From an uncultured Candidatus Saccharibacteria bacterium (GTDB lineage: Bacteria > Patescibacteriota > Minisyncoccia > UBA6257 > 2-01-FULL-56-20): a stretch of DNA of 64,000 bases. The stretch is taken from NCBI GenBank assembly GCA_964360585.1, contig CAYHXC010000006.1:8256-72255 (forward strand), read 5' to 3'. The notes under the pieces were generated by a model. That model worked only from the letters and a program-made list of their open reading frames with translations, was not told where the DNA came from and made no database searches. Of this stretch, positions 1-64,000 are shown piece by piece (positions within the stretch are counted from its first letter, which is position 1; the number at the start of each line of letters is the position of its first letter). Made by a program: the position numbers and the translations under genes.

Positions 1-26
1 GAGTTTTCTGTCATACTGTTTTTTCT

Positions 27-335
27 ATGCAAGAATCCATCGGGAAAACGAAAAATGATTCCGTTTGGTATACTTACTGCATGAATAAATGGCTTAAATA
101 TATAGCGATGGCGGTTGTTATCCTTTTACCGTTTGTGGGGTTTTACTTGGGGATGATGTACCAGAGGATGAGTGTTCCGACAGAGAATACCTCAACGATC
201 CCTGAGGACATTTCTATTGACGAGTGTTTAGATCGTGTTGCAGCTAAATCTAAATATTCAGCAAGTAGCACTGAGCGTGCGGCCGAAGAGGCTATATGCT
301 ATAACTCTCCTTTGTCTAATCCCAATATCCAGTAA
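27..335 (+). CDS. hypothetical small membrane protein; the first ~15 codons lie inside repeat family A copy A1
   Basis: ORF track. One TM-like hydrophobic segment (AMAVVILLPFVGFYLGMM). The start ATGCAAGAATCCATCGGGAAAACGAAAAATGAT is the repeat A core. Confidence 0.35.
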   Translation: MQESIGKTKNDSVWYTYCMNKWLKYIAMAVVILLPFVGFYLGMMYQRMSVPTENTSTIPEDISIDECLDRVAAKSKYSASSTERAAEEAICYNSPLSNPNIQ

Positions 336-360
336 GTAGTACGGGGGAACGAACTCGCTA

Positions 361-395
361 AGGAAAACGAAAAATGATTTTGCTTAGTTGGTAAA
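361..395. repeat. repeat family A, truncated copy (A2)
   Basis: GGAAAACGAAAAATGATTTTG core is shared with A1 and A3-A6. Confidence 0.6.
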
Positions 396-424
396 TAAAA
401 AAGAGGACCTTTTTGAGATCCTCT
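392..424 (-). terminator. rho-independent terminator for the minus-strand zinc-ribbon gene
   Basis: Imperfect hairpin AGAGGATC...GGTCCTCT followed by a T-run on the minus strand, directly downstream of the ORF 444..695 stop. Confidence 0.5.
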
Positions 425-443
425 GCAATCTTTGCAACTCGAA

Positions 444-695
444 TCAGTGTTTCATCTTCGACCCGTCGTCAATCACTGCGTCGTCGATAGGCCACAATTC
501 TTCGGGGAGTTTCAGTATAGTTGTTTGGATGTAAACTTCCTTCTTGCATCCCAAACACTGGCCTTGGACCGTACAGTTTGGAGAGGTTTGACCAACGGCA
601 TAGAACACCATGCCCGGCACAACCATTTTCTTTTCCTTGCATTCAGGACAATCAACGAATGACTCTCGCATGCTATCCTCTAGAATCATGAGCAC
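444..695 (-). CDS. small zinc-ribbon protein (CPEC...CLGC)
   Basis: 83 aa with two CxxC pairs and a downstream terminator. The overlapping + ORF 432..662 is judged to be its shadow. Confidence 0.45.
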   Translation of the reverse strand: MLMILEDSMRESFVDCPECKEKKMVVPGMVFYAVGQTSPNCTVQGQCLGCKKEVYIQTTILKLPEELWPIDDAVIDDGSKMKH

Positions 696-793
696 CTCGT
701 TGGCTGTAGGGTAGTATAACTAGCTTAAGATAGGTCTAGCAACTTACAGTAACAATAATGGTTAATAGGATTTTGAGCTTGAAGCTTATCCTA

Positions 794-913
794 TACAAGA
801 ATGTGTTGGGAAAACGAAAAATGATTCTGTTTGGTTTCGGTACAGTTTTAATCGAAAAAGTATCAATGTTTGGGATTAGATGCCCTGTGAACAACTCATT
901 GACTTTTCATGGC
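794..913. repeat. repeat family A, long form (A3), with an outward promoter-like TTGACT-N17/18-TATACT at its 3' end
   Basis: About 120 bp nearly identical to 2857-2968: ...GGGAAAACGAAAAATGATTCTGTTTGGTTTCGGTACAGTTTTAATCGAAAAAGTATCAA...CCTGTGAACAACTCATTGACTTTTCAT. It lies upstream of NYN gene 999..1667. Confidence 0.8.
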
Positions 914-998
914 TTTCTTGTTTATATACTAATGAAAGTCACCTGCGCCTCTCGAAAGGGAGTGTGCAGGTTTTCGTTTTAGGGGTACTATACCCACT

Positions 999-1667
999 AT
1001 GGAACGAGTATCTATCCTTATTGACGGAAGTAATTTCTACCACTTAGTTCTCAAGAAACTTTCCCTAGAAGAGTCTCAGTTTAACTTCGACGCCTTTGCT
1101 AACTTTCTCGCCAACGGTAGAACCATCACTGAGAAAGGAAAGCGATTCTATACCGGCACAGTCAGAGAAAAAGAAGGGGATGCACGTAGTAGAGTAGCAA
1201 TGAGCAAGCAGACAGCTTTTTTTACTAAACTGAGTAAAGTTAACTGGGAGTTGAAAACGAGCAAGCTGAAAATTCGTTTCGAAGAAATTCATATAGATAA
1301 ACGAGTTGTTGAATACAAAGAATTGCAAAAAGCAGGTATTACCAGGATTACCGTCGAGAGATTGAGAGAAAAAGGAATTGATGTGAAATTAGCTACAGAC
1401 TTGATCGTGGGTGCGGTCGACGATCAATATGACACAGCCATTATCGTCAGTTCTGATTCCGATTTGATTCCTGCAATTGATTGGGTACGTTTGAGGAAGA
1501 AAAAGAAAGTTGAGTATATAGGATTCTCCGTTCTCGATGAAAAGAATCCTAAAAACTCAACAAGGCCGTTACTTTCTTTGATTAATAAAACAGATTTGCA
1601 AAGAACTTTAGTGAAATCAGACCTAGATTCGTTTATAGAGAAAAATCTTTTTACTAAACAGGTCTAG
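999..1667 (+). CDS. NYN/LabA-like (PIN-fold) domain protein, predicted RNase
   Basis: The motifs IDGSNFYH, GIDVKLATDL and SSDSDLIPAI are typical of the NYN/LabA family (PF01936). Confidence 0.75.
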   Translation: MERVSILIDGSNFYHLVLKKLSLEESQFNFDAFANFLANGRTITEKGKRFYTGTVREKEGDARSRVAMSKQTAFFTKLSKVNWELKTSKLKIRFEEIHIDKRVVEYKELQKAGITRITVERLREKGIDVKLATDLIVGAVDDQYDTAIIVSSDSDLIPAIDWVRLRKKKKVEYIGFSVLDEKNPKNSTRPLLSLINKTDLQRTLVKSDLDSFIEKNLFTKQV

Positions 1668-1674
1668 TTTTTTG

Positions 1675-1713
1675 ATGCAAGAATCCATCGGGAAAACGAA
1701 AAATGATCCCGTC
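1675..1713. repeat. repeat family A, short form (A4)
   Basis: ATGCAAGAATCCATCGGGAAAACGAAAAATGATCCCG is near-identical to A1 and A5. Confidence 0.8.
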
Positions 1714-1785
1714 TTTTTAATGGCTTTAGAGGGAGGCTATATACATATTTGACTCTCTTTGGTTTTACGAGAAGAATAAGGCGTT

Positions 1786-2304
1786 ATGAATAACCTACCG
1801 GAAGGAGATACTCCTAAGAATATTGCCTATATTGACGCCGCTAATCTAGATCGTGCTCTCCGGGATCAGCTTCATTGGCAGTTGGATTATGCCAAATTTC
1901 GGGTGTGGCTGAAAGAAAAGTACAAAGTTGAAAAAGCCTATATTTTCATTGGTCTCATCCCAAAGTATAAAAACCTGTACACGTATCTTCAGAACTGCGG
2001 TTTCACCCTTGCCTTCAAGGACGTAGTCTTTCAAAATGGGAAGCCAAAAGGGAACTGTGATTCAGATCTCTTGATGCAAGCCTCGAGCGATTTTTATGAA
2101 GGGAGATTAAAAGAAGCTGTTATCGTCGCGAGCGATGGGGATTATGCCCCATTAGTGAGGCTTCTTCATGATAGAAAAAGTTTGCGCGTGATTCTTTCTC
2201 CCACAAATCCCAAACAGTGCTCCCTTCTTTTAAAAAGAACTGGAGCTCCTATTGCCTATATAAAAGACCAAAGATTGATTTTAGAAGTGGCGAAAGGGTC
2301 TTAA
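1786..2304 (+). CDS. NYN/LabA-like domain protein (second paralog)
   Basis: IAYIDAANLDRAL, KGNCDSDL and ASDGDYAPLV match the conserved acidic residues of NYN nucleases. Confidence 0.7.
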   Translation: MNNLPEGDTPKNIAYIDAANLDRALRDQLHWQLDYAKFRVWLKEKYKVEKAYIFIGLIPKYKNLYTYLQNCGFTLAFKDVVFQNGKPKGNCDSDLLMQASSDFYEGRLKEAVIVASDGDYAPLVRLLHDRKSLRVILSPTNPKQCSLLLKRTGAPIAYIKDQRLILEVAKGS

Positions 2305-2482
2305 AATGAAAAGGCCCCCGATGCGTACGGATCGCATAGGGGTCCTCTTCGTGATGAATGCCTTTATACTATAGAGGTTTTTGTGAAAAGTCAATGATCT
2401 TCATGGTGGATAATTTTTGAGGGAAATTCACTGGGTTAATGGGATTTTTGGGATCTACGTTGCCTTTGATCTACTATTCATT

Positions 2483-2522
2483 ATGCAAGAATTTGTTGGG
2501 AAAACGAAAATTGATCCCGCTA
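2483..2522. repeat. repeat family A, short form (A5)
   Basis: ATGCAAGAATTTGTTGGGAAAACGAAAATTGATCCCGC. Confidence 0.8.
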
Positions 2523-2577
2523 CCGCTGGTTGACACTCTGGGGTGGGAGTGGTAGTTTTTCCTTCAGAAGAGGAGGG

Positions 2578-2820
2578 ATGAGGATGTCTTCGTCAGAAGA
2601 TCCGGCTACAGCCAGAAAAAGTGAAGCTATGCGTATAGCGGCCCAAGAAGGTCACTCTATCGGCAACTGGCGCTTAGAAGGAACCACGTGGCATGGTTCT
2701 TGCACGGAAAAGCAATGCTCTGCCAGGGTCTCGGTCGGTGCCGGACCCCACGGCGGTATTGCAGGCCCAACGATTCGTAAGGCTTGTCCGTATAAGTCGA
2801 GATCAACAACAGTACGATAA
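2578..2820 (+). CDS. hypothetical small Cys-containing protein
   Basis: GGAGGG RBS before ATGAGGATG. A stem-loop plus T-run (AACCGAcccggtcttcggagtTCGGTTTTTT) follows the stop. Confidence 0.35.
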   Translation: MRMSSSEDPATARKSEAMRIAAQEGHSIGNWRLEGTTWHGSCTEKQCSARVSVGAGPHGGIAGPTIRKACPYKSRSTTVR

Positions 2821-2856
2821 CCGACCCGGTCTTCGGAGTTCGGTTTTTTCTTTTTG

Positions 2857-2968
2857 TATCCATCGGGAAAACGAAAAATGATTCTGTTTGGTTTCGGTAC
2901 AGTTTTAATCGAAAAAGTATCAAAACCCAGGATAAGATACCTGTGAACAACTCATTGACTTTTCATCC
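2857..2968. repeat. repeat family A, long form (A6), with a TTGACT-N16-TATATA promoter-like 3' end
   Basis: Near-identical to A3 over about 110 bp. Confidence 0.8.
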
Positions 2969-3077
2969 ACGGCTGTATATAGTAAAAATGTGCTTGTGGG
3001 GCGTCAGCCCTATTCGGCTAATACATAAGCCGAAGGCAGGCACTGCAAAGATACCGCTTCATGCGGTGTTTTTGTTT

Positions 3078-3674
3078 TCAATCTTCATCGGGGTTACCTT
3101 TCATCGTAGTATAAAATTTGGTATCTCTGTATTTGTTCGTAGTCCAAGCTGGCACAACACTCCAGAAGTGCATCGTTCCATTATCGCCAATTTTTCTAAT
3201 AATCACTTTAATTTTGCGGTTATCAACTATAGCAATAATGCCCCAGTATTTTACAGGCCGACTTTTCCTTATTCTCTTTTTAAAACTCTTCACTTCAAAT
3301 TCCTTGAGTGTTTCTTCGAATTCTTGATAGGTGGTAGAATTTTTCACCAATTTAGCCGCTAACGGTAATAACTTAAACCTTAGGATTTGAGAGGGCCGTT
3401 CTCTTTCGGAATGAGATCCTTTGAAAACAATGTGATTGAATCCTTCGGCAGTGAAGTAAATCTCTTGATTAAAGGCAGGAGAAAATATTTTCCCAATGCC
3501 ATTGTAGAAACTATGAGCATCGTCTTTCAGTTTTTCGTAGTTCGATATGTCTTCCATTTGAAAGATACTACTGCACTCTGGTATTCCAATCAAACCAGCG
3601 AATAAAGACCTATCCCATATAGAGGAAAAATGAACTACCACGGACTTACGTCCGTGGTTTCCCGTACAGTTCAA
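3078..3674 (-). CDS. hypothetical protein (start uncertain; alternative ATG at 3557)
   Basis: ORF track. No family recognised and no clear RBS. Confidence 0.4.
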   Translation of the reverse strand: MNCTGNHGRKSVVVHFSSIWDRSLFAGLIGIPECSSIFQMEDISNYEKLKDDAHSFYNGIGKIFSPAFNQEIYFTAEGFNHIVFKGSHSERERPSQILRFKLLPLAAKLVKNSTTYQEFEETLKEFEVKSFKKRIRKSRPVKYWGIIAIVDNRKIKVIIRKIGDNGTMHFWSVVPAWTTNKYRDTKFYTTMKGNPDED

Positions 3675-3686
3675 GCTGCGCTTGTC

Positions 3687-3760
3687 CGCCTGTCATTGCG
3701 AGGGAGTAGAAGCGACCGTGGCAATCTAGATTGCTTCGTCATACTCGCAATGACAGGCGG
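3687..3760. repeat. REP-like extragenic palindrome, family GTCATTGCGAG...GTGGCAATCT (R1)
   Basis: ccgcctGTCATTGCGAGggagtagaagcgaccgtgGCAATCTAGATTGCttcgtcataCTCGCAATGACaggcgg. Perfect outer arms and an inner GCAATCTAGATTGC palindrome. Confidence 0.85.
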
Positions 3761-3812
3761 ATATGCCCCTTATCCACGGCCTAACGGCCGTGGTTTTGGC
3801 ATGGAACTTTGG

Positions 3813-3847
3813 CATATAAAAAACGAATGGATTTTGTCCATTCGTTT
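3813..3847 (-). terminator. rho-independent terminator of gene 3855..4349
   Basis: Perfect 11-bp stem AAACGAATGGA/TCCATTCGTTT with a 5-nt loop, followed on the minus strand by TTTTTTATAT. Confidence 0.65.
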
Positions 3848-3854
3848 GAAATTG

Positions 3855-4349
3855 TCAGGGCGGGAGGGGAACGCCTCGTCGGCGGTACTCGGCATAGTAC
3901 ACCTCGCTCACGGCGTCACCTCCGTCAAAGGGGAGCGCTTTCAGCCGGCGATCGAGATCGGCAATTGGCAACTTGGCCAGTTCTTTGGCCAGAGCTTCGA
4001 GATCGGGATCATTGATCGGAATGATGTCCCGTTTCTCGAGGATGTGCGAAGAACCGATTGGGATAAATCCAAGCTTATATTCGGGACCGGAAAGAACCGT
4101 AATTCTTCCTGATGTGTCGGGTATTTCCCCGACCACCGAGAGGGGGAGTACAAAGGCTCGAGTTTTCTTCTCGAACCATAAGTCTCGATCCGTGTCGTAC
4201 CACGCCAACCAAGAGAACTCTACCTTGAGAATTCCTCCGTCAAACGCAATCGAAGCTACCTCTCCTTGGAATTCGGCCACCTTTGGGTTTTTCGTCATGG
4301 CGAACTGTCCGCCAATAAACCGCTGGAGAAACTCATTTGAGAAGATCAT
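3855..4349 (-). CDS. hypothetical protein
   Basis: GGAGGTGG RBS precedes the second ATG (MIFSNEF...). Terminator downstream. Confidence 0.5.
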   Translation of the reverse strand: MIFSNEFLQRFIGGQFAMTKNPKVAEFQGEVASIAFDGGILKVEFSWLAWYDTDRDLWFEKKTRAFVLPLSVVGEIPDTSGRITVLSGPEYKLGFIPIGSSHILEKRDIIPINDPDLEALAKELAKLPIADLDRRLKALPFDGGDAVSEVYYAEYRRRGVPLPP

Positions 4350-4430
4350 GCCACCTCCATGGCTCAAAAGACTATCTCACTTATATGTCTGAAATGGGCT
4401 TCGGTCAATCTAATGTTATTTTCATGAAAG

Positions 4431-4799
4431 ATGAGGTACACTAACGATATGAAAAAATATTTAGTACTGTATCTCATGCTAGCGGCGGGTTTGGCGGAGT
4501 GGGCGAAGAAACCAGCCGAGGAGCGGAAAGCGGCCGAAGATAAGATGCAGAAGGAGTGGCAGGAGTGGGCCGGGAAGCACAAAGATATGATCAAGGAAAC
4601 TGCTGGCGCCGGCGCGACGCAGAAGGTGACGAATGAGGGCGTTTCTCAGATTAAAAACGATGTGATGATGTATTCGATGGTGGAAGCCGAATCGCCGGAA
4701 GTTGTGGCTAAAGCTTTTGAGCACCATCCGCATCTCGGTATTCCCGGCGCCTGGATTGAGATCATGCCCGCGAATGTCTTGCCGGGTATGTCTTCTTGA
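4431..4799 (+). CDS. hypothetical protein with an N-terminal hydrophobic segment
   Basis: ORF track. MKKYLVLYLMLAAGLA is signal-like. Confidence 0.4.
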   Translation: MRYTNDMKKYLVLYLMLAAGLAEWAKKPAEERKAAEDKMQKEWQEWAGKHKDMIKETAGAGATQKVTNEGVSQIKNDVMMYSMVEAESPEVVAKAFEHHPHLGIPGAWIEIMPANVLPGMSS

Positions 4800-4815
4800 T
4801 TTGTGCGTTAACGCA

Positions 4816-4843
4816 TTGACAAAAACAAGAAATTGTGCATAAT
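4816..4843 (+). promoter_or_regulatory. sigma70-like promoter TTGACA-N16-CATAAT
   Basis: Consensus -35 and a good -10 upstream of gene 4905..5321. Confidence 0.5.
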
Positions 4844-4904
4844 AGTGATTAGAACACCAACTTGTAGTCCGGTACAAACCCGGGAGAAAACGGAGGCAGG
4901 TCAC

Positions 4905-5321
4905 ATGAAGACCGTATTGACTGTTCTGACTGTGGGAGATATCGCGAAGATGGCACCGTTGCTGCAAGCAGCAGCCATCTCGCCAGGTACTCTCCTCAGC
5001 AACCTGGAGACGGTCTGGGCACAGATGCCCGCGTTGCACCGTGCTCGATATGCCGAGCAGTTCCCTGAGGCGGTCGAGTTGATTGCCGGCCCCCCACTCA
5101 CGCAAGACCGGTACGATCAGTTGCTGAGAGAGCTCGCTCATGAGATGGGCGTCCCGCCCAATCTCGCGGGCATGCGTGCGCACTGGGGCACGTTGGACGA
5201 AGACGCAAAGGCGTGGCTTCTCTTCGGGCATCCGTTGATCGGAGCCCTCGTCGACAGCGAAGAACGGCCGCCTTACGAGGATCCAACGGTCGTTCCCGAC
5301 CATCATTCCGCGCCGGCCTGA
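4905..5321 (+). CDS. hypothetical protein, GC-rich (about 60%)
   Basis: GGAGG RBS 8 nt before ATG (MKTVLTV...). A consensus promoter lies upstream and a terminator downstream at 5388-5422. Confidence 0.5.
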   Translation: MKTVLTVLTVGDIAKMAPLLQAAAISPGTLLSNLETVWAQMPALHRARYAEQFPEAVELIAGPPLTQDRYDQLLRELAHEMGVPPNLAGMRAHWGTLDEDAKAWLLFGHPLIGALVDSEERPPYEDPTVVPDHHSAPA

Positions 5322-5387
5322 TCGTGGTTCGCACCCCTCCAATCTTTCTAGGACATGGCAGTACCTAGAGAGAATAACTTGCTGCCT

Positions 5388-5422
5388 GGCCCTACGAACT
5401 TTCGTGGGGCCAAACTTTTTTA
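5388..5422 (+). terminator. rho-independent terminator
   Basis: GGCCCTACGaactttCGTGGGGCC followed by a T-run. Confidence 0.55.
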
Positions 5423-5474
5423 TACTTCCTAAAAACTTCCCAATTAGAGAGAAATTCGGTAGTATTGGGGGATT

Positions 5475-7037
5475 ATGTCTGACTCTCATAGATTCAATCT
5501 CGCGACCATGAAAGGCAATAAGCCCTGGGCGGAAGCCGTGGCTGACGCGGTTATTGCGCAACATCCAAACGAAGAGATGTATACGGTGGCGGCGGGGATT
5601 AGTCCATCGGGTGTCGTTCACTTCGGCAACTTTCGGGACATTATGACCGCGCATATGGTCCGCGAAACATTGCAGGCGAAAGGCAAAAAAGCGCGACTCA
5701 TTTTCTCTTGGGACAATTTTGATCGTATGCGCAAAGTGCCGGCGGGCGTGCCGGAGTCCTTTTCAGAACATATAGGAAAACCGCTTTCTAAAGTGCCGGA
5801 TCCTTTCGGCGCGGTAGCTTCCTACGCCGAACATTTCCAGCAGCCGTTTGTCGAGGCCATGAAAAAGTTAGGCATAGAGATTGAGTATCGCAATCAGACG
5901 GAACTTTACGAAAGCGGTGTCTATGACGAAAAGATTAAACTCGCATTGCAACACCGAGAAGAAATCGCCGATGTGCTCCTCTCTTTTATGACCGAGAAAG
6001 CGATGACGGCGAAGGGGATTGATGCCGCCGAGTACCGCAAGAATTTCTATCCGATTTCCATCTACTCGCGATTTACCGGAAAAGATTCAACCAAGATTGT
6101 GTCATATGATGGCGATATGGGAGTGACCTACTACTGCGCCGAGACGAAGAAAAAAGATACGGTGGATTTACGTGAACATCACATTGCCAAATTGAATTGG
6201 AAGATGGACTGGCCAATGCGCTGGCAGTATGAGAATGTTCACTTTGAGCCGGGAGGGAGCGATCACGCCGCGCCTGGGAGCAGTTACGACGTTTCTACCG
6301 TAGTGGCAAAAAAAATCTTTCACATCGAACCGCCGATCTTTGTTGAGTATATGTTTGTGGGCATTCGGGGATTAGGAGCGAAGATGTCCGGTTCAAAAGG
6401 AAATGCGGTTTCGCCACTCGATCTCCTGGATATTTATGATCCGAAATTACTCTTGTGGTTGTACGAACGGAAAGACCCGAACCAGTCATTTGAACTGGCT
6501 TTTGATTCTGAAATTTACCGGCAATACGATGAGTACGATCGTGAACACGAAATTAATCAGGCCGTTTCTTTCCGGCAGTTGGTGGGTTTTGGTCAGATCG
6601 TTCAGTGGCAGGAGGATAAGCTCACGACCATCCTCGATCAACTTACATTGGATTACGATAAAAATGTAATTAGAGAGAGGCTGCCTTTGGCGAAAAGTTG
6701 GCTAGAGAAATACAACGCCGACGAGGCGGTCACTTTACGGAGCGAATCAAATCGAGAGTATATCGAAACACTAAACGAGAAGCAGAAGGCGCTTATTGCG
6801 CGTTTGCATGATGAACTTGCGACCAAACCGGAGGCCAGTATTACTGATCTCGAATTTCTGACCTACCAGATTCCCAAGGATCCGAATGTAGATGAAGCCA
6901 CACTCAAAAAAGAACAGCGGCAGTTTTTCAAAGACGTTTATAATTTGCTGATTGGAAAAGATACCGGACCGAGACTGGGAACGTTTCTCTGGGCTGCTGA
7001 TCGAAAAAAAGTGCTTGAACTCCTGAGCATTGATTAA
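5475..7037 (+). CDS. lysK: lysyl-tRNA synthetase, class I (archaeal type)
   Basis: HIGH-like VHFGNFRD and KMSKS-like KMSGSKGN class I motifs. About 520 aa, which fits class I LysRS. GGGGGA RBS. Confidence 0.8.
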   Translation: MSDSHRFNLATMKGNKPWAEAVADAVIAQHPNEEMYTVAAGISPSGVVHFGNFRDIMTAHMVRETLQAKGKKARLIFSWDNFDRMRKVPAGVPESFSEHIGKPLSKVPDPFGAVASYAEHFQQPFVEAMKKLGIEIEYRNQTELYESGVYDEKIKLALQHREEIADVLLSFMTEKAMTAKGIDAAEYRKNFYPISIYSRFTGKDSTKIVSYDGDMGVTYYCAETKKKDTVDLREHHIAKLNWKMDWPMRWQYENVHFEPGGSDHAAPGSSYDVSTVVAKKIFHIEPPIFVEYMFVGIRGLGAKMSGSKGNAVSPLDLLDIYDPKLLLWLYERKDPNQSFELAFDSEIYRQYDEYDREHEINQAVSFRQLVGFGQIVQWQEDKLTTILDQLTLDYDKNVIRERLPLAKSWLEKYNADEAVTLRSESNREYIETLNEKQKALIARLHDELATKPEASITDLEFLTYQIPKDPNVDEATLKKEQRQFFKDVYNLLIGKDTGPRLGTFLWAADRKKVLELLSID

Positions 7038-7075
7038 GATACTCGAGAAAACCGAGCTTCTCGTTTACAATTAGA

Positions 7076-9145
7076 ATGATGGCAGATATTCCTCCCAAGG
7101 CTCAACGCATGACTGATGTTCGTCCGCCCGAGGCTTCACCGGGCGAAGGCCAGTTGCCAGCTGTTCTTGTTGATCAAAAGCCACAAAAAGAAGTTACTGC
7201 CGAACTTCGCGCGGCGCGAGCGCCCCGAAAAAAACTCAAGCCGCAGTTTCGTTACGCCGTGCATATCTTGATTGTTCTTGTTATTACACTTATCGTTGGG
7301 TTTGGCGTGATGCGGTTCAGTTTTTTAAGCGAGCAGATTTCACGGGCGATTGCCTCGGTTCGCATGATCGCGAAGCAGGGAATGCCGATTGCCAGTTTGC
7401 CGCAAACTGGTTCAGTGGTCTCGAAGGATACTCCCAGTCAGTTTACCTCGCTTCCAACCTCTACCTCGTTCACATCGCTTTTGCGTGGCGCCAGTCTTTC
7501 CGATATCTGGACGGTTTTTGCGCATGGCGGTGAGGCGCTTGGTCGTTTCCAAAAAACAGTTACCGACTATCAGGCCTTAAATACGGAAGTTGATGCTTTC
7601 TTGAATCAAGTTCCCGGTATTTTCCTTTCCAGCCACAAGGAGGGGCCGCTCCCATCATTACGGCGCATTCAGACAAATGTCCGGACGTTCCAGGCGCACA
7701 ATTCTGACCTTTCAACCTCGCTCACGTCGGTCAAGGATGCTTTGCCAATTGATTTTGGCGAGTACTTGGCCATGGGAAAGAGTTTGGATCGCATGTCAGA
7801 TTTTCTCGCGGCAAGCGTGCGATGGCTTGAGAAGCCGCATCATCTCGTCCTCGGATTCCAGAACTCTTCAGAGATGCGGCCATCCGGCGGATTTTTTGGC
7901 AGTTACGCCGAACTTAAAATGGCGAGCGGGACGATCTATGATCTCCAGGTTCACGACGTGACCGAAGCGGACAAAGTTTTTTCGGAGTCCATCGTGCCGC
8001 CCCAACCGCTTCAGTTCGTGACCAAAAACTGGCGCACGGCTGACGCCAACTGGTATTTTGATTTTCCCCACTCGGCTTCGCAAACTTTGGCCTTTTTAAA
8101 AAAATCCAATCTATATGCCTCGAGTACGCCGTTTGACGGATTTATCGCTGTCTCACCCCGGGTGCTTGAGGATGTTTTAAAAATTACCGGATCGATCGAG
8201 CTCAAGGATAGAAACATAACCTTGACCGCCGATAATTTCTTGCGTGAGATTCAGGGAGAGGTGGTTGCCAGTCGGGCGGATTCCGCCACCGCCCCAAAAA
8301 GTATTTTAGGCGAGATTGTTTCGGCGCTCGAGACGAGATTTATAAAACTGCCACCCGAGGATCGATCGGAACTTGCCGGACTTTTTCTTGATTGGGTGCG
8401 GTACAAGGACATCCAGGTTTTTATGACTGATCCTGAATTGCAGTCGCTCGCCCGTTACTTTGGCGCTGATGGCGGTGTGGTTTCAGGCTCGGCCGCACTG
8501 AACACTGAATACTTGGCGCTCGTTGATAGCACAATTGGCGGCGAGAAAACTAATTTGGTTCTCGATCGGACAATTACTTTCCGGGCGCAGATTGAGTCCG
8601 ACGGCAGTGTTCGTCACGAACTGAATATCGTCCGGAAGCATACAGGTGACAAAGAAAAAGAGCGCTGGTACCGCGTTCCGAACAAAACATACTTCCGCGC
8701 ACTCATCACCCCCGGCAGTGCCGTAACTGGCGCGAGTGGTTTTACCGAACGAACTTCGCCGGGACGATCGTATACCAAAGATTACGTTCGTGATTCAGGT
8801 CTGGTGGTCTACGAATCCACAATGAAAAATGTACTTGGCATTCCGTCCATCAAATTGTTTGAAGAGTCAGAGAAGATGAGTGTGGCCGGTTGGATCATAA
8901 CCGAGGTGGGAAAACAAAATAAAATGACGCTGACCTACGATTACCAACTACCGGAGAAACCGGACAACGGGGTGCCGTATCGTTTTGTTTTTGAAAAACA
9001 GGCCGGCACGGAAGGGGATTATAGTTTCGAAATTGACGCGCCGGTCGGCTATCATTTTAAGGAAAACCAACTGCCGATTTTTGAGTACAAGACGGAAGAC
9101 ATTCCAGGGAGGGTGGTGATGGATCTGACATTAGAAAAAATATAA
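7076..9145 (+). CDS. large hypothetical protein with a single N-terminal TM anchor
   Basis: 689 aa ORF with the TM segment HILIVLVITLIVGFGVM near the N-terminus. Family not recognised; a DUF4012-like assignment is possible but unverified. Confidence 0.6.
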   Translation: MMADIPPKAQRMTDVRPPEASPGEGQLPAVLVDQKPQKEVTAELRAARAPRKKLKPQFRYAVHILIVLVITLIVGFGVMRFSFLSEQISRAIASVRMIAKQGMPIASLPQTGSVVSKDTPSQFTSLPTSTSFTSLLRGASLSDIWTVFAHGGEALGRFQKTVTDYQALNTEVDAFLNQVPGIFLSSHKEGPLPSLRRIQTNVRTFQAHNSDLSTSLTSVKDALPIDFGEYLAMGKSLDRMSDFLAASVRWLEKPHHLVLGFQNSSEMRPSGGFFGSYAELKMASGTIYDLQVHDVTEADKVFSESIVPPQPLQFVTKNWRTADANWYFDFPHSASQTLAFLKKSNLYASSTPFDGFIAVSPRVLEDVLKITGSIELKDRNITLTADNFLREIQGEVVASRADSATAPKSILGEIVSALETRFIKLPPEDRSELAGLFLDWVRYKDIQVFMTDPELQSLARYFGADGGVVSGSAALNTEYLALVDSTIGGEKTNLVLDRTITFRAQIESDGSVRHELNIVRKHTGDKEKERWYRVPNKTYFRALITPGSAVTGASGFTERTSPGRSYTKDYVRDSGLVVYESTMKNVLGIPSIKLFEESEKMSVAGWIITEVGKQNKMTLTYDYQLPEKPDNGVPYRFVFEKQAGTEGDYSFEIDAPVGYHFKENQLPIFEYKTEDIPGRVVMDLTLEKI

Positions 9146-9357
9146 TGGACCAGCTAGCTCTCAGCGTTCTTCGTCCCAGCGTTATTCTCCTAGGCTATTT
9201 GCAGTTGATAGCTTGGATTGCCTTTCTTATTTTTCTTTTCCTAGCGTTGATTAAGAAAACTCAGCGAAAAAAGTTTGCTTGGTGTGCTGTAGTAAGCTTT
9301 ATGATAGCGGTATTAGCTTATATAATACCTGGTATGATCGCAGGAGAAACGTTTTAA
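9145..9357 (+). CDS. small membrane protein, translationally coupled (TAATGG overlap)
   Basis: 70 aa with two hydrophobic helices. Its start overlaps the upstream stop codon. Confidence 0.4.
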   Translation: MDQLALSVLRPSVILLGYLQLIAWIAFLIFLFLALIKKTQRKKFAWCAVVSFMIAVLAYIIPGMIAGETF

Positions 9358-9400
9358 AAGTTCATTTGATTATCTCATTACTTACTTAAGTAAGTTTTAT

Positions 9401-9436
9401 AAAAGAAAAACCCGCCAGGTCCGAAGACGTGGCGGG
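9401..9436 (-). terminator. rho-independent terminator (bidirectional-looking)
   Basis: CCCGCCAGGTccgaagACGTGGCGGG flanked by A-runs and T-runs. Confidence 0.6.
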
Positions 9437-9462
9437 GGAGCGGATAGATCTGCTCAGGCTAT

Positions 9463-9870
9463 TCAGATTTTTTCTCGTCCTTTTGTGGCTGTAACGATAG
9501 GCTTGCGGGTCAAAAAGTGAGCCAGCCAGACACTGAAGTGGTGCTCGGTCGTTGTCGTGAGGTGCCGTGGACCTTCTGTGAGGCAAACGACCGTAAGTGG
9601 GCGGAGTCTGGTTGCCGGACAGGCAGACAGCTCGTGCTCGTAAATCAGTCCCGGAACCGGTTCCTTCATGAGGTCAAGGAAAAACTGACGGGGACCTCCT
9701 TCGGTGTATAGTCGCACTCGGTGCGGTGTGCTCACTCCAGGTTCTACTCCCAGATATTCCGCTACAGCGGTACTGTCGGTGTGTAGCCGGAACGATATGG
9801 TAGTGAAATCGCCCGCTTCTCCTGGGACAAGGTCTAGAAGTCCAAACAAAGTTTGAATCGGTACAGACAT
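9463..9870 (-). CDS. hypothetical protein
   Basis: GAGGAGG RBS 3 nt before ATG (MSVPIQ...). GC-rich. Confidence 0.45.
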   Translation of the reverse strand: MSVPIQTLFGLLDLVPGEAGDFTTISFRLHTDSTAVAEYLGVEPGVSTPHRVRLYTEGGPRQFFLDLMKEPVPGLIYEHELSACPATRLRPLTVVCLTEGPRHLTTTTEHHFSVWLAHFLTRKPIVTATKGREKI

Positions 9871-9984
9871 ATCCTCCTCATTATGGCGGTTAGCGCATCG
9901 CATACTATTAACTCCGTGTTAGTATATGCTCTGCGCGTTAAGTAACTGTTTACTTTTTACCATAAAATATAGTATTGTCAATAT

Positions 9985-11811
9985 ATGGATCGTATTCGGA
10001 ACTTCGTCATTATTGCCCATATCGATAGCGGAAAGTCGACCCTCGCGGATCGGCTTTTAGAGGAGACAAAAACTGTGGAGACGCGGTTGATGAAACCACA
10101 GTATTTAGATCAGTTGTCTCTGGAGCGCGAGCGGGGGATTACGATCAAGATGGCGCCGGTGCGGATGGTCTATCGACCATCGCACGGGGCAAAGGGCATG
10201 GAGCATAGCGCCGAGCACTTAGCGCCAAGCGCCTTGCCAAGTTCAGAATTTATTCTGAACTTGATTGACACTCCTGGCCACTCGGATTTCTCGTATGAAG
10301 TCTCGCGTGCTTTAACGGCTGTCGAAGGCGCCTTGCTTCTGGTTGATATTACCAAAGGTATCCAGGCGCAGACCCTGGCGAACTTTCGATTTGCAAAAAA
10401 CTTGGGATTAAAAATTATCGGCGCGGTGAACAAGATTGATATGCCCTCACCGAATGCGGAAAAGATTATCTCGCTTCTCGCTAAATTAATTGATCAGGAG
10501 CCGGAAGATATTATTCGTCTCTCCGCCAAAACAGGACAGGGCGTTTCTGATGTTTTGAAAAAAATTGTTGAACAGGTGCCGCCACCAAAAACTTCGGGAG
10601 AAAATCTCCAAGGTTTAATCTTCGATTCTTTGTATGACGATCACAAGGGAATTGTCGCTTTCGTGCGTATTATGGGAGGAAAAGTGAAAGCCGGAGATAA
10701 GATCGCCTTGGGCGCGCTTGGTAAGACATTTGAAGTAAAAGAAGTCGGCCATTTCAGCCCGAAACTTACCCCCGGGAAAGAATTGTCGGCTGGGGAGATT
10801 GGCTATGTGGCGACGGGATTGAAGGAACCGGCACTAGTGAATATCGGAGACACAATTATTACTCCAGGTTCCGGCACGCCGCCCCTTCGGGGCTACCGTG
10901 AGCCACGGCCGGTTGTATTTGTTTCTTTTTATCCACAGAACGCCACTTCCTTCGAGGATTTGCGAGCCGCTTTAGGGAAATTACGCTTGAACGACGCCGC
11001 TTTAAATTACGAACCGGAATCCAACGAACTTTTGGGACGGGGATTTAAAGTTGGTTTTTTGGGTCAGCTTCATTTCGAGATTACGGCCAGCCGCCTGAAA
11101 GACGAGTTCGGCGCTGATTTTTCAACCAGTTTGCCTTCGGTGGCGTATCGGGTTGTCGAGCGTGGTGTGGAGAAGGTTATTAAACAAGCGGCCGAGTTTC
11201 CAGAAAATCCGGACAAGGTCTTTCAGCCAATCATTCAGCTGGATGTGGTTACCCCGCCGGAGTATTTAAATGGTGTTCTGGGACTGACCAAGACCTACGA
11301 CTTTGATATTTTGGAAACCAAAAACTTTGGTGATGATCTTTTGCTCGTCGGCAAGATGCCCTTGGCCGAGTTGATGCGCGGTTTTGATAACACGATTAAA
11401 TCAGTCACGGCCGGGTACGCTTCGTTTTCGTATGAGTTGATCGAAGAAGAGCCAGCTGACGTGCAAAAACTGGAAATTCTCGTAAACGAAGAAAGCATTC
11501 CCGCACTTTCTCGCATTGTGCCTCGTAAAGATGCCGAGCGAGAGGGTCGCGAAATGGTGGATCGCTTGAAGGATCTTTTGCCGAAACAGCAGTTCAAACA
11601 ACCGATTCAGGCTAAGGTCTTGGGCCGAATTATTGCTCGGGAAACAATTCCAGCCATAAAAAAGAAATTGGGCGACTTTGGCAAAAACGGCGGCGACATT
11701 ACGCGCAAGATGAAACTCTGGAAAAAACAGAAACGCGGTAAGGAAAAATTGCAGGAGCTGGGGAAAGTTACAATCAGTCCAGAGGTTATACGCGAGATTT
11801 TGAAGAAGTAG
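9985..11811 (+). CDS. lepA: translation elongation factor 4 (LepA)
   Basis: IRNFVIIAHIDSGKSTLADRLLE, DTPGH, NKID and the LepA-specific C-terminus ...KKQKRGKEKLQELG. It carries a ~20-aa insertion before DTPGH. Confidence 0.92.
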   Translation: MDRIRNFVIIAHIDSGKSTLADRLLEETKTVETRLMKPQYLDQLSLERERGITIKMAPVRMVYRPSHGAKGMEHSAEHLAPSALPSSEFILNLIDTPGHSDFSYEVSRALTAVEGALLLVDITKGIQAQTLANFRFAKNLGLKIIGAVNKIDMPSPNAEKIISLLAKLIDQEPEDIIRLSAKTGQGVSDVLKKIVEQVPPPKTSGENLQGLIFDSLYDDHKGIVAFVRIMGGKVKAGDKIALGALGKTFEVKEVGHFSPKLTPGKELSAGEIGYVATGLKEPALVNIGDTIITPGSGTPPLRGYREPRPVVFVSFYPQNATSFEDLRAALGKLRLNDAALNYEPESNELLGRGFKVGFLGQLHFEITASRLKDEFGADFSTSLPSVAYRVVERGVEKVIKQAAEFPENPDKVFQPIIQLDVVTPPEYLNGVLGLTKTYDFDILETKNFGDDLLLVGKMPLAELMRGFDNTIKSVTAGYASFSYELIEEEPADVQKLEILVNEESIPALSRIVPRKDAEREGREMVDRLKDLLPKQQFKQPIQAKVLGRIIARETIPAIKKKLGDFGKNGGDITRKMKLWKKQKRGKEKLQELGKVTISPEVIREILKK

Positions 11812-11814
11812 AGT

Positions 11815-11883
11815 CTTGTCATTGCGAGTGAAACGAAGCAATCTAGATTGCCACAGTCGCTACGCTCCTTCGCAATGACAACG
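11815..11883. repeat. REP-like palindrome (R2)
   Basis: tGTCATTGCGAGtgaaacgaaGCAATCTAGATTGCcacagtcgctacgctccttCGCAATGACA. Confidence 0.85.
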
Positions 11884-11940
11884 ATACGTTCAATCAGTTA
11901 AGTGAAATAAAAAAGCCGAACTCATTTCTGAGTTGGCTAG

Positions 11941-12342
11941 TTACTTCCCGATAAACGCAAAAGCTTGATCTAAGGGGTGGCCCGCATCGTCTGCGGCGTC
12001 GGAATGTTCGCAGAGTCCACTTACAACCATGCACGTGGCAACCTTAGTCTCTAGGATACGGACGAAATCTTCTAGCTTGAGACCATCGATCAGCTCAACG
12101 TGCTGGATGGGTGTAATCTCATCTTCTCGTACGCGGGTACTTCGATCCGAGTGAGTTATCCGGACCCGAAAATGAGTCAGTATTCCTCGTGCCCCCAGCG
12201 TGCAAATCACAGTTACTTTTCGTTCTAGGCAGTTTGCTGGCGTTCGGAAATATTCGAGGAGTCGCAGCACCACCGCATGAGTCAAATCTTCTAGTTTGAA
12301 GAGATCTTGCGGCGAGAAGAAAGCCATCGTGTATCTGCTCAT
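11941..12342 (-). CDS. hypothetical protein
   Basis: ORF track. Weak GGAGAC RBS. Confidence 0.4.
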   Translation of the reverse strand: MSRYTMAFFSPQDLFKLEDLTHAVVLRLLEYFRTPANCLERKVTVICTLGARGILTHFRVRITHSDRSTRVREDEITPIQHVELIDGLKLEDFVRILETKVATCMVVSGLCEHSDAADDAGHPLDQAFAFIGK

Positions 12343-12496
12343 TATCTGTCTCCGTTTGTCCTCTTGCGAGGAGATAGCCTCTCCGAAGAGAGGGAGTGGG
12401 TAGGACTAAGGAGATTTATACTCTTTTTTACAGGGCCGTCAATTCTGTTCATAAGATTTTCTCGATATTTTTATATACATTGTGTATTGTTAGAGG

Positions 12497-12790
12497 GTGA
12501 AGAATGTTTTAGCTATTGGTGTTTTAGTTCTGGCGCTCAGTTTTTTGTCTGTGCAGGCGTTTACTTTTTGGAGTCGCGAAGGACAACTGGCGAATGAGCT
12601 GGCCGAAGCGCAGGAAAAGCTAAAGAAGGCGGAAGGGACTCGCGACAACCTAGAGGCCCAACTGGTTGGTTACGATGATCCAGAAAGTATAGAACGGACA
12701 GTCCGAGAGCAGTTCAACTACCGTCGACCGGATGAAAAAATGTTAATTATTATTCCTCCCCGTGAGAGCGCGACTTCGACAAGTAATTAG
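12497..12790 (+). CDS. septum formation initiator (FtsB/DivIC-like)
   Basis: N-terminal TM, a coiled coil, and a C-terminal ...IERTVREQFNYRRPDEKMLII that matches the FtsB/DivIC consensus. Confidence 0.55.
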   Translation: MKNVLAIGVLVLALSFLSVQAFTFWSREGQLANELAEAQEKLKKAEGTRDNLEAQLVGYDDPESIERTVREQFNYRRPDEKMLIIIPPRESATSTSN

Positions 12791-13343
12791 GGTTCATCGC
12801 CGTAAGCTGGCGCTTTTTTGCGTGGTTCTTGGCCTTGGCATATTTGCTGTAATTTACGGAGGATTCTACCCCATACTTATGGTCAATGGCGATTGGGTTC
12901 TGGCTCGGCAGTTTGATCTGCATCTCCGCGCGGCGGAAGAGTATGAGAAAAATACGGCCGCGGCGACTTCAACTCCTTCCGTTTTAAAGGACAGTAATTT
13001 GGTCACCGCTGTTTTAGAAGGTCTTATTGAAGAAAAACTTATTGAACGCGGTGCGCGGCGAGAGTTCAGTTCGGAGCTTGAAGCTCGGAAGAAGGAATTG
13101 CTAGCCAGCTTTCTCAAGGATAATCCTATTACCGGAGAGGAAGGCGCTCGTTATGGGATGAAGCTCATGGTTTTTGAGCAAGAGATTCTTCTGCCCCAGA
13201 TTACCCGCGATCTTCTCGCCGGACGGCTTTATTTGCAATCCTTGCGCCTTGAAGACTGGCTGACATTTGAAAAAAAGAATGCCCGAGTTTCTATTTTTTC
13301 AAAAGTATTCACCTGGGACGGGGGGAGTGTCAAAACAAAATAA
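12762..13343 (+). CDS. hypothetical membrane-anchored protein
   Basis: ORF track. N-terminal TM. Overlaps the upstream gene. Confidence 0.45.
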   Translation: MRARLRQVIRVHRRKLALFCVVLGLGIFAVIYGGFYPILMVNGDWVLARQFDLHLRAAEEYEKNTAAATSTPSVLKDSNLVTAVLEGLIEEKLIERGARREFSSELEARKKELLASFLKDNPITGEEGARYGMKLMVFEQEILLPQITRDLLAGRLYLQSLRLEDWLTFEKKNARVSIFSKVFTWDGGSVKTK

Positions 13344-13441
13344 TTGCTGGTTTTCTAAAAACAGCTTAGAGTAATTTTCATTGGCGGGCTTGCCCGCGCT
13401 CCGTCGGCCAAAGCCTCTGGCGGCGTGAGACCGAAGCTTTA

Positions 13442-13492
13442 GCGAGGCGAGTAGTACGATAGCCCTGCCTGCCGGCAGGCAGGTTCCCAAGC
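13442..13492 (+). pseudogene. tRNA-like 5'-half fragment (acceptor/D-arm-like GCGAGGCGAGTAGTACGATAGCC ... TTCCCAA)
   Basis: Resembles the 5' half of the downstream tRNA-Gly (GCGAGAGTAGTACAATGGCAG...CTTGCTTCCCAAGCAAG) but is not foldable as a tRNA. It contains a 10+10 bp perfect palindrome CCTGCCTGCCGGCAGGCAGG. Confidence 0.4.
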
Positions 13493-13612
13493 CCCTCACC
13501 CAATAAGCAAAGTATGCGAGAGTAGTACAATGGCAGTACACTTGCTTCCCAAGCAAGAAACGCGGGTCCGATTCCCGTCTCTCGCTCCAAGGTTGCTTAT
13601 TAGGTGAGGGGC
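13491..13612. repeat. 20-bp inverted repeat pair flanking the tRNA (GCCCCTCACCCAATAAGCAA / TTGCTTATTAGGTGAGGGGC)
   Basis: The arms at 13491-13510 and 13593-13612 are reverse complements with 1 mismatch. Confidence 0.8.
13516..13589 (+). tRNA. tRNA-Gly (anticodon CCC)
   Basis: Manual fold: acceptor GCGAGAG/CTCTCGC, D-arm GTAC-AATGGCA-GTAC, anticodon stem CTTGC/GCAAG with loop TTCCCAA, T-arm ...GGGTCCGATTCCC..., discriminator T, CCA encoded. Confidence 0.85.
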
Positions 13613-13715
13613 AAGCTAAGGATGCGGTCCGACTTGTGGTGAGTTTATCGAACCATTCCGCTCACCCGCTCCAGTTTTGTAGAAAAAGATACAGAGTATT
13701 TTGCTTGGTTCTGCC

Positions 13716-13814
13716 TTGAACGAGCAGGCGGCGAGGCTTCGCGTGCGGCTCGCGGGTAAAAGATTTCCTCTCCCCCCACCCCCTCGTTCACTTTTCCCAC
13801 TCATCAGTCCGGCC
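13716..13814. repeat. 98-bp inverted repeat, left copy (IR-L)
   Basis: Reverse complement of 16296-16393 at about 97% identity; it differs by a C-tract length and one substitution. Confidence 0.9.
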
Positions 13815-13949
13815 CACGTGGATATGGGTGCAATGGCGGCGCGTCTCACAGAAGAATACTCTGCGCCTTTAAGATTTTAGCGCTTAGCTTGCCAACTTTT
13901 GGTTTTTAGCTATGCACTTTAGATATTTATATTGTACAATAGAACAGTA

Positions 13950-15401
13950 ATGTCAAAAATAGAAAAGAAGGGAACGTTTCGCCTCGTGGTTTTTTTGGTT
14001 GCTATTGTATTCGCATTTACAATTTCGGTTGCAGTTGCCTCGCTTACATTTACCACCACGAATGTCACAAGCGACTCGACGCTCACCATTGACAGCGAAG
14101 GAGCACTCACAATTGGCAACGCCACTGCCACCACCGTCACCGTGGGAAGAAGTGGTTTTACGGTTTCGTTTCCGGGAAATGTCTCGACCACGAACTTCAC
14201 GGCCACAAACGTCTCGACGACCAATCTGACCGCCTCGGGGTATGGTCTGTTTACAACCTTGAACTTTACCAATACTTCGGGAACCAATATCACCGTTTCC
14301 GGATATGGAACCTTCCCGACCCTTAACTTTACCACGTCGACGGGCACTTCTTTCACGGTCACGAACGCTACCGCGACCACACTGCGTTTTACCAATGCCT
14401 CTGGTACAAGCCTTACACTTTCAAACGCCTTGGACATTTCTTCAGGAGGACTAGGAACGAGTACTGCCCCATCAGCCAGTGTGGTTCTTGTCGGCGACGG
14501 TACGAATTATCAATTTTCAACGATACCCAACTGTGCGACTGGTTCAACGGACAAGCTACTCTACACCAGTTCTACCCGAACCTTTACCTGTGGTAGCGAC
14601 CAAACGGGTGTAGGAGGAACAGAGTCCGGCTGGAGAACCAATAGTCCCTTCGTGTATCTTGCGACCTCAACTGATATTGTCGGCATCGGCGCAACTTCTA
14701 CGGGCGTGAAGTTCTCAATTCAAGGTACAAGCGTGGCTTCTACCACGCTTCTTATTCAAGGAATGGCGGCGCAAACCGGGGATCTTCTGCGCGTTGCTTC
14801 TTCTGGCGGTCAAATCTACTGGCAGATATCCTCTTTGGGCGTTGCGTCGTCGTCTGAACTTATTGTTAATTCCTCGACTATTGCGAGGCTTGCCTTTACC
14901 AATGCCACGAGCACCGGCAACCTCCAAGCGTCAACAATTAATATTACTGGAGTCTCAACGCTCCAAGGATTCACCTTTACGAACGCCACAGGAACAACTA
15001 TGAATACCTCGGGTAATGGCACTTTTGGTTCAATCACAACGACCGGCCAATCATCTTTGGTCTCGGTTTCCTCTACCAATTTGAGCGCTTCTTCGTCGCT
15101 TATTATCGGTTATGGTGCTCCGATTCTAAAACATATTTCGGTGACTTCCTCGCTTGATATCGCCAGTGTTTCAGCGTCAACATGTGTTAACACCACAAGC
15201 ACCGTAACTGGTGCGGCAACCGGAGATACGGTACTTGCGACACCAACCCCCGTAGCAAGCGGCATCGAGACTCTGGCGCTTTCGTGGAATGCATGGATTT
15301 CAGCCGCAAATACAGTTACGCTCCGAGCATGTAATATTATGACCATCACTTCCCAGGATCCTGCAGCGGAAACCTGGCGCTTCGATGTTTGGCAACATTA
15401 G
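13950..15401 (+). CDS. Thr/Ser/Asn-rich repeat surface protein (beta-helix/fibre-like) with an N-terminal membrane anchor
   Basis: Internal ~21-aa repeats (GYGLFTTLNFTNTSGTNITVS / GYGTFPTLNFTTSTGTSFTVT / ...TLRFTNASGTSLTLS), many NxT motifs, N-terminal hydrophobic segment. Confidence 0.6.
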   Translation: MSKIEKKGTFRLVVFLVAIVFAFTISVAVASLTFTTTNVTSDSTLTIDSEGALTIGNATATTVTVGRSGFTVSFPGNVSTTNFTATNVSTTNLTASGYGLFTTLNFTNTSGTNITVSGYGTFPTLNFTTSTGTSFTVTNATATTLRFTNASGTSLTLSNALDISSGGLGTSTAPSASVVLVGDGTNYQFSTIPNCATGSTDKLLYTSSTRTFTCGSDQTGVGGTESGWRTNSPFVYLATSTDIVGIGATSTGVKFSIQGTSVASTTLLIQGMAAQTGDLLRVASSGGQIYWQISSLGVASSSELIVNSSTIARLAFTNATSTGNLQASTINITGVSTLQGFTFTNATGTTMNTSGNGTFGSITTTGQSSLVSVSSTNLSASSSLIIGYGAPILKHISVTSSLDIASVSASTCVNTTSTVTGAATGDTVLATPTPVASGIETLALSWNAWISAANTVTLRACNIMTITSQDPAAETWRFDVWQH

Positions 15402-16293
15402 ACGCTATGATCGTTTTCCGTGTCGCGCACTACTTCTTGTTTTTGCGCTGGGGTTTTTACTATTGACGAATAATGCGCATGCCGCACCTCTTACTTACAG
15501 CGCAGATATAACCATCTCGCTCACCTCTCCGGCAATAGACTTTATTGTTAAATCGGGTTCATTTGCCGACACCTTAACCACGAACGCAACAAGCGCTATT
15601 GTCACACTTTCAAGTTCTACGGGAGGAAATTTTACGCTTATCTCTGCCTCACGCGATATTTCGATTGCGACCTCAAGTAGCGGCGGCGTCGTAACCACAA
15701 GTTGCACGAGCGGAGTGGCGAGTACTACGATTTCCCAGACAAATGGCTCCAGCGTCTATACGATATCAGCTGCTGCCTCGCAGTGTACCGCCTCAACCAC
15801 AGCTTCCTCCCTCACCGCAACCCCCTCAGTTACCATTGGCGTCCCACCCTATACGCCACCGTGCGATACATTACCACCCGGCACTCATGTGCCATGTCTC
15901 GTCTCACTCACAAATCCACTGGCTGTCCCGCGCGTACTGTCCTTGGAAGACCAGTTGGCAAATCCTTCCGCCATCTTGGAATCCATGCGTCGAGAAGCCA
16001 ACCGTCGCGGCATTATACCTACAGACACTTCACGCCAAAGCTTTTCTTGGATCTCGCGGAATCTCACCATAGGTTCAAGTGGAAAAGACGTGCAAGAATT
16101 ACAAGCTTTTCTTATTGGCCAGCAGAAGGGTCGCTACGCCCTTACGTTGAGAAAAATCGGTGCGAGTGGTTATTTCGGCGTCGCGACACAGCGAGCCTTA
16201 CAAGAATTTCAAGCTTTCCACAACATCAAGCCAGCGAGGGGTTACTTTGGCCCCAAGACGATCAAATACCTACGTACGTTTTTCGATCAATAG
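15385..16293 (+). CDS. secreted protein with a C-terminal peptidoglycan-binding domain (PG_binding_1-like)
   Basis: Signal peptide ending AHA|AP, a Thr/Ser-rich middle, and a C-terminal ...LQAFLIGQQ...GYFGVATQRALQEFQAFHNIKPARGYFGPKT typical of the putative PG-binding domain. Confidence 0.6.
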   Translation: MFGNIRRYDRFPCRALLLVFALGFLLLTNNAHAAPLTYSADITISLTSPAIDFIVKSGSFADTLTTNATSAIVTLSSSTGGNFTLISASRDISIATSSSGGVVTTSCTSGVASTTISQTNGSSVYTISAAASQCTASTTASSLTATPSVTIGVPPYTPPCDTLPPGTHVPCLVSLTNPLAVPRVLSLEDQLANPSAILESMRREANRRGIIPTDTSRQSFSWISRNLTIGSSGKDVQELQAFLIGQQKGRYALTLRKIGASGYFGVATQRALQEFQAFHNIKPARGYFGPKTIKYLRTFFDQ

Positions 16294-16295
16294 GA

Positions 16296-16393
16296 GGCCG
16301 GACTGATGAGTGGGAAAAGTGAACGAGGGGGTGGGGAGAGAGGAAATCTTTTACCCACGAGCCGCACGCGAAGCCTCGCCGCCTGCTCGTTCA
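16296..16393. repeat. 98-bp inverted repeat, right copy (IR-R)
   Basis: Begins 3 nt after the stop of gene 15385..16293; partner of IR-L. Confidence 0.9.
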
Positions 16394-16526
16394 GGGCTAA
16401 GCTCAGCTTTGCCGTAGCTTTTAGCGAAGGAGGGGATTCCGTATCCCGCTCCCGCAAGATAGCAATGTTGTATACTTAAGGCAGGTAGAAAAGAGGTCGG
16501 CTTCTTAAATTAATCAATACAATACT

Positions 16527-17081
16527 ATGATTCTTTGGATTGTTCTAGGAATTATCGTCGTTTTGGCGGTTTGGGTGATCGTTGTTTTTAACGCGCTCGT
16601 TCGGAATCGAATGCGGGTAAAAGATGCCTGGTCGGATATCGACGTTCAGCTGAAACGCCGCTATGACCTTGTGCCGAACCTCGTTGAAACTGTAAAAGGT
16701 TATAAAGAATATGAGGCCTCTGTCCTGGAAAATGTAACCAAAGCGCGCGTTGCGGCCATGAGTTTAGAGCCGGCTGGTCCCAAAGATCGGGCCAAAGCCG
16801 AAGATATGTTTACTGGCGCCTTAAAGACGCTTTTTGCGGTTTCAGAAAACTATCCGCAACTCAAAGCTTCGGAGAATTTTAAACAGCTTCAGGATCAGCT
16901 TTCACTTATCGAAAACGATATTCAGTCGGCCCGTCGGTACTACAACGCAACGGTTCGCGAAATGAACATTGCGATTAAAGTTTTTCCGACGAGTGTTGTC
17001 GCCGGGGCCTTAGGTTTTGACGAAGAAGAATTTTTTGGCGTTGAAGAAGGGGAACGCGAACCAGTAAAGGTTTCATTTTAG
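16527..17081 (+). CDS. lemA: LemA family protein
   Basis: N-terminal TM plus ...DAWSDIDVQLKRRYDLVPNLVETVKGY...SARRYYNATVREMN, the LemA signature. Confidence 0.85.
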   Translation: MILWIVLGIIVVLAVWVIVVFNALVRNRMRVKDAWSDIDVQLKRRYDLVPNLVETVKGYKEYEASVLENVTKARVAAMSLEPAGPKDRAKAEDMFTGALKTLFAVSENYPQLKASENFKQLQDQLSLIENDIQSARRYYNATVREMNIAIKVFPTSVVAGALGFDEEEFFGVEEGEREPVKVSF

Positions 17082-17145
17082 ACCGTTCCATTGACGAAAA
17101 TCAGGAGTTAGTTCAAGCTGGAGACAGTCTCGATTGGGAGGAAAA

Positions 17146-17511
17146 ATGAGCCTACAGACAATTGGCGCTTTGCGGGCAGTCATGATTACCGATGAGCCCA
17201 ATCTCGTCGTCATTCACGGTTTGGAAATTGATTTTGAGGCCAAAGGAGCGAATGTTCGTGATACGCAAGACCAGTTTGAAATAGGTCTTGTGGAGGTATT
17301 TCGGGAACACACGAAGCGCATGGGGGGTATACGCAACCTCTGGAAAGTGGCGCCACCGGAATTTTGGCTTCATGTCGTGGATGGAGCCACCCAGGGAGAG
17401 TTACGCCAAACTCCTCAGCTTTTCCCATTTTCTCATGTTCTCTACCTCCAATCTCCACTTCGTTTGCCGTCACGCCTTCCGCTCAGTTTGGTGGGGCAGT
17501 CAGCAGCCTAG
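17146..17511 (+). CDS. hypothetical protein
   Basis: GGGAGG RBS 5 nt before ATG (MSLQTIG...). Confidence 0.4.
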   Translation: MSLQTIGALRAVMITDEPNLVVIHGLEIDFEAKGANVRDTQDQFEIGLVEVFREHTKRMGGIRNLWKVAPPEFWLHVVDGATQGELRQTPQLFPFSHVLYLQSPLRLPSRLPLSLVGQSAA

Positions 17512-17593
17512 CGATATTCGCTGGGCTTTTTTTATTGACACATGGTAGATTGTTTTCTATTTTAGAACAAGCAAGTATTGATTGGAGGGAAAC

Positions 17594-18064
17594 ATGGATC
17601 ACGTTGTGTCGGCTGAAGTTGCCCATGGCCACACAGTCTTTGGTGTGGAAAATCCCACAGGTCAAGAGAACTGTCATGTCCTTGTAAAAAAGGATCTTAG
17701 TGGAAAGGTGTTGGAGCAGATTCAGGCCGAACACTGGCTGAATCAATGTCCGGTTTGCGAAGGGAATCTCCACGCACAATTAAAATGTTCTCGTGGCAGT
17801 ACATTCCAGGCGAACCTCAACTGGTGGGAAAAGATACGGAGAATGTGTTCTTCGTGCCAGATTATCTGGGAGCTCGTCTGTAGCAACCACACGGAAGAAC
17901 GGGGAGACGGGATGATCACCAGGATGAGTCATAAACTCACTCTTCTCGGTTACAACAACTGTTTCTGTCGGGCACTTGTTTTCCCGAAATTTAATGATGG
18001 AGGCCTTTCCATCCACAGAGGAGTAGGTCACTCCAGACTGAATGTAATCTGCAGGAATCAATGA
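17594..18064 (+). CDS. hypothetical Cys-rich protein (CPVC...C...C, CSSC...C zinc-ribbon-like)
   Basis: GGAGGG RBS before ATG (MDHVV...). Terminator downstream at 18068-18100. Confidence 0.4.
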   Translation: MDHVVSAEVAHGHTVFGVENPTGQENCHVLVKKDLSGKVLEQIQAEHWLNQCPVCEGNLHAQLKCSRGSTFQANLNWWEKIRRMCSSCQIIWELVCSNHTEERGDGMITRMSHKLTLLGYNNCFCRALVFPKFNDGGLSIHRGVGHSRLNVICRNQ

Positions 18065-18067
18065 AGT

Positions 18068-18100
18068 GGACCGCACAGTATATCACTGGCGGTCTTTTTT
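18068..18100. terminator. bidirectional rho-independent terminator between convergent genes
   Basis: GGACCGCacagtatatcACTGGCGGTC followed by TTTTTT. Confidence 0.55.
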
Positions 18101-18122
18101 AATGCTCGGAAATCATGACTGC

Positions 18123-18893
18123 TTATTTTTTCTTTTTGAGCAAACTAAGCACAAACAAAAGTGAGGCAATACTTACAATCGTTGGACCAAGTGCAAGATG
18201 ATGAAGGTGGCTCGTGAGAAGGCCAAGTCCAACCGAAAGAACGCTAGCCGCGGCCGAGGTTATGAGAAATGCGCCGAGCGTGTGCGTCAGCTGACGGCCA
18301 ATAGCCGCGGGAACAATGAGGAGAGCGCCGACCAGGAGGGCTCCCAAGAATTGCAAGGCGGCGAGAATCGTCAAACTAAAAACCAAAAGATACTGAAGAT
18401 TCAGGCGGTTCACGTTAATGCCGCTGGTTGCCGCGAGCTCCGGCGAAAAAAGAGCCAGGATGAGTTCGTCGCGGAAAGAGAGAATAAAACTGACGATCAC
18501 GATCACCGCGCCCAGACCAAGGAGAAACCCCATGGTGTCGAGCGGAGCAAAACCGCCAAAGAGCGCCTCAATCAGATCCTCTTCGGGCGTAAGGAGCGTG
18601 CCGATCGCGACCGACGCCACGAAGATAACGCCGATCGCTGTTTCGGTGGAAAGGGTGGATGACTTCTGGAGTTGCCAGATTAAAAGCGTGCCGAGAAATA
18701 AGGCGATGCCGCCGCCGATCAGGGGATTAGCGTGGATGAGAAAAGCGATGCCGAGACCAGGCAGGGCAACGTGCGAAATAACATCGCCGGCCAGACTCAT
18801 TCGTTTCATAAGCGCAAAACTGCCGACCAGTCCGGCGGCAAGGGCCACGGCTAAAGCTAGTACGACACTGTATAGTTCAGGAGTAATTTGCAT
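18123..18893 (-). CDS. ABC-3 family metal (Zn/Mn) transporter permease
   Basis: 256 aa polytopic protein. The conserved ...ALFLGTLLI... and glycine-rich TM pattern are typical of ZnuB/MntB-type permeases. Confidence 0.85.
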   Translation of the reverse strand: MQITPELYSVVLALAVALAAGLVGSFALMKRMSLAGDVISHVALPGLGIAFLIHANPLIGGGIALFLGTLLIWQLQKSSTLSTETAIGVIFVASVAIGTLLTPEEDLIEALFGGFAPLDTMGFLLGLGAVIVIVSFILSFRDELILALFSPELAATSGINVNRLNLQYLLVFSLTILAALQFLGALLVGALLIVPAAIGRQLTHTLGAFLITSAAASVLSVGLGLLTSHLHHLALGPTIVSIASLLFVLSLLKKKK

Positions 18894-18972
18894 ACAGTTT
18901 CTAAGTTTTAAGCATTCGAATTTTGGGAGTTTTCATTTGTTTCGAGTTTATCATTTCTGATTTAGAGTTTAC

Positions 18973-19677
18973 CTACTTGGTTTTGTGGGCGTGATGATAG
19001 TATTCGAATGAGGTGCCAAAGAGTTTTTTCAGCATCTTCGGGTCGAGGACGTCATGCGGATCGCCGAAGCAAAGACCTTCTTTATTTAAGCAGAGGACTT
19101 TATCGACATGCTGGTAGACCATACTCAGATCATGAGAGACGATAATAATGGTTAAGCGATACTGTTCTTGAAGGCGATAAATAAGTTCGTAGATGTGTTC
19201 TTCGGAGGACTGATCCAGGCTGGCAGTTGGTTCGTCGAGAAGGAGTACGCCGGGATTTCCGAGGAGAGCAAGAGCGATCAGTCCTTTCTGGAACTGTCCG
19301 CCGGACAAGTGGCCAACGGGAGTTTTTAAAGCATTTGCGGTCAGTCCGATAATTCGACAGACTTCGCGACAGTCGCTTTGGACGAGATGCAGTGTGCGCA
19401 TCTTGGCTTCCAAAAGATCGAGAAGAGTAATGGGGAGATGGCGATCGGCGTCGATTTTTTGCGGGACGTAGCCAATCTTTACATTTTTGGCCCACTTCAC
19501 CTGGCCGGAGTAGGGGATGAGATCGAGTAGGGATTTCAAAAGCACGGTTTTTCCCGAACCGTTTGGGCCAATCACGGCCATACTTTCACCGGCTTCGAGA
19601 CTGAAAGAAATATCCTCAAGAATTTTATTATCTTCGAGAGAGACGTTCAGATTTTTTACGGAGAGAATACTTTGCAT
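18973..19677 (-). CDS. metal ABC transporter ATP-binding protein (ZnuC/MntA-like)
   Basis: Walker A GPNGSGKT, signature LSGGQFQK, Walker B LLLDEP, H-loop. Confidence 0.88.
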   Translation of the reverse strand: MQSILSVKNLNVSLEDNKILEDISFSLEAGESMAVIGPNGSGKTVLLKSLLDLIPYSGQVKWAKNVKIGYVPQKIDADRHLPITLLDLLEAKMRTLHLVQSDCREVCRIIGLTANALKTPVGHLSGGQFQKGLIALALLGNPGVLLLDEPTASLDQSSEEHIYELIYRLQEQYRLTIIIVSHDLSMVYQHVDKVLCLNKEGLCFGDPHDVLDPKMLKKLFGTSFEYYHHAHKTK

Positions 19678-19800
19678 AAGACTACTTCATCTTACCTCGA
19701 CGGGATTAAAAATAAAACTAGTACTTATTTTTTTAAGTTGTTGTTGAGGCAGTATTTTTATTGAAATTGATTTCTATCTGTACGAGGGACAAGAGAATAC

Positions 19801-19829
19801 TTGACATTAAGTATATTATAGTATATAAT
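19801..19829 (+). promoter_or_regulatory. consensus sigma70 promoter TTGACA-N17-TATAAT with a ~125-nt structured 5' UTR
   Basis: Perfect -35 and -10. Several short hairpins (AATCGGaaCCGATT) lie before the ATG at 19955. Confidence 0.55.
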
Positions 19830-19954
19830 CTAAAACAGCAAGAGTCATAACCTAACCTACGACAAGAAAGGAGAGTGATCGAGAGGAAACCACGATTTCT
19901 CGGAAGAATCGGAACCGATTATCAACGCTACGAAACAGAAAGGATTGAAAGCAC

Positions 19955-21037
19955 ATGGCATCGAGAAAAAAAGGTGGGGAAGAGAGTAAGAAAACAGTCA
20001 TTCGGCGGAGCACGAAGTTGAGTCCGGAGGCCAGAAAGGTGTTGAGTAGTCTGATCGTCGATAATCTGGAGATTGTCCACGACGAAGTCAAGATCGAGGC
20101 GTCGTACCTGAATGAGCCCGAGAAGATGCGATACAGCGTCTATCTTAAGAAGTTTCTCGTTGATCAACAAGCGAGATTGCTCGACTTGTACGCCTACACC
20201 GATCCGTTCTACTGCGACTTCGATCCCGACTTTGCCGGTGTTGAGTCGGAGGAGTTGGCGGAGCTTCGCAACAACTTCGTTGCCGCCTACTTGAAAGTGG
20301 CGATGGCGGAGTATCCGGGGTCACTTCTGGGATTGCGGCATCTGACCTTCCTTGCCAACTACTGTCTGGTTTGGTTCGAAAACATTTTCGAGAGTCGCGT
20401 TCTCCTCGAGGTCGTGCCCTCGGAAACGACGGATTGCCCGACAGTTGAGTTGCCTGGACCAGATGGTTCGCCGACTTTCTACGCCTGTCGTCATCCGGAA
20501 GGACGGTCATTGATCGATGTTCTGCGGGACAAAGCGGCGCCATACTGGGCAGAGGTGGACGCAAAGGAGAAGGCGGCACTCGAAGCCCAAAAACAAAAGG
20601 ACGCATCAATCCGAGACGAGGCTCGTGCACGTCGCGAACGTGAGGAGCGAGAGTTCAGAGGTGTCGTCGAGAATATCCGCAAGAAGACGACCGGAACGCC
20701 CGAGGACGTTTTCCAGAGGGGCAACGGGTTTGCGCTCATTCGTGTGCCGGGCGTGATCCTCGCCGGCGGTAAGACTACTCGGGAGACCTATCTCCTCGTC
20801 GAAGCTCATCAGAATGGGCGTGGCACGATGCTTCTCGTCCGTAACTGTGTGGGCGAGAACTGGAACGATGTCATTCGTTCCGGCGCTGGCATTCCGGCGT
20901 CATGGGCCTTCCGTGATGGGGAGAGGATCGACTTCGGCCATATTCCCGATGCGCTTCGGGAGCACAGTGAGCGGCTGCACGCCGCGATTCGCGGCCATTT
21001 CCGTCGACAGTACGCGGAACGTTCGCGGAGTAGGTAA
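19955..21037 (+). CDS. hypothetical protein (360 aa), GC-richer than its surroundings
   Basis: ORF track. Own promoter and terminator. No family recognised. Confidence 0.55.
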   Translation: MASRKKGGEESKKTVIRRSTKLSPEARKVLSSLIVDNLEIVHDEVKIEASYLNEPEKMRYSVYLKKFLVDQQARLLDLYAYTDPFYCDFDPDFAGVESEELAELRNNFVAAYLKVAMAEYPGSLLGLRHLTFLANYCLVWFENIFESRVLLEVVPSETTDCPTVELPGPDGSPTFYACRHPEGRSLIDVLRDKAAPYWAEVDAKEKAALEAQKQKDASIRDEARARREREEREFRGVVENIRKKTTGTPEDVFQRGNGFALIRVPGVILAGGKTTRETYLLVEAHQNGRGTMLLVRNCVGENWNDVIRSGAGIPASWAFRDGERIDFGHIPDALREHSERLHAAIRGHFRRQYAERSRSR

Positions 21038-21068
21038 GTTCTGATTTCATTTTGGAAGGAGGTGATAC

Positions 21069-21106
21069 GGGCCTGGTGGATTTCAAATCCCCCAGGCCCT
21101 TTTTTA
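21069..21106 (+). terminator. rho-independent terminator
   Basis: GGGCCTGGtggatttcaaatccCCCAGGCCC followed by TTTTTTAT. Confidence 0.7.
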
Positions 21107-21122
21107 TAAAAAACAGAGGTAT

Positions 21123-21153
21123 TGACTTAATATTTAAATAATGTTAATATAAT
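21123..21153 (+). promoter_or_regulatory. promoter TTGACT-N17-TAATAT (TATAAT 2 nt further)
   Basis: Seen directly upstream of 21193. Confidence 0.5.
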
Positions 21154-21192
21154 CCCGGTTCGTTAGAAATTGATTTTAACTTTTGAAGAGGA

Positions 21193-22059
21193 GTGCAACG
21201 GATAGTTGTGCTTCAGAAAGGATCGACAATGAGTTTCACGGGTTCGGCCACTTCGCAGGTTATCCGTGGAGTGGTCAAGTGGTTCAACGTAACCCTCGGA
21301 TTTGGGATGATCGATGGGGACGACGGGCGGCAGTATTTCGTCGGTAAACATTCGGTGAACGAAGCCGACGAAGTGGTCCAGGCGGGAAAATCTTCTGCCT
21401 TCCGTTTTCTCATGAAGGGTTGGAAGGTCAGCTTCCGATCCGTCTCGACCGAACGGGGATTCGACGCCCTCGACGTGACGCCCGATCGTGAGATCGGGGT
21501 CAGTCGCGAGAAGCCCGACCCTCGCGCCTTCAGTGAGAAGGAAGGGTTCGTCAGGTTGCTGATCGATTCCTTGGGACGTATCAGAGTGGGGAGCGATAGC
21601 ATCTACACCCCCACCATCACCGGGAAGACGGCCGGAACCGCATTCCGCGCTTACCTTCTGGAAGGGAAGAAGATCAACGGCTTCCAGCTGCGACTCCCAG
21701 TGTCGACTACGGACACCTCCTTCGTTCTTCTCAACCAGAACGAAAGGCTGGTGCCGTTCAATCGTTCGGGATACTACCCGGACGTCATGCTCGGGTCGCT
21801 CCTCTGCAAGGTGGAGCGGAACGGCCAAGTCACCCTGTGGCTCATGGGGGTTCGGACTGTGAACGACAGGTCGGCCTACTACATCATGATCGAGCGCCGG
21901 TACTTTCATCGCTACGACTTCACGGACTCGTCCGCGGAGTCACTCCTCGCCCAGACGCCGACCTCCGGAATGAAAAAGGATAATGACCTTTACGTTCCGG
22001 CGATTGCGAAGGGGATCCAGCTCCTGTCGTCGGCATCGGTCGAACAGGCGGTGGCCTAA
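21193..22059 (+). CDS. cold-shock-domain protein fused to a ~220-aa C-terminal domain of unknown function
   Basis: N-terminal GVVKWFNVTLGFGMIDGDDGRQYFVGKHSV matches the CspA RNP1 region (GxVKWFN..KGFGFI). The remainder matches no known family. Confidence 0.6.
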   Translation: MQRIVVLQKGSTMSFTGSATSQVIRGVVKWFNVTLGFGMIDGDDGRQYFVGKHSVNEADEVVQAGKSSAFRFLMKGWKVSFRSVSTERGFDALDVTPDREIGVSREKPDPRAFSEKEGFVRLLIDSLGRIRVGSDSIYTPTITGKTAGTAFRAYLLEGKKINGFQLRLPVSTTDTSFVLLNQNERLVPFNRSGYYPDVMLGSLLCKVERNGQVTLWLMGVRTVNDRSAYYIMIERRYFHRYDFTDSSAESLLAQTPTSGMKKDNDLYVPAIAKGIQLLSSASVEQAVA

Positions 22060-22098
22060 AAGAGATCGGGAGACTCTTATCTTTCTCCCTACAACATT

Positions 22099-22134
22099 GG
22101 GGCCTTGATTCTTCGGAATCAAGGCCCTTTTTTA
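22099..22134 (+). terminator. rho-independent terminator
   Basis: GGGGCCTTGATTcttcgGAATCAAGGCCC followed by TTTTTTA. Confidence 0.7.
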
Positions 22135-22183
22135 TTCCCCTCATTTGTCATTCCGGTCTTTTTCCGCGTAAGATAGGGATACT

Positions 22184-23911
22184 ATGCAAGGCCGTTCTAC
22201 GACTGAAGAGATTAAGGCTAAGTTGGATGTCGCCGATGTCTTGCGAGGCTATCTGACGCTCATCCCGGCGGGGAAGAACTTCAAGGCGCTCTGTCCGTTT
22301 CATAATGAAAAATCGCCTTCATTTATAGTTTCACCTGATCGCCAAACCTGGCATTGTTTTGGCTGTTCTTTGGGCGGCGACGTTTTTTCGTTTGTGATGC
22401 GGCACGATAATCTCGAGTTTGGCGAAGCTTTGAAAATCTTGGCCGAGAAGGCCGGCGTGGAGTTGAAACGGATGAGTCCGGCGGACTATGAACAGTTCGG
22501 CCTGCTCTACGATATTAATGACGAGGCGCGACGGTTTTTTAAAAATCAGTTACAGAACGCGGAGGCGGCCAAAGAATATTTGCGAACACGAAAACTGTCC
22601 GAAGAAATCATTGATGAGTTTGATCTTGGTTGGGCGCCGAACCTTCCGGATGCTTTAACGGTTCATTTGCTCAATCACAACTTCCGACCGGAGGCTTTAA
22701 TTCGCGCCGGACTCACGTTCCGCAGTACAAACGGTTTACACGTCGATCGATTCCGCGGCCGGATTATGTTTCCGATTCACAATCACATGAGCAAGGTTGT
22801 CGGTTTCACCGGCCGGATTCTGCCGCAGTTTGATACCGGAGAAATGGGAAAGTATGTGAACACGCCGGAGACGCCGATTTTCGTAAAGTCGCGCGTGCTC
22901 TATGGCTTACACAAAGCCAAAGGCGCGATCCGCGATGAAAAAAATGTTTTTCTGGTGGAAGGGCAGATGGACTGTTTGATGAGTCGGCAGGCCGGCGTCA
23001 AAAACGCGGTTGCCACTTCCGGCACGGCGCTCACTTTGGATCACTTACGGCTCCTCCACAAACTGACCGATCAGATTGTTTTGAACTTTGATAGCGATGC
23101 GGCCGGACTGGCGGCTGGGGAGCGCGCTATTGACTTAGCAACCGCGAATGACTTTAATGTAAAGGTTGTCACGTTCGCCGCAGGCACCTATAAAGATGCC
23201 GCTGAAGCTGTCGAAAAGGATCCAGAAGAATTCCTCCAGCTTATCAAAAACGCGGCGCCGGCGATCGCATTTTATTTTGACCGTTATCTTCCTCTGGGCC
23301 CGAGTGGCGCGGTGGGGAGTTCCCATGTTATCCAACTGAAAAAAGGTGTGCGATTGGTGTTAGGGAAAATCAAGAATCTTTCGAGCGCGGTAGAGCGGGA
23401 TGTTTGGCTTCGCGAGTTGAGTCATCGCGTCAATATCGAAGTACCAACCTTGATTGAGGAAATGAGACAGGTCGAAAGTACTGTTTCGGGCACGGTGAAG
23501 GAGGAAAAGTTGGTGACGGCCGTTTCTCCCAACTTAAAAACTCTTTCCCGCCGTGATCTCATTAGTCTCCATCTGCTTGCCGCCGCTGTTACGTTGGACA
23601 AACTTGAAGCCGTTCTCGAAAGTGTTCACTACTTGCCGCAAGAACATCAAGTGGCCTATGAACTTATGAAACAGGGGGAGAAGCAGTCGTCTGATCCTGG
23701 AATCGATGAGCTTCTCAATACGATTTATTTTTTCCCATCGCCGAAGGTTGAGGAAAAAGATTTTGTCGAACTGGCGAAACAACTGAAGCAAGAATTTTTG
23801 AAAGAGCATCGGAAGAAGTTGGAATGGCTGGTCAAAAATGCCGAGCGAGATGGTGATGAGACTGCTCGGCAGAGAGCCATGCAAGAATTAAATGAATCCT
23901 GGTCTCTGTAA
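22184..23911 (+). CDS. dnaG: DNA primase
   Basis: Zinc finger CPFHNEKSPSF...HCFGC, then Toprim with EGQMD and the NFDSDAAG motifs. Confidence 0.92.
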   Translation: MQGRSTTEEIKAKLDVADVLRGYLTLIPAGKNFKALCPFHNEKSPSFIVSPDRQTWHCFGCSLGGDVFSFVMRHDNLEFGEALKILAEKAGVELKRMSPADYEQFGLLYDINDEARRFFKNQLQNAEAAKEYLRTRKLSEEIIDEFDLGWAPNLPDALTVHLLNHNFRPEALIRAGLTFRSTNGLHVDRFRGRIMFPIHNHMSKVVGFTGRILPQFDTGEMGKYVNTPETPIFVKSRVLYGLHKAKGAIRDEKNVFLVEGQMDCLMSRQAGVKNAVATSGTALTLDHLRLLHKLTDQIVLNFDSDAAGLAAGERAIDLATANDFNVKVVTFAAGTYKDAAEAVEKDPEEFLQLIKNAAPAIAFYFDRYLPLGPSGAVGSSHVIQLKKGVRLVLGKIKNLSSAVERDVWLRELSHRVNIEVPTLIEEMRQVESTVSGTVKEEKLVTAVSPNLKTLSRRDLISLHLLAAAVTLDKLEAVLESVHYLPQEHQVAYELMKQGEKQSSDPGIDELLNTIYFFPSPKVEEKDFVELAKQLKQEFLKEHRKKLEWLVKNAERDGDETARQRAMQELNESWSL

Positions 23912-24059
23912 TAATAAAATGACTAGATACAGCGTTACGACCTCCCCGACTACGCCAGGCTACGAACGGGCAGGCGTTCCACCCTCGTAGTATTGTATAC
24001 AACTCGGTTGCGGTACTCGGTCAAGCCTTGTCTCTAATCATTTTCAGTTCACGAAAACT

Positions 24060-25313
24060 ATGAAAAAAAAGAAACATACATCCCCCCGCGGATCTAAAAA
24101 GAAGAAGGCGAAAAAAGTCCGGCGAAAAGTCGGACGGGTTTTGAAAAAGAAGCCGGCTAAAATTTTAAAAAAGAAAGAGAAAAAAGCGGAGAAATCAATC
24201 CCACGAAAATCGGCGAAGGGTGGTCAACGTATCGACGAGCAGGCCCTCTCTGAACTAATCGAACGTGGTCGACCGCGTGGTTTCGTGACCGACAACGAGA
24301 TTTTATACTCCTTTCCGAAGATCGAGGACAATATCGTACTTTTGGAACAGATCTACGACCGACTCGATAAAGCTAATATAAAAATTTTGGAGACAGGCAG
24401 TCTTCTTGATATTTCGTCCAAAGAGAATGAAGTCTCACAGAAAGAGTTGGATGAAGCCACCCGTATTGGGACTGATGTGCCGGACGCTGTGCAGGTTTAT
24501 TTAAAAGAGATTGGTCGCACGCCGCTTTTGACCAAGGACGAAGAAAAAGATTTGGCCAAGCGATCAGAGAAAGGGGATGAGGAAGCCCGTCAGGCTTTGA
24601 TGAAAGCGAACCTTCGTCTCGTAGTTTCGATTGCCAAACGTTACGTCAATCGCACACCGAATTTGAGTATTTTGGATTTAATTCAAGAAGGAAATATCGG
24701 TTTGTCTCGCGCTGTTGATAAGTTCGACTATCGAAAGGGCTTTAAATTCTCAACCTACGCCACCTGGTGGATTCGTCAGGCGATTACTCGCGCTCTGGCT
24801 GATTTTTCGCGTACGATTCGTATTCCGGTCCATATGGTGGAAACGATGTCGAAGTACACCCAGGCGCGGCGCGCTTTACTTCAGGAATTGGGCCGCGATC
24901 CGTTACCGGAAGAAATTGCCGTGGAGATGGGAATTGATGTCGAGAAGGTGCACCAGATTCAGAAGATCTCTCAGGAAGTTTTGTCGATCGAAGCACCGGT
25001 GGGAGACGAGGAGGATTCCACGCTTTCTGATTTTATTGCTGATGAGAAAAATATTACACCGGCGCAGAATACGGCTCGTTCGTTGCTCCAAGATTTAATT
25101 AAGGACATCATGAACGACTTGAGCGAGCGTGAGCAGAAAATTTTATCTATGCGCTTTGGCTTGGAAGATGGCGTGACCCACACCTTGGAAGAAGTTGGAA
25201 AAGTATTTGGTGTGACGCGCGAACGCATCCGTCAGATTGAAGCGAAGGCTTTGGAAAAAATTCGCGAACACCGCCACGCGCAGGCGCTCGAGGGATTCGA
25301 AAATTTGACGTAA
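24060..25313 (+). CDS. rpoD: RNA polymerase sigma-70 factor RpoD with a lysine-rich N-terminal tail
   Basis: Region 2 [38 protein letters not shown]; region 4 ...[23 protein letters not shown]. The N-terminal ~50 aa is K/R-rich. Confidence 0.92.
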
Positions 25314-25357
25314 AGGATCTCAGTCTATCGGGAACCTTAACAGAGATTGCGGGGAAT

Positions 25358-25405
25358 AAATTGTTACTATTATAAAAGCATATGCTTTTATAATAGTAAC
25401 AATTT
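25358..25405. repeat. perfect 48-bp AT-rich palindrome (24+24)
   Basis: AAATTGTTACTATTATAAAAGCAT|ATGCTTTTATAATAGTAACAATTT. No T-run follows. Confidence 0.9.
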
Positions 25406-25444
25406 GGGACCAGGCAGGGGTACAATTCGCATCCCGATACTTTT

Positions 25445-25720
25445 TTGGTATCAAAGGGAGAAGATCGGGGAAGGGTTATGCAGGCGAGTCACGTTGGGGT
25501 GACTATGCCAGCAGAATTACAAGAAGTGGCTGATGAGATAGCACGTCTTGTCATTCTCTCCACTGCTCAGAGCGGCCAGGACCCAAGTCCTCTACGAAGT
25601 TTTCTTACTTTTCTACTTATGGAGGCGATGGCCGAGGGGCAATGGAGAGAAGCTCATCTTGGCCTCTCCGACGCTCGAGCTGGACTGACAATCGACACAA
25701 CTGAGTCGCGTCCGTTGTAA
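25445..25720 (+). CDS. hypothetical small protein (weak call)
   Basis: ORF track only. Confidence 0.2.
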   Translation: MVSKGEDRGRVMQASHVGVTMPAELQEVADEIARLVILSTAQSGQDPSPLRSFLTFLLMEAMAEGQWREAHLGLSDARAGLTIDTTESRPL

Positions 25721-25743
25721 AGTTGTCTGTTTTTTTTCGTTTT

Positions 25744-25809
25744 CGTCATTGCGAGGAGCGAAGCGACGTGGCAATCTCGAGATCGCCACGGCTACGCCTC
25801 GCGATGACA
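25744..25809. repeat. REP-like palindrome (R3)
   Basis: tcGTCATTGCGAGgagcgaagcgacgtgGCAATCTCGAGATCGCcacggctacgcCTCGCGATGACA. Confidence 0.85.
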
Positions 25810-25862
25810 ATATTTAGTCCAGTTCATTGATAAAACCCGCATATTTCTTTATATTGAGGTTT

Positions 25863-27782
25863 ATGACCTTAGCTGAAGTGCGGACAAAATACTTGGAGTT
25901 TTTTAAGGCTCGCGGACACGTGATTATTCCCGCATCTTCGCTTCTACCAGAAGGGGATGCGACCACGCTTTTTACCGGTTCGGGAATGCAGCCGCTTTTG
26001 CCGTTCTTATTGGGAGAAACACATCCCGAAGGGAAACGTCTGACTGATTCGCAGAAAAGTTTTCGCGCTGAAGATATCGAAGAGATTGGCGACAATCGTC
26101 ACACCACGTTTTTCGAGATGCTCGGAAACTGGTCATTGGGCGATTATTTTAAAGCGGAACAGGTTCCGTGGATGTTCGAGTTTTTAACCGAGGAGGTTCG
26201 GCTCGACCCGAATAAGTTGTACATTACTTGCTTCATTGGCGCGCCGGAGTATGACATTCCCAAAGATACTGAAGCCGGCGATCTTTGGAAGAAAGCTTTT
26301 GAGGCAAAAGGAATTAAAGCCGACGAAGCCGATATCGGTTCTGAAGCGGATGGCTACAGCCGCGGTATGAATCCCGGTGAGCGTATTTTTTACTACGACG
26401 GTTCGAAGAACTGGTGGAATCGAGGAAAAACCGGACCGGCTACAACGCCCGTCGGCGATCCGTGCGGACCGGACTCGGAGATGTTTTATGATTTCGGCCC
26501 TACGACAAGCTCAGGGCAAGCACGGCACGACGAAAAATTTGGCAAGCACTGTCATCCGAACTGCGACTGCGGACGATTTATGGAAGTGGGCAACAATGTT
26601 TTTATGGCCTACTTTAAGGAAGCCGAAGGAAAGTTTATTCCGCTTAAGTCAAAAAATATTGATCATGGTTCGGGCCTTGAGCGTATTGCGGCCGCTACGA
26701 ATAATGATCCCGATGTTTTCCATTTGGATGTGTTCCAGAAAATGCGTGAAAAATTGGCCACGTTTTCCAAGGAGCAGTTCACAGAAAAAGATACACGGCG
26801 CGTGCGCGTTATCTTAGACCACCTTCGCGGCGCTACATTTTTGGTTTCTGATGGCGTGGAAGTTTCGAACAAAGGACAAGGCTACGTTTTGCGACGGTTG
26901 GTGCGGCGAGCGATGGCCCATGCCCGACTTTTGAATCTCGAGGCTGGCTGGGTGGAGGAGTTGGTGAAGGTTGTTTCGGAATCGTATCGCGAGGCCTATC
27001 CGGACTTGGGCGCAAAAACAGAAGCAATCGTTATTGCCTTAAATACTGAGTTTGAAAAATTCTCGCGAACCCTGGAGCGGGGATTTCTCGAGTTTCAGAA
27101 ACTAGAGACCATTTCCGGCAAAGACGCTTTTGATCTGCATCAGTCGTACGGATTTCCCTTTGAGCTGACCAAAGAACTAGGCGTGGAAGCGGGGAAAGTT
27201 ATTGACGAGGCCGAGTTCAAAAGTGAGTTCGAGAAACATCAGGAGATTTCCCGGGCCGGCCAGGAGAAGAAATTTGGCGGGCACGGCTTGCTTTTGGATA
27301 CGGGAGAAATTAAAGCTCGTGATGAGAAGGAGTTGGTTGTGGTAACACGACTGCACACCGCGACGCACATGCTTCAACAGGCCTTGCGCGATGTTTTGGG
27401 GCCAGAGGTGAAACAAGCGGGTTCGGATATTACTGTTGAGCGAACACGTTTTGACTTTACCTTCGGACGTAAACTGACGCCTGAGGAGGTTAAGAAGGTT
27501 GAGGAGCGGGTGAATGAAAAAATTGTGGAAGACTTGAAGGTCCAGAAAGTAGTTATGCCGAAAGCCGAGGCTGAAAAAACTGGCGCTTTATTTTTCTTCA
27601 AGCAAAAATATCCGGATCCGGTAAATGTCTACTATATGGGCAATGATTTAGAAACTGCCTGGAGTAAGGAGTTTTGTGGTGGACCGCATGTCACGCATAC
27701 GGCCGAAGTTTTGAAATTCAAAATCGCCAAAGAAGAGGCCGTTGCTGCCGGTGTGCGGCGTATTAGAGGGGTAGTGGAGTAA
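25863..27782 (+). CDS. alaS: alanyl-tRNA synthetase, short form (catalytic plus editing domains; no C-Ala domain)
   Basis: RHTTFFEMLGNWSLGDYFK and the class II core; editing-domain HxxxH ...HTATHMLQQAL... and CGGPHV motifs. About 640 aa versus ~870 typical. GAGG RBS before ATGACC. Confidence 0.88.
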   Translation: MTLAEVRTKYLEFFKARGHVIIPASSLLPEGDATTLFTGSGMQPLLPFLLGETHPEGKRLTDSQKSFRAEDIEEIGDNRHTTFFEMLGNWSLGDYFKAEQVPWMFEFLTEEVRLDPNKLYITCFIGAPEYDIPKDTEAGDLWKKAFEAKGIKADEADIGSEADGYSRGMNPGERIFYYDGSKNWWNRGKTGPATTPVGDPCGPDSEMFYDFGPTTSSGQARHDEKFGKHCHPNCDCGRFMEVGNNVFMAYFKEAEGKFIPLKSKNIDHGSGLERIAAATNNDPDVFHLDVFQKMREKLATFSKEQFTEKDTRRVRVILDHLRGATFLVSDGVEVSNKGQGYVLRRLVRRAMAHARLLNLEAGWVEELVKVVSESYREAYPDLGAKTEAIVIALNTEFEKFSRTLERGFLEFQKLETISGKDAFDLHQSYGFPFELTKELGVEAGKVIDEAEFKSEFEKHQEISRAGQEKKFGGHGLLLDTGEIKARDEKELVVVTRLHTATHMLQQALRDVLGPEVKQAGSDITVERTRFDFTFGRKLTPEEVKKVEERVNEKIVEDLKVQKVVMPKAEAEKTGALFFFKQKYPDPVNVYYMGNDLETAWSKEFCGGPHVTHTAEVLKFKIAKEEAVAAGVRRIRGVVE

Positions 27783-27870
27783 CCTCTTATCGCCTGTGCA
27801 CAGTATCCTCATTCGTTGACTCACAGCAAGCTTCTTGCTCGAAACGAGATGACTGGAATATAATCATAAT

Positions 27871-28218
27871 ATGCAAACTCAGCGCGCAACGTATGGCGCA
27901 CTAACATTAACTGCTATCCCGTTTGTTCTCCTGCCGATCCTTGCCCAGATGGTAAAAGCCAATCCCGCTCATGTAAACTACTGGATGCATCAGGATCTAG
28001 AAAGTGCGTCGTTACTATTGGGCTTTTCCGGATACGGCTTCTTTGCCTTAAGCCTCTTGATATCAGTAGCCTCCGTGGTGAAGGGAATAAGACAGCACCA
28101 TCGGCTTAAAATCTACATTTGGTTTGTTCTGATCGCCGTTACCGACATTCTGCTGGCATGGGTATGGGAACCGATCGCCAGTTGGGCACTAGCTGGATGT
28201 TGCGATCTACTCTCCTGA
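27871..28218 (+). CDS. hypothetical membrane protein (115 aa, 3 TM)
   Basis: ORF track. Hydrophobic helices. Lies between alaS and the alaS 3' remnant. Confidence 0.4.
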   Translation: MQTQRATYGALTLTAIPFVLLPILAQMVKANPAHVNYWMHQDLESASLLLGFSGYGFFALSLLISVASVVKGIRQHHRLKIYIWFVLIAVTDILLAWVWEPIASWALAGCCDLLS

Positions 28219-28279
28219 CCACACGCACCGCCGAAGTTTTGAAATTCAAGATTGCTAAATTCGCGGAGTAGTGGAGTAG
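28218..28279 (+). pseudogene. diverged remnant of the alaS 3' end (reads ...TAEVLKFKIAKFAE* against alaS ...HTAEVLKFKIAKEEAVAAGVRRIRGVVE*)
   Basis: ~55-nt direct repeat of 27690-27782 with mostly synonymous differences (AAAATCGCCAAA vs AAGATTGCTAAA, both K-I-A-K), an internal deletion, and the shared terminal GTAGTGGAGTA(A/G). Confidence 0.6.
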
Positions 28280-28294
28280 ACAAAAAACATATCG

Positions 28295-28385
28295 CTCCTG
28301 TCATTGCGAGGAGTGAAACGACGTGGCAATCTTTATAATGTTTTACTTTAGATTGTCACGCTCTCTGCGGAGTTCGCAATGACAA
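28295..28385. repeat. REP-like palindrome (R4) with a 17-bp insertion splitting the inner GCAATCT|AGATTG palindrome
   Basis: cTGTCATTGCGAGgagtgaaacgacgtgGCAATCTttataatgttttactttAGATTGtcacgctctctgcggagtTCGCAATGACA. Confidence 0.85.
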
Positions 28386-28422
28386 AATAGAATTCGCGGT
28401 ATCGGCGGGATAACGGTATTCC

Positions 28423-29199
28423 TTATTTCTGCTCCTCCTTTGAAAAAGCTTTGACGATCGGTTCCATATTGCCATCGAGGATTTTTTCAATATTGTGGAA
28501 TTTCTTACCGATGCGGTGATCGGTGATGCGATCTTCGGGGAAGTTATAGGTACGGATCTTCTCGGCGCGTTCTGATGATCCAACCTGCTCGCGGCGAAGG
28601 CCGCCTACCTTTGCTTCAGCTTCGGATTTATTGATTTCGAAAAGCTTAGCGCGCAAGACATCCATCGCTTTTTCACGGTTGGCGTGCTGTTGCCGTTCGG
28701 TGCGGGAAGAAACGACAATACCTGTCGGTTTGTGGAGGATACGGACCGCGCTTTCGATCTTGTTCACATTCTGACCGCCCGGTCCGCCGGCGCGGGAGAA
28801 GGTAACCTCGAGTTCGTGGTCCTTGATGTCCACTTCTTTGGCTTCCACCTGGGGCATGACGATGACTGAAGCGGTCGAGGTGTGCACGCGGCCGGATCGT
28901 TCGGTTTTTGGAACACGCTGAACGCGGTGGACACCTGATTCTTGTTTTAAGGATTCATATGGCCCCGCTTGTCCTGATTTATCCTGAGCAGAGTCGAAGG
29001 AGCTGGTCGAAGGACTGCCGACCACTTCGGCGATCAAGGTTTTAAATCCGCCTTGGGTGTTTTCACTGGAGTCGATGACGCTGAACTTCCAGCCTTTGAT
29101 TTGGGCATACCGTTGGTACATCCGGGCCAGGTCGCCGGCAAAAAGCCCAGCCTCGTCGCCGCCCGTCCCAGCTCTAATTTCTAAAATAACTTTATTCAT
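28423..29199 (-). CDS. prfA: peptide chain release factor 1 homolog lacking N-terminal domain 1
   Basis: Starts at [24 protein letters not shown], equivalent to E. coli RF1 residue ~110. [17 protein letters not shown] carries the PxT-region and GGQ is present ([13 protein letters not shown]). 258 aa versus ~360. Confidence 0.8.
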
Positions 29200-29270
29200 A
29201 ATTGAAATGGGACGAGGCTCGCCTTGAGGCGGCCGGTTCCCGCCCTTACTTCCAAAATGAGTTTGTTCAT
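29196..29270 (-). pseudogene. diverged tandem copy of the prfA 5' end, forming a 24-codon upstream ORF ([24 protein letters not shown]) whose TGA overlaps the prfA ATG
   Basis: ATGAACAAACTCATTTTGGAAGTAAGGGCGGGAACCGGC matches ATGAATAAAGTTATTTTAGAAATTAGAGCTGGGACGGGC of the gene. Most differences fall at third codon positions. Confidence 0.55.
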
Positions 29271-29344
29271 GGATGCCCCTATTGTACGGTAGAAACTACC
29301 CGATCAGCAATAGGAATAAAAAAATCCCATGCACATGCCTGGGA

Positions 29345-29737
29345 TTATAATTCAGTATCTAGAAAGATCGGACGCTTCTTTATGGGGGCGATAAGTTTCT
29401 GGATTTCCGGGCGTAGAACTTCGTAATCGAACCCCAAGACATCACAGACATTTCGGAAAGCGAAAGGCCAGCTTCTGTCGTCAGAGAGTACCCATTCCAA
29501 GGCTTCTTGTTGTATTGCTTGTTTTTTTCGTACTGGTCCAACCTCAACTACTTTTCCTCCGATAGCATTAAGGGCGTCCTCTAGAACAGCCACGCACAGC
29601 ATGTAGCAAGGCGTCTCCTTAGGTGAGAGATCAAACCACTGTTCTGGAAGAAGAATGACTGGAACAAAGAGCCTCAGATGCCAATCTTGGTGATTGTATC
29701 GCTCAATCGCGATGCTGATTGTTTTCCTATTCGCCAT
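29345..29737 (-). CDS. hypothetical protein
   Basis: ORF track. No family recognised. Confidence 0.45.
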   Translation of the reverse strand: MANRKTISIAIERYNHQDWHLRLFVPVILLPEQWFDLSPKETPCYMLCVAVLEDALNAIGGKVVEVGPVRKKQAIQQEALEWVLSDDRSWPFAFRNVCDVLGFDYEVLRPEIQKLIAPIKKRPIFLDTEL

Positions 29738-29841
29738 ACACCATCCACCCCCGCATGATTAATAACTTTTCGTATTTTGCATCTATCGTTTTATCTTGTC
29801 AACATTTACTTTCTCTTTTTTTCTTGTGCTACAATAAACAT

Positions 29842-30231
29842 ATGACTGAGTCACCCCTCGTCCTGATTGTAGATGACGAACAGAACTTCAGAGATATTAT
29901 TTCGGCGGTTTTAGGGGCGAGCGGTTTTCGGATAGCGACGGCGGCGAATGGTGAGGAGGCCTTAGCTCGAGTGGAGGAAAGTAAGCCGGACCTTATCTTG
30001 CTGGACATGAAGATGCCAGTGATGGATGGGGCGACGATGCTGACCAGGCTGAAAGAAAAGGAAGGGCTAAAGGACATCAAGGTTTTGTTTTTGAGCAGTT
30101 TTGGTGATGCGCGAGAAGGGGCACACAACGCTGATCAGCACTTTGCCAAAGAAATGGGCGCGATCGACTATATTAATAAGACTGAAATTGATACGCAGTT
30201 AATTCCGAAGATAAAAGCTCTTTTTGGATAA
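29842..30231 (+). CDS. single-domain response regulator (CheY-like receiver only)
   Basis: LIVDDEQNFRDII...DLILLDMKMPVMDG...KVLFLSS carries the phospho-acceptor Asp context. No output domain. Confidence 0.75.
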   Translation: MTESPLVLIVDDEQNFRDIISAVLGASGFRIATAANGEEALARVEESKPDLILLDMKMPVMDGATMLTRLKEKEGLKDIKVLFLSSFGDAREGAHNADQHFAKEMGAIDYINKTEIDTQLIPKIKALFG

Positions 30232-30234
30232 CTT

Positions 30235-30876
30235 ATGAGTGAAGAAAAGACTATCCTTATCGTAGACGACGAGCCTACTTTTAAAGAAATTATCGGAACG
30301 CAACTTAAGGCGCTTGGTTTAAAAGTGGTAACAGCGGCAACTGGCGCGGAGGCAATCGCAAAAGCGGAGAAAGTTCAGCCCGACTTGATCTTGATGGATA
30401 TTCATCTTGGCGAAAAAGAAACGGGGACCGATGTGGCGCTTTCGATGAAACAGAATGAAAAGACGCGTAATCTACGAGTTGCTTTTTTGACCAGTTTGAA
30501 AGAACCCTGGCCAGGAGTGGCCGGGGACAATCAAAAAGTGGCGAAGGAGATTGGAATGGAAGATTATCTCTTGAAGACCGACGACCCGCAGATTACTGGC
30601 GAACGAGTACGTCGGATTTTGGAAGGACAGTCAGTAGAGACACCTTTGCAATCTACGGTTCCTGTTCCGCCGCAAAGTACTCCAGTGCCTGTTCCTCCTC
30701 CGACAGTATCAGCCGAACCGGTGCCTGCGCCATCAATAACGCCTATAGCGCCACCAATTTCAAGCGAGCTTAATGCATCAGCTGTTTCGCCGGTCGCAGT
30801 AGTTTCCGAAATCCCACCAGCTCCAAGTGCCTTGCCTGATAGTTTAGTCCCGCCGGTGATTTTGAAAATTGATTAG
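30235..30876 (+). CDS. response regulator receiver domain with a Pro/Val-rich C-terminal tail
   Basis: ILIVDDEPTFKEII...DLILMDIHLGEKETG, followed by about 90 aa of P/V/S-rich low complexity. Confidence 0.75.
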   Translation: MSEEKTILIVDDEPTFKEIIGTQLKALGLKVVTAATGAEAIAKAEKVQPDLILMDIHLGEKETGTDVALSMKQNEKTRNLRVAFLTSLKEPWPGVAGDNQKVAKEIGMEDYLLKTDDPQITGERVRRILEGQSVETPLQSTVPVPPQSTPVPVPPPTVSAEPVPAPSITPIAPPISSELNASAVSPVAVVSEIPPAPSALPDSLVPPVILKID

Positions 30877-31232
30877 AACCCATGTCTCGGTGTGTCGTTG
30901 CAGGTTCGTTGCACATTGACCTTGTTGCTGTTGCGGTAGGATGGCGGCAGAATCGAATTGGGGCCAGAGCAACGGTCCCGGGCGGGTCTTCTTCTGTTGA
31001 TCGTGATTCCTCCTTTCTCGCTGGATCGCGGGAAGATTCCGTCCTCAATCCTCGACCCTCACGCTTTACGTGAGGGTCGCATTCGTTTAAGGTTGGAAGA
31101 TAATGAATCCCTGCACCCAATGAGAAAAGCAGCAATCTAGATCGTGACTAATTTAACGCAAGTAATTTCGAAAAAGTCGCCAGTTTCTGGAGAATTTTGC
31201 CGCCTGTGCGGCTATTTCTCATTGGGTGAGGG

Positions 31233-31946
31233 ATGAAACTGCATCGATTTATTGGGGATTTTGATCTCAAGAAATCGACAGTTGAGATTTTCGATCCAAA
31301 ACTAATCCATCAGATGACGAAGGTTTTGCGTTTCAAAAAAGGAAGTCAGTTAATCCTCGGAGACGGCCGAGGAGGAGAGGCTTTGGGAGAAATTAGGAAG
31401 ATTAGTCCGACTTCAGTCCTTGTCTCGCTCCAGAAGAAAAATCATACAAAAGAAAACGCAAGTGTGAGTTTGTACGTTGCACTTCTGAAGCGCGAGAATT
31501 TTGAGTGGGTGGCGCAAAAAGCCACGGAGATAGGCGTCTCGGAAATTATTCCGCTTCAGACCGAACGAGTGGTGAAGCAAGGCCTGAAAGAAGATCGAAT
31601 CAGAAAGATTATCCAAGAAGCGGTCGAGCAATCTGGTCATCGAACGATTCCAGAGTTGTTGCCGATAATGAAATTTGAGGATGCGTTACAACGAAGTAAA
31701 GATTCGAGTAGTCGTTGGTTTTTTGATCAGTTGGGAAAATCGTTCAGTAACGCCAAGAAAAGTAAAAAGGGGAGCGTGAGTATTTTTATTGGTCCAGAAG
31801 GTGGTTGGACAGAAAAAGAAAAAAGTATGGCCAAGAAATCTGGCTTGGAAATTGTTTCTTTAGAAAATTTCACACTGCGCGCGGAAACCGCTGCAATCAT
31901 TGGAGTATTTATGGCTAGTAGTTTAAAATATAAAAAAGGTAAATAA
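31233..31946 (+). CDS. rsmE: 16S rRNA (uracil1498-N3)-methyltransferase
   Basis: RsmE family layout with the C-terminal IFIGPEGGWTEKE motif. Confidence 0.8.
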   Translation: MKLHRFIGDFDLKKSTVEIFDPKLIHQMTKVLRFKKGSQLILGDGRGGEALGEIRKISPTSVLVSLQKKNHTKENASVSLYVALLKRENFEWVAQKATEIGVSEIIPLQTERVVKQGLKEDRIRKIIQEAVEQSGHRTIPELLPIMKFEDALQRSKDSSSRWFFDQLGKSFSNAKKSKKGSVSIFIGPEGGWTEKEKSMAKKSGLEIVSLENFTLRAETAAIIGVFMASSLKYKKGK

Positions 31947-31952
31947 ACATAG

Positions 31953-32384
31953 ATGCAAAGAACTATTTTGTTTGCAGTGCTCTCCTTAGTAATTTGGGGA
32001 ATAATCGTTTCTCCTGGGTTAGCTGCAGTGTCTCGTGATGTATCGTTATTTCAATGTAGTACTTTCGGTATCATGTTTGTTGCCCTTATAGTGGCTATAA
32101 GTGTTACTCAAGAAGTCTCAAAAAAACTCCTCAAGTATCTATTAATTTACCAAACGATTGCCTTGATAGTAGGGTTTTTACTAGTTGGATCTTCGCCGTC
32201 GTCAAGGATTGGAGAATTTTTATCCGCTCTAGTTTTTGTGAGTGTTCCTATGTTATCTCCGTCAGCATTATTTTTATCGTATAAACTTAAAAGGTTTTTG
32301 ATTCCGGAAGTTGTATTACTGGCCGTTTGGATTAGTTTGGTCTCGCTACTCAGGGGTTATTTCTCAATGATTGCTCCCTGGTAA
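31953..32384 (+). CDS. hypothetical polytopic membrane protein
   Basis: ORF track. Four predicted TM helices. Confidence 0.45.
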   Translation: MQRTILFAVLSLVIWGIIVSPGLAAVSRDVSLFQCSTFGIMFVALIVAISVTQEVSKKLLKYLLIYQTIALIVGFLLVGSSPSSRIGEFLSALVFVSVPMLSPSALFLSYKLKRFLIPEVVLLAVWISLVSLLRGYFSMIAPW

Positions 32385-32432
32385 TTTAACCGCATAAAAT
32401 TAGAAGGTATTTAGCTACCGCTTGTAATTACT

Positions 32433-33458
32433 ATGGCCAAAGAGTATTTAAGCCAGTACGATTTTGATTTTTCAGAAGAACTGATTGCTCAAAAACCAAC
32501 CTCGCCTCGCGATGCGGCGCGGTTGATGATCTATGATCGGAAGAAAAAGCGAGTGGCTTTAGATACGTTCGCATCGCTTGAAAAATATTTGCCACCGCGT
32601 TCTGTGCTCGTTATTAACGAAACCAAGGTTTTGCCAGCTCGATTAGAGGTCAAAAAAGAAACTGGCGGAAAGGTAGAGCTGCTTTTCCTAAAGAAAGATA
32701 AAAATGCATGGCAAGTCCTCGCGGATCGAAAAATAAACGTAGATCAAAAACTAATCTTGAATAAAGAGCATTCTTTTAAGGTTATGGGCCAGAAAGAATC
32801 CATCTTTTATCTCAAGCCATCATTTTCGATCGCGAAAACGGAGCACATTTTGGAACGGTTTGGGAAAACGCCACTCCCACCCTATATAAAACACTCGCCG
32901 CTTTCAGAGCAGAAACTGCGGATAGAGTATCAGAGTGTTTTTGCCAAAACGGCGGGGTCGGTAGCGGCGCCCACGGCTTCGCTTCATTTGACCAAGCGGT
33001 TAATGATGAAGATAGTAAGAACGCATGCTATCAAACGTCTTACTTTGCATGTCGGTTTAGGCACGTTTGCTTCGGTTACCGATCGCCAGTTGCGACAAGG
33101 AAAACTGCATCGTGAGCGCTATGAAATTGATCGCACGACCGCTCTTTTTTTGAACCAAGCCAAGCGTGAAGGGAGACCGATCATAGCAGTGGGAACTACC
33201 GTTCTTCGAACTCTAGAATCGGCTACTCGCGGGAAGAACTTAAAAAAACTTTCCGGAGAAACTGATCTCTTTATTCGAGAAGGATACCGTTTTCAGTTTG
33301 TTGATGGTTTGATTACCAACTTTCATGTGCCTCAATCGAGCCTCCTGATGTTGGTCTCGGCCTTCGCTTCGCGAGGAGTAGTGAGGAAACTCTATCGTCT
33401 GGCAATTGCCCAGAAATTCAGACTATTTTCTTTCGGAGACGGTATGTTTATTCGCTAG
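32433..33458 (+). CDS. queA: S-adenosylmethionine:tRNA ribosyltransferase-isomerase
   Basis: YDFDFSEELIAQKPTSPRDAARLM...LVINETKVLPARL...HVGLGTF...AVGTTVLRTLES. Confidence 0.9.
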   Translation: MAKEYLSQYDFDFSEELIAQKPTSPRDAARLMIYDRKKKRVALDTFASLEKYLPPRSVLVINETKVLPARLEVKKETGGKVELLFLKKDKNAWQVLADRKINVDQKLILNKEHSFKVMGQKESIFYLKPSFSIAKTEHILERFGKTPLPPYIKHSPLSEQKLRIEYQSVFAKTAGSVAAPTASLHLTKRLMMKIVRTHAIKRLTLHVGLGTFASVTDRQLRQGKLHRERYEIDRTTALFLNQAKREGRPIIAVGTTVLRTLESATRGKNLKKLSGETDLFIREGYRFQFVDGLITNFHVPQSSLLMLVSAFASRGVVRKLYRLAIAQKFRLFSFGDGMFIR

Positions 33459-33513
33459 ATGGTCTAGTGGGGGTGGTGTATAATAACAATGTCGAAAAAA
33501 ATCTATAATTAAT

Positions 33514-34332
33514 ATGAGCGATTACAAAAATAAGTTAGCCATAGTGTTCGCCTTAGCGGCCTTAGGTTTGACCTATGCCGCTATATCGTTTTCAGGAGCG
33601 TATGCCCGTTCAATTCAGCCATCGTCGTTTCGCAGTTTTGCGGTCTCCGGTGAAGGCAAAGTGGTAGCCGTACCGGATGTGGCCCAGTTTTCGTTTAGCG
33701 TGACGACCGAAGGCGGTAAGGATTTAGCCAAGATCAATACCGACAACACGAATCAGTACAATAAGGTTGTCGAGTTTGTGAAATCAAAAGGCGTGACCAA
33801 GGAAGATATCGAAACGACCGAGAGCAGTATCAACCCACGGTATCAGACCTACAACTGTTATCAGCCGCCTGTTATCTATCAGGGGGGAGCGGCAGTTGGC
33901 GCTCCGACTCGTGCTTGTCCGCCAGCAGAAATTGTTGGTTATACAGTAACCAAGAGCGTTTCTGTAAAGATCCGCGATTTTACTAAGATTGGTGAAATTA
34001 TGGGTGGGGTAGTTAGCAACGGAGCAAATCAGGTTGGCGGTCTGAATTTCCAAATTGACGATCGTAGCAAGGTGGAAAATGATGCCCGCGGAAAAGCGAT
34101 TGCCCAAGCTAAGGAAAAAGCAAAGTCAGTGGCTAAGGCCGGCGGCTTCCGTTTGGGACGGTTGCTCGCCATTGAAGAAGGAGCAATGCCTTATTACTAT
34201 GGCCGAGAAACATATGCCAAAGATATGGCTATGGGAATGGGAGCAGTGGCGCCATCGGTTCCGAGCGCCTCGATTGAACCAGGTTCCGACAAGGTAATCA
34301 TCAACGTGACCTTGCGATACGAAATAGACTAG
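33514..34332 (+). CDS. SIMPL/DUF541 (YggE-like) periplasmic protein
   Basis: Signal peptide, then GYTVTKSVSVKIRDFTKIGEIM...GLNFQIDD...ARGKAIAQAKEKAKSVAKAGGFRLGRLLAIEEG, the DUF541 signature. Confidence 0.75.
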   Translation: MSDYKNKLAIVFALAALGLTYAAISFSGAYARSIQPSSFRSFAVSGEGKVVAVPDVAQFSFSVTTEGGKDLAKINTDNTNQYNKVVEFVKSKGVTKEDIETTESSINPRYQTYNCYQPPVIYQGGAAVGAPTRACPPAEIVGYTVTKSVSVKIRDFTKIGEIMGGVVSNGANQVGGLNFQIDDRSKVENDARGKAIAQAKEKAKSVAKAGGFRLGRLLAIEEGAMPYYYGRETYAKDMAMGMGAVAPSVPSASIEPGSDKVIINVTLRYEID

Positions 34333-34413
34333 CACTCGCCATTCATTTCTGGCCACGATCCCAAAGGCATAGTGGCCAGAGAATGAACAGCTCACATGGT
34401 GTAACTTAAGGTG

Positions 34414-34445
34414 GCTCCCGAATATTCGGGAGCTTTGAGTTTTAT
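34414..34445 (+). terminator. rho-independent terminator
   Basis: GCTCCCGAATATTCGGGAGC followed by TTTGAGTTTTAT. Confidence 0.7.
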
Positions 34446-34569
34446 ATTCAAGGGCATAGTTGGCGAATAACTCGTATTTTACTGAATGTACAAAATTCCT
34501 CGTTGTGAAGTTTTGTTTTTGACGAGAATTATAAAATAGAGTATACAGTGTATAGAAAGGAGCGCCTTT

Positions 34570-34887
34570 ATGCCAAAGCGCTGGTACTCAATTGAATTTG
34601 TGCTTCGTAGCCGAGCTGGGCTTTCTAGTTCGCAGCCGCCACACGAGGAGAAAATCTATCTGCGGGTCAAATTGACTAGCCCACAAGAAGCTCAACCCAT
34701 AGTTAAAGCAATGTCAGACTTTTACTCCAGTCGCGGTTGGGAATCCTGTGTGGCTTCGCTTTACATTCGTCGAGGTTCCCGCTCAGAATTCTTGTGCGGG
34801 TGGATGCGAGCCTTCATGGGTGACTATGAAACACCATGGCGGAAAACGGCTTTAGCGACAGCTTTTCCCGGAGCGGTTTTCCTATAG
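34570..34887 (+). CDS. hypothetical protein
   Basis: TTGACG-N17-TATACA promoter at ~34516-34545, then the ORF. Confidence 0.35.
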   Translation: MPKRWYSIEFVLRSRAGLSSSQPPHEEKIYLRVKLTSPQEAQPIVKAMSDFYSSRGWESCVASLYIRRGSRSEFLCGWMRAFMGDYETPWRKTALATAFPGAVFL

Positions 34888-34923
34888 CACCTACAGTAAG
34901 CCTTCAAACTCCTGAGGGCTTTT

Positions 34924-35973
34924 TTATTGTGGGAGGCTTTCTAAGAGCTTCAAAACTTTTTCGTTGCGAATCAAAAGTTCAACATAGGAGTGGAGCTGAT
35001 CGAGGGTGGCCTGGGGATGGGATTTTTTAAGACGAGCCACTTCCTCTTCGACTTCATCTTCAGGCGCTTCGATCTTTTCGGCGAGAGCAATATCCTCAAG
35101 AAGAAAACGAAGTTTCATCTGATCTTCGATCTGCTGTTCTTTTTCTTTACGGAACTCCTCGGCGGTCTTGTTGAGTTTTTTGGCGTACTCGTCGAGCGTG
35201 AGATTCGCGTCCTTCAAGTCGCCATCAATCCGAGCGAAGCTCGAAGCGACCTCGTCTTCTAAAATTTCCTTAGGAAGCACGAGCGTGCTGGCCGCGATCA
35301 GGTTTTTCGCAAATTTTTCTCGTTTATCGCGCGCCGCTTCTGTTTTTTTCTGCGACAGCATATCCTCGCGAATTTTGGATTTGAAATCGCTAACATTTTC
35401 GAAGGGGCCGAGTTTTTTGACCAGTTCATCGGTGAGCTCAACGGGGGTGGTATTCCCCTCGCTCTCCTTTACATCTCGATTCCGTATCTTCGATTCCATC
35501 TCGAGAATTTGCTTAATGAATGATTCTACCTCCTCATCTTTCAGTTCGGGAGGAATATCGCCGCCGAATGATCGCGTGGCGATTTTTTTATAATCAGGCA
35601 GTTTCGCTTCGGGTCGGACGATAATCTCCGCCGTGAAACCCATGGGGTTTTTGGGGGCCAACTTTGTGATGCTGATATTGGGCGGTGTGAGCGGCTGTAA
35701 GTCGTGGTCGCGAATAATCTCCGGATAGGCTTTGCGAAGTGTTGTTTCCGCGGCTTCCTCCAAGAGATGTCCCTGGTTCACGCGGGCAAGAAAAATATTC
35801 TCAGGCACGTGACCCTTCCTAAATCCTGGCGCCTCAAACTCCCGGCGAAAGCGCTCGATCGTTTCTTCAAAACACTGGTTAAAAAAGTCTTCGGTCGCCT
35901 CGCCTTCAATCGAAACGCGGGAATCAGCCAGTTTTTTAATTTTAATTTTTTGGTATATCTTTGATTCGGACAT
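34924..35973 (-). CDS. tig: trigger factor (short form)
   Basis: N-terminal ribosome-binding region with FRKGHVP (GFRxGxxP signature). 349 aa from the second Met. Confidence 0.8.
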   Translation of the reverse strand: MSESKIYQKIKIKKLADSRVSIEGEATEDFFNQCFEETIERFRREFEAPGFRKGHVPENIFLARVNQGHLLEEAAETTLRKAYPEIIRDHDLQPLTPPNISITKLAPKNPMGFTAEIIVRPEAKLPDYKKIATRSFGGDIPPELKDEEVESFIKQILEMESKIRNRDVKESEGNTTPVELTDELVKKLGPFENVSDFKSKIREDMLSQKKTEAARDKREKFAKNLIAASTLVLPKEILEDEVASSFARIDGDLKDANLTLDEYAKKLNKTAEEFRKEKEQQIEDQMKLRFLLEDIALAEKIEAPEDEVEEEVARLKKSHPQATLDQLHSYVELLIRNEKVLKLLESLPQ

Positions 35974-35975
35974 AA

Positions 35976-36485
35976 TTAGAGGTGGATAATGATGTTTTGC
36001 AGTTCGTAGGCCAGACCGGTCGCTACAAGAATAATAGCAATCTGGACTGGTATCCCGACGTACCACTCTTGGATTCTTGTTTTGGCATGGATGCCGACGT
36101 GAAATTTTTGAAGCGATGTTAACGGTTCGCGTCGCGTTTTCCAGTAGAGAAACTGGAGGGGATCGGGGAGAATACCAAAGAATGCTCCGCCCAAGAGAAG
36201 CCAGGGATTGTATGAAGGAGAGTAGAAAAGAAGATATCCGAGGAACATGCCTAAGCCGAAATCCACGGCTATTTTTGCAATATCCACTCCGGATTTCCGG
36301 GTGATGACGAAGTCACTCATTAAGGGATTCAGAGCTTTTTTCATTGAGTGGGTGTGATAATCCCAATGAGGAATGGCGTCCGAAAGGAAGTGACTGAGGA
36401 AAGCGGCCGTCCAGGCGATGGGGTAGCTTCCTGGGAGGAGAGAGGCAGTGGCTGCTCCTAAAATACCGTGCGTTGTGAGCGTCAT
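35976..36485 (-). CDS. membrane-bound metal-dependent hydrolase-like protein (YdjM/DUF457-like)
   Basis: Polytopic, with an N-terminal H/D-rich region (LSHFLSDAIPHWDYHTH). Family assignment is tentative. Confidence 0.45.
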   Translation of the reverse strand: MTLTTHGILGAATASLLPGSYPIAWTAAFLSHFLSDAIPHWDYHTHSMKKALNPLMSDFVITRKSGVDIAKIAVDFGLGMFLGYLLFYSPSYNPWLLLGGAFFGILPDPLQFLYWKTRREPLTSLQKFHVGIHAKTRIQEWYVGIPVQIAIILVATGLAYELQNIIIHL

Positions 36486-36532
36486 ACAGAAAAAAAGAGT
36501 ACCTTATTTAAGAGTTTGGTACAATAGTTATC

Positions 36533-36859
36533 ATGATATCTTTTGATGAATTTAAGAAGGTGGAGTTGCGAGTGGGAAAGGTTCTCACGGCTGAGCGAGT
36601 TGAGGGTTCGGATAAACTCCTCAAGCTGAGCGTTGATATGGGCAGTGAGAAACGGCAGATCGTTTCCGGAATCGGGAAATACTATGAGCCGGAAGCGCTC
36701 GTCGATACGTTTGTAACGATCGTGACCAATCTTGAACCGCGCATGCTGATGGGCTTGGAAAGCCAGGGAATGATTCTCGCCTCTGGCGGACATGAGGGGG
36801 TTACGCTTTCGTTAATCCGTCCCGACAAAGATATGCCTACGGGGAGTAGTATTAGTTGA
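36533..36859 (+). CDS. tRNA-binding domain protein (CsaA/Trbp111/EMAP-II-like OB fold)
   Basis: FKKVELRVGKVLTAERVEGSDKLLKLSVDMGSEKRQIVSGI...LMGLESQGMILA. Confidence 0.8.
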   Translation: MISFDEFKKVELRVGKVLTAERVEGSDKLLKLSVDMGSEKRQIVSGIGKYYEPEALVDTFVTIVTNLEPRMLMGLESQGMILASGGHEGVTLSLIRPDKDMPTGSSIS

Positions 36860-36860
36860 T

Positions 36861-37508
36861 ATGACGTTGCTTCCTTTTCTAACTTGGCTTACCGTTTGGT
36901 TGCCGCCCGCATACCATTTCGCCGGTTTTTTGGTTGTTGCGGGGTTATTTTGGCGGAGGGAAAAGCTAGGGGAGCGGTACATTACGTTTCTTTCTTTCGC
37001 CGGTTTTTTTGTTTTGGGTTGCCGGATTTTTTATGCAGGACTGCTTTCCTATGTCCAGTACCTTGTCTGGATCAAAGATCCGGTCGGTTCGATTTTACTT
37101 GCGACGCCGGTAGTCAAAGCGGGAAATTTTGCTTTCTTGGAAGGTAAGGTTGGATATTTTATCATATACATCCTCCAACACTACTGGCTGAATGCGTTTC
37201 TTTCCTTGCTTTTAGCGATTACGTTCTATCTTTTTTTAAAATCCCTGAAGAAGTACCGAGAGCGTTTTTTTGATGTAGGGGAAACTCGATTGGGAGGAAT
37301 ACTGGCGCTTCTCGCCGGTTGGCCGAATGGTTTTGTGTTCATTGCTCTTAGCTTCATTTTTGTTGTTATCATCGCGAGTTTGCGGATGACTCTACAAAAG
37401 GAACGATTTACCACTTTGGGGCTACCCTTCCTCCTCGCCGCCTTCACAGTTTTAGTACTGGGCGACATCTTTGCTGCGTATACGGGTCTTGCCGTGCTGA
37501 ATATCTAA
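36861..37508 (+). CDS. polytopic membrane protein with weak resemblance to prepilin peptidase A24 (catalytic Asp not evident)
   Basis: GETRLGGILALLAGW resembles the GDVKLLAALGAW motif only loosely. Confidence 0.4.
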   Translation: MTLLPFLTWLTVWLPPAYHFAGFLVVAGLFWRREKLGERYITFLSFAGFFVLGCRIFYAGLLSYVQYLVWIKDPVGSILLATPVVKAGNFAFLEGKVGYFIIYILQHYWLNAFLSLLLAITFYLFLKSLKKYRERFFDVGETRLGGILALLAGWPNGFVFIALSFIFVVIIASLRMTLQKERFTTLGLPFLLAAFTVLVLGDIFAAYTGLAVLNI

Positions 37509-37618
37509 GTCGTGTATAATTATGGTATGAATCCCGTTAGAAGCCTAGAATTTAAAAAACAAGTCGAGTACAAAATCATAACTGGCAAAGTACGCGTAGT
37601 TGCTTTGCTTCTAACGGG

Positions 37619-38038
37619 ATGAAAGTTATATTGAAGGATGGTCGGTGGTATATGCTCCGTTTTGACCGCGGAGAGGATGTTATTGCCGAACTTAAGAAGT
37701 TCGCGACAGAGAATAAAATACGCGCAGCTACTTTTTCGGCCATCGGTTCAACTGACGAGATTGTTGTTTCCTGGTTTCATCCCGATGAGAGAAAATATCA
37801 CGACCACTCACTCACCAAAAAACTAGAAGTGGTTAATTTGAATGGCAATATAGCCATAGCAAATAATGAACCGGCCATTCATGCCCATGGCAGTTTTTCT
37901 GATGTGGAACTACATGGTCGTTCAGGACATGTCAAAAAATTGATTGTTTCAGCAACCTGCGAGATGTTTTTACAAACAATGGAAGGAGAAATTCAAAGAG
38001 GATTCGACGAGCAGACTGGGTTACATTTAATGCAATGA
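37619..38038 (+). CDS. DUF296/PPC-domain protein
   Basis: The order ...ATFSAIGSTDEIVVSWFH...LEVVNLNGNIA...HAHGSF... matches the PPC (DUF296) fold pattern. Confidence 0.5.
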   Translation: MKVILKDGRWYMLRFDRGEDVIAELKKFATENKIRAATFSAIGSTDEIVVSWFHPDERKYHDHSLTKKLEVVNLNGNIAIANNEPAIHAHGSFSDVELHGRSGHVKKLIVSATCEMFLQTMEGEIQRGFDEQTGLHLMQ

Positions 38039-38042
38039 TGAT

Positions 38043-38393
38043 ATGAACCAAATTATCAACGATTTAACCACAAAAAAGTGTGTGGCCTGCGAAGGAGGTG
38101 TGCCACCCTTAACGCCCGACGAAGTTGAGGTCTATCAAAAAAAGTTTGCTGAACCGTGGGAGGTGGTGGCTCATATGAGACTGAAGAAGATATTCAAATT
38201 TCCTGATTTTAAAAAGGCGCTCGATTTTGTCGACAAGGTTGGCTTTTTGGCCGAAGAAGAAGGCCATCATCCTGATGTCTATCTTTCCTATGGCCAGGCG
38301 GTAATTGAACTCACGACCCACGCCATTAAAGGACTTTCGGAGAACGACTTTATCTTAGCGGCGAAGATCGACGGACTAGGGGTTAGTGATTAG
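38043..38393 (+). CDS. phhB: pterin-4-alpha-carbinolamine dehydratase (PCD/DCoH)
   Basis: EEEGHHPDVYLSYGQAVIELTTHA is the PCD signature. Confidence 0.85.
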   Translation: MNQIINDLTTKKCVACEGGVPPLTPDEVEVYQKKFAEPWEVVAHMRLKKIFKFPDFKKALDFVDKVGFLAEEEGHHPDVYLSYGQAVIELTTHAIKGLSENDFILAAKIDGLGVSD

Positions 38394-38471
38394 GGGATAG
38401 TGACTAGGAGTATGAATACAATGGATCAAAAATAACTAACCACTATACCCTAAACCCTATTCACTATTTGT

Positions 38472-39182
38472 ATGTCTCGGCTTATTTTTGATATTGAAAC
38501 CATCGGTGAGGACTTTGATACGCTCGATGAGACGACGCAGGAGTCTTTGACGCGGTGGATCAAAAAAGAATCGGCAAATGATAAGGAGTACCGTGAAGCC
38601 CTTCAGGAGATGAAGGAGGGTTTGGGTTTTTCGGCGCTCACCGGATCAATCGTGGCGATCGGTGTCCTCGATTATGAGAAAGATAAGGGCGTGGTTTATT
38701 TTCAGGCGCCGGGAAAGAAGATGGAGGAATTTGAAGAGGGAAGGTTTCGATATAAACCGATGACCGAAGAGGAAATGCTCCAAGCCTTTTGGCAGGGAGC
38801 GATGCAGTACGATGAATTCGTGACCTTTAACGGCCGGGGATTCGATGTGCCTTTTTTAAATACTCGTTCGGCAATCTATAAAATTCGGCCGACGAAAGAT
38901 CTGATGTCCAACCGCTACATGAGCAATCAGCGATTCGGAGCGATGCATATCGATCTCTTAGATCAATTATCGTATTACGGCGCACTTCGTAGGAAGGGGA
39001 GTCTTCATCTGTGGAGCCGGGCTTTTGGCATTGAAAGCCCGAAAACCGGCGGCGTGACCGGAGATGATGTGGCCGATCTTTTTAAAAAGAAAAAATACAA
39101 AGAAATCGCGATCTATAACGCTCGCGATCTTCACGCAACCAAAGAGCTCTATGATGTGTGGGACAAGTACTTACGGTTTTAA
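38472..39182 (+). CDS. predicted RNase H-like 3'-5' exonuclease (PolB-exo-like)
   Basis: FDIETIG (DxE exo I motif), ...FNGRGFDVPFL and a C-terminal YNARDLHATKELY. Confidence 0.55.
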   Translation: MSRLIFDIETIGEDFDTLDETTQESLTRWIKKESANDKEYREALQEMKEGLGFSALTGSIVAIGVLDYEKDKGVVYFQAPGKKMEEFEEGRFRYKPMTEEEMLQAFWQGAMQYDEFVTFNGRGFDVPFLNTRSAIYKIRPTKDLMSNRYMSNQRFGAMHIDLLDQLSYYGALRRKGSLHLWSRAFGIESPKTGGVTGDDVADLFKKKKYKEIAIYNARDLHATKELYDVWDKYLRF

Positions 39183-39382
39183 ATAACGATAGTTGGAAGG
39201 GAATTGCGGAAATAGACGTCAATTATGAAGAAAAATCGCTTCGTCATCTTCCTTGCATCTTCATAAAAAATATTGTATAGTGTGGCCTATTCGTAGACCC
39301 TTGAAAAACCAATAGACGCTGATTTTTTCTGCTCTAGACGCATCAGTTCTTAAAACATAAAGGTCTTACGTGCTACATACTC

Positions 39383-41500
39383 ATGAAAAGAATCCTTACG
39401 GTTTTCTTTTCTCTTAGCCTTGTTTTTGCTCTTGCTCAAGTATCTGAAGTTCGCGCCTCAGGAAATGGTCCGTTCTTCACGGGTTGGTCGCCACTTACAA
39501 CTGCCACGGCTACCCAGCCGTACCAGTATGATGTGAATGCTCAGGATCCGGAGAATGATGTGTTAGTTTACAGTCTATTGTCCGCACCAGCTGGTATGAC
39601 AATCGACAGTGCCACCGGAGTAATCTCCTGGACGCCGGATGCCTCACAGGTATCCGCGACGCCGTATGACGTCGAAGTCGAGGTTTCCGATGGTTCGAAC
39701 ACAATCTCGCGACCGTTTCAGGTAACAGTGTCCGGAAGTAATCTCGGTCCATTCTTCATTCAGTGGGCGCCAGTCACGACTGCTACAGCCACCGAGTTGT
39801 ACGGTTATGACGTAAACGCCTTTGATCCGGAAAACGATCCGTTGACGTATAGTTTGGTAACCGCACCGTCTGGTATGACGATCGACAGTTCGACTGGCGT
39901 GATCTCTTGGACGCCCGACATCGCCCAGGTCTCAACGACCCCGTACGATGCCGAGGTTGAAGTTACTGATGGTGTAAATACCATCGCTCGTCCGTTTCAG
40001 GTGACGGTAGCGGCTCCGACTTCCGGTAGTGGAAATCTCGGTCCATTCTTCATTCAGTGGGCGCCAGTCACGACTGCGACAGCCGACCAGCTGTACTGGT
40101 ACGACGTAAACGCCTTTGATCCGGAGAATGATCCGTTGACTTTCAGTTTGGTCAGTTCGACCCCAGCAGGAATCACGATTAACGCTTCGAGCGGTTTGAT
40201 CGAGTGGACACCAACACAAGCTCAAGCTACTTCGACCGCGTACGTGATCAATGTTCAGGTTGCTGATCCGACGCACGCTGTTAGCCGGGACTTTCCGATT
40301 ACGGTGAGTTTGGCGACAACGTCTACCAACATCGGTCCGTTTTTCCAGGGCTGGAATCCACTCACCACTGCTACAGCCACCGTGCCGTACAGTTATGATG
40401 TGAATGCCCAGGACGGGGAGAACGATCCGCTGACCTATACTTTGGTCAGCTCGACGCCGGCTGGTATGACGATTAACGCTTCGAGCGGTTTGATCGAGTG
40501 GACACCCACTTTGACTCAAGCTACTTCGACACCGTATGACGTGACCGTGCAGGTCAACGATCCCTTCACTGCGGATCCGACCCACACGATTCAACGCAGC
40601 TTCCAGATCACTGTAGCCGATGCACCGACTTCGACCACACCAACTTCAACACCGCCGGTTAATCCACCAGGAGGTGGAGGCGGAGGAGGGGGCGGTGGCG
40701 GTGGTGGGGGAGGCGGATCAATCACTTTGGTCCCTTCTTCTAACCCGTCCTGTCCTCCGAACTGTGGTGGTGGCGGACCGATTGGAGTTCCGACCGGAAG
40801 CGTAAATCTTCCGCCGTACTTCGTTGGTTTCAATCCGATCACAGTGGCGCCAATTAACGTTATGTATTTGTACGACGCTAATGCTACTGACCCGGAGAAT
40901 CAGCCGCTCACTTTCAGTATCTTGGAAGGACCGGCTGGTCTTGGCATCCTACCGAGTAATGGCTTGATCTACTGGACCCCGACGGCCAGCCAGGCTCGCA
41001 CCACGCCGTACACGGTTATGGTGCAGGTCTCGGACGGTACGCTCGTGGCCACGACCTCGTATGCGATTACGGTTCCGGTGACGTTGATTGTGACTACACC
41101 TGTAGTCGTGACCCCGACGCCGACCGTTACGCCGATAGGTTCAGGCGATGCGACAACGACTCTTGCGACCACAACCGCTCCGGTTGCGGTCGCACCGAGC
41201 CCGCTCCTCGCTATGCTTACCGGTATCGCTGACTGGTTCCGCGACAATTACTGCGTGATGGGCTACCTCCTGTGGCTCTTGACCGTTCTTGCCTGGCTTG
41301 CCTATCTTCTCTTTGACGAAAGAGAGGAGAGCAAGGACCGAGCGCGAGCGGCCGAGGAGTTGCAAGAAGAGCTTGATGACGTAGCCGATATGGTCGAAGA
41401 ACCGATCATGGCGCATCCGAGCACGCGTTTTTCGGGAGGCTCAACTACGTTTGAGACAACTCCGCAAAATCTCGCGACAGGCCAAGGAAGAGAGGTTTAA
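39383..41500 (+). CDS. secreted surface protein: signal peptide, 6 He_PIG/cadherin-like Ig repeats, G16 linker, C-terminal TM and an acidic tail
   Basis: Repeats GPFF(T/I)(G/Q)W(S/A)P(L/V)TTATAT.PY.YDVNA.DPEND.L.YSL..AP.GMTIDS.TGVISWTP; GGGGGGGGGGGGGGGG at nt ~40670-40717; YLLWLLTVLAWLAYLLF TM. Confidence 0.7.
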   Translation: MKRILTVFFSLSLVFALAQVSEVRASGNGPFFTGWSPLTTATATQPYQYDVNAQDPENDVLVYSLLSAPAGMTIDSATGVISWTPDASQVSATPYDVEVEVSDGSNTISRPFQVTVSGSNLGPFFIQWAPVTTATATELYGYDVNAFDPENDPLTYSLVTAPSGMTIDSSTGVISWTPDIAQVSTTPYDAEVEVTDGVNTIARPFQVTVAAPTSGSGNLGPFFIQWAPVTTATADQLYWYDVNAFDPENDPLTFSLVSSTPAGITINASSGLIEWTPTQAQATSTAYVINVQVADPTHAVSRDFPITVSLATTSTNIGPFFQGWNPLTTATATVPYSYDVNAQDGENDPLTYTLVSSTPAGMTINASSGLIEWTPTLTQATSTPYDVTVQVNDPFTADPTHTIQRSFQITVADAPTSTTPTSTPPVNPPGGGGGGGGGGGGGGGGSITLVPSSNPSCPPNCGGGGPIGVPTGSVNLPPYFVGFNPITVAPINVMYLYDANATDPENQPLTFSILEGPAGLGILPSNGLIYWTPTASQARTTPYTVMVQVSDGTLVATTSYAITVPVTLIVTTPVVVTPTPTVTPIGSGDATTTLATTTAPVAVAPSPLLAMLTGIADWFRDNYCVMGYLLWLLTVLAWLAYLLFDEREESKDRARAAEELQEELDDVADMVEEPIMAHPSTRFSGGSTTFETTPQNLATGQGREV

Positions 41501-41512
41501 AAACCCTAAGAA

Positions 41513-41538
41513 GCCGCTCAGAAATGAGCGGCTTTTTA
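41513..41538 (+). terminator. rho-independent terminator
   Basis: GCCGCTCAgaaaTGAGCGGC followed by TTTTT. Confidence 0.7.
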
Positions 41539-41584
41539 GTTTCTTTTTCGATTTTTCAGTCTTCAGATTTTCTCCATGAATCCT

Positions 41585-41613
41585 TTGACACAATACAAAA
41601 TATGACGTAGAAT
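41585..41613 (+). promoter_or_regulatory. sigma70 promoter TTGACA-N17-TAGAAT
   Basis: Seen directly upstream of gene 41682. Confidence 0.55.
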
Positions 41614-41681
41614 GCGGCCAGTTCCAGATCATCGTCAACTTAAAATTCTGAACCGAAAACTTTGAGAAAGAGGAGGCAACC

Positions 41682-43802
41682 ATGAAATGTGTCAGGATTA
41701 TCGTCATTTTTTTGACGATAGCGTTCCTGGCGGGAGGGGCGGTGGCGCAGTCGAACTGCTTCATTGTTCATTCTGGCCCAGGATGCGACGATCCAGTTTG
41801 CGCGGATAAAGTTTGCGCACTCGATCGTTGCCCGTTCTGCTGCAGCCCCAATAATAAACAGTGGGACACGAGTTGCGCCAATGAGGCGAACGCCTTATGT
41901 CGCGGCACGGCAACGCCGGCACTGACAGTGACGTCCAGCCGGACGATCACCCCGAGCCCAACGGCGACACTTACACCGCCTGACGACAGTACGGTGACGC
42001 CGATACCCACGACAACGTGGACTCGGACAACTGTGCCGTCGGGAACTCCAACGGCAACATTTGTTCCACCGACGTCGACTGTAACGGCGAGTGTGACTCC
42101 GATGGGGACCTTATCTCCATCGGGCACGCCACTGAACACGGCGACGCCAACGTTTACGGCAACAGTAACGTTCACACCGACTCCAAGCGACACACTGACG
42201 CGTACCCCAACCGGGACACGAACAGAAACGGTGACGGGAACGCCAACGAATACGGCAATTCCGACGCCGACTATGACGCGTACGGGAACAACGACACCCA
42301 CACCAAGCGGAGACTGTTGCAGTGAACACGACGAACCGGGATGTAAGATTCCGGCGTGTCAGGCGGCAGTGTGTAATCCGAATGGTATTGGGGATCCTTC
42401 GTGCTGTATGGCGCTCTTCACATCGCCGCATTGGGATGCTTCGTGTGTTGGAGCAGCATTCTTTTATCAAAACGAATGTGGATGCCAAGCTCCAACGCCA
42501 ACAGCAACGGCGACCATGACGGGTACGCTCGTTCCGACGCAGACTCGTACACCAACAATGACGCGAACGCCGACGAACACACGGACCGCAACTGAAACCA
42601 GAACGGCAACGGAAATCCCGGCACCGACGGAAACAGAAGTGCCGACGGATACGCCAGAGCCAACGGAAACATCGGCACCCACGAACACGCGGACGTTCAC
42701 TAAGACGGCCACGATGACGCGGACACCGACATGGACAAAGACGGAAACTACGATGCCGGAGCCGACGGAAACTGAAGCTCCGACAGAAACCCCGGAATCG
42801 ACCGAGACAGCGGTACCGACGAATACTCGGACCGCGACTCGCACTCCGACCTGGACGCGTACACCAACAATGACGCGAACAGCAACGAGAACGCCGACGG
42901 TGGAATCGTCAGTTGGGAGCTGTTGTGAGGCTCACGATACTCCTGGCTGCAATGAACCGGTTTGCGAATCGGTAATCTGCTCCATTGATCCGTTGTGCTG
43001 TCAGCCGAGCGGTATTCGCACAGATTTTGATTTGAGCTGTGCGAGTATTCCGAACGATCCGCGGTATCGGGAGTTCTGCGCTTGCGCACAACAACCGGAA
43101 CCAACAGAAACACCGACCGAGGTATTCACGGCAACGCGGACACCAACATCAACTCGGACAATGACGTTCACGCGGACACCGACTGCCACTAAAACAGCGG
43201 TGGACACTCCGACAGAGACTCCAACGCGTACTCCGACAGATACCAGGACCGACACTCCGACGCGGACACCGACTGATACTTGGACCGAGACTCCAACGCG
43301 TACCCCCAGCGGGACGCGTGAACCGACGGAGACGCGGACGGCTACTCGGACTCCGACAAACACCAGAACCGATACGCCGACTCGGACGGATACTCCGACG
43401 CGGACACCAACGGACACCCGGACGGAGATTCCTTCGCGAACTCCAACTGGGACACGTGAACCAACGGAGACGCGGACATTTACGCCAAGTCGAGTGCCAA
43501 CAGATACGCGCACCGCGACACCGGTCAATCCAACCCGGACACCAACTGCAGGAATGTGTGGTATAAACCCTGTATGTTGGGGCGACTGTGACGGCAACTG
43601 TCGCGTCACGGTCGATGAGATGGTAACCGGAGTGAATCTTCTCTTCGAGAAGGAGTCTCCGACCTTTGAGCCCTGTTTCTTCCAATTCAATCGAAGCAGG
43701 GAACGAGATCCTCGTCGGGCAGTTCCGCCTCCGAGGATTACGGTGGATGAGCTAGTGACAGGCGTGAATAATCTGCTTCACAGCTGCCAGCGACCACAGT
43801 GA
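41682..43802 (+). CDS. secreted Thr/Pro-rich protein with three Cys-rich modules and a C-terminal dockerin-like tandem repeat
   Basis: Signal peptide. Modules CFIVHSGPGCDDPVC...C, DCCSEHDEPGCKIPACQAAVCNP...C, SCCEAHDTPGCNEPVCESVIC...C separated by (TPT.TRT)n linkers. C-terminus GDCDGNCRVTVDEMVTGVNLL ... RITVDELVTGVNNLL resembles dockerin Ca-binding repeats. Confidence 0.65.
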   Translation: MKCVRIIVIFLTIAFLAGGAVAQSNCFIVHSGPGCDDPVCADKVCALDRCPFCCSPNNKQWDTSCANEANALCRGTATPALTVTSSRTITPSPTATLTPPDDSTVTPIPTTTWTRTTVPSGTPTATFVPPTSTVTASVTPMGTLSPSGTPLNTATPTFTATVTFTPTPSDTLTRTPTGTRTETVTGTPTNTAIPTPTMTRTGTTTPTPSGDCCSEHDEPGCKIPACQAAVCNPNGIGDPSCCMALFTSPHWDASCVGAAFFYQNECGCQAPTPTATATMTGTLVPTQTRTPTMTRTPTNTRTATETRTATEIPAPTETEVPTDTPEPTETSAPTNTRTFTKTATMTRTPTWTKTETTMPEPTETEAPTETPESTETAVPTNTRTATRTPTWTRTPTMTRTATRTPTVESSVGSCCEAHDTPGCNEPVCESVICSIDPLCCQPSGIRTDFDLSCASIPNDPRYREFCACAQQPEPTETPTEVFTATRTPTSTRTMTFTRTPTATKTAVDTPTETPTRTPTDTRTDTPTRTPTDTWTETPTRTPSGTREPTETRTATRTPTNTRTDTPTRTDTPTRTPTDTRTEIPSRTPTGTREPTETRTFTPSRVPTDTRTATPVNPTRTPTAGMCGINPVCWGDCDGNCRVTVDEMVTGVNLLFEKESPTFEPCFFQFNRSRERDPRRAVPPPRITVDELVTGVNNLLHSCQRPQ

Positions 43803-43825
43803 CAATGACGATGTAGACCCAAATA

Positions 43826-43861
43826 CCCCCAGGTGCACAATGTGTGTCTGGGGATTTTTTA
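43826..43861 (+). terminator. rho-independent terminator
   Basis: CCCCCAGGtgcacaatgtgtgtCTGGGG followed by ATTTTTT. Confidence 0.7.
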
Positions 43862-43887
43862 TCTCGCAACAATTGATACTTTAAAAA

Positions 43888-43919
43888 CTCTTCTTATTCA
43901 CGATCGCGAATAAGAAGAG
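43888..43919. repeat. near-perfect palindrome CTCTTCTTATTCacgatcgcGAATAAGAAGAG (same family as 56757-56800)
   Basis: 12-bp arms around a GATC-containing loop. The motif is shared with the hairpin at 56757. Confidence 0.8.
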
Positions 43920-43987
43920 TTTCCTGCAATATGTGTGAAGTATATTAAAATTGACTTTAGAGTTCCAAAAAACTACCGTGTGAATGT

Positions 43988-46111
43988 ATGAAGTTAGAAC
44001 TGACTTCACAAAATAAACCAGCGGGGGATCAGCCAAAAGCCATCGAAGGCTTGGTTTCTGGTCTCAAAAAAGGCTATAACAAGCAAACGCTTCTTGGTGT
44101 CACTGGCTCTGGAAAGACGTTTACGATTGCGCACACGATTGCCGAGTTACAAAAACCGACGCTTGTTATCGCCCACAACAAAACGCTGGCCGCCCAGCTC
44201 TGTAACGAGTTCCGTGAACTGTTTCCGAAAAACGCGGTTCACTATTTCGTTTCTTATTATGACTACTACCAGCCGGAAGCCTATATTCCGCGGACAGATA
44301 CCTATATAGGGAAGGAGGCGATGATTAATGATGAGATCGATAAGTTGCGCCACGCCGCCACAGCTGCGCTTTTAACGCGTAAAGACGTCATCGTTGTGGC
44401 ATCAGTTTCCTGTATCTATGGCTTGGGAGCGCCGCAAGAATATGCCAAAAATATTTTCCATCTGAAAAGTGGTACGGAAATCGATCGCAAGTTTTTCATG
44501 CGGAAATTAATTGAACTGCAGTTCACGCGAACGACGGCCGATCTGAGGCGCGGGACATTCCGGCTTCGCGGCGACAACTGGGAGATCATGCCGCCGGACC
44601 AGGAAATTATTTACACCTTTGCGTTACATGAGGGAAAGATCGAGAAGATTTATGCCGTTGATCCGGTTAAAGGATTCGAGCCAGGAGAGACGCCAACTTT
44701 GGAGGAGGTGCATATTGCGCCGGCGAAACATTTTATTACACCGGTTTCTGACCGTGAACGAGCGTTAAAATCGATTAAGGAAGAGTTGAAAGACCAGCTG
44801 AAGAAGTTTGAAAAGGAGAAAAAATATCTTGAGATTGAGCGGTTGGAACGACGAACGAAGTACGATCTCGCTATGATTCGTGAAGTAGGCTACTGCCACG
44901 GCATTGAAAACTACTCCCGACATCTTTCCGGCCGAGCGGCTGGTGAACCGCCAGATACATTGCTCAACTATTTTCCCAAGGATTTTTTGACAGTCATAGA
45001 CGAATCTCATGTCACCTTGCCCCAACTCCAAGGAATGCACGCCGGAGATGCTTCGCGCAAAAAGACCTTAATCGAATTCGGTTTTCGCTTGCCCTCTGCG
45101 GCCGACAATCGCCCTCTCACTTTTAATGAGTTCGAAGCGAGAACGAATCAGACGATCTATACCTCGGCCACGCCAGGGAAATATGAGATTGAAAAAAGCA
45201 GAGAAGCGGCTCAGCTCCGACGCTCGCCAAGCGAGGTCGGCGTCCCGACCGAAGCGTCGGGAATTGTTTCCCAAATCATTCGTCCGACTGGTTTGGTTGA
45301 TCCGAAAATTACTGTTCGTCCGGTGGTCGGGCAGATCAAGGATGTTATCGAGCGCATCAAGGAACGAGTCAATCTCACGGACCGTAAAAAAGAACGTGTC
45401 CTCGTAACGACCCTTACAAAACGGATGGCCGAAGACCTTACAAGTTATCTCGAGGAACTTAATATGAAAGTGAACTATATCCACAGCGACGTGAAGACGC
45501 TTGATCGGATCAAGATTTTAACCGAACTTCGGAAAGGGAACTACGACGTTTTGGTCGGGGTGAATTTACTTCGCGAAGGACTTGATCTTCCCGAGGTATC
45601 TCTGGTCGCCATTTTAGATGCCGATAAGGAAGGTTTCCTTCGGAGTGAGACTTCGCTCATACAGACAATTGGCCGGGCGGCCCGTAACGTGAATGGCGAA
45701 GTGGTGATGTACGCCGATCAGATCACCGGTTCAATCAAACGAGCGATAGGGGAGACAGAACGTCGCCGAGCGCTACAGCTTGCCTACAACAAAAAGCACG
45801 GCATCACGCCGAAGACGATCGAGAAAGAGATTCGGGATATATTACCAGCTGATGATATCTTGAAACTGGAAACTGCTGTTCTCGCGAAAAATAAGAAAGC
45901 GATTGAGATTCTGATCAAGCAGAAAGGAAAAGAGATGCGCGAGGCGGCCAAGAATTTGGATTTCGAACTGGCAACACTGCTTCGAGACGAACTTCGACTT
46001 TTGATGAAGTCCGCCAAGGAAAAAGAGAAAGACGAGGGAAAGCCAGAAGAGCCGGAAATGTTTATTCCGGCCAAAGGCAAAGGGAAAACCCCACGAGTTA
46101 AGATTCGATAG
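43988..46111 (+). CDS. uvrB: excinuclease ABC subunit B
   Basis: LLGVTGSGKTFT, helicase motifs, YYDYYQPEAYIP beta-hairpin, C-terminal UVR domain. Confidence 0.95.
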   Translation: MKLELTSQNKPAGDQPKAIEGLVSGLKKGYNKQTLLGVTGSGKTFTIAHTIAELQKPTLVIAHNKTLAAQLCNEFRELFPKNAVHYFVSYYDYYQPEAYIPRTDTYIGKEAMINDEIDKLRHAATAALLTRKDVIVVASVSCIYGLGAPQEYAKNIFHLKSGTEIDRKFFMRKLIELQFTRTTADLRRGTFRLRGDNWEIMPPDQEIIYTFALHEGKIEKIYAVDPVKGFEPGETPTLEEVHIAPAKHFITPVSDRERALKSIKEELKDQLKKFEKEKKYLEIERLERRTKYDLAMIREVGYCHGIENYSRHLSGRAAGEPPDTLLNYFPKDFLTVIDESHVTLPQLQGMHAGDASRKKTLIEFGFRLPSAADNRPLTFNEFEARTNQTIYTSATPGKYEIEKSREAAQLRRSPSEVGVPTEASGIVSQIIRPTGLVDPKITVRPVVGQIKDVIERIKERVNLTDRKKERVLVTTLTKRMAEDLTSYLEELNMKVNYIHSDVKTLDRIKILTELRKGNYDVLVGVNLLREGLDLPEVSLVAILDADKEGFLRSETSLIQTIGRAARNVNGEVVMYADQITGSIKRAIGETERRRALQLAYNKKHGITPKTIEKEIRDILPADDILKLETAVLAKNKKAIEILIKQKGKEMREAAKNLDFELATLLRDELRLLMKSAKEKEKDEGKPEEPEMFIPAKGKGKTPRVKIR

Positions 46112-46161
46112 CCGAAAATAAAAAAACTGCTCCAGAATTGCTGGGCAGTTGAGAATATTAA

Positions 46162-46491
46162 CTATTCTAGACAGTTGACGATAGCAGAGCATATGCGAAA
46201 GCTCGAGTCATTTTCATCGTCGGATCGATCTATCCAGAATACTTCATCCGGGAGACTCAATTCGTGGAGAATTTTCGATAGCTCAGCTAGAAATTGTCCG
46301 AATTCGCTGGGATTCATTATTGAGACCAAGACTTGGACGGCTGGAGCTCCGCAGCGAAGGAAATTCAGCACTTGAGCCACTTGTTCGATTTGAAGCTGGC
46401 TACTACAAGGAATGACCGGCACTCCGCCAACCTTGATCATTATTTCCCCCTGCTGAAGAAACATTGGTTTTAGCAAGAGTTCTTCGTCCAT
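46162..46491 (-). CDS. hypothetical protein
   Basis: ORF track. AGGAA RBS. Confidence 0.4.
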   Translation of the reverse strand: MDEELLLKPMFLQQGEIMIKVGGVPVIPCSSQLQIEQVAQVLNFLRCGAPAVQVLVSIMNPSEFGQFLAELSKILHELSLPDEVFWIDRSDDENDSSFRICSAIVNCLE

Positions 46492-46569
46492 ATCTATTCC
46501 TTTCTTATCACAAAGACTAGTTTCTAAATATCACAATAGAAACTTTTAGTCAAGCTAGAGGAGAATCGA

Positions 46570-47247
46570 TTAGCTTTCGAGAATAATCTCGATATCGATC
46601 TGGCGAATACCAATTTTGTAGGCCTGTTCTTTGGTTGTGACCCACAAATCCACGAAGTTTACCTTGCGCGGGTGCATGCGGTCCTGAATAGTGAAAACTT
46701 TGTTGCCGAAAAGTTTCGGAACACGGAACTGAGTGCCGAAAGGCAGGAAGTTCGCAGCCGCGATACCGTCGCCGGTTGGTAAGCCAGACGCAGTAATGAA
46801 CGGGGTGTCATCAGTTTCCTCGGGGGTGCTCGTATAGGCGGTTAACCAGACTTTCCGGGTGGTGGTTCGGGGCAAGAGAGGGGCGAGTTCCTGGGTCATC
46901 ACGAGCGTTGTAGTACCACCGGTTTCAATTTGCTGTGCTTTAGCTGGCTGGGGATAGATCGAGAGAAAGAAGACAAAAAGGAGCGTGAGGCGAAATGCCT
47001 GACTTTCCCAATGCCGAAACTGTGCCGTGAGCTGTCGTTTACCCCCCCACCAAATATTTCCCTGTCGTGTTAGCTCATCGTGTCCCGTATATGATTTAGT
47101 GGACGTGGGAAAAAGACCGCTAGCTTCTTGGTTGGGGGGCTTAGCCTCCGGGGAGTCGGCAGTACCGGCTCCGATTTGGTTTATAGACATGTAATTTATT
47201 TTGGGAACAAAAATACCCCTCGTCGGGGCACTCATACTTACCCCCAT
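46570..47247 (-). CDS. 3D-domain protein (MltA-like C-terminal fold; cell-wall associated)
   Basis: ...VWLTAYTSTPEETDDTPFITASG...AANFLPFGTQFRVP...NKVFTIQDRMHPR...DLWV matches the 3D domain, including its three conserved Asp. Confidence 0.7.
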   Translation of the reverse strand: MGVSMSAPTRGIFVPKINYMSINQIGAGTADSPEAKPPNQEASGLFPTSTKSYTGHDELTRQGNIWWGGKRQLTAQFRHWESQAFRLTLLFVFFLSIYPQPAKAQQIETGGTTTLVMTQELAPLLPRTTTRKVWLTAYTSTPEETDDTPFITASGLPTGDGIAAANFLPFGTQFRVPKLFGNKVFTIQDRMHPRKVNFVDLWVTTKEQAYKIGIRQIDIEIILES

Positions 47248-47469
47248 AGTCTAGTCGACAAAACCATTTTTGTCAACCTGATTTTCAAAATAACTAGGTT
47301 TTACCTATGTTTTTTAAGGTTGACGTCAGTCGGTTTCAGTCCGTTTTCCTTGATTAACCAGTAACTGACCCCGGATTTCACCCACACCTCGATTTGACTA
47401 AATCGAATCCATTTGAACCGATTATGAAGGTCCTTGGGGACATAAAAGGGACCCTTTGGGAAGCCCTTC

Positions 47470-49209
47470 GTGGTACGATTAAGAGGTAGCGCTCTTCCGA
47501 ACCTCAAAATGATCACTGGAATTACTGATATCGCCCTTCTTTTTGGCCTGGCTGCCGGTTTGAGCATCCTTGCCCACATCTTGCGCCAGCCGATTGTCCT
47601 GGCCTATCTCGCGACCGGCGCGGTAATCGGCGCCTTTCATTTTTTGGACGTGGGGAGCCAGCATAGTCTCGATCTCTTTTCCGACCTGGGAATCATGCTG
47701 TTGCTTTTCCTGGTTGGTTTGGAAATCAACTATGCCTCCATCCGCCATGTTGGCAAGGCACCGATCGTGATCGGGATATGCCAGCTTTTCCTTACCTCTC
47801 TTTCCGGTTTCCTGATTGCCTTGGCCCTTCGCCTGCCCGTCGTCTCGGCCGCCTATGTGGCGATTGCCATGACCTTTTCGAGTACGGTGATTGTGGTCAA
47901 ACTCCTTTCCGAGAAAAAAGACTTAAACAGTCTTTACGGAAAGATCAGTGTCGGATTTCTTCTGGTTCAGGACTGTGTGGCCGTTCTACTCCTAGTCGCG
48001 CTTTCCAGTTTTGAGCGTGGCGCTAGTTCCGATATCGTTTCACAGATTGCGAGCACACTTTTAGTCGGCATCGCTCTTTTTACCGGCATGTTTTACTTGG
48101 GGCGAAAAATTCTCCCGACCGTCTTCGATCTTTTTGCCCGATCGCAAGAACTGCTTTTCCTGGCCACGCTGGCTTGGCTTTTTGGGGTGGCGGCGCTGGT
48201 CAGTCGGCTTGGTTTTTCGGTAGAGATTGGCGGACTCCTGGCCGGACTGTCGCTCGCCAACACTTCTGAACGTCTTCAGATTGCTCACCGCATCCGGCCG
48301 CTTCGGGATTTCTTCATTCTCATCTTTTTTGCCATTTTGGGCTCAATGATCGCGGTCTCGAACTACTCGGGACTCTTTCTGCCGATTTTTATTTTTTCCT
48401 TGCTCATTCTTATCGGGAATCCGCTGATCATTCTTATCATTATGGGACTCATGGGCTTTCGACGCCGGACCAGTTTTATGGCGGGCGTGACCGTGGGGCA
48501 GATCTCCGAGTTCGGTTTGATTTTAGTGGCGCTTGGCATGAAGATTGGTCATGTAGGGGAAACCGAAGTGGCGCTCGTGACCGCCGTGGCGGTGGTCACG
48601 ATCACGCTTTCGAACTATCTCATTCTGCACGCGGAAAAGATCTTTACCCATCTCGACCCTTACTTGCGGTATTTTGAGCGTAAAAAAAATACCGAACATC
48701 CCATCCCTCGCAAACGGTTTAAAAAATCAGTGATCTTGATTGGCGCCCACCGTACGGGGCAAAGTATTGCCTGGCACATTCCCAAGTCCGAGCTGGTGAT
48801 CGTTGATTTCGATCCGGAAGTCATTGAGCGGCTGAAACGACAAGGTTCAGATTATGTTTTTGGCGATATTGCTGACGAGGAGGTGCAAAGCGCCATCGAT
48901 TTTTCTGCCGCCCGCATTATCATCTCGACCAGTCCGTCGCTCGACGACAATCTGATCACCCTCCGCCTCTTCCGCGAGATGAAGAAAAAGGAGAAGTACC
49001 GTTTTTCTCTCGTCGTTCGGGCCAAGAATGAAAAAGAAGTGGAACTGCTCTATGCCGCCGGCGCGGATTATGTTCTTTTGCCGCACTTTACCGCCGGCGA
49101 GTATTTGGGACAGATGGTCTCGCGGAAAAAACGGTTTGATTTTTTGAAGAAGTTTAAAGAAAAAGATTTACGAATGATGAAAAAAGAACATTCTTTGATG
49201 AGGGTGTAG
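47470..49209 (+). CDS. CPA2 monovalent cation:proton antiporter with a C-terminal RCK/TrkA-N domain (Kef-type)
   Basis: About 380-aa Na+/H+ exchanger core (12-13 TM), then VILIGAHRTGQSIAWHI...VIVDFDPE (a Rossmann GxGxxG variant). Confidence 0.85.
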   Translation: MVRLRGSALPNLKMITGITDIALLFGLAAGLSILAHILRQPIVLAYLATGAVIGAFHFLDVGSQHSLDLFSDLGIMLLLFLVGLEINYASIRHVGKAPIVIGICQLFLTSLSGFLIALALRLPVVSAAYVAIAMTFSSTVIVVKLLSEKKDLNSLYGKISVGFLLVQDCVAVLLLVALSSFERGASSDIVSQIASTLLVGIALFTGMFYLGRKILPTVFDLFARSQELLFLATLAWLFGVAALVSRLGFSVEIGGLLAGLSLANTSERLQIAHRIRPLRDFFILIFFAILGSMIAVSNYSGLFLPIFIFSLLILIGNPLIILIIMGLMGFRRRTSFMAGVTVGQISEFGLILVALGMKIGHVGETEVALVTAVAVVTITLSNYLILHAEKIFTHLDPYLRYFERKKNTEHPIPRKRFKKSVILIGAHRTGQSIAWHIPKSELVIVDFDPEVIERLKRQGSDYVFGDIADEEVQSAIDFSAARIIISTSPSLDDNLITLRLFREMKKKEKYRFSLVVRAKNEKEVELLYAAGADYVLLPHFTAGEYLGQMVSRKKRFDFLKKFKEKDLRMMKKEHSLMRV

Positions 49210-49232
49210 GGGTTAGGGTCTAGGGTCTAGGG
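49209..49232 (+). repeat. G-quadruplex-forming, telomere-like motif GGGGTTAGGGTCTAGGGTCTAGGG
   Basis: Four G3+ tracts with 3-4 nt loops immediately after the stop codon. Confidence 0.6.
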
Positions 49233-49243
49233 TACGTTATTCA

Positions 49244-49441
49244 TTGCTTGTCATTACGCCTTGCCCGGCCAGGGAGGAGCGTAGCGACTCGCCTCGCTGT
49301 AATTTTGGCGAAGCGGGCGTGGCAATCTGATCACAATAATGTTTGTATAATGTCATGGCGAGGAGCTTCAATCGAAACGACGCGGCCATCTCATACACTC
49401 TCTCCTTCGCCCCAAGAGCTTCGGGCAGGCCGCAATGACAC
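49244..49441. repeat. composite REP-like element (R5), ~195 bp with nested GTCATT(A/G)CG...GTGGCAATCT units and outer inverted arms
   Basis: ttgcttGTCATTACGccttgcccggcc...ggcgaagcgggcgtGGCAATCTgatcac...tGTCATGGCGAGgagcttcaatcgaaacgacgcgg...ggcaggcCGCAATGACAc. Confidence 0.75.
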
Positions 49442-49447
49442 ACAATT

Positions 49448-50326
49448 ATGAAAACAATTTCTAAAAAGAGTTCTCGACCAGCTTTAGGCGGCCATGTTTC
49501 GGCGGCTGGCGGTTTTGATAAGATTTTCGATCGTGGGGAGGCGATTGGCGCGGAAGTGGTACAGATTTTTGTCTCGTCGCCGCGGGCTTGGGCAGTTTCT
49601 CAGCCATCTTCGGAACTATTGAAACGATATAATGAACGAAAAAAGGTTAGTGTCATTCAGAGCGTCCACGTACACGGAACGTATCTAGCGAATTTAGGCG
49701 CGGAAAGTCGTGAACTCTACCAAAAATCTTGTAAGAGTGTTCTCGATGAATTTAGGGTGTCGAACGCCATCGGGGCGAAGAGTATGATTTTCCATGCTGG
49801 TTCTCGGCTTGGTGGGCCGAAAGTCTGGCTCGATCAGGTGGCCGCGAGTATCAAGGAAGTGCTTCAGAAAGTGCCGGGGAAAACATTTTTGGCCTTAGAA
49901 AATGCCGCTGGTGGGGGAGATAAGATTGGCAATCAGCCCGAAGAGCTGGCCGTTATTATGAAAAAAGTGAAGTCGCCACGCCTCAAAATTTGCATCGATA
50001 CCGCTCACGCTTTGGAGTCGGGTTTGATTCCCGAATATTCACCAGCCGGTATTAAGGCGACTTTGCGGGATTTGGATAAAACAATTGGCCTCGAAAATAT
50101 TGTGGCGCTTCACATTAATGACTCAAAAACCAAGCCATACTCGAAACACGATCGTCACGAAAATATTGGTGAAGGTTATATTGGCCTTTCTGGTTTCCGG
50201 AATTTATCAAAAGAAAAATCTTTGTGGCACGCCGATTGGCTCTTAGAGGTTCCTGGCTTCGAAAACACTGGCCCGGACAAAAAGAACGTAAATATCATCA
50301 AAAAGATTTTTGATAAATCACAGTAA
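49448..50326 (+). CDS. nfo: endonuclease IV (AP endonuclease, TIM barrel)
   Basis: LGGHVSAAGG..., IFHAGS, CIDTAHA, HINDSK...DRHENIGEGYIG: the Nfo metal-binding residues are conserved. Confidence 0.85.
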   Translation: MKTISKKSSRPALGGHVSAAGGFDKIFDRGEAIGAEVVQIFVSSPRAWAVSQPSSELLKRYNERKKVSVIQSVHVHGTYLANLGAESRELYQKSCKSVLDEFRVSNAIGAKSMIFHAGSRLGGPKVWLDQVAASIKEVLQKVPGKTFLALENAAGGGDKIGNQPEELAVIMKKVKSPRLKICIDTAHALESGLIPEYSPAGIKATLRDLDKTIGLENIVALHINDSKTKPYSKHDRHENIGEGYIGLSGFRNLSKEKSLWHADWLLEVPGFENTGPDKKNVNIIKKIFDKSQ

Positions 50327-50387
50327 GGTTTTAAAAGACGACAACTTTCCTTGCCGTGTTTTTGGGAAAAGGAGAGTAATTAGACAG

Positions 50388-50723
50388 TTACTCTCCGTTG
50401 TCGGCCTGATGGTGAGCGTAGGGCGGAAGGTTCTGGGCTCGTTCGAGCCGCTGGACACGTTCGAGAAGATGCTCTTCAAGCCAGCGATCGAGGACACGAG
50501 CGGAAGACTTCAACTCCTTCAGATCTTGGTGAACCTGCGTGAAGTTTTCTTTGGTGGCATTTCGGAAGTTGCGGAGGTCGTCGGTGATTTGCTGCACATC
50601 ATCGGCAACGTCTTTCAGATCCTTCTTCGTGGCGGCGTTCTCTTGGATGTCTTCAACTACTTCGAGGGTTCGAGCGGTTTGCTGGGCGATTTTATCGAGC
50701 AGGATATCTTCTTCTTTGGTCAT
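50388..50723 (-). CDS. hypothetical coiled-coil protein
   Basis: The minus-strand ORF has heptad-like charged repeats. The overlapping + ORF 50310..50732 is judged to be its shadow. Confidence 0.4.
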   Translation of the reverse strand: MTKEEDILLDKIAQQTARTLEVVEDIQENAATKKDLKDVADDVQQITDDLRNFRNATKENFTQVHQDLKELKSSARVLDRWLEEHLLERVQRLERAQNLPPYAHHQADNGE

Positions 50724-50812
50724 TATAGGTAAATGTAGCCTACTCACTCTAACTGTCAAATGTGAGTTAGTGATGAAAAAAAGAGCCAACGCAGTGGTTG
50801 GCTCGATGAAGG

Positions 50813-51697
50813 TTATTTTTCGTCGTCGTCGACGATGGCGCCGCGCTTCTTGAGGTCGGCGCGCTGCGCGTCGGTGAAGTCGACACCACGGAGGTCGGTA
50901 TTGGTGAGTATGATGTGGTGGACAACAATCCAGCCGGGGCCGTCAGGGTCGGGGCGGATGGAGCCTTGGAGGCTCCTATAATCGATTTTCGCTCCTCGGA
51001 GATTGGCTTCGGTGAGGTCGACGCTGAGAAAACTGGTGTTGGTGAGGTCAGCACCTTCGAGGTTGGCGCCGGTGAAGTTACTGTTGCGGAAGTGCACGCT
51101 GTGGAGATCAGCGCCTTTGAGGTTGGCACCCGTGAAGTCGGTGCGGATTGTTTTACCCTCATGGAGACCGGAAAGATCAGCACCTTCGAGGTTGGCGCCG
51201 GTGAAGTTGGCGTGGCTTAAGGTTGCGATATCGAATTTGGCACCTTCGAGGTTGGCGTCGGTGAAGTTGGCACTAAGGCAAAAGGTGTCTTTGAGGTTGG
51301 CCCCCCGGAGGTCGGCGCCGGTGAGATCAAGGTTGTGGAGGTCGGCATCGAAGAGGTCGAGGTTGCGGAGGTCGGCGCCTTTGAGGTCGAGGCCTTCAAG
51401 GTCCTTCCGTAAGATTCTCTTTCCTTCCAGTGTCCACGCATAGATTCTCGATAACGCAGTGTCTGGGTGCTCCTCAATTTGACGAAGGCGCTCCTCTGAC
51501 AGAGCGGCGTCGGTGACGGCCTTGGAGGTCGTTTCAATTGCTGCCGCCGGGTCGATGACTTTGAGTTCGGCATCACGGTCGGTGCCTTTACTTCTTTCAC
51601 GTATCATCTGATCGTCTCTGACTCTCGCGAGTCGCTCTCGTGGGGGCAGTTCGATTTTGCTTTTTTCTCCCTCGGCCTTTGGCGGTTTTTCCTTCAT
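50813..51697 (-). CDS. pentapeptide-repeat protein
   Basis: About 30 consecutive A(D/N)LxG pentapeptides (ADLRNLDLFDADLHNLDLTGADLRGANLKD...). Confidence 0.85.
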   Translation of the reverse strand: MKEKPPKAEGEKSKIELPPRERLARVRDDQMIRERSKGTDRDAELKVIDPAAAIETTSKAVTDAALSEERLRQIEEHPDTALSRIYAWTLEGKRILRKDLEGLDLKGADLRNLDLFDADLHNLDLTGADLRGANLKDTFCLSANFTDANLEGAKFDIATLSHANFTGANLEGADLSGLHEGKTIRTDFTGANLKGADLHSVHFRNSNFTGANLEGADLTNTSFLSVDLTEANLRGAKIDYRSLQGSIRPDPDGPGWIVVHHIILTNTDLRGVDFTDAQRADLKKRGAIVDDDEK

Positions 51698-51795
51698 CTC
51701 TTCAGTTTTAGGGCAAATGGAAAATCCGTCAAGTGCACGCTTTAGTGTCTCGGGCGTTTTTTATTTCTTAAAAATGGGTATAATGGGGGAAATTC

Positions 51796-53100
51796 ATGCG
51801 CAGCCAAATTATCATCCATAGTCGGGCCGAAAAGCTCCATTACGAGATCCGTGAGATCGTCCAGGTGGCCAAGCAGGTCGAGGCCTTAGGGCAGCCGATC
51901 ATATGGGAGAACATTGGCGATCCGGTGCAAAAAGGGGAGCAGATTCCGGCCTGGATAAAACAGATTGTCGAGCGCGCCGTGCGAAAGGATGAATCGTATG
52001 CTTATGCGCCAACCAAGGGACTTGAAGCCACGCGCGAGTTTTTGGCCAAACGAACAAATCAACGGCGGAAGACAAAAATTACCAAAGAAGATATTGTTTT
52101 CTTTAACGGCCTGGGCGACGCGGTCGGGAAGATTTACGGTACACTCGATCCCACGATTCGCGTCATCGGCCCGACTCCGGCTTACTCCACGCACTCATCG
52201 GCCGAAGCGGCCCACACTGGCTCGCCGCATCTCACTTATAAGCTCGATCCGAAAAATAAATGGTTGCCTGATCTCGAAGATTTAGAGATGAAGGTTCGGT
52301 ACAATCCGACGATTGGCGGCATTCTTTTAATCAACCCGAATAATCCGACTGGCACCGTCTATCCGAAGGAGTATCTCCAGAAGATTGTGACTATCGCCAA
52401 GAAGTACGATGTGTTTTTGATCGCCGATGAGATTTACGAAAGCCTGTCGTATGCCCGAAAGCCATTTACCCCGATTAGCGATGTGATCGATGGCGTATGT
52501 TCGATTTCGATGAAAGGAATTTCTAAGGAGGTGCCGTGGCCGGGCAGTCGGTGTGGTTGGTTGGAGTTTTATAATACTGATCGTGACCCGGTTTTCCAGA
52601 AATACGTGAAAGCTATTACCGACAGCAAAATGCTCGAGGTTTCCTCAACTACTTTGCCACAAGTTGTGATTCCGCAGATCCTGGACGACAAACGATACAA
52701 AAATAGTTTGGTACGACGTACTGCGGCTTACAAAAATCGAGCGATCAAGGCAGTGAAAATTCTTGAAAAGGTAAAAGGCGTGACTGTGGTTCAGCCGGAA
52801 GGAGCCTTCTATATTACGATCGTTTTAGACAAGAAGCTTTTGCGCGATGATCAGAAGTTGTCGATTAAAAACCAAAAAATAAAACGCTACATCGAGGAGC
52901 GGACCAGGTTCCCCTTAGCCCTCGATAAACGGTTTGTCTACTATCTTTTAGCCGCTACAGGTATTTGCGTGGTGCCCCTGACCGGATTTGAAACAGCAGA
53001 GACTGGTTTCCGCGCCACCTTACTCGAACCAGATGTAAAGAAACTAGAGACCACCTTTCGCACATTAGCCGTGGCCATCACCGAGTATCTTCAGTCGTAA
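51796..53100 (+). CDS. pyridoxal-phosphate-dependent aminotransferase, class I/II
   Basis: ...NIGDPVQKGE..., YAPTKGL, LINPNNPTG, and SISMKG contains a PLP-lysine context (SxSK). Confidence 0.85.
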   Translation: MRSQIIIHSRAEKLHYEIREIVQVAKQVEALGQPIIWENIGDPVQKGEQIPAWIKQIVERAVRKDESYAYAPTKGLEATREFLAKRTNQRRKTKITKEDIVFFNGLGDAVGKIYGTLDPTIRVIGPTPAYSTHSSAEAAHTGSPHLTYKLDPKNKWLPDLEDLEMKVRYNPTIGGILLINPNNPTGTVYPKEYLQKIVTIAKKYDVFLIADEIYESLSYARKPFTPISDVIDGVCSISMKGISKEVPWPGSRCGWLEFYNTDRDPVFQKYVKAITDSKMLEVSSTTLPQVVIPQILDDKRYKNSLVRRTAAYKNRAIKAVKILEKVKGVTVVQPEGAFYITIVLDKKLLRDDQKLSIKNQKIKRYIEERTRFPLALDKRFVYYLLAATGICVVPLTGFETAETGFRATLLEPDVKKLETTFRTLAVAITEYLQS

Positions 53101-53150
53101 GGTACGATCGGTTGCAATTCCGTTCTTCTCCGTCTAGAATCAGGTTCATT

Positions 53151-53621
53151 ATGAAAAAAATTATCGTATTTGTGATTGTGGCGGCGGCGATTGTGTATGG
53201 CGGATACATTGTAAACCAGAATCTCGACGCTTCGGCCAAGGACACGGCGACTAAGGAAGCCAGTGAGGCCAAGGCCCTCGAGGCAAAGATGATGGAAGGA
53301 TTCACGACGGAGGATCTCGTGATCGGAACAGGCAATGAGGCAACGGCTGGCAGCCAGATTATCGTTAATTATCGCGGTTCACTGAAAGAAACGGGAAAAG
53401 AATTTGAAAACAGTTACACCAAAAAAAGCCCCCTCATCTTAACGCTCGGCACCGGGGAGGTGATTAAGGGTTGGGATATTGGAATCGTCGGCATGAAAGT
53501 TGGCGGCAAGCGGCGTCTCACCATTCCGCCCGCTTTGGGATACGGCGCAGCGGGGCGAGGGGATATCATTCCACCTAACGCAACTTTAGTTTTTGATGTA
53601 GAATTAGTAGAGATTCGGTAA
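53151..53621 (+). CDS. FKBP-type peptidyl-prolyl cis-trans isomerase
   Basis: VNYRGSLKETGKEFENSY...TLGTGEVIKGWDIGIVGMKVGGKRRLTIPPALGYG...IPPNATLVFDVELVEI. Confidence 0.85.
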   Translation: MKKIIVFVIVAAAIVYGGYIVNQNLDASAKDTATKEASEAKALEAKMMEGFTTEDLVIGTGNEATAGSQIIVNYRGSLKETGKEFENSYTKKSPLILTLGTGEVIKGWDIGIVGMKVGGKRRLTIPPALGYGAAGRGDIIPPNATLVFDVELVEIR

Positions 53622-53642
53622 TTTTTCCGGATCGTCTACTGA

Positions 53643-54683
53643 ATGACGAAACTGTCCCGACATACAATTGAGGTCTATGCCTATCTCGTGCTTTTGATTG
53701 GCGCATTTTGTCTTGCCTTTTTTGTGGCCCAACCATACTTGAATGCGCTCCTTGTTGCATCGGTCGCCGCCATTATCTTTGACCCCTTATATCAAAGTAT
53801 AAGAAAAATACTGCGCGGGAAGGCGAGCCTGGTTTCGCTCCTTACTATTCTTGTAATCACGATACTTATTCTGGGGCCGATTTCTTTGATTGGCAGTCAG
53901 GTATTTTTTGAGAGTCGGACCTTATATCTCCAACTCGAAGGACAGGGCGGGGGAAACACTATTTTAATGCAAGTAAAGAGTGCCTTGACCGCTCGTCTGG
54001 GCGACTCATTTGATCCTGAAATTATCGACCAACTCCTCAAGAACATCCTTCAATTTTTCTCGAGCCAAGCCGGAAATATTATCTCGAGCGTACTCCGAAC
54101 GGTGGTCAAGGTGGCGATCGGCATATTTGCCCTCTACTATTTCTTAAAAGACTCGGGCGATATCCGAAGATATGTTTTAAAAATCAGCCCTTTAACCGAA
54201 CTTCATACCGCGAAAATTATGGATAATCTTCGCCTCACAATCCAGGCCACGATTCGCGGTTCGATCATCGTTGCCTTTGTGCAGGGTCTTTTGATCGGTC
54301 TTGGTCTTCTCGCGCTCCAAGTTGCTAATCCATTTTTGTGGGGGTCAATTGGTTTTATTGCCGCATTAGTACCGGCGATTGGAACAACTCTCATCACCGC
54401 TCCGATTATCATTTTTCTCTTTTTCACAGGCGAGATGACAAAGGCCACTGTCTTTTTGATTTGGGGTATCGGGGTCGTCGGTTTGGCGGATAATCTCATT
54501 CGTCCATACCTTCTCGGCCGCCACACCGGCCTCCATCCATTTCCTGTATTTATAAGTGTGATTGGTGGAATCGGATTTTTTGGTGTGACGGGAATTCTCT
54601 GGGGACCGATTATTCTCTCACTTCTTACAACCACACTTGAGTCGTATCCCATGATCATCGCCGATACGGCGGATGGAAAATGA
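53643..54683 (+). CDS. AI-2E family transporter (PerM/UPF0118)
   Basis: 346 aa, 8 TM, with AI-2E family conserved blocks (..DPLYQ.., ..IPAIGTTLI..). Confidence 0.8.
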   Translation: MTKLSRHTIEVYAYLVLLIGAFCLAFFVAQPYLNALLVASVAAIIFDPLYQSIRKILRGKASLVSLLTILVITILILGPISLIGSQVFFESRTLYLQLEGQGGGNTILMQVKSALTARLGDSFDPEIIDQLLKNILQFFSSQAGNIISSVLRTVVKVAIGIFALYYFLKDSGDIRRYVLKISPLTELHTAKIMDNLRLTIQATIRGSIIVAFVQGLLIGLGLLALQVANPFLWGSIGFIAALVPAIGTTLITAPIIIFLFFTGEMTKATVFLIWGIGVVGLADNLIRPYLLGRHTGLHPFPVFISVIGGIGFFGVTGILWGPIILSLLTTTLESYPMIIADTADGK

Positions 54684-55912
54684 ACTTGGCACTTGTAAAA
54701 AATTTCGGCCCAGCTTCTATTATTGATGGCTTGCGGGGCGTTTCCTTCACGTTTTCCGATTCGCTCGACATCCTCTTTGTGGCGATTCTTATCTATGCCG
54801 TTTTGAAACTGGTTTCGGAGACGCGGTCATTTCCCGTTATTTTCGGTATTTCGACCGTTTTTGTCTTCTATGGCCTGGCCACCGTTTTAAATCTAACGCT
54901 CACCCGGAATATCATCCAGTCATTTTTGAGTATCTTCCTTATTCTCATTGTCGTTATTTTCCAAAACGAATTTCGGCGATTCTTAACTTATTTTAATCTC
55001 GCCCCGCGGTTTTCAAAAAAAATGCTGCCGTCTCACGTTATTCTTGAAACACTGGCGGAAACGGTGGGGTATTTCGCCAAGAAGAAAACCGGCGCCCTCC
55101 TTGTTTTTCCGGGGAAAGAGGCGATTGACCAGCATTTGAGCGGCGGCTATGACTTAGACGGCGAAATCTCCGCGCCGCTTATTGTGAGCATCTTCGACGA
55201 ATCAACGCCTGGTCACGACGGCGCCATTGTGATTAAAGGCAACCGACTTTCCAAGTTCGGTGTGCATCTGCCGCTCGCCAAAAACATTGAGTCGTTGCAC
55301 GGCTATGGCACTCGGCACCGGGCAGCTTTGGGACTAAGTGAACGATCCGATGCTCTTATTGTGGTTATTTCGGAGGAGCGGGGAACAATCTCTATCGCCG
55401 AACAGGGTCGTTTGCGGAATCTGAAAGACGAAGACGAATTAGAAAAGATAGTCAAACGATTCTATCGAGTTAAATTTCCGCGCCAAGACATCTCGTATCT
55501 GGCCGCTCTCGGCGCAAAAAATATTGCTTTGGTTTTCTTCACACTCGTACTTTCGATTGGGATTTGGGTTTATCAAAATCAAAACTCGCCCATTGTCCAG
55601 AAAAATTTTGTTATTCCACTTGAATTCCAGAATGTCCCACCATTGTTCATTGTGAATGACGCGGTCCCGGAAGAAGTGGTCCTCACGCTTGAGGCGCGCG
55701 GTGGCAACTTCCAGGATTTGAACGCGGATGAGATTCGCGTTCCGATCGATCTTACGAATGCTCGAACCGGCTGGCGCCAGTTCTTGATTGATAAGGAGAA
55801 GATCAAAGTCCCGTTTAATTTTACGCTGGTTAAAGTGGATCCGGAAAAAGTCAGTTTGCAGATCGCGAAAAAAGAAGTTGAAACTTCAAGTCAACTGAAG
55901 GCGCGCCCGTAA
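54680..55912 (+). CDS. cdaA: diadenylate cyclase CdaA fused to a YbbR-like (CdaR) C-terminal region
   Basis: DAC domain GALLVFPG...SIFDESTPGHDGAIVIKGNRL...LPLAKN...GTRHRAALGLSERSDALIVVISEERGTISIAEQG, then an extra TM and ~120 aa with a YbbR-like beta repeat. Confidence 0.8.
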   Translation: MNLALVKNFGPASIIDGLRGVSFTFSDSLDILFVAILIYAVLKLVSETRSFPVIFGISTVFVFYGLATVLNLTLTRNIIQSFLSIFLILIVVIFQNEFRRFLTYFNLAPRFSKKMLPSHVILETLAETVGYFAKKKTGALLVFPGKEAIDQHLSGGYDLDGEISAPLIVSIFDESTPGHDGAIVIKGNRLSKFGVHLPLAKNIESLHGYGTRHRAALGLSERSDALIVVISEERGTISIAEQGRLRNLKDEDELEKIVKRFYRVKFPRQDISYLAALGAKNIALVFFTLVLSIGIWVYQNQNSPIVQKNFVIPLEFQNVPPLFIVNDAVPEEVVLTLEARGGNFQDLNADEIRVPIDLTNARTGWRQFLIDKEKIKVPFNFTLVKVDPEKVSLQIAKKEVETSSQLKARP

Positions 55913-55988
55913 GAGTGCGACCATTGACTAGATGAGACAAACTTGATATAAAGTCGTTAGTTTTGTTTGTCAGAAAGGAATATAAAGA

Positions 55989-56708
55989 ATGAAACGTATT
56001 GCCATCTGTGGCGGTGCTGGCCACCTTGCATGTTATGTGAGAGCGCGTCTTCACGAGATAGGCGCCGAGGTGTTCCCTTTCGTGCGGACGGAATGTCAGA
56101 AATCCGCGCTGGGAGATCAGGCCCACGTCGTGGACGTTGGTCGGCCGGATATGATTGAGGAGGCGTTCAAAACTCGCGGGCCATTGGACGGTCTTGTTTA
56201 TGCCGTCGGACGTTGTCGCCCCGATGCCTTCAAGGAGGCAAACAGCATGTCTCTTAATGAGCTGTTTGGGACGCATTTCCCTCCGGATATGGATCGTCTG
56301 GTGTACGGCCTTCAGAACGTCTGTAAGGTGGCCGTGAATATCGGCCTTCGACCCGGAGGAGTTATTGTCGTGGTTGGTTCAGCGATCAACTCACCTAATT
56401 ACGACAGACCCTCGTCCCAGGCGAGCGTTGGCCCATATGCTGTGGCGCAAGCGGCTCAAGCCCAGTTGATCAAGGAGTGGCGAGAGAATCCGGTGGCTCG
56501 AATGAGAAAGATCGTTCTCCACTATCTGACACTCGGTCCAGTAGAAGGGCCATTCTGGGGCAATAGTCCTCAGAAACCGACCGAGATGCTCGAGCCGGAG
56601 AAAGTGGCCAAAGGGATAGTGGGACTCTTCAAAATCACGGGTAGACACTTCGATGTCGAACACATCCCTGGCACCAACCCACAGATTGCAGAAACTCCGA
56701 TTCGCTAA
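55989..56708 (+). CDS. NAD(P)-binding Rossmann-fold oxidoreductase-like protein (atypical SDR-like)
   Basis: N-terminal IAICGGAGHLA glycine-rich turn. Weak overall resemblance to SDRs. Confidence 0.4.
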   Translation: MKRIAICGGAGHLACYVRARLHEIGAEVFPFVRTECQKSALGDQAHVVDVGRPDMIEEAFKTRGPLDGLVYAVGRCRPDAFKEANSMSLNELFGTHFPPDMDRLVYGLQNVCKVAVNIGLRPGGVIVVVGSAINSPNYDRPSSQASVGPYAVAQAAQAQLIKEWRENPVARMRKIVLHYLTLGPVEGPFWGNSPQKPTEMLEPEKVAKGIVGLFKITGRHFDVEHIPGTNPQIAETPIR

Positions 56709-56756
56709 GGCGATCTGGAGTTTTTTTATTCGCCACATTTTATAACGAGTAAACGT

Positions 56757-56806
56757 GCTACACTCTTCTAACTCACGATCGTGAGTTAGAAGAGTGTAGC
56801 TTTTAA
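56757..56806 (+). terminator. terminator hairpin GCTACACTCTTCTAACTCACgatcGTGAGTTAGAAGAGTGTAGC followed by TTTTAAG
   Basis: Perfect 20-bp stem. Its core CTCTTCT.A.TCACGATCG is shared with the palindrome at 43888. Confidence 0.75.
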
Positions 56807-56840
56807 GCATTCCTCGGCGGTTTTGGTATACTACAAAACG

Positions 56841-57200
56841 ATGATTCCTTTGAAGAATTCGCGAGAACTGGTTTGGACGGCGCACGCTAAGGCCAAGATG
56901 CGCTTTTATGGCCTGTCCGAATCACGGGTGAAACGGATTATTCATACGCCGAAACGAATCGAAGAGGGGATTGCGCCCAAAACAATTGCCATGATGCAAC
57001 CCGCTGGCAGTGCAAAGAATCCGTACGAACTCTGGACCATGGTGCAGGTCGTAGCGCTGAAGCGGCGCGGAGATTCCGGCCGTAGCGTCGGAAAAGTTCA
57101 TAAAGTAATCAGCGCCTGGCGATATCCGGGTGTGACAAAACCGGGTAGTGAAATTACGCTAGGCATGGTGCATAGTGAGCTAGAAGAACTATCAAAGTGA
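56841..57200 (+). CDS. hypothetical protein
   Basis: ORF track (second ATG). No RBS. Confidence 0.35.
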   Translation: MIPLKNSRELVWTAHAKAKMRFYGLSESRVKRIIHTPKRIEEGIAPKTIAMMQPAGSAKNPYELWTMVQVVALKRRGDSGRSVGKVHKVISAWRYPGVTKPGSEITLGMVHSELEELSK

Positions 57201-57332
57201 CCACTTGTTCATTACATTTTGTGCAAATGCGCAAACCCAACGAGCGTAATTCTACTACCCGGAAACCGGGAGATAGTTTACCGCCGGAAATTTTAAATGA
57301 TCTACGGAAATGGTTTCGAGTATAATAAGTCC

Positions 57333-57788
57333 ATGACCATTACCAGCCCGATTTTCCAAAGCAACGAATATCTCCACGAGCGGTTCACCTGTGACGGTCA
57401 GGATAAAAATCCACCGCTCCATATTGGCGAGGTGCCGCAAACGGCAAAGAGTTTAGTTTTAATTGTGGACGATCCGGACGCGCCGGAGGGAAATTTCACG
57501 CATTGGTTACTTTGGAATATTTCGCCGGAAACAAAAGAAATTGATGAGGGGAAAAATCCCGATGGAAGCGTCGAAGGAAAAAACGGATCGGGGAGTGTTG
57601 GGTATATGGGACCGTGTCCGCCAATCGGCCGCGCCCATCACTATCAGTTTAAATTATTTGCACTCGATACTGTTTTAGATCTCGCGCCAGGCGCGCGCCA
57701 GTCCGAGGTTGAGTCGGTTATCCACAAACACATTCTAGAATCCGCCCAGCTCGTCGGTCTCTACGCCCGAAGCGCCATTCCGCGATAA
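57333..57788 (+). CDS. YbhB/YbcL family PEBP (Raf-kinase-inhibitor-like) protein
   Basis: TITSPIF...FTCDGQDKNPPL...SLVLIVDDPDAPEGNFTHWLLWNI...GYMGPCPPIGRAHHYQFKLFALD. Confidence 0.85.
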   Translation: MTITSPIFQSNEYLHERFTCDGQDKNPPLHIGEVPQTAKSLVLIVDDPDAPEGNFTHWLLWNISPETKEIDEGKNPDGSVEGKNGSGSVGYMGPCPPIGRAHHYQFKLFALDTVLDLAPGARQSEVESVIHKHILESAQLVGLYARSAIPR

Positions 57789-57808
57789 TTGACATTTTGT
57801 AATAATTA

Positions 57809-58120
57809 TTGTACAAAGAAGCAAGAAAGGAAAAATGTATGGAAGTATTCGAACTGACCGAGGTAGTCGGTGAGGAGTCACCATTTCGGAGCTGGGGACT
57901 GATCATATTCCTGTCATTGCTTGTGCCGTTGGCAGGGTATGCTGTCTATGAGGGAGTAGCACATCTGGTTCTCATTTGGGGCAGTCCCGGCGATCAAAAA
58001 TACTTTGCAGGGGGCGGAGTATTTTTTGCAATCTTCGTGTTTTTCGGGCTGATGGGCACAATCCGGCGCGACTTCAGAAAGCCGCCTCGACCCAGAAAGA
58101 AAAAACGCAGTTCCCCCTAG
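57809..58120 (+). CDS. small membrane protein with a basic C-terminus
   Basis: Two TM helices. Terminator GCCGACACACACCAGTGTCGGC followed by T8 at 58127-58157. Confidence 0.4.
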   Translation: MYKEARKEKCMEVFELTEVVGEESPFRSWGLIIFLSLLVPLAGYAVYEGVAHLVLIWGSPGDQKYFAGGGVFFAIFVFFGLMGTIRRDFRKPPRPRKKKRSSP

Positions 58121-58350
58121 TCATCAGCCGACACACACCAGTGTCGGCTTTTTTTTATTTTCCCCCACATTCATTGACCTTAAATATGAAGAAGAGTATA
58201 AAAGGTTTATATGTGCACTATTAATTTTTGGTCCATACTTCTGAATATCGTCACTGTTATCGCTTTATTGGTTTTAGTTTTCGTGGCTATCCCGCGACGG
58301 ATTGGTAAGCGGAAGAAATAAAAAACCTCGTCGAGTAAAGACTCGCGAGG

Positions 58351-58677
58351 TTACTTGTGGTCTTTTGGACAGACCTGGTGGCGTGGCAGTTTGATGCCGG
58401 TGATCTTGTGATTCGCGCAGGCCTCGAGAAAGGCTATGCGGGCGGTTTTTTCTACAGCACGTGCCAGTGCTGCCGGGGTAATGAGATACTGTTGCATCTG
58501 TTCCTCGGACGCGATCTGGGTGGCTTCAATAGGAGTCCCGGAATTGCACAACGGGAGATCGAAGCCGACGGGCGGTTTTACCAGTTGTCCATTCTGCTGA
58601 ACGGAGAATTCATGCAACTCGTTACTTTTCGCGCTGCCCCCCGAGTTGCGCACGATGTAAAGCATCAGTCCAAACAT
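58351..58677 (-). CDS. hypothetical protein
   Basis: On the minus strand: TTGACT-N17-TAGAAT promoter, AAGGAGGAGGG RBS, ATG (MFGLML...). Confidence 0.5.
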   Translation of the reverse strand: MFGLMLYIVRNSGGSAKSNELHEFSVQQNGQLVKPPVGFDLPLCNSGTPIEATQIASEEQMQQYLITPAALARAVEKTARIAFLEACANHKITGIKLPRHQVCPKDHK

Positions 58678-58968
58678 ACCTACACCCTCCTCCTTGTGTT
58701 CTAAAAATATTCTAAATCTCAATTTCCTATAAAGTCAATGTGCGCGATGTAATGCCATTGACACTCGTGAGGCGGAGTGTACACTTAAAATGTAATGACT
58801 TCACTCATGAGTACCGCCATCTCGCTCCTGTCCGCACTGCTTCTTGGACTTCTTTTGCTTACTCTTACCCATCGGCGAGGAGGTTATCTGAAATATTAAG
58901 AAAAAATAATCAGAAAGAACAAAACCTCCCGCCGCGGAGGTTTTTTGCTTGTAGCTTGAAGATTTTTT

Positions 58969-59610
58969 ATGAAGTTCGTAAGAAATCTTCAGGCCATAAT
59001 GTCTGGCCAGCTATTTGAAATAACCCATAGTGTCTTGGAGAAAGGGAGCGGTGGTATGGTGGAATCATTGGTATCACGATGCAGTTCGGGCGTTAGGCTG
59101 ACAACCGGAGTTTATCATAGGGAGATGGTCAGTTTGGCTCTCGGTAAAGCGGTGGAAGCGGAATTTCGTCGAGGCGTGTGGAAAGGGCACATTCGGGTGG
59201 TAGAGGAAGATGGTTTGCGTCTTGTCGGGGATCTCTCTGACCGGCGCGTGGCCATCAATTTCTATACTAATGGCGTGGGGGTGAATGATCTGTCTAATCC
59301 GCCACACCAAGAGGTGCTCGCACTGATCAATCGAATTCTCTATGCCTTAACGGAGTCGGAGCTGTGTGTCGGAGATCCGGAGCGTTCTCTCCTCACCTTC
59401 GGAAAAGGAGCCCTACTGGACCTGGGTCCAGAGGAAAGATTCCGAGCCATCTGCTTGGTCTATCTGGCCATCTGGAAACAGACCCGATCACGAGTGGCCA
59501 GAACAGTTCTCGAACAGCTGATCCGGATCTATCCCGAAGCGGCCTCCCTCAGAAGATTGCCGCTTGCAAGGGTCAAAGCGCTTTACGAAGCAGCTTCATT
59601 CTGCGAATAA
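58969..59610 (+). CDS. hypothetical protein
   Basis: ORF track. GC-richer. Confidence 0.4.
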   Translation: MKFVRNLQAIMSGQLFEITHSVLEKGSGGMVESLVSRCSSGVRLTTGVYHREMVSLALGKAVEAEFRRGVWKGHIRVVEEDGLRLVGDLSDRRVAINFYTNGVGVNDLSNPPHQEVLALINRILYALTESELCVGDPERSLLTFGKGALLDLGPEERFRAICLVYLAIWKQTRSRVARTVLEQLIRIYPEAASLRRLPLARVKALYEAASFCE

Positions 59611-59685
59611 CACATTCGCAGATTTTTATTTGACAGCCGAATATGAGTTCACTACTATCAAATCGCAATCATATAATTTGGTTCT

Positions 59686-60306
59686 TTGAAAATAGAGTGG
59701 GGAGAGTGGGTAATGAAGAGGCCAATGTTCGAGTCTGATCAAGAAAAGAATTTTCGAGCCTGGGTCCGTTTTTGGGTTTTTCACAACCATGGCACAAGCG
59801 AGGAGTTTGAACCTCTGGTGCCGATCGTCGCGAAAAATCCGATTGATGAACCACCGTATCTCGTGATTCCTCCAAGGCCACCAGTGATTGATTGGGAAAA
59901 TCTCATGTGGTCTGTCCGAATGGGTAATGGACCGGGGCTGGCCGCAGAGAACATGAAAAGCCCGAATGTGGTTAGTGACCAGGTTCAGATTCCGACGAAA
60001 CCCTACCTGATGAGGGGATTTAAGAAGGGGGGTGAGTGCTCCGGACTCACATCTGAGGAATCCCAGGAAAAACTGCGAAGAGCGCATAAGTTGGGATTGA
60101 CCGCTTTCGAGTTTGTGGTGTGCGCTATGCTCGTATCATTTTTTCAAGAGTATTCGGGCATTATCTCTTCCGAGTCACGGGTTAATGGCCACTTGTTCCC
60201 GGCCATCTATCTCCTTGGAGAGACACCGATGCTGCGCGGGCTACCTGACGGATCAGAACTACTCCCATTCGCGGTTCCGTATTGCGAGGAACGCATTTCA
60301 TACTAG
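59686..60306 (+). CDS. hypothetical protein
   Basis: ORF track. GC-richer. Confidence 0.4.
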   Translation: MKIEWGEWVMKRPMFESDQEKNFRAWVRFWVFHNHGTSEEFEPLVPIVAKNPIDEPPYLVIPPRPPVIDWENLMWSVRMGNGPGLAAENMKSPNVVSDQVQIPTKPYLMRGFKKGGECSGLTSEESQEKLRRAHKLGLTAFEFVVCAMLVSFFQEYSGIISSESRVNGHLFPAIYLLGETPMLRGLPDGSELLPFAVPYCEERISY

Positions 60307-60404
60307 GCCAACTACTTCGGTAGGAGGCCTTTTTTATTTCTCAAAATAGGGGAGTCGCTATGCTATAATGAAGGTACTAGGACTCTAAAGGTCGAGTTTT
60401 CCTC

Positions 60405-60626
60405 TTGTATACTATGAAAGCATTACACATGGTTGCGTTCACCCTTCTTGCAGTCGGAGGGCTGAACTGGTTGGCTTTGGCTCTGACTGGTTGGGATATT
60501 AGCCAGTTGTTTGGCGGACCAGAAACCACCATTGCGAAGGCGATCTATATCTTGGTCGGCCTCTCGGCGATTTCGGAGTTGGCGACCCACAAGCAGAACT
60601 GTCGCCGGTGCACTATGCCGGCGTAG
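60405..60626 (+). CDS. DUF378 family small membrane protein
   Basis: MKALHMVAFTLLAVGGLNWLALALTGWDISQLFGG matches the DUF378 N-terminus (…IGGLNWGL…). Confidence 0.7.
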   Translation: MYTMKALHMVAFTLLAVGGLNWLALALTGWDISQLFGGPETTIAKAIYILVGLSAISELATHKQNCRRCTMPA

Positions 60627-60647
60627 TAGGTTTTTAAGAATACAGTA

Positions 60648-60715
60648 TGTCATTGCGAGCTCCACAAGGAGCGTGGCAATCTAAAGAGAAACGGCGTGAG
60701 GCCGTTTTTCTTTTT
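60648..60715. repeat. REP-like half element (R6) fused to a terminator hairpin
   Basis: tGTCATTGCGAGctccacaaggagcgtgGCAATCTaaagagAAACGGCgtgagGCCGTTTttcttttt. Confidence 0.8.
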
Positions 60716-60759
60716 ACTCATAGGTTTACGATCGTTATAAAGTAATTTAAGATTGCGTT

Positions 60760-61080
60760 ATGAGCATGGAATCAAAAGAGCGGTTTAACGATAAAAAGGT
60801 AATCCACCCAATTATTCTCAAGATTTTTTCCAACGATGAAACAAGAGTGGTCGAGGAGATCAAAAAACCTGATGAGATCAGGTTTCTCTTAGAGGGGGCC
60901 TGGCTTACGCCAGAGAGGGTAGTGGGTCGATTTAAGGAAAGGGGATTCACCGAAGAAGAGGCGCATGAGTATATAGATGCACTTCCGGTCCAACAGAAGG
61001 AACCCATCGTTATACGTATTACCGAAAAACAAAGAGGTATCGCTGACTATTTAATACGGCAAGCTGCTGAGAATATTTGA
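60760..61080 (+). CDS. hypothetical protein
   Basis: ORF track. Confidence 0.4.
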   Translation: MSMESKERFNDKKVIHPIILKIFSNDETRVVEEIKKPDEIRFLLEGAWLTPERVVGRFKERGFTEEEAHEYIDALPVQQKEPIVIRITEKQRGIADYLIRQAAENI

Positions 61081-61124
61081 GACTCCTATTCTTTCCAAAA
61101 ATACTGTAGTACACTCGAACCCAT

Positions 61125-62129
61125 ATGGGTAAAAAACTTTCGATTGGTATTGTCGGTTTGCCGAATGTGGGGAAGTCCACCCTTTTTAAAGCGCTCACCA
61201 ACCAAGACATTACGATTGCCAACTATCCGTTCGCGACGATTGATCCGAATGTGGGGATTGTGCCAGTGCCGGATGAACGACTCCAGGCATTAACCGATTT
61301 GAGCAAATCTAAAAAAACCATTCCGGCCGTGGTGGAATTTTACGACATCGCCGGCTTAGTGAAGGGCGCCAATAAGGGCGAAGGATTAGGCAACCAGTTT
61401 TTGTCGCATATCCGCGACACCCAGGCGATCGTGGTTGTACTTCGAGTATTTAAAGATGACACGGTGATCCACGTTGAAAACTCCGTTGATCCGATTCGAG
61501 ATATGGATATTATTACCGGCGAGTTGATGCTCAAAGATCTGGAAACAGTGGAAAAGCGTTTAAGCTCATTAGAAAAAGAAGCGCGAGCAGGGGATAAAGC
61601 CGCCGTGCATAATCAAGAAGTTCTAAATCAAGTTCGAGAAACTATTTCTGAGGGACGGTTGATTACCGATCTGGCCGAAGAGGATGTCGTGAAAGAACTC
61701 CAACTCCTTTCCGCGAAAAAACAATTTTATTTATTGAACGGCCAGCCCGAAGAGGTTCCGCATGACTTGGCGGAAAAAATTATCGCGCTCGGCGCGGAGT
61801 ATGTTGCGCTCGATCTTTCCGATGCTCAAGGTGCTTTGCCGCAACTCGTCGCCAAGGCGTATGTCATTCTCGATCTTATTAGTTTCTTTACGACTGGTGA
61901 GGATGAAACACGGGCCTGGACGATTACGCGAGGAACATTAGCGCCGGAAGCAGCCGGAACGATTCACACTGACTTTGAACAAAGGTTTATTCGAGCTGAA
62001 GTCGTGCCGTATGACAAGCTCGTCGAGGCCAAGGGTTGGGCTGGCGCCAAGCAAAAGGGCTGGATGCGTCTTGAAGGCAAGGAATATATGATGCAGGACG
62101 GTGACGTCATTGTCGTTCGGCACGGCTAG
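61125..62129 (+). CDS. ychF: ribosome-binding ATPase YchF (Obg-like), short form
   Basis: IGIVGLPNVGKSTLFKALT...YPFATIDPNVG, a TGS-like C-terminus ...GKEYMMQDGDVIVVRHG. 334 aa. Confidence 0.9.
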   Translation: MGKKLSIGIVGLPNVGKSTLFKALTNQDITIANYPFATIDPNVGIVPVPDERLQALTDLSKSKKTIPAVVEFYDIAGLVKGANKGEGLGNQFLSHIRDTQAIVVVLRVFKDDTVIHVENSVDPIRDMDIITGELMLKDLETVEKRLSSLEKEARAGDKAAVHNQEVLNQVRETISEGRLITDLAEEDVVKELQLLSAKKQFYLLNGQPEEVPHDLAEKIIALGAEYVALDLSDAQGALPQLVAKAYVILDLISFFTTGEDETRAWTITRGTLAPEAAGTIHTDFEQRFIRAEVVPYDKLVEAKGWAGAKQKGWMRLEGKEYMMQDGDVIVVRHG

Positions 62130-62191
62130 TTGACGAAAAGATAAGAAATCAGTACGATAATTCTCGGTTCCACTTTAATTAAGGAGGATGT

Positions 62192-62587
62192 GTGGCCGTA
62201 TTAAAAAGAAGGAAATCGCGAAGGGGAAGGACGGAAACGGAAAGGAAGTGCAAATTTACGCTTGATCTCAGGCGAGATTCTCGTGAGGTCCAAGATAGCG
62301 CAAGGGGAAATGATGAGTTTTCTCTTGCGCTCGAGCGAAAAGCTACAGAGACGCCCTTGCAAAAGAGAGATCGAATTTGTGCTATCGTTCTATCCATCGT
62401 CTCTGGCAAGAAAGAGAAAGTGTTTCTCATTGTTCGGGAAGTCAGTGCAGAGGAGCCTCTTCATCATCAGTCTCCTCGGGCCGAGGTGACAACTGTCGCC
62501 CGGGTGAAATTTCAGAGGATCACCAGTATCGCAGAGCAAGATACGAGGAGTCGGGAGAAACGACTTCTTAAGAATACGAATAAGTAG
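62192..62587 (+). CDS. doubtful ORF (basic, low complexity); the region may be non-coding
   Basis: ORF track only. It ends at a hairpin plus T-run shared with recR. Confidence 0.15.
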   Translation: MAVLKRRKSRRGRTETERKCKFTLDLRRDSREVQDSARGNDEFSLALERKATETPLQKRDRICAIVLSIVSGKKEKVFLIVREVSAEEPLHHQSPRAEVTTVARVKFQRITSIAEQDTRSREKRLLKNTNK

Positions 62588-62615
62588 CCGCAGAGGGATC
62601 ACCTCTTCGGCTTTT

Positions 62616-63239
62616 TTATTTCCCGTTTTTGGTGGAGCGGCCGCGAAGCGATTCACCAAGGGTCTCATCGTCAGCAAACTCAATCTCGGCGCCGCGAGGC
62701 AAGCCGGTGGCCAAGCGCGATATTTTGAGCGTCATTGGGGCCAGTTCTTTTTTTATTATTTCGGCATAAAAATCGCCGTAGCGGGTCGGACTTAAAGCCA
62801 GAATAATTTCCTCGGCTTTGGCGTCCAAGTTTTTTTCGATGTGCGTTTTTAAGCTCTGTAAGCGCAAGCGTTGAGCTTCGGACATGATGCCGGATTGTTC
62901 GAAATTTCCGGTAAGAAAATAACGGCCGGTGTAGTTTCTGGTATTTTCAAGCGCCAGAAGATCAGTCTCTTTTTCCACGATGGCAATTACTTTCTGATTC
63001 CGGCTTGGGTCGCGGCAGATATCGCAAAGACCGTCGGCGTTCATATGGTAAAAAAAACACTGACGGCAGGTTTTGATCGCCATGAGATCGTTCACAGCCT
63101 TCGAGAGGTGGGCTAGGTTATTTTTTCCCTCCTGGACAAGATGAAACGCTAAGCGAATGGCTTGGCGCGGGCCAATTGACGGCAGTCGGGTCAGCTGGTC
63201 AGCCAGTTCTTTCATCGGACGCGGAAGGTAATCTTTCAT
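62616..63239 (-). CDS. recR: recombination protein RecR
   Basis: HhH LPSIGPRQAIRLAFHL, C4 zinc finger C..C...C..C, Toprim region. Confidence 0.9.
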   Translation of the reverse strand: MKDYLPRPMKELADQLTRLPSIGPRQAIRLAFHLVQEGKNNLAHLSKAVNDLMAIKTCRQCFFYHMNADGLCDICRDPSRNQKVIAIVEKETDLLALENTRNYTGRYFLTGNFEQSGIMSEAQRLRLQSLKTHIEKNLDAKAEEIILALSPTRYGDFYAEIIKKELAPMTLKISRLATGLPRGAEIEFADDETLGESLRGRSTKNGK

Positions 63240-63370
63240 ACAAATAAGTTTTTATATTGAAACGATGATGCACTATATCCAAGGCTTAATTGAGCACCGC
63301 AAATGAACTGTATTTGAGATACAGCGAATGCGGAGCGGAAATTGTAACGCAGGAGAGAGTGCATCAGTAT

Positions 63371-64000
63371 TTAAAGATCCGGTTCGCCAAAACGTTTCTC
63401 CACTGTCCGGAAACTCGCGTGTTCCTGATCGAATTTAAACTGGACCACACCCAAAGGACCGTTGCGGTGTTTGGCGATAATAATTTGCGCCAGCCCCTGT
63501 TCGTCCGGCGGAACCTCTTCCGGCTTCTTTCCTTTATCCTTGCGGTGAATAAACATAACCACGTCCGCGTCCTGTTCGATACTGCCTGAATCGCGAAGAT
63601 CGGCGAGGCGCGGTGTGCCATCCTCGCGGCTTTCGACGCCGCGCGACAGCTGGGAAAGAGCAAGGACGGGAATATTCAGCTCGCGCGCTAGGGATTTTAA
63701 ACCGCGAGAAATTTCCGTTACCTGACTGACCACATTGTCTGACTTCGTTCGCGGAGTGATAAGCTGGAGGTAATCAATAATTAAAAGATCGAGACCACGA
63801 TCAGCTTGGAGTCGCCGCGCCATCGAGCGCATCTGCATAATGTTCGGTGAGGGTGTGTCATCGATGTAAATATTTGGCGTGGAGAGACGGCTTAAAGAAC
63901 CTTGAATCGCTTCGAACTCAAAGTCGTCGGTAATGCGTCCCGTGCGGATTTTCCAGAGCGGGACCTGTGAGTCGGAAGAAATCAGACGGTCAACCACCTG
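63371..64000 (-). CDS. dnaB: replicative DNA helicase DnaB (C-terminal part; the gene continues beyond the window)
   Basis: The RecA-like C-terminal domain LLIIDYLQL, ...SQLSRGVESR..., ...GPLGVVQFKFD matches the DnaB C-terminus. Confidence 0.9.
   Translation of the reverse strand, partial: QVVDRLISSDSQVPLWKIRTGRITDDFEFEAIQGSLSRLSTPNIYIDDTPSPNIMQMRSMARRLQADRGLDLLIIDYLQLITPRTKSDNVVSQVTEISRGLKSLARELNIPVLALSQLSRGVESREDGTPRLADLRDSGSIEQDADVVMFIHRKDKGKKPEEVPPDEQGLAQIIIAKHRNGPLGVVQFKFDQEHASFRTVEKRFGEPDL

Follow-up and report, generated by a model that had tools for sequence, protein, structure and literature searches.

An undescribed cold-shock-domain protein family and a clade-specific companion gene at a site of recurrent gene gain next to dnaG-rpoD in a Patescibacteria genome

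Patescibacteria have tiny genomes, and their RNA metabolism is poorly understood. In a stretch of 64,000 nucleotides from a groundwater member of this group (hereafter the window), two chromosomal genes, which we call g1 and g2, are located between genes for an ABC-3 permease and an ABC ATPase on one side and for DnaG and RpoD on the other. The initial annotation described them as a self-contained insert, suggestive of horizontally acquired cargo, whose second member, a fusion of a cold-shock domain (CSD) to a large C-terminal region, could be an RNA-targeting effector. How did this pair come to stand beside the dnaG operon, to what family does g2 belong, and in what process may both genes be involved? 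The features of the locus are collected in Table 1.

Table 1. Features of the g1-g2 locus (positions in the window)
Feature	Position	Strand	Basis or description
g1 promoter TTGACA-N17-TATAAT	19801..19829	+	perfect sigma-70-type match
g1 5' leader, about 120 nt	19830..19954	+	not significantly structured
g1, 360 aa	19955..21037	+	ORF; separate transcription unit
g1 intrinsic terminator	21069..21105	+	13-bp interrupted GC-rich stem and T6
g2 promoter-like site TTGACT-N17-TAATAT with TG	21122..21150	+	9/12 matches plus TG
g2, CSD-X protein, 276 aa	21229..22059	+	CSD and domain X
g2 cold-shock domain	roughly aa 13-85, 21265-21483	+	Pfam PF00313 and model
g2 domain X, beta-rich with C-terminal helices	aa 87-276, 21487-22056	+	model and alignment
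g2 intrinsic terminator	22099..22134	+	13-bp perfect stem, UUCG loop, T6

The window and its relatives share a backbone of tRNA-Gly, ABC transporter genes, dnaG, rpoD and alaS. In six relatives, whose DnaG is 50-63% identical to that of the window (L007, L008, L009, L016, L019 and L026), the ABC ATPase gene directly adjoins dnaG, with a gap of about 60-150 nt and without the pair. Because the transporter genes abut dnaG in these more distant relatives, g1 and g2 break a conserved junction, as the insert-like appearance of the block had suggested. The pair is present, however, in L006 (DnaG 73% identical), where homologues of g1 (26-29% identity) and g2 (46%) occupy the same site. The flanking proteins of the window and L006 are 69-94% identical, so that the two genes have evolved much faster than those around them, and from the shared position at such low identity we infer that the pair is old in this clade. 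The L006 block is larger, since it also includes a LigT gene (Pfam E 8e-15) and a conserved gene of 317 aa, both normal neighbours of the g2 family; calling the pair self-contained was therefore an overstatement. In L005, the closest relative, neither gene is present and the junction is filled by another GC3-rich pair, not homologous to them, so that a scenario of vertical descent requires a replacement event. One protein of this L005 pair has a C-terminal CSD of F0 type (51% identity over 47 aa). The cargo between the ABC transporter genes and dnaG differs in L005, L010, L022 and L024, and the junction of the ABC-3 transporter genes with dnaG-rpoD is a recurrent gene-gain site.

Such a site invites the explanation that g1 and g2 arrived recently, as foreign DNA donated by a GC-richer genome or a mobile element, and that their composition has not yet been adjusted. 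The interrupted junction with its variable cargo is in line with it, as is another window-specific block located just after tRNA-Gly, 6 kb upstream of the pair, and both genes are indeed GC-richer than their surroundings: GC content is 0.56 in g1 and 0.58 in g2 against 0.485 in the window, while GC3 reaches 0.65 (z 2.1) and 0.74 (z 3.5), respectively, the latter value being at the top of about 66 ORFs. The shift consists chiefly in the use of NNC over NNT, AAG over AAA and CAG over CAA codons. However, GC3 is also raised in homologous or analogous genes, including those of partners, in L005, L006, L085, L087, L094, L096 and L099, whatever the background (in L102, L104 and L105 it is only slightly raised). 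Since it is high in most genomes examined, it is to be regarded as a trait of the family and not as proof of recent transfer, and the GC-richness emphasized in the initial annotation is a weak mark of such an event. GC3-rich codons together with consensus promoters would be features that these genes have wherever they are found, and are most simply explained by selection linked to high expression or to mRNA properties, not by fresh foreign DNA; genes for ribosomal proteins or EF-Tu are not found in the 64-kb window. Recent arrival is likewise at odds with the divergent homologues at the same site of L006. No integrase or transposase was found among the ORFs by the pair, no tRNA adjoins it (the sole tRNA of the window is at 13516), the repeats around it are either no more than expected by chance or tails of terminators, and searches of phages, plasmids, IMG/VR and PHROGs gave no relatives of either gene, for which reasons an origin in a mobile element or phage was rejected. 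The locus resembles genomic islands and hotspots in its broken synteny, atypical composition and variable cargo, but differs from them in the lack of an integrase, of a tRNA at the junction and of direct repeats, and in that the cargo is shared with a relative of 73% DnaG identity and is compositionally alike wherever the family occurs. We consider recent acquisition unlikely.

The signals around the two genes indicate that g1 and g2 are transcribed separately, and probably strongly. The promoter of g1 is the sole perfect TTGACA-N17-TATAAT sequence in 64 kb, where 0.01 would be expected, and its L006 homologue likewise carries a perfect consensus promoter. The claim that g2 also has a sigma70-type promoter of its own is tenable in a weaker form, for a promoter-like site; at the equivalent position in L006 the consensus is perfect. 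Of the 15 perfect sites counted in 1.42 Mb, 4 belong to g1 of the window, both L006 genes and the family gene in L102. Each gene ends in a strong rho-independent terminator, as initially proposed: the hairpin at 21069-21099 with its T-run folds at -23.5 kcal/mol (z -3.9 against shuffles) and has a counterpart at the equivalent place after the g1 homologue in L006, while the hairpin at 22099-22128 with its T-run folds at -23.6 kcal/mol (z -5.1). Both ORFs lie at the coordinates first given; for g2, the start is likelier at ATG 21229 than at GTG 21193, since NCBI calls it there, AAAGGA precedes it by 7 nt and the alignment of the family points to the same start. Three contig breaks fall within g1, around 20400-20600 of the window, and may reflect strain variation.

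The leader of g1 shares with L006 an aligned block, ACCTAACC-N9-AAAGGAG, at 19850-19873. Contrary to its initial description as structured, it folds no better than shuffled sequence (z -0.30), and the same is true of the g2 leader and of both leaders in L006. The sole match in an Rfam search was sub-threshold and fell on the g2 terminator, with no family for the g1 leader. A riboswitch or thermosensor was thus rejected. An upstream ORF in the leader was rejected as well, as its GTG lies 1 nt past the AAGGAG block, has the wrong spacing and is not kept in L006.

The g1 protein is soluble; its N-terminus is basic, its middle contains a charged helical stretch, and its last third is rich in beta structure. 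As stated before, the protein has no recognisable family: profile searches of Pfam, NCBIfam, PHROGs, PADLOC and PDB revealed neither a family nor a solved relative, a word-indexed search matched only the protein itself, and an exhaustive phmmer search found only P0010/L006, at 26-29% identity and E 3e-22. Comparisons with hhalign against NYN proteins, domain X of g2, L094-338, L096-503 and L005-346 were non-significant. The best of these matches was to L005-346 (E 0.014), and it is collinear but unproven. As judged from these searches, the g1 family is restricted to the clade of the window and L006.

The presence of a CspA-like CSD at the N-terminus of g2 has been confirmed. The Pfam profile PF00313 matches residues 25-96 of the 288-aa ORF with 32.1 bits, above the gathering cut-off of 27. 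The AlphaFold model of the full-length protein (pLDDT 91, pTM 0.87) exhibits a five-stranded OB-fold beta-barrel with strands at 11-20, 25-30, 35-39, 66-74 and 77-85, and Foldseek relates it to CspA, CspE, CspB and YB-1 with probability 1.0 and target TM 0.75-0.86; solved CSDs of the CspA family superpose on its N-terminal ~70 aa at TM 0.8-0.86. A further reminiscence of csp genes is the strong promoter with a long 5' leader, found here on the neighbouring g1. Nonetheless, g2 is not a typical cold-shock protein. It has 276 aa instead of ~70 aa owing to an extra domain of 190 aa, and it missed the cut-offs of all NCBIfam Csp equivalogs, the best score being 31.4 bits against a cut-off of 120. 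Its RNP1 and RNP2 motifs read LGFGMI (versus KGFGFI) and YFVGK (versus VFVH), so that the first Phe of each is kept, while the second Phe of RNP1 is replaced by Met and the His of RNP2 by Gly, two classic residues for stacking on nucleic acid that most of the family retain.

The remainder of g2, which we call domain X, is predicted to comprise ~190 aa, with some 11 beta strands and then a hairpin of helices, whose loop bears the signature QTPTSGxxRDNDGF; the CSD is joined to it rigidly. Modelled alone it gives pLDDT 91.8 and pTM 0.88. This confident model matched no family or fold in Pfam, NCBIfam, PHROG, PADLOC, PDB or BFVD, and domain X showed neither a catalytic nor a binding motif of any known family, nor a relation to the N-terminal region of the 284-aa protein of L005. 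An exhaustive phmmer search with g2 found 37 proteins at E<=0.001, 33 of which have 241-305 aa and a matching C-terminal domain, with E from 5e-49 to 1e-5 and all matches on one region. All of them have a CSD followed by X and are collinear over the full length (alignment A1), which defines a family, CSD-X, by an N-terminal CSD and an X domain with the motifs FRAY, GRRxQ, ERRF and QTPTSGxxRDNDGF. A profile of X only recovers every family gene in the loci that were fetched and nothing else, and the window ORF matches it at E 1.7e-58. With about 33 clusters among 1.84 billion representatives, the architecture is as rare as had been supposed. Far from being an orphan, g2 belongs to this small, previously undescribed family, within which it is divergent: it departs from 10 of 42 family-conserved columns and ranks 33rd of 34 in agreement, with changes that include F27M and H39G within the CSD and, within X, K172E, R250K, G254L and F255Y. 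We have found no paper describing the CSD-X architecture or its gene cluster, and no description of a CSD-containing LigT partner, in a literature search.

The neighbours of the family offer a clue to its role. In 12 of ~14 loci (L006, L086, L092, L093, L095, L096/97, L098, L099, L100, L102, L104 and L105) the CSD-X gene immediately precedes a gene for a LigT-type 2H phosphoesterase and/or a highly conserved ~320-aa protein, the two being encoded separately or as a fusion across metagenomes, and a gene for an NYN-domain nuclease (Pfam) lies upstream of CSD-X in L085, L087, L093, L102 and L104. RNA ends and 2',3'-cyclic phosphates are the substrates of LigT/2H phosphoesterases and of NYN (PIN-like) RNases, and the association of CSD-X with these enzymes and with the ~320-aa protein suggests a module that processes RNA ends or turns RNA over. 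An assignment of the ~320-aa partner as DHH/MYG1-like was not adopted, as it is a reading of motifs (QPDT..., GGGxFDHH) and the Pfam, NCBIfam and PDB profiles did not confirm it. In the window, by contrast with end-healing systems built on LigT and with NYN RNases, between whose genes CSD-X members are embedded elsewhere, no LigT or ~320-aa homologue is found in all 64 kb, no NYN gene is present at the locus, and dnaG comes next after g2; the argument from neighbourhood therefore covers the family and not directly the window copy. The arrangement is also comparable to Lin28, YB-1, the CSD modules of RNase R/RNase II and CSD-DUF1294 fusions, in which a CSD gives a second module the ability to bind single-stranded nucleic acid (structural matches of the g2 model include the CSDs of Lin28 and YBX), although the second module of g2 lacks a Zn knuckle, RNB, S1 or DUF1294.

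Taking these observations together, we propose, with a probability of about 0.45, that the CSD-X family serves in a module for RNA end processing or turnover and that g2, at its gene-gain site, is a drifted member of it. CSD-X would be the RNA-binding or substrate-presenting component of that module: its CSD would hold single-stranded RNA, and the conserved Arg/Lys/Asp-Asn-Asp surface of X may contact the RNA end or a nucleotide, or dock the LigT-containing enzyme. The module may have entered the junction between the ABC transporter genes and dnaG in the common ancestor from which the window, L005 and L006 derive; L006 retains g1, g2, LigT and the 317-aa gene, while the window lineage would have lost the enzyme partners from the locus and g2 would have drifted at the 10 conserved columns. 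g1 would be a clade-specific companion of g2.

Two other explanations deserve attention. The pair and its counterpart in L005 could be alternative systems of a defence or toxin type, that is, fast-evolving conflict cassettes with a CSD targeting nucleic acid, as would befit a hotspot where g1 and g2 outpace their neighbours in divergence and where a different pair, one member with a CSD, occupies the site in L005. Retrons, too, have CSD effectors, and g2 weakly matches retron_eff_Se72 (NCBIfam NF038236) and the PADLOC model CSD_V. Yet the former match scores 22.9 bits against a cut-off of 82 and reflects generic CSD similarity, g2 differs from these effectors in size and architecture, and neither a retron RNA with msr/msd (Rfam) nor a reverse transcriptase was found among the neighbouring ORFs. 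A non-coding RNA, a nuclease or an ATPase that could act as partner is likewise missing from the locus, neither g1 nor domain X is matched by a PADLOC model, and separate units with their own terminators are unlike typical toxin-antitoxin or defence operons. The constant neighbours of the family, for their part, are housekeeping-type RNA enzymes of ordinary composition. The defence models thus lend no support to the effector role first suggested for g2, and we find a conflict cassette quite improbable.

We give equally little credence to the alternative that g2, and perhaps g1, is a decaying remnant, under relaxed selection since the loss of LigT and the ~320-aa partner and with no specific function left. 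It would account for the partners missing from the locus and from the window as a whole and for the substitutions listed above. On the other hand, the two ORFs remain intact, and with them strong promoters, Shine-Dalgarno-like sequences, terminators and a strong codon bias; four independent assemblies give one and the same sequence, the model of this very g2 is confident, and the partners may sit elsewhere in the genome.

The pair thus carries a caution for genome scans: GC3-rich genes of insert-like appearance need not be recent imports, as composition follows the gene family. The junction beside dnaG-rpoD also displays a turnover of modules, in which partners are lost, the CSD is reshuffled and companion genes are replaced. 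A bolder proposal, which we rate as rather doubtful, is that X has a new fold and is the subunit that defines an as yet undescribed module of Patescibacteria for RNA end processing or repair (NYN, CSD-X, LigT and a ~320-aa DHH-motif protein), which the clade of the window, L005 and L006 would be dismantling, recombining the CSD with new partner domains and companions (g1, L005-346) at one hotspot. In any case, the cluster of CSD-X, LigT, NYN and the ~320-aa protein can be tested for a new activity in RNA processing or repair, and may include a new protein fold.

The two ORFs that the initial annotation had placed between a metal ABC transporter and dnaG-rpoD (here g1 and g2) were both confirmed by ORF calling, and their flanks are as described there: genes for an ABC-3 permease and an ABC ATPase lie upstream on the opposite strand, and those for DnaG, then RpoD and AlaS, lie downstream. 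The start of g2 is better placed 36 nt further in: NCBI calls it there, AAAGGA stands 7 nt ahead of it, and the alignment of the family favours it. The g2 product is 100% identical to an NCBI 'cold shock domain-containing protein [Patescibacteria group bacterium]'. The window belongs to a Patescibacteria (candidate phyla radiation) genome, and four independent assemblies from the Hainich groundwater well H51 all contain this locus at 100% identity. Contigs L001, L003 and L004, from independent assemblies of that well, all break off in g1, at points no more than ~130 nt apart, and only L002 spans the region, which may be due to chance at ~5x coverage or to strain-level variation.

Word-indexed searches with g1 and g2 returned only self-matches. 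An exhaustive phmmer search, in which g1 was joined to the C-terminal part of g2 and compared with 1.84 billion representatives, yielded 37 proteins, including one relative of g1 (P0010, encoded in locus L006) and 33 proteins of 241-305 aa matching the C-terminal domain of g2. All 33 comprise an N-terminal cold-shock domain (CSD) followed by about 190 aa (domain X; the family is referred to as CSD-X), with recurring motifs FRAY, (F)VLLD, KNPR, GSY, GRRxQ, ERRFxHxYD and QTPTSGxxRDNDGF, and with R224 and N252 invariant across the alignment. AlphaFold models built with the family alignment are confident for full-length g2 (pLDDT 91, pTM 0.87), as is the model of domain X alone (pLDDT 91.8, pTM 0.88), which comprises about eleven strands and then two helices, with the signature loop between the helices. 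The CSD part of the model matches solved cold-shock domains, whereas domain X has no family match in Pfam, NCBIfam, PHROG or PADLOC, no relative in the PDB by sequence, and no Foldseek match in the PDB or BFVD at E<=0.001 or TM>0.25. The earlier description of g2 as a CSD with a large C-terminal domain of no known family therefore stands, and g2 reveals a small, undescribed family of CSD fusions with a confidently modelled domain that lacks any database match.

CSD-X loci were gathered by exact-protein look-ups and one metagenome scan, and their neighbouring ORFs were clustered. About 14 distinct loci had usable flanks, and in 12 of them CSD-X adjoins a LigT-type 2H phosphoesterase and/or a ~320-aa protein, encoded by adjacent separate genes or as one fused protein of 508-526 aa, and an NYN-domain protein (Pfam) is often found directly upstream (L085, L087, L093, L102, L104). 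The ~320-aa protein keeps 52-60% identity between loci in which the CSD-X genes share only about 30%. Its QPDT and GGGxFDHH motifs recall, in our reading, DHH/MYG1 phosphoesterases; it belongs to no Pfam family, and profile searches gave no DHH/MYG1 confirmation. In Patescibacteria, the CSD-X family forms part of a conserved gene cluster with NYN, LigT and the ~320-aa protein. LigT and NYN proteins are families of enzymes acting on RNA, and with such neighbours CSD-X would, most simply, bind RNA or act as the adaptor within a module for RNA end processing or turnover.

In the window, g2 is directly followed by dnaG, and no homologue of LigT, the ~320-aa protein, the NYN protein or the other genes of the L006 block was found within the 64 kb. 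Of 42 columns strongly conserved in the family, this g2 deviates from the consensus at 10, and it ranks 33rd of 34. Among the altered positions are F27M (second RNP1 Phe) and H39G (RNP2 His) in the CSD, and K172E, R250K, G254L and F255Y in domain X. The gene may be drifting or changing its role. The loss of partners and of conserved residues would also be expected of a decaying remnant, a possible reading that nevertheless fits poorly with a gene that is intact, well signalled and strongly codon-biased. Its companion g1 is a real gene, since its frame is conserved with L006 over the full length (E 3e-22) and it exhibits third-position bias. The soluble g1 product has a basic N-terminus, followed by a charged helical stretch in the middle, and its C-terminal third is rich in beta structure; no family (Pfam, NCBIfam, PHROG, PADLOC) and no solved, phage or plasmid relative was detected, and profile comparisons with NYN proteins, domain X and other GC3-rich family neighbours (GC3, third-codon-position GC) were non-significant. 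The window carries a stripped-down, divergent copy of CSD-X with a clade-specific companion.

Coordinates of features in the window and in compared loci
Feature	Sequence	Position	Strand	Details
tRNA-Gly(CCC)	window	13516-13589
tRNA-Gly and second block	window	13516-18064		489-aa Thr/Ser-rich protein, 302-aa PG_binding_1 protein, LemA, orphan ORFs 17134-17511 and 17582-18064
g1 promoter	window	19801-19829	+	perfect TTGACA-N17-TATAAT
g1	window	19955-21037	+	360 aa ORF
Contig breaks	window	~20432-20566		L001, L003, L004
14-mer copies	window	21094-21107; 22122-22135
g2 promoter-like site	window	21122-21150	+	9/12 matches, extended TG
g2	window	21229-22059	+	276 aa; ATG preferred over GTG 21193
suhB/mmgR match	window	22068-22142		Rfam, sub-threshold; coincides with g2 terminator hairpin
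~705-aa proteins	window	39383-43802		two, adjacent
Junction pair	L005	1518-3688		346-aa protein (minus strand) and 284-aa CSD protein; non-homologous to g1/g2
Unrelated junction cargo	L010	8432-10001
Unrelated junction cargo	L022	9148-10001
Unrelated junction cargo	L024	3169-10001
LigT/~320-aa (examples among others)	L006	8398-9950
LigT/~320-aa	L095	8958-10538
LigT/~320-aa	L104	2869-4449
LigT and/or ~320-aa neighbours	L006, L086, L092, L093, L095, L096/97, L098, L099, L100, L102, L104, L105

Synteny was compared across 80 DnaG-anchored loci from species-representative genomes. The common backbone is tRNA-Gly / ABC permease / ABC ATPase / dnaG / rpoD / alaS, and in six relatives (L007, L008, L009, L016, L019, L026; DnaG identity 50-63%) the ABC ATPase gene abuts dnaG with a gap of ~60-150 nt, so the g1-g2 block is an insertion relative to this backbone, and its insert-like organisation was rightly recognised in synteny terms. 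Since unrelated genes occupy the same junction in L010, L022 and L024, it is a recurrent site of gene gain; the L024 cargo includes a 1545-aa Ser-rich protein. In L006, a complete 808-kb chromosome and with L005 one of the two closest relatives (DnaG 73% and 81%, respectively), the junction holds a 6.3-kb block encoding an inositol monophosphatase, a beta-CASP RNase, homologues of g1 and g2, LigT and a 317-aa protein. Between the window and L006, g1 is 26% and g2 46% identical, compared with 69-94% for flanking proteins, which indicates that the pair evolves much faster. The 5-kb block of L005 lacks both genes and carries a different pair, in which the 284-aa protein ends in a ~50-aa CSD that is of the subtype found in the family of g2 and 51% identical to that of L092. 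The CSD there follows a ~200-aa region without assignment, a domain order reversed relative to g2. Elsewhere in the window, a 4.5-kb block directly after tRNA-Gly(CCC) is missing from L006 and L007, in which the tRNA and the ABC-3 permease gene are direct neighbours; it is a second lineage-specific insertion, beside a tRNA.

The GC-richness initially reported for the pair is real (56% for g1 and 58% for g2 against 48.5% for the window): GC3 of g2 is 0.74 (z 3.5), the highest of about 66 window ORFs, and that of g1 is 0.65 (z 2.1), with two other ORFs equally high. In two ~705-aa proteins encoded side by side, it is the second codon position that is unusually GC-rich (0.53, 0.68); the first consists of He_PIG and Big_9 Ig-like repeats and the second has no family match. 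High GC3 accompanies these genes in most genomes examined: it reaches 0.78 and 0.79 in the L006 homologues of g1 and g2 against ~0.47 in neighbours (LigT 0.41, 317-aa gene 0.46), 0.80 and 0.87 in the L005 pair against a ~0.45 background, 0.85-0.86 in L085 and L087 and ~0.70 in L094, L096 and L099, with a modest excess in L102, L104 and L105; at several loci a second uncharacterised neighbour is also GC3-rich. In codon usage, the shift chiefly favours NNC over NNT, AAG over AAA and CAG over CAA. No ribosomal-protein genes were among the ORFs of the window.

Each gene had been credited with its own sigma70-type promoter. That of g1 is the sole perfect instance in 64 kb (0.01 expected), while g2 has a weaker, promoter-like site. 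The strong terminators proposed for both are borne out as hairpins with T-runs, far stabler than shuffled controls (z -3.9 and z -5.1, respectively); the 3' halves of both end in an identical 14-mer, AGGCCCTTTTTTAT, perhaps through a common terminator design or a duplication. The supposedly structured leader of g1 (~120 nt) folds no better than shuffles (z -0.30), and neither the g2 leader nor the two L006 leaders are more stable than shuffled sequence. A search of Rfam for RNA families gave a single suhB/mmgR match, which at 25 bits is below the gathering score of 41 and overlaps the g2 terminator; it is most likely spurious. The regulatory layout recurs in L006, with a perfect consensus promoter 5' of each gene and a terminator hairpin separating the two, and the g1 leaders of the window and L006 share the block ACCTAACC-N9-10-AAAGGAG. 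The 1.42 Mb of fetched DNA contains 15 perfect consensus promoters, of which four immediately precede these genes.

The modular, insert-like organisation of this GC-rich pair had been taken to suggest horizontally acquired cargo. A recent transfer is weakened as an explanation: the GC3 excess tracks the family across genomic backgrounds and comes with the strongest promoters, a combination that probably reflects selection tied to expression or to properties of the mRNA, rather than fresh import; moreover, g1-g2 showed neither an integrase nor an adjacent tRNA nor meaningful flanking repeats, and no phage, plasmid or viral relative turned up in the collections searched. The best fit is that the ancestor of the clade of the window, L005 and L006 long ago acquired the module at the junction or had it relocated there; in other lineages (L087, L096, L102) the module is found near ftsH. 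The hotspot, the fast divergence of g1 and g2 and the cassette-like replacement in L005 suggest a conflict or defence cassette, but the sole defence-model matches are generic CSD similarity far under the cut-off, no reverse transcriptase or other partner is present, and g1 and g2 are separate transcription units. Neither recent foreign cargo nor the proposed RNA-targeting effector is supported.

The initial observation is largely confirmed, except for the structured leader. The more interesting outcome lies outside its frame, namely an undescribed family of CSD fusions and the conserved cluster to which it belongs.

Follow-up and report, generated by a model that had tools for sequence, protein, structure and literature searches.

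The prfA gene in the 64-kb stretch of DNA that we analysed (the window) is preceded by a 24-codon upstream open reading frame (uORF), whose first 13 codons copy the start of prfA itself and whose stop codon overlaps the prfA start codon (Table 1). The same design recurs in related genomes, and only in front of prfA. We lean towards interpreting it as a translated, structured leader that would couple or gate translation of release factor 1 (RF1), a protein that in this clade, as judged from its sequence, naturally lacks domain 1. An initial annotation had offered two readings of the uORF, a fossil of a tandem duplication or a functional leader that couples translation. We favour the leader over a one-off fossil because of its recurrence, its specificity for RF1, compensatory base changes in the RNA, and the recoding of the downstream start to A/U-ending codons, all of which are arguments drawn from sequence.

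The prfA product matches the Pfam domains PF03462 (PCRF, E = 3e-38) and PF00472 (RF-1, E = 1e-37). As the initial annotation had claimed, PKT and GGQ are both retained, within RVPKTE (residues 95-100) and GPGGQ; in an alignment of 25 relatives the P and T of the PxT tripeptide are invariant and K predominates. The protein is 42-46% identical to RF1s of solved structure, and its AF2 model compares with ribosome-bound RF1 at a TM-score of 0.74-0.76. The PDB alignments begin at about residue 107-111 of RF1 (they cover residues 111-349 of the E. coli protein and 107-344 of the Thermus thermophilus protein), in agreement with the start at E. coli residue ~110 proposed earlier, and the PCRF match is limited to profile positions 100-194 of 194. 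The missing part is domain 1, the N-terminal helical domain of ~105 amino acids that interacts with RF3 and the L11 stalk. Because domain 1 is missing, the RF1 profile scores fall below their equivalog cutoffs (345.7 bits for NCBIfam NF001859, cutoff 400; 340.7 for TIGR00019, cutoff 423); the prfB profile scores 212 bits.

No upstream start can restore domain 1, whether ATG or not, because there is an in-frame stop codon 32 codons upstream of prfA and no ATG, GTG or TTG in the interval. Nor is the domain encoded separately nearby, as had also been claimed: a TBLASTN search of the 64-kb window found no domain-1-like sequence elsewhere, Pfam searches with the ORFs adjoining prfA gave zero matches, and there is no separate domain-1 ORF in the window or beside the prfA genes of relatives. 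We did not find RF2 within the window or in the 170 retrieved loci. TAG terminates 15 of the 58 long ORFs in the window and TGA terminates 10, so UAG release activity is needed, and an alternative genetic code in which UGA is a sense codon is ruled out.

The loss of domain 1 is real, but the comparison with relatives indicates that it is not peculiar to this locus. The best 120 database relatives of the protein and the RF1s of all 80 related species genomes are without exception 237-276 amino acids long and begin at the same residue; in the 80 genomes the start resembles ..NKIILEIRAGxGG. Upstream of RF1, most of these 80 genomes have an in-frame stop within 30 codons, and none has a domain-1 extension. 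The more distant relatives listed in a 50%-identity library are mostly RF1s of ~355 amino acids that align from residue ~105-115, with some shorter entries. On this comparison, the absence of domain 1 characterises RF1 throughout the Paceibacteria/Parcubacteria clade and is not a local accident. A whole class of ultra-small bacteria apparently uses an RF1 without domain 1 to terminate translation, which makes it a natural experiment on the need for this domain and possibly for RF3 recycling. Searching the literature, we found no relevant paper on RF1 without domain 1 in the Candidate Phyla Radiation (CPR) or on a leader of RF1. The leader-bearing genome of the window is itself that of an ultra-small groundwater bacterium of the Patescibacteria (Paceibacteria/Parcubacteria).

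Table 1. Features of the prfA locus, in coordinates of the window.
Feature	Coordinates	Strand	Basis
prfA, domains 2-4 only, 258 aa; stop TAA 28425..28423	29199..28423	minus	ORF and translation, Pfam, PDB alignments
PxT tripeptide, codons P97-K98-T99 (RF1-type stop-codon recognition)	28903..28911	minus	translation, alignment of relatives
GGQ catalytic motif, codons G141-G142-Q143	28771..28779	minus	translation; invariant in alignment of relatives
uORF, 24 codons; TGA 29198..29196 overlaps prfA ATG 29199..29197 (ATGA at 29199..29196)	29196..29270	minus	ORF list, sequence
Head: uORF codons 1-13, copy of RF1 codons 1-13	29232..29270	minus	codon comparison, RF1 starts of relatives
Leader hairpin: 5' arm head codons GGGCGG..GGC plus CGCC, loop UCAA, 3' arm tail GGCG-a-GCC-u-CGUCCC	29209..29245	minus	RNAfold
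Family-A tail element CGCC..GGCGAGCCUCGUCCC, arm common to two alternative helices	29209..29231	minus	motif search
Downstream partner of tail: RF1 codons 11-19 (GGG ACG GGC GGC GAC GAG GCU GGG CUU)	29143..29169	minus	pairing, inverted repeat, minimum free energy (MFE) fold
A/U-rich loop with RF1 start: spacer AUUUCAAUU, AUG, RF1 codons 2-8 (all A/U-ending)	29176..29208	minus	sequence
Candidate promoter: TTGCTG 29310..29305, 18-nt spacer, TACAAT 29286..29281	29281..29310	minus	sequence, -10 scan

The uORF had been described as a diverged copy of the gene start over ~70 nt and 24 codons, with mainly third-position differences. The overlap of its TGA with the prfA ATG is as described, and so is the pattern of differences, but the copy is shorter. 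It is clear over 39 nt (the head, codons 1-13); the 36 nt that follow the shared ATG are 72% identical to the RF1 start, and the 10 differences fall at 8 third, 2 first and no second codon positions. The other 32 nt of the uORF have been remodelled and hold a GC-rich RNA element (the tail), so the uORF is not a plain 24-codon copy. The match between uORF and RF1 start exceeds what chance would give, with a BLOSUM score of 48 compared to a maximum of 27 among 244 control regions, and prfA is the sole such case among the 87 window ORFs of at least 100 amino acids, where the runner-up scores 25. The leader is identical in three independent assemblies, so it is not an assembly artefact.

We found uORFs that mimic RF1 in 13 distinct genomes (the window and 12 others, the latter ~10% of the clade), including 8 of the 80 species representatives. 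There are 14 such uORFs in total, with two in tandem in locus L114. Among 702 ORFs in all the loci examined they occur only in front of prfA; the count of 0 among ~570 non-prfA ORFs leads us to reject a general habit of duplicating gene starts in these genomes. The uORF retains an in-frame ATG in 12 of the 13 genomes. On the RF1 tree, taxa with a leader do not group together but lie scattered. Conservation among relatives is mixed: the uORF is absent from the seven lineages closest to the window (78-84% amino acid identity), while the same design is present in the 12 more distant genomes, 5 of which carry the tail motif of the window. Since the seven closest lineages do without it, the leader is dispensable and evolutionarily unstable. 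The uORFs stop at TGA (5) or TAA (9) and never at TAG, so RF1-specific sensing is not indicated. Nor is one common logic assured, because leader designs differ: in L135 the uORF stops inside the hairpin loop, and the hairpin of L081 resembles a terminator.

The tail is the arm common to two predicted RNA helices: in each leader it can pair either with the head or with RF1 codons ~8-19. The leader alone folds at -21.8 kcal/mol (RNAfold) into a hairpin that begins exactly where the mimicry ends, and the same pairing of head with tail can form in L045, L094, L135 and L167, with varying loops. The alternative partner lies inside the RF1 coding region. The tail segments CGUCCC and GCC pair with GGGACG GGC of RF1 at 6/6 and 3/3 positions, compared to 4/6 with the head, and positions 29143-29157 and 29211-29225 form an inverted repeat of 15 nt with 87% complementarity. 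When 66 nt of RF1 are folded with the leader, the MFE structure adopts the long-range helix between tail and RF1, whose loop contains the RF1 AUG. The window fold has a z-score of only -1.67, and Rfam assigns the leader to no known RNA family (best E = 0.055, well under the gathering score).

By motif search, the tail element of the window (motif A) is present in six genomes (the window, L045, L094, L114 twice, L135 and L167), always together with a head; we found no tail without an intact head. It occurs in three different reading frames, is untranslated in L135, and is flanked by unrelated loops and spacers. The divergence of loops, spacers and synonymous sites at the RF1 start leads us to reject recent horizontal spread of one cassette as the cause of tail conservation. 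The tail changes in step with codons 11-13 of the resident RF1 gene: the pairs are CGUCCC:GGGACG in the window, CGCAUC:GGUGCG in L045, CGCCCU:GGGGCG in L094 and L167, and CGCUCC:GGAGCG in L135. This covariation points to selection at the RNA level, in a family whose stems are mostly invariant and where it concerns three positions in six sequences. Families of other sequence have the same geometry, in which the 3' end of the leader pairs with early RF1 codons, for example in L009 (12 consecutive pairs by RNAduplex), L028 (CCUCC:GGAGG) and L081. When the upstream 47 nt are paired with RF1 positions +12 to +60, the median duplex energy is -26.8 kcal/mol at leader loci and -16.0 kcal/mol at 115 leaderless loci (P = 3e-4), a contrast that is in part an effect of GC content.

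A hairpin in this position could instead act in transcription, as an intrinsic terminator unless it is covered by a ribosome translating the uORF. L081 has a hairpin of ~12 bp (GGCC-CUGCCUGCC/GGCAGGCAG-GCGCC) followed by AUUUUUAAUUU and ending 11 nt before the RF1 AUG, and in the window the hairpin is followed by the U-rich stretch CAUUUCAAUUAU. However, a terminator scan was negative at the window leader, most leaders have no U-tract after the hairpin, and L081 is the only one with a convincing combination of hairpin and U-tract. The conserved alternative partner of the tail, being inside the RF1 coding region, suits translational and not transcriptional control. We therefore regard such an attenuator as very improbable.

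We find it scarcely credible that ribosomes bypass the hairpin in the manner of T4 gene 60, taking off at the last head codon (GGC, 29234..29232) and landing on a GGC of the RF1 copy, so that the head would be the true N-terminus of part of the RF1 pool. The take-off codon does match the GGC at RF1 codons 13 and 14, the take-off site is also where the hairpin begins, 10 of the 14 heads end their mimicry with a GGC codon, and hopping would explain why heads are conserved as peptides and co-vary with their gene. Against it, no stop codon follows the take-off codon, the nascent chain would be just 13 amino acids long, and hopping would be superfluous, since the gap (58-132 nt) holds a start that is complete, conserved and A/U-optimised. 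GGC is also present within the gap, and in L094, L077 and L081 the codons mismatch or landing would delete conserved residues. We also rejected a programmed frameshift joining uORF and prfA: their relative frame is 1 or 2 depending on the genome, the prfA frame has stops in most leaders, the main ORF has its own ATG and full N-terminus, and UUA UGA A is not a slippery sequence.

Start signals are distributed unequally between the two ORFs. The candidate promoter of the window, which is under the threshold of our consensus scan, has its downstream end 10 nt from the uORF ATG, a spacing that points to a leaderless or near-leaderless mRNA; Shine-Dalgarno (SD) sequences precede only 14 of 55 genes in the window. 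In our scans, the RF1 ATG of the window has neither a -10-like box nor an SD in front of it. Across the leader genomes, a -10 box with at least 5/6 matches that ends 6-12 nt upstream precedes 8 of 13 uORF ATGs and none of the leader-preceded RF1 ATGs. For 9 of the 14 uORFs, the stop and the following start codon are no more than 8 nt apart (as ATGA, ATGNNTAA or TAA-C-ATG). The overlap of stop and start, with no SD or -10 box for RF1 itself, is the arrangement by which termination-reinitiation coupling is recognised structurally.

The RF1 copy behind the leader has also been recoded to A/U-ending codons. Over the first 8 codons, GC content and GC3 are 23% and 26% in leader-preceded RF1 copies, compared to 32% and 46% in leaderless RF1 starts (P = 1.5e-4). 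The heads of the same leader genomes have values of 37% and 49% (P = 0.002 in a paired comparison with their own RF1 copies), and in the window GC3 drops from 50% in the head to 0% in the RF1 copy.

From these features we infer how the leader might work. Transcription would probably start a few bases upstream of the uORF AUG, and ribosomes would translate the 24-codon uORF, the first 13 codons of which are a native-type RF1 start. Translation of the uORF would unwind the GC-rich hairpin in which head codons 10-14 pair with the tail, and ribosomes would halt at the UGA overlapping the RF1 AUG. That AUG, with no -10-like box or SD of its own, would sit in the A/U-rich loop closed by the helix between the tail and RF1 codons 11-19. 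RF1 synthesis would most likely depend on uORF translation through termination-reinitiation and unmasking, and the mutually exclusive head:tail and tail:RF1 helices would set the amount of RF1. The promoter, translation of the uORF, coupling by reinitiation and the direction of any regulation are all putative elements of this scheme, in which the RF1-like head may be either a native start that has been displaced or a nascent peptide with a function of its own.

If the head is a displaced start, the locus could be simply a recombination scar or passenger cassette. The native prfA start would have been pushed upstream by an inserted or duplicated segment (the tail plus a replacement start module), and the head would resemble RF1 since it recently was RF1; the structure would be tolerated or spread by homologous recombination, and lost by recombination between head and RF1, without regulatory benefit. 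A precise indel between the two repeats is indeed what separates close relatives from the genomes with a leader. L025 and L110, which have 92% nucleotide identity to L009 over the gene, begin RF1 with the head sequence of L009 (37/39 nt), a caution for annotation in that a head can again become the real N-terminus after a precise deletion. Leaderless relatives of the window mostly have the head-type ..LEVRAGTG RF1 start, and the amino acids of the window head are those of the RF1 start in its relative L089. Heads are composed like ordinary RF1 starts and are more relaxed than the RF1 copies (15 second-position differences in family A, versus 0 in the copies), the start is frameshifted in L074, and the distribution of leaders is patchy. 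There is also an obviously dead duplicate of the 3' end of alaS at 150 nt from prfA; it too has mostly third-position differences, so such differences alone are no proof of function.

We nevertheless consider a scar possible but unlikely. Tail family A is old, as its diverged loops, spacers and RF1-start synonymous sites attest, but the stems have been conserved, and they co-vary with codons of the RF1 gene in which they reside. Heads accompany every tail found, an in-frame ATG and open frame persist in 12 of 13 genomes, nothing comparable exists at ~570 other gene starts, and the recoding of the downstream start to A/U is directional. Moreover prfA is essential, so the leader must at minimum support RF1 translation. 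A simple tandem duplication that included the upstream region can be rejected, because the tail is unlike the sequence upstream of the head. An informative-site scan for a recombinant origin of the 5' part of the window prfA shows a clade-type gene except for codons 8-9 and a few scattered sites of family-A type.

If the head is a functional peptide, it could work inside the ribosome in the manner of SecM, TnaC or MifM, to cause arrest or to sense a signal; pausing at the stop codon or where head and tail join would then pick the helix and set RF1 output. Of 133 differences between heads and their own genes across the leader genomes, 95 fall at the third codon position but only 6 at the second, and in the A/U-rich part of the heads there are 21 nonsynonymous codon differences against a neutral expectation of 65. 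Heads are closer to the N-terminus of their own gene than to those of other genomes (mean rank 0.145, permutation P < 2e-4), they are conserved also in sets defined by the tail, which are free of ascertainment bias towards heads, and the hairpin sets in exactly where the mimicry ends. The third-position bias is strong and fits peptide conservation, but it is also expected of native starts that were displaced recently and had been functional until then. The RF1 protein has this N-terminus too, and its translation is evidently not arrested, there are no conserved residues after the head, the L135 uORF ends 2 codons past the head while others continue for 8-30 more, and we can name no ligand or signal. 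We therefore doubt that the head is a regulatory peptide.

A feedback device for RF1, the counterpart of the RF2 frameshift, seems to us a similarly long shot. Here the nascent peptide, kept identical to the N-terminal strand of RF1, would be a sensor carried by the ribosome, or a substrate for monitoring, and would select either the head:tail or the tail:RF1 helix; at its most extreme, this reading has the peptide serve again as the RF1 N-terminus when ribosomes hop over the 71-nt gap.

On our preferred reading, that of a leader which couples or gates translation, the locus matters for two reasons. We know of no mechanism that controls RF1 synthesis, unlike the frameshift that controls RF2, and a leader that recurs, is specific to prfA, and combines conserved alternative helices with overlapping stop and start codons is a concrete candidate for one. 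As a leader ORF that copies the start of its gene, it also shows how partial 5' duplications may be turned into expression modules, with the downstream copy recoded to A/U codons. We did not find a leader peptide that mimics the protein it regulates described in the literature.

Compared to bacterial RF1 in general (prfA; TIGR00019 / PRK00591), the window protein has domains 2, 3 and 4, the PxT and GGQ motifs, and a model that superposes on ribosome-bound RF1, with its PxT in the PKT form as in human mtRF1a; it differs, together with its whole clade, in lacking the ~105-residue helical domain 1. E. coli RF1 and RF2 truncated of domain 1 reportedly still recognise stop codons and release peptides (work attributed to Mora and colleagues, 2003). 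The window protein corresponds to that engineered form, except that it is natural and clade-wide. PrfH and ArfB are also release factor family proteins without domain 1, but the window protein scores poorly as either (75.8 for prfH, cutoff 166.65; 51.5 for ArfB, cutoff 100) and far better as RF1, and it has a full codon-recognition domain with PxT.

The leader resembles those of trpL, TnaC, SecM, MifM and ErmCL in having a short, presumably translated ORF, alternative RNA helices, and a peptide that may be conserved at the amino acid level, but it has no runs of regulatory codons, no clear terminator in the window and no definable arrest motif. A closer parallel may be seen with MS2 coat-replicase and rpmI-rplT, where translation is coupled by termination-reinitiation together with long-range masking. 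Shared with these systems are the ATGA overlap, a downstream start without SD, and a helix between the upstream coding region and the downstream initiation region that translating ribosomes would have to melt. Unlike in them, the prfA uORF copies the start of the downstream gene, the start codon is in a loop and not a stem, and there is a second, competing helix (head:tail).

The +1 frameshift leader of prfB (RF2) differs in that the prfA uORF and RF1 are separate ORFs and not one gene in two frames. The prfA leaders have no CUU UGA C slippery site, their frame relative to prfA varies by genome, the prfA frame is closed by stops within most of them, and the uORF stops are UGA or UAA, never the RF1-specific UAG. 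In both cases, however, a release factor gene follows an ORF of ~25 codons, closed by UGA, whose product has the N-terminal sequence of the factor itself, and in both, as we propose for prfA, expression of the factor would depend on the fate of the ribosome at that stop codon.

The prfA gene of the window encodes an RF1 without domain 1, as the initial annotation had proposed. Its Pfam matches are the PCRF domain, from profile position 100 to 194 only, and the RF-1 domain, and its alignments span residues 111-349 of Escherichia coli RF1 and 107-344 of Thermus thermophilus RF1. The NCBIfam prfA model outscores the prfB model (346 versus 212 bits), with the prfA score lying below that model's cutoff of 400. 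An AlphaFold model (pLDDT 80) matches ribosome-bound RF1 chains with TM scores of 0.74-0.76. A longer reading frame does not restore domain 1, because there is no ATG, GTG or TTG between the prfA ATG and an in-frame stop 32 codons upstream, and a tblastn search with E. coli RF1 found no domain-1 match anywhere in the 64-kb window, in agreement with the earlier statement that no separate domain-1 sequence lies nearby. The protein also has a low-complexity insertion in domain 2 (pLDDT below 50 at residues 65-76) that is missing from relatives of 240 aa; other clade members have variable Ser/Thr/Gly-rich insertions at this site.

Sequence comparisons indicate that the shortness of RF1 is a clade trait. 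RF1 is 237-276 aa long in all 120 best hits, and it starts within a few residues of NKIILEIRAGxGG in all 80 species-representative genomes retrieved, which include Jorgensen-, Lipton-, Wolfe-, Brenner-, Colwellbacteria and other Paceibacterota. None of the 80 has a domain-1 extension, and most have in-frame stops at most 30 codons upstream. The database annotates the identical protein as a 'PCRF domain-containing protein [Patescibacteria group bacterium]', and we found no description of the truncation in the literature searched. Clustering of a protein library at 50% identity leaves the short form in a few clusters; most of the other relatives listed are RF1s of ~355 aa whose alignment begins at residue about 105-115, and a minority are shorter entries. 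A few RF1-like cluster representatives of 260-285 aa, among them P0130, P0136, P0145, P0164, P0189 and P0223, start near the domain-2 start and may be domain-1-less RF1s, or gene fragments, from outside the clade. Domain 1 is the domain that interacts with the GTPase RF3 (PMC6514570). Of 58 window ORFs, 15 end in TAG and 10 in TGA, so the standard code is used and RF2 activity is expected; neither the window nor the prfA loci retrieved contained a prfB. Mora and colleagues (2003) reportedly truncated E. coli RF1 and RF2 and saw the truncated factors stay active.

Coordinates of the features discussed (window positions, unless preceded by the handle of a related prfA locus)
Feature	Position	Strand	Description
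prfA ORF	29199..28423	minus	258 aa; RVPKTE (PxT type) and GPGGQ
uORF	29270..29196	minus	directly upstream of prfA; TGA overlaps prfA ATG (ATGA)
Inverted repeat, leader tail and RF1	29211-29225 and 29143-29157
Low-complexity insertion in RF1	28966-29019	minus	residues 61-78
AlaRS	25827-27782	plus	639-651 aa depending on start
alaS 3'-end duplicate	27692-27781 and 28220-28278	plus	83-85% identity
ORF between alaS 3'-end copies	27871-28218		115 aa, membrane-like
130-aa ORF	29345-29737	minus	between prfA and response-regulator genes
Divergent ORF	29719-30231		overlapped for 19 nt by start of 130-aa ORF
Tandem uORFs	L114 1363-1497		stop/start overlaps ATGGATAA and ATGA
Leader hairpin	L081 1285-1322		ends 11 nt before RF1 AUG
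Indel segment	L009 1539-1663		~125 nt

The uORF had been described as a duplicate of the first 24 codons of prfA. It is indeed a diverged copy whose stop overlaps the prfA start, but the clear resemblance extends over 13 codons only. Past the shared ATG, the two are 72% identical over 36 nt, and the reported bias to third positions is borne out by 8 of the 10 differences, with none at second positions. The similarity score is 48, compared with a control maximum of 27, and prfA is alone among 87 window ORFs in having a uORF that mimics its own gene start. The leader is identical in three independent assemblies.

Conservation of the uORF in relatives is mixed. It is absent from the seven closest lineages (L004, L088-L090 and L168-L170; 78-84% amino acid identity), but when ~135 distinct prfA loci were scanned, 12 more genomes proved to share the design (L009, L012, L028, L041, L045, L074, L077, L081, L094, L114, L135 and L167), eight of them among the 80 species representatives. 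Only prfA shows a mimicking uORF among the 702 ORFs of all loci. L114 has two in tandem, each with its stop overlapping the next start; the second encodes MDKIILEIRAGARLATATLL, and its mid-part, GGGGCGAGGCUCGCC, is perfectly complementary over 15 nt to the first uORF's tail, GGCGAGCCUCGCCCC.

Each leader consists of a head, ATG followed by about 9-16 codons for [NDQ]K[ILV]I[LM]E[IV]RAGxG, and a GC-rich tail. Family A tails (GGCCGCC..GGCGAGCCUCG(C/U)CC) occur in six genomes, including the window, and family B tails (GGCUUGCCCGCCAUAGCC) in three others. The family A tail is read in three different frames across genomes, it is untranslated in L135, whose uORF ends within the hairpin loop, and its loops and spacers show no relationship from one genome to the next; the tail appears to act at the RNA level. 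Two alternative partners are predicted for it: head codons about 10-14, with which it folds into a hairpin, and the corresponding codons of the RF1 copy, which it matches at least as well as the head. The tail co-varies with the RF1 copy (CGUCCC:GGGACG in the window, CGCAUC:GGUGCG in L045, CGCCCU:GGGGCG in L094 and L167, CGCUCC:GGAGCG in L135). A repeat finder independently reported this inverted repeat in the window, and the minimum free energy structure of the leader plus RF1 start takes the long-range tail:RF1 pairing. Unrelated leader sequences have equal geometry: L009 forms 12 consecutive pairs in one helix, in L028 CCUCC pairs with GGAGG, and in L081 a U-tract pairs with RF1 codons 6-9. 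Duplexes at loci with a leader are stronger (median -26.8 kcal/mol) than those of leaderless controls (-16.0 kcal/mol; p=3e-4), a difference to which GC content contributes.

Heads differ from their own genes mostly at third positions (95 of 133 differences; 6 at second positions), nonsynonymous codon differences in the A/U-rich part number 21 against 65 expected under neutrality, and heads are closer to their own gene's N-terminus than to those of other genomes. For three reasons these patterns cannot be read simply as peptide selection: a dead duplicate of the alaS 3' end shows a like third-position pattern, the RF1 start of leaderless close relatives is head-type sequence, and the divergence is directional. 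The L009 head is matched at 37 of 39 nt by the RF1 starts of L025 and L110, and the L089 RF1 start has exactly the amino acids of the window head. Leader presence or absence is therefore a precise indel between two repeats. Head composition (GC3 49%) is like that of ordinary RF1 starts (46%), whereas RF1 copies behind a leader use A/U-ending codons (GC3 26%; p=1.5e-4 versus leaderless starts, paired p=0.002 versus their own heads); in the window the values are 0% for the RF1 copy and 50% for the head. Given this directional recoding and the head-type leaderless starts, the head looks like the native start, and the RF1 copy resembles a start that has adapted to an internal, unstructured position. 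Family A differences by codon position (57/15/100 in heads, 29/0/93 in RF1 copies) point to heads that are constrained, yet more relaxed than RF1 copies. L009 differs from L025 and L110, to which it is 92% identical over prfA, by a segment bounded on both sides by ACGGGC and holding two hairpins and an A/T-rich replacement start (26% GC in a 59% GC genome).

The main rival explanation is that the leader is a recombination product, tolerated or self-propagating, whose head is a native start that has been displaced and plays no role itself. Its patchy distribution, its lack in close relatives, the frameshifted start in L074 and the alaS scar adjoining prfA favor this. A purely neutral scar fits poorly with tails that are old yet conserved and co-varying, and with the finding that every tail came with an intact head. 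The alaS duplication has the appearance of a scar left by recombination or insertion, with a xenologous gene end in it, because its copies differ mostly at third positions; the second copy, which is out of frame, lacks 30 nt internally. The ORF between the copies is absent from relatives, and in the syntenic L004 locus alaS and prfA abut. AlaRS itself is short, as in close relatives (632-639 aa), with Pfam matches to tRNA-synt_2c and a small tRNA_SAD domain only. On the other side of prfA, the 130-aa ORF has no Pfam or NCBIfam match and no counterpart between the regulators and prfA in the relatives whose neighbors were examined (L004-L007, L168 and L169).

The uORF stop lies at most 8 nt from the next start in 9 of 14 uORFs; across all 14, the stop is TGA in 5, TAA in 9 and TAG in none. 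A -10-like box ends 6-12 nt upstream of 8 of 13 uORF ATGs, none was found before RF1 ATGs behind a leader, and in the closest leaderless lineages, where upstream sequence was read, one stands directly before the RF1 ATG. The mRNA is probably of the leaderless type, with the uORF at its 5' end, and the RF1 AUG behind it is probably an internal start that lacks its own signals. Similar boxes (TATAAT- or TACAAT-like) 6-12 nt before the ATG of many window genes (for example 999, 5475, 7076, 9985, 13950, 16527, 33514 and 51796), together with Shine-Dalgarno-like motifs in only 14 of 55 window genes (background 13%), suggest that leaderless or near-leaderless mRNAs are widespread in this genome.

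The evidence is most economically read as a translated, structured leader with RF1 made by reinitiation, as supported by its recurrence, its restriction to prfA, the compensatory changes, the start/stop geometry and the A/U recoding. Ribosomes would load at the head AUG and melt the leader's GC helices as they translate, the uORF would terminate on or beside the RF1 AUG, and RF1 would be made by reinitiation from the A/U-rich loop, while head:tail and tail:RF1 helices compete for one tail. A regulatory nascent peptide, transcription attenuation and ribosome hopping are possible, with lower probability; an attenuator is convincing in L081 only, where a hairpin inside the uORF (GGCC-CUGCCUGCC/GGCAGGCAG-GCGCC, then AUUUUUAAUUU) looks like an intrinsic terminator. 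The searchable literature appears to contain no description of an RF1 that lacks domain 1 across a whole clade, or of a leader, specific to prfA, whose ORF duplicates the beginning of the gene behind it; RF1 itself, coupling by overlapping stop and start codons, and leader ORFs that come with alternative helices are already known.

Follow-up and report, generated by a model that had tools for sequence, protein, structure and literature searches.

Adjacent bacterial genes for a cadherin-like membrane protein and for a predicted exported Cys-module protein with a C-terminal EF-hand-type loop-helix module

Two adjacent genes were found in the window (the whole stretch of DNA analysed, 64,000 nucleotides); gene 1 encodes a He_PIG/cadherin-like membrane protein, and gene 2 encodes a protein with three Cys modules and a C-terminal EF-hand-type loop-helix pair. 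The best explanation of the whole, with a probability of roughly 55%, is that gene 1 encodes an adhesin and gene 2 a secreted modular protein with a Ca-loop attachment module. For both genes, the architecture, the assignment to families, the conservation and the signals for transcription were established; a link between their proteins is putative. The host would be an uncultured groundwater Patescibacterium of the Paceibacteria / Liptonbacteria-Jorgensenbacteria neighbourhood with two separately transcribed cell-envelope protein genes; the relatives of uvrB were found in Patescibacteria MAGs throughout. All features described below are on the forward strand.

Gene 1 was found at positions 39383..41500 (705 aa) and gene 2 at 41682..43802 (706 aa), and these ORF coordinates were verified as exact; the proteins had been called giant, a word that does not suit two chains of only about 705 aa. 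Both ORFs are genuine; they are kept in the nearest relative, and each is followed by a terminator of its own. The region 3′ of gene 1 was found to contain an intrinsic terminator (41506..41539; 15-bp stem, loop of 4, T-rich tail), followed by a sigma-70-type promoter of gene 2 (41585..41613; TTGACA-17-TAGAAT, 11/12 consensus positions) and by a GGAGG Shine-Dalgarno sequence, read directly, 7 nt upstream of the ATG. A second intrinsic terminator was found 3′ of gene 2 (43827..43853; 12-bp stem, loop of 3, T6 tail). Judged by these signals, genes 1 and 2 are predicted to be separate transcription units. The close relative L001 was found to contain the gene order exo - gene 1 - gene 2 - uvrB, as in the window, with the gene 1 orthologue kept in its position, whereas L002 contained a gene 2-like gene upstream of uvrB without an adjacent gene 1. 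The gene 2 orthologues of both relatives were located immediately upstream of uvrB. The adjacency of the two genes was conserved in one of the two close relatives and was not found at three distant He_PIG loci, and the same locus was present on the Hainich groundwater contig L083 with 99.98% identity and zero gaps. The earlier note had read the genes as a surface adhesion or scaffold pair; a functional pair was not supported, given the separate terminators, the strong promoter of gene 2 and an adjacency that L001 shares and L002 does not.

The protein of gene 1 was found to have a signal peptide and five He_PIG/cadherin-like domains with a Gly16 hinge; a TM helix and an acidic tail on the cytoplasmic side follow. 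It matched He_PIG of Pfam in five stretches (E 1.3e-49, 167 bits, cut-off 24) and, more weakly, Big_9, Cadherin_5 and RibLong. The best solved relatives in the PDB were cadherin-23 (4.5e-5) and protocadherin-15, and the He_PIG/cadherin-like assignment made earlier was borne out. The He_PIG repeats 1-4 (39461..40633; aa 27-119, 120-212, 217-311 and 315-417) were delimited by the Pfam stretches and by repeat self-alignment, in which they were found to share the motif PFF..W.P.TTATA..Y.YDVNA.DPENDPLT. The membrane-proximal repeat 5 (40799..41077; aa 473-565) aligned with repeats 1-4, and the isolated C-terminal part matched He_PIG at E 2.1e-07. The Ig-like repeats described previously were therefore recovered, whereas their number was found to be five (4 + 1) instead of six by Pfam and self-alignment. 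The TM helix (41249..41317; aa ~623-645), which had been proposed as a C-terminal anchor, was found as the one C-terminal hydrophobic helix in addition to the signal peptide (Kyte-Doolittle windows >1.6, peak 2.04); it was followed by an acidic tail of ~60 aa, and its sequence was kept in the L001 orthologue. Gene 1 encodes a type I membrane protein, ordinary in kind. The five cadherin-like (He_PIG) Ig domains would be held off the cell by a Thr/Pro/Val stalk anchor, with the poly-Gly hinge between domains 4 and 5; the role of gene 1 may be adhesion, and a role in adhesion at the cell surface is plausible.

The Gly16 linker was found exactly where a GGN-encoded run had been reported (40670..40717), followed by a small CPPNC motif. 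The same run had been put forward as a potential slipped-strand contingency site. Such a locus would switch or resize the adhesin, and the Gly run is indeed 16 residues long in the window and 8 in the L001 orthologue. However, the tract was found to consist of mixed codons, with a longest perfect period-3 stretch of 8 nt, a longest mononucleotide (G) run of 5 nt and only 74-80% matches in TRF, as in an imperfect repeat. Slippage in 3-nt units preserves the reading frame, so the tract would be unable to work as an on/off switch, and the independent assembly of the same population (L083) contained a tract of identical length without gaps. A contingency locus at this position is extremely improbable.

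Gene 2 was found to encode a signal peptide, three Cys modules, Thr/Pro linkers and the C-terminal loop-helix pair, and the full protein gave zero matches in Pfam and NCBIfam. Its sole hydrophobic segment was N-terminal, and neither a TM helix nor an LPXTG motif was found, which is consistent with a Sec-exported product that would be anchorless. The signal peptides of both proteins agree with the export proposed for them. Threonine made up 26% and proline 13% of the protein. The three Thr/Pro-rich linkers (41907..42302, 42486-42908 and 43086-43565) were recognized by composition and sequence and contained alternating T-x-T-x, with imperfect tandem repeats of 18 and 36 nt at 42624-42671, 42855-42894, 43211-43303 and 43371-43405. 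The antisense Gly/Val-rich ORFs over these linkers are by-products of the Thr/Pro composition.

Cys module 1 (41745..41906; aa 22-75) was found to contain 9 Cys, with the second Cys of the CC pair missing and an extra Cys ahead of the PFCC motif. Cys module 2 (42303..42485; aa 208-268) contained 10 Cys and kept the W-D motif, and Cys module 3 (42909..43085; aa 410-468) contained 10 Cys with F-D instead of W-D. The modules scored 44.1, 32.9 and 37.3 bits, respectively, against a profile made from no window sequence, and the earlier description of three paralogous modules separated by Thr/Pro linkers was confirmed. The structure prediction suggested for them gave, for module 2, an AF2 model in which three short helices were seen (pLDDT 87.9). 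Exhaustive HMMER searches of the family yielded 869 cluster representatives (50% identity) at E<=1e-3, 28 of them at E<=1e-30, and single proteins contained as many as 25 tandem copies. The consensus was G-x-C-C-x2-H-x2-P-G-C-x-D-x2-C-[CE]-x2-V-C-x2-D-P-F-C-C-x3-W-D-x2-C-A-x2-A-x3-C-x2-C, and among 1005 aligned instances the Cys was invariant at 7 columns, together with W-D. The host proteins were found to contain signal peptides and features of extracellular proteins, namely dockerin, Por_Secre_tail, GBD_T9SS_assoc, GEVED, LVIVD, P_proprotein and NIDO. No relative was found in the PDB by sequence or by fold, and a literature search found no paper on the family. The family of the module is large, extracellular, found across phyla and widespread, yet unnamed and undescribed; it is possibly DUF8252 of Pfam (PF26780), recorded as a faint precomputed match on one relative only (P0151). 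The earlier note had named, as outcomes that would speak against it, failed dockerin and He_PIG profile searches and a Cys spacing matching a known unrelated family; no such spacing match was found, and the combination was observed only in part.

Ten Cys within ~55 residues could also bind metal, in the manner of a metallothionein or zinc knuckle, instead of being knotted by disulfides, in which case gene 2 would sequester or sense extracellular metals; the anoxic groundwater habitat, the lack of a solved fold for comparison and the His that is commonest at column 11 (424/1005) are in keeping with this. Against it, the same column was often occupied by Asn (354/1005), the commonest pattern contained an even Cys count (10), and the Cys of column 8 mostly stood in for that of column 22 and vice versa, as is expected for alternative disulfide partners. 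All host proteins were secreted, and the AF2 fold was confident and compact without any metal. Metal binding is very improbable, and the Cys modules would presumably be disulfide-bonded in this Patescibacterium of anoxic groundwater. The three modules, which are small, mainly helical and probably held by five disulfides each, would be carried on extended Thr/Pro linkers and may serve for binding or as spacers that withstand proteases and redox changes.

The chain of gene 2 ends in a module of ~70 aa with four conserved Cys and two EF-hand-type loop-helix motifs. This Cys-stapled pair (43566..43793; aa 629-704) scored 50.6 bits against a window-free family profile, and 4/4 conserved Cys were present. 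Two dockerin-like Ca-binding motifs had been described here. Both VTVDE[ML]VTGVN helices were found, and loop 1 was intact and of Ca type (DCDGNCRVTVDE), whereas the second helix was preceded by RAVPPPRITVDE and an insertion without acidic ligands, so that the second motif stands as a helix with a degenerate loop. The modules of L001 and L002 were found to retain DxDxD...E in the second Ca loop. The AF2 model (pLDDT 68, moderate) contained helices at 23-33, 46-50 and 67-80 and none ahead of loop 1; a module without an entering helix would have the F-hand layout common to dockerins.

The dockerin-like naming of this C-terminus was upheld only as a distant relation. Alignment by hhalign of the family with the dockerin-type modules of other-phyla Cys-module proteins gave a probability of 83.7% (E 8e-6), and those modules matched solved dockerins at 1e-11 to 1e-7. 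The isolated C-terminus of gene 2 gave no Dockerin_1 match even at E<=10 and -1 bit against the dockerin-type profile A6, with EF-hand_1 (E=0.25) as the sole Pfam match. Within the family, EF-hand models matched 38/52 members and Dockerin_1 matched 4/52, and the family profile found calmodulin in the PDB and no dockerins. Dockerins 4fl4_A and 2ccl_B were the top relevant Foldseek matches of the model, with non-significant E values of 4 and 9. From these comparisons, the C-terminus is assigned to an EF-hand-type family with no more than a distant relationship to dockerins.

A true cohesin-dockerin scaffold, in which this C-terminus would dock into a cohesin encoded by gene 1 or by some other gene of the genome and so form a cellulosome-like surface assembly, would account for the duplicated loop-helix topology, the extreme C-terminal position and the neighbouring gene 1 in the window and in L001, in addition to the Foldseek and hhalign matches. 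The EF-hand matches, the missing Dockerin_1 match and the degenerate second loop argue against it. No cohesin was found in gene 1 or among the exported or large window proteins scanned, which leaves the assembly proposed earlier without a partner in that set; moreover, the Ig-like domains of gene 1 are of ~90 aa, whereas cohesins are jelly rolls of ~140 aa, and the two genes appear to be transcribed separately. Such a scaffold is quite improbable.

The family of the C-terminal module was found in 463 matches on very diverse proteins, and 102/121 matches were located <=12 residues from the C-terminus. This position, like that of T9SS CTDs or PEP-CTERM tags, would also suit a Ca-stabilised folding cap, or a sorting or retention signal of an export or wall-attachment system, in place of a docking piece; other Cys-module proteins were found to end in a T9SS sorting domain (Por_Secre_tail, P0089 and P0024) or in a dockerin-type module. 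However, the module, a folded Ca-loop domain stapled by Cys, is not a hydrophobic or beta-sandwich tag, a dedicated sorting enzyme was not seen in the window, and Patescibacteria are not known to possess an outer membrane or a T9SS. A cap or sorting signal is rather unlikely. The attachment module of the preferred explanation would bind Ca2+, in this protein through the first loop only, and may serve as a non-covalent attachment piece which keeps or places the gene 2 protein on a putative surface partner. Since loop 2 is lost in the window protein, Ca-dependent docking may be weakened.

Compared with the He_PIG (PF05345)/dystroglycan-type cadherin-like bacterial surface proteins, gene 1 is alike in its five tandem Ig-like domains of ~90 aa, far over the Pfam cut-off, and in its export and membrane anchoring. 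In place of a sortase, S-layer or T1SS context it has a simple TM anchor of type I with an acidic tail in the cytoplasm, and a further difference is the pure Gly16 hinge ahead of the last domain. The three modules of gene 2 fit the profile of the unnamed Cys-rich family and keep its invariant Cys framework, and the protein, like many members, terminates in a Ca-loop module. Unlike the head-to-tail members, the window modules are spaced by Thr/Pro linkers of 130-160 aa and contain insertions between the VC and CC motifs, with the F-D of module 3 and the shifted Cys of module 1, and the partner Ca module is of the CVGDC/EF-hand type and not of the Dockerin_1 type.

The C-terminal module resembles the type I dockerin (PF00404) of cellulosomes in its length of ~60-70 aa, its extreme C-terminal place after a Thr/Pro linker, its two loop-helix repeats that lack an entering helix and its distant profile-profile similarity to dockerin-type modules, and dockerins were its nearest, non-significant, solved folds. 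It differs from them in the absence of a Dockerin_1 HMM match, the four stapling Cys, the degenerate second loop with an insertion and the lack of a cohesin among the exported or large window proteins scanned; position 12 of its loop is Glu, as in EF-hands, whereas dockerins contain Asp. With EF-hand pairs (PF00036, PF13405, PF13499; calmodulin-like) it shares a first loop that fits the 12-residue D-x-D-x-N-...-E pattern, the EF-hand matches of its family and calmodulin as the best PDB sequence match. Unlike canonical EF-hand pairs, it is extracellular and Cys-stapled, has no predicted entering helix before loop 1, reaches only E=0.25 when the window member is taken alone, and forms the terminal module of diverse secreted proteins.

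Both open reading frames were found exactly at the coordinates claimed in the earlier note, gene 1 at 39383..41500 (+, 705 aa) and gene 2 at 41682..43802 (+, 706 aa), and at these lengths neither product is giant as had been claimed. A strong intrinsic terminator was read from the sequence 3′ of gene 1 (41506-41539, +), followed by a sigma-70-type promoter of gene 2 with 11/12 consensus positions (41585-41613, +), a GGAGG ribosome-binding site (+) and gene 2's own terminator (43827-43853, +). Since each gene was found to contain its own terminator and gene 2 its own promoter, the two are neighbours and not an operon. The local GC content was 0.55 at 40-44 kb versus about 0.48 elsewhere in the window. 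Horizontal transfer was set aside as the source of this rise because Thr/Pro/Gly/Arg-rich coding suffices to account for it and L001, the nearest relative found via UvrB, shows synteny at this locus. On the strand opposite gene 2, several long ORFs (125-229 aa, within 41768-43690, −) were rejected as genes; they are a Gly/Val-rich low-complexity mirror of the Thr/Pro strand, arise because the coding strand is ACN/CCN-rich and should stay unannotated.

Elsewhere in the window, the most GC-rich 2-kb bin (0.553) was found to contain a 360-aa ORF (19955-21037, +) with a charged coiled segment in its centre, no obvious signal peptide and zero Pfam matches. A 489-aa Thr/Ser/Asn-rich exported protein (13932-15401, +) contained repeated 'FTN.SGT / TN.STTN' motifs and zero Pfam matches, followed by a 302-aa exported protein (15385-16293, +) whose sole match was a C-terminal PG_binding_1 domain; these may be another surface-protein pair. 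A pentapeptide-repeat protein with a charged N-terminal region was found at 50813-51697 (−; Pentapeptide, 2e-36).

Gene 2 encodes a secreted, unanchored chain in which three Cys modules of an undescribed family (aa 22-75, 208-268 and 410-468) are carried on Thr/Pro linkers, followed by a C-terminal loop-helix pair (aa 629-704). Zero Pfam or NCBIfam matches were found for the whole protein or the isolated modules. The three window modules by themselves gave no match in a word-indexed homologue search, so that an exhaustive HMMER search was needed, and a chimeric query of four modules returned only two proteins, neither of them orthologous. The exhaustive search, with an alignment of the three modules as query, was found to yield 869 representatives (50% clusters) at E<=1e-3 and 28 at E<=1e-30, with up to 25 matched copies in a single protein. 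The consensus, taken from 1005 near-full-length instances in the best 150 proteins, contained G-x-C-C-x2-H-x2-P-G-C-x-D-x2-C-C-x2-V-C-x2-D-P-F-C-C-x3-W-D-x2-C-A-x2-A-x3-C-x2-C, in which seven Cys columns together with the W and D were invariant or near-invariant. Window modules 1-3 scored 44.1, 32.9 and 37.3 bits, respectively, against a profile made without window sequences and were found to contain the invariant Cys framework, which places them in this family; module 3 contained F-D instead of W-D, and module 1 had no Cys at columns 8 and 22. Cys was present at just one of columns 8 and 22 in 332 and 227 instances, at both in 178 and at neither in about 27. The two positions are mostly alternatives, as would be expected of interchangeable disulfide partners. 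An improbable rival reading is that the Cys modules bind metal.

The Cys-module family was unmatched in the Pfam-A and NCBIfam libraries used; a faint precomputed match of one relative (P0151) to DUF8252 (PF26780) was the sole trace of that model, the window protein having no such entry. The AF2 model of module 2 (pLDDT 87.9) contained three short helices, for which Foldseek returned nothing in the PDB and one meaningless match in the viral library, and the family profile gave only a chance 17-residue aldolase match among PDB sequences (E=1.6). The host proteins were found to contain signal peptides and dockerin, T9SS sorting domains, GBD_T9SS_assoc, GEVED, LVIVD, P_proprotein or NIDO, and these extracellular partners together with the signal peptides mark the Cys module as a promiscuous extracellular unit of several phyla. 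Some Cys-module proteins were near-pure tandem arrays on poly-Gly linkers, such as P0001 with 17 copies in 935 aa (among P0001-P0150, the handles of such proteins). The names of the clusters to which ten Cys-module proteins belong were uninformative, and nothing relevant was found in the literature on the Cys-module, DUF8252 and C-terminal module motifs or on dockerin and cysteine-rich with Planctomycetes or Patescibacteria.

At their C-termini, the L001 protein and that of a second close relative, L002, could be aligned to the last ~75 residues of gene 2. A profile of these three sequences matched 463 proteins at E<=1, with the consensus C-V-G-D-C-D-x2-G-x-V-T-V-D-E-L-V-x-G-V-N-I-A-L-G-x6-C-P-x-F-D-x3-D-x2-V-T-V-D-E-L-V-x-A-V-N-N-A-L-x-G-C. 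The window module scored 50.6 bits (E 6.7e-18, one sequence) against a profile made without window sequences, and C632, C636, C665 and C702 align with the four conserved Cys columns, by which it belongs to the 'CVGDC...VTVDEL..GVNIALG...C..FD..GDG.VTVDEL..AVNNAL.GC' family. The module lay <=12 residues from the protein C-terminus in 102 of the 121 matches listed, which are mostly short fragments. A less likely rival to attachment is that this terminal module serves sorting or folding.

The earlier note had described this C-terminus as dockerin-like, with two Ca-binding motifs. Loop 1 was found to be intact (DCDGNCRVTVDE), fitting by inspection the 12-residue EF-hand (PF00036 / PF13405 / PF13499) pattern with ligands at 1, 3, 5 and 12, but loop 2 (RAVPPPRITVDE) contained an insertion and lacked the acidic ligands at positions 1, 3 and 5. 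Dockerins have a duplicated F-hand, in which both Ca-binding loops are intact and lead into a helix; in the window protein loop 2 is degenerate, whereas L001 and L002 keep both loops (DxDxD...E). Dockerin_1 (PF00404) gave no match to the whole of gene 2 at E<=1 or to the isolated C-terminus at E<=10, and EF-hand_1 reached 11.4 bits on the latter (E=0.25), below the cut-off of 25.4. Among 52 members of the C-terminal family, EF-hand_1 was matched in 38 (best 6.6e-08), EF-hand_6 in 36 and Dockerin_1 in 4 (at E<=0.01). In the PDB, the 60 best matches to the family profile included calmodulin (1.8e-3) and further proteins with EF-hands but not one dockerin. The AF2 model of the module (pLDDT 68) contained a helix after each loop and a short connecting helix, with none before loop 1, a predicted F-hand layout of the kind also seen in dockerins; Foldseek ranked the dockerins 4fl4_A and 2ccl_B first and third for this model, but at non-significant E-values of 4 and 9. 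In other phyla, the Cys module is accompanied by Ca-loop modules (profile A6) that were real dockerin relatives, matching 2y3n_B at 9.6e-12 and also 1daq, 1ohz_B and 2ccl_B. The window-type family aligned with A6 over both repeats at an hhalign probability of 83.7% (E 8e-6), while the window module itself scored only -1 bit against A6. The dockerin-like label holds as distant kinship, but not as a Dockerin_1 domain: the gene 2 C-terminus is a loop-helix pair of EF-hand type, stapled by Cys and distantly related to dockerins. Chains of Cys modules that end in a Ca-loop module recur in several phyla, with two flavours of this end module.

The adjacent UvrB matched solely Patescibacteria MAGs in a scan of one genome per species; the relatives were labelled Paceibacteria, Liptonbacteria, Jorgensenbacteria and similar, the nearest two at 83% and 80% identity. 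A class I lysyl-tRNA synthetase (5475-7037, +; tRNA-synt_1f, 2.4e-110) adjoins a 689-aa DUF4012 protein (7076-9145, +), and both are in keeping with Patescibacteria. The gene 2 product is on record, unchanged, from a Hainich groundwater contig (L083; ENA ERZ1292623, well H51, 0.1-um fraction), which aligns with the window over 16.7 kb without gaps at 99.98% identity; its three substitutions all lie outside genes 1-2. In L001, as in the window, an exonuclease gene is followed by the orthologues of gene 1 and gene 2 and then by uvrB, with an additional Cys-rich Thr/Pro protein inserted in the otherwise kept order. This extra 462-aa exported protein (L001:8438-9826, +), located between the gene 2 orthologue and uvrB, contained Thr/Pro linkers, a different repeated Cys module (CCQYPYAHYPDGSQAECGADVTETYCLEHEGVFYAGSTCQANGYC) and zero Pfam matches; the window has nothing at that position, and akin GCC...C...C...NGYC modules were found in the gene 2-like protein of L002.

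In L002 the gene 2-like gene (L002:6792-9386, +) precedes uvrB, and gene 1 is absent. Its ORF includes a masked N run and was found to contain a weak SdrD_B-like domain (24 bits, below cut-off) between the Cys modules and the C-terminal Ca-loop module, so that the cargo between the conserved ends differs among close relatives. Directly upstream (L002:3587-6663, +), several consecutive genes look like extracytoplasmic thiol-redox genes; judged by eye, they encode a CcdA/DsbD-like membrane protein, a thioredoxin-fold protein of 432 aa with CxxC, MsrA and MsrB. Their position next to a many-Cys protein may or may not be meaningful. Neither module was found at any of the other 78 loci examined. 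With gene 1 as query, metagenomes yielded just three distant He_PIG loci, all of them lacking a gene 2-like neighbour, the Cys module and the C-terminal module.

Gene 1 was found to match Pfam He_PIG (PF05345) in five stretches at 167 bits (cut-off 24, E 1.3e-49), repeat 5 on its own reaching 31.7 bits and the L001 orthologue 122.9 bits. Cadherin_5 (PF17892) was matched at 37.3 bits (cut-off 26.5) and Cadherin (PF00028) was borderline at 28.8 bits (cut-off 28.8), and Big_9, Ig_SIBA-E_2nd and RibLong, like Cadherin_5, gave weaker Pfam matches than He_PIG. The best solved relatives in the PDB were cadherin-23 EC1-2 (4.5e-5) and protocadherin-15 (3.5e-4), which together with the HMM score make the protein cadherin-like. 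Self-alignment gave four N-terminal repeats and one past the Gly hinge, so that the He_PIG/cadherin-like nature of the repeats was confirmed but their number is five and not six; the L001 orthologue contained 3+1 repeats and Gly8. A signal peptide, one hydrophobic helix (aa ~623-645), as expected from the claimed C-terminal TM anchor, and an acidic tail of ~60 aa make gene 1 a type I membrane protein. It is a cadherin-like membrane adhesin candidate of an ordinary type.

The run of 16 Gly was present at nt 40670-40717 (+) as claimed, and its proposed role as a slipped-strand contingency switch was weighed against its composition. The length of the run varies between species (16 in the window, 8 in L001), but the codons were found to be mixed (such as GGA GGT GGA GGC), perfect period-3 stretches reached at most 8 nt and G runs at most 5, and the TRF units matched only 74-80%. 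The tract was identical in length and gap-free in the independent Hainich contig L083. The imperfect repeat and the equal length in L083 set it apart from a simple-sequence contingency locus, which would need a perfect short tandem repeat whose length varies among members of a population, and triplet slippage keeps the reading frame, which also speaks against a switch. Nothing suggests a switch in the tract despite the difference between species. Poly-Gly linkers occur both in gene 1 and in some Cys-module array proteins, and secreted proteins of this sort may use them repeatedly.

A life attached to other cells is assumed for Patescibacteria, whose surface proteins are largely uncharacterised. 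The cohesin-dockerin assembly suggested in the earlier note, by which genes 1 and 2 would form a true pair, has the distant dockerin kinship of gene 2 on its side, but no Cohesin was found in gene 1, gene 2 and 19 other proteins of the 64-kb window, including every predicted exported one, and gene 2 contains no Dockerin_1 match; such an assembly is unlikely. Most of what that note observed was correct, apart from four points: the repeat number (five), the size of the proteins (not giant), the Ca loops (only one intact) and the GGN run (imperfect). Its interpretation is partly supported. For gene 2 we propose instead that the terminal module would provide Ca-dependent, non-covalent attachment and that the Cys modules would act as disulfide-knotted binding or spacer units. 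More broadly, and at a probability of only about 0.15, the Cys module may be a new extracellular fold family whose members, whatever the phylum, regularly come with a Ca-loop module at the end, of the Dockerin_1 type in Planctomycetes-like organisms and of the CVGDC/EF-hand type in Patescibacteria, the two together forming a cohesin-independent, Ca-dependent attachment system that in an episymbiotic Patescibacterium could mediate host-cell contact.

The greater use of gene 2 is as a signpost to two large module families, of which the Cys module is repeatedly paired with a terminal Ca-loop module that comes in two distantly related types. If this coupling is a common attachment mechanism, the dockerin idea would extend to organisms in which no cohesin was found; if true, a module of ~70 aa and one of ~55 aa, both easily expressed, would give a concrete handle on how small cells grip surfaces or hosts. 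Both families are large and had no curated model in the libraries used, no solved structure and no paper found, and gene 2 itself is a variation on a known modular, dockerin-bearing type of secreted protein.
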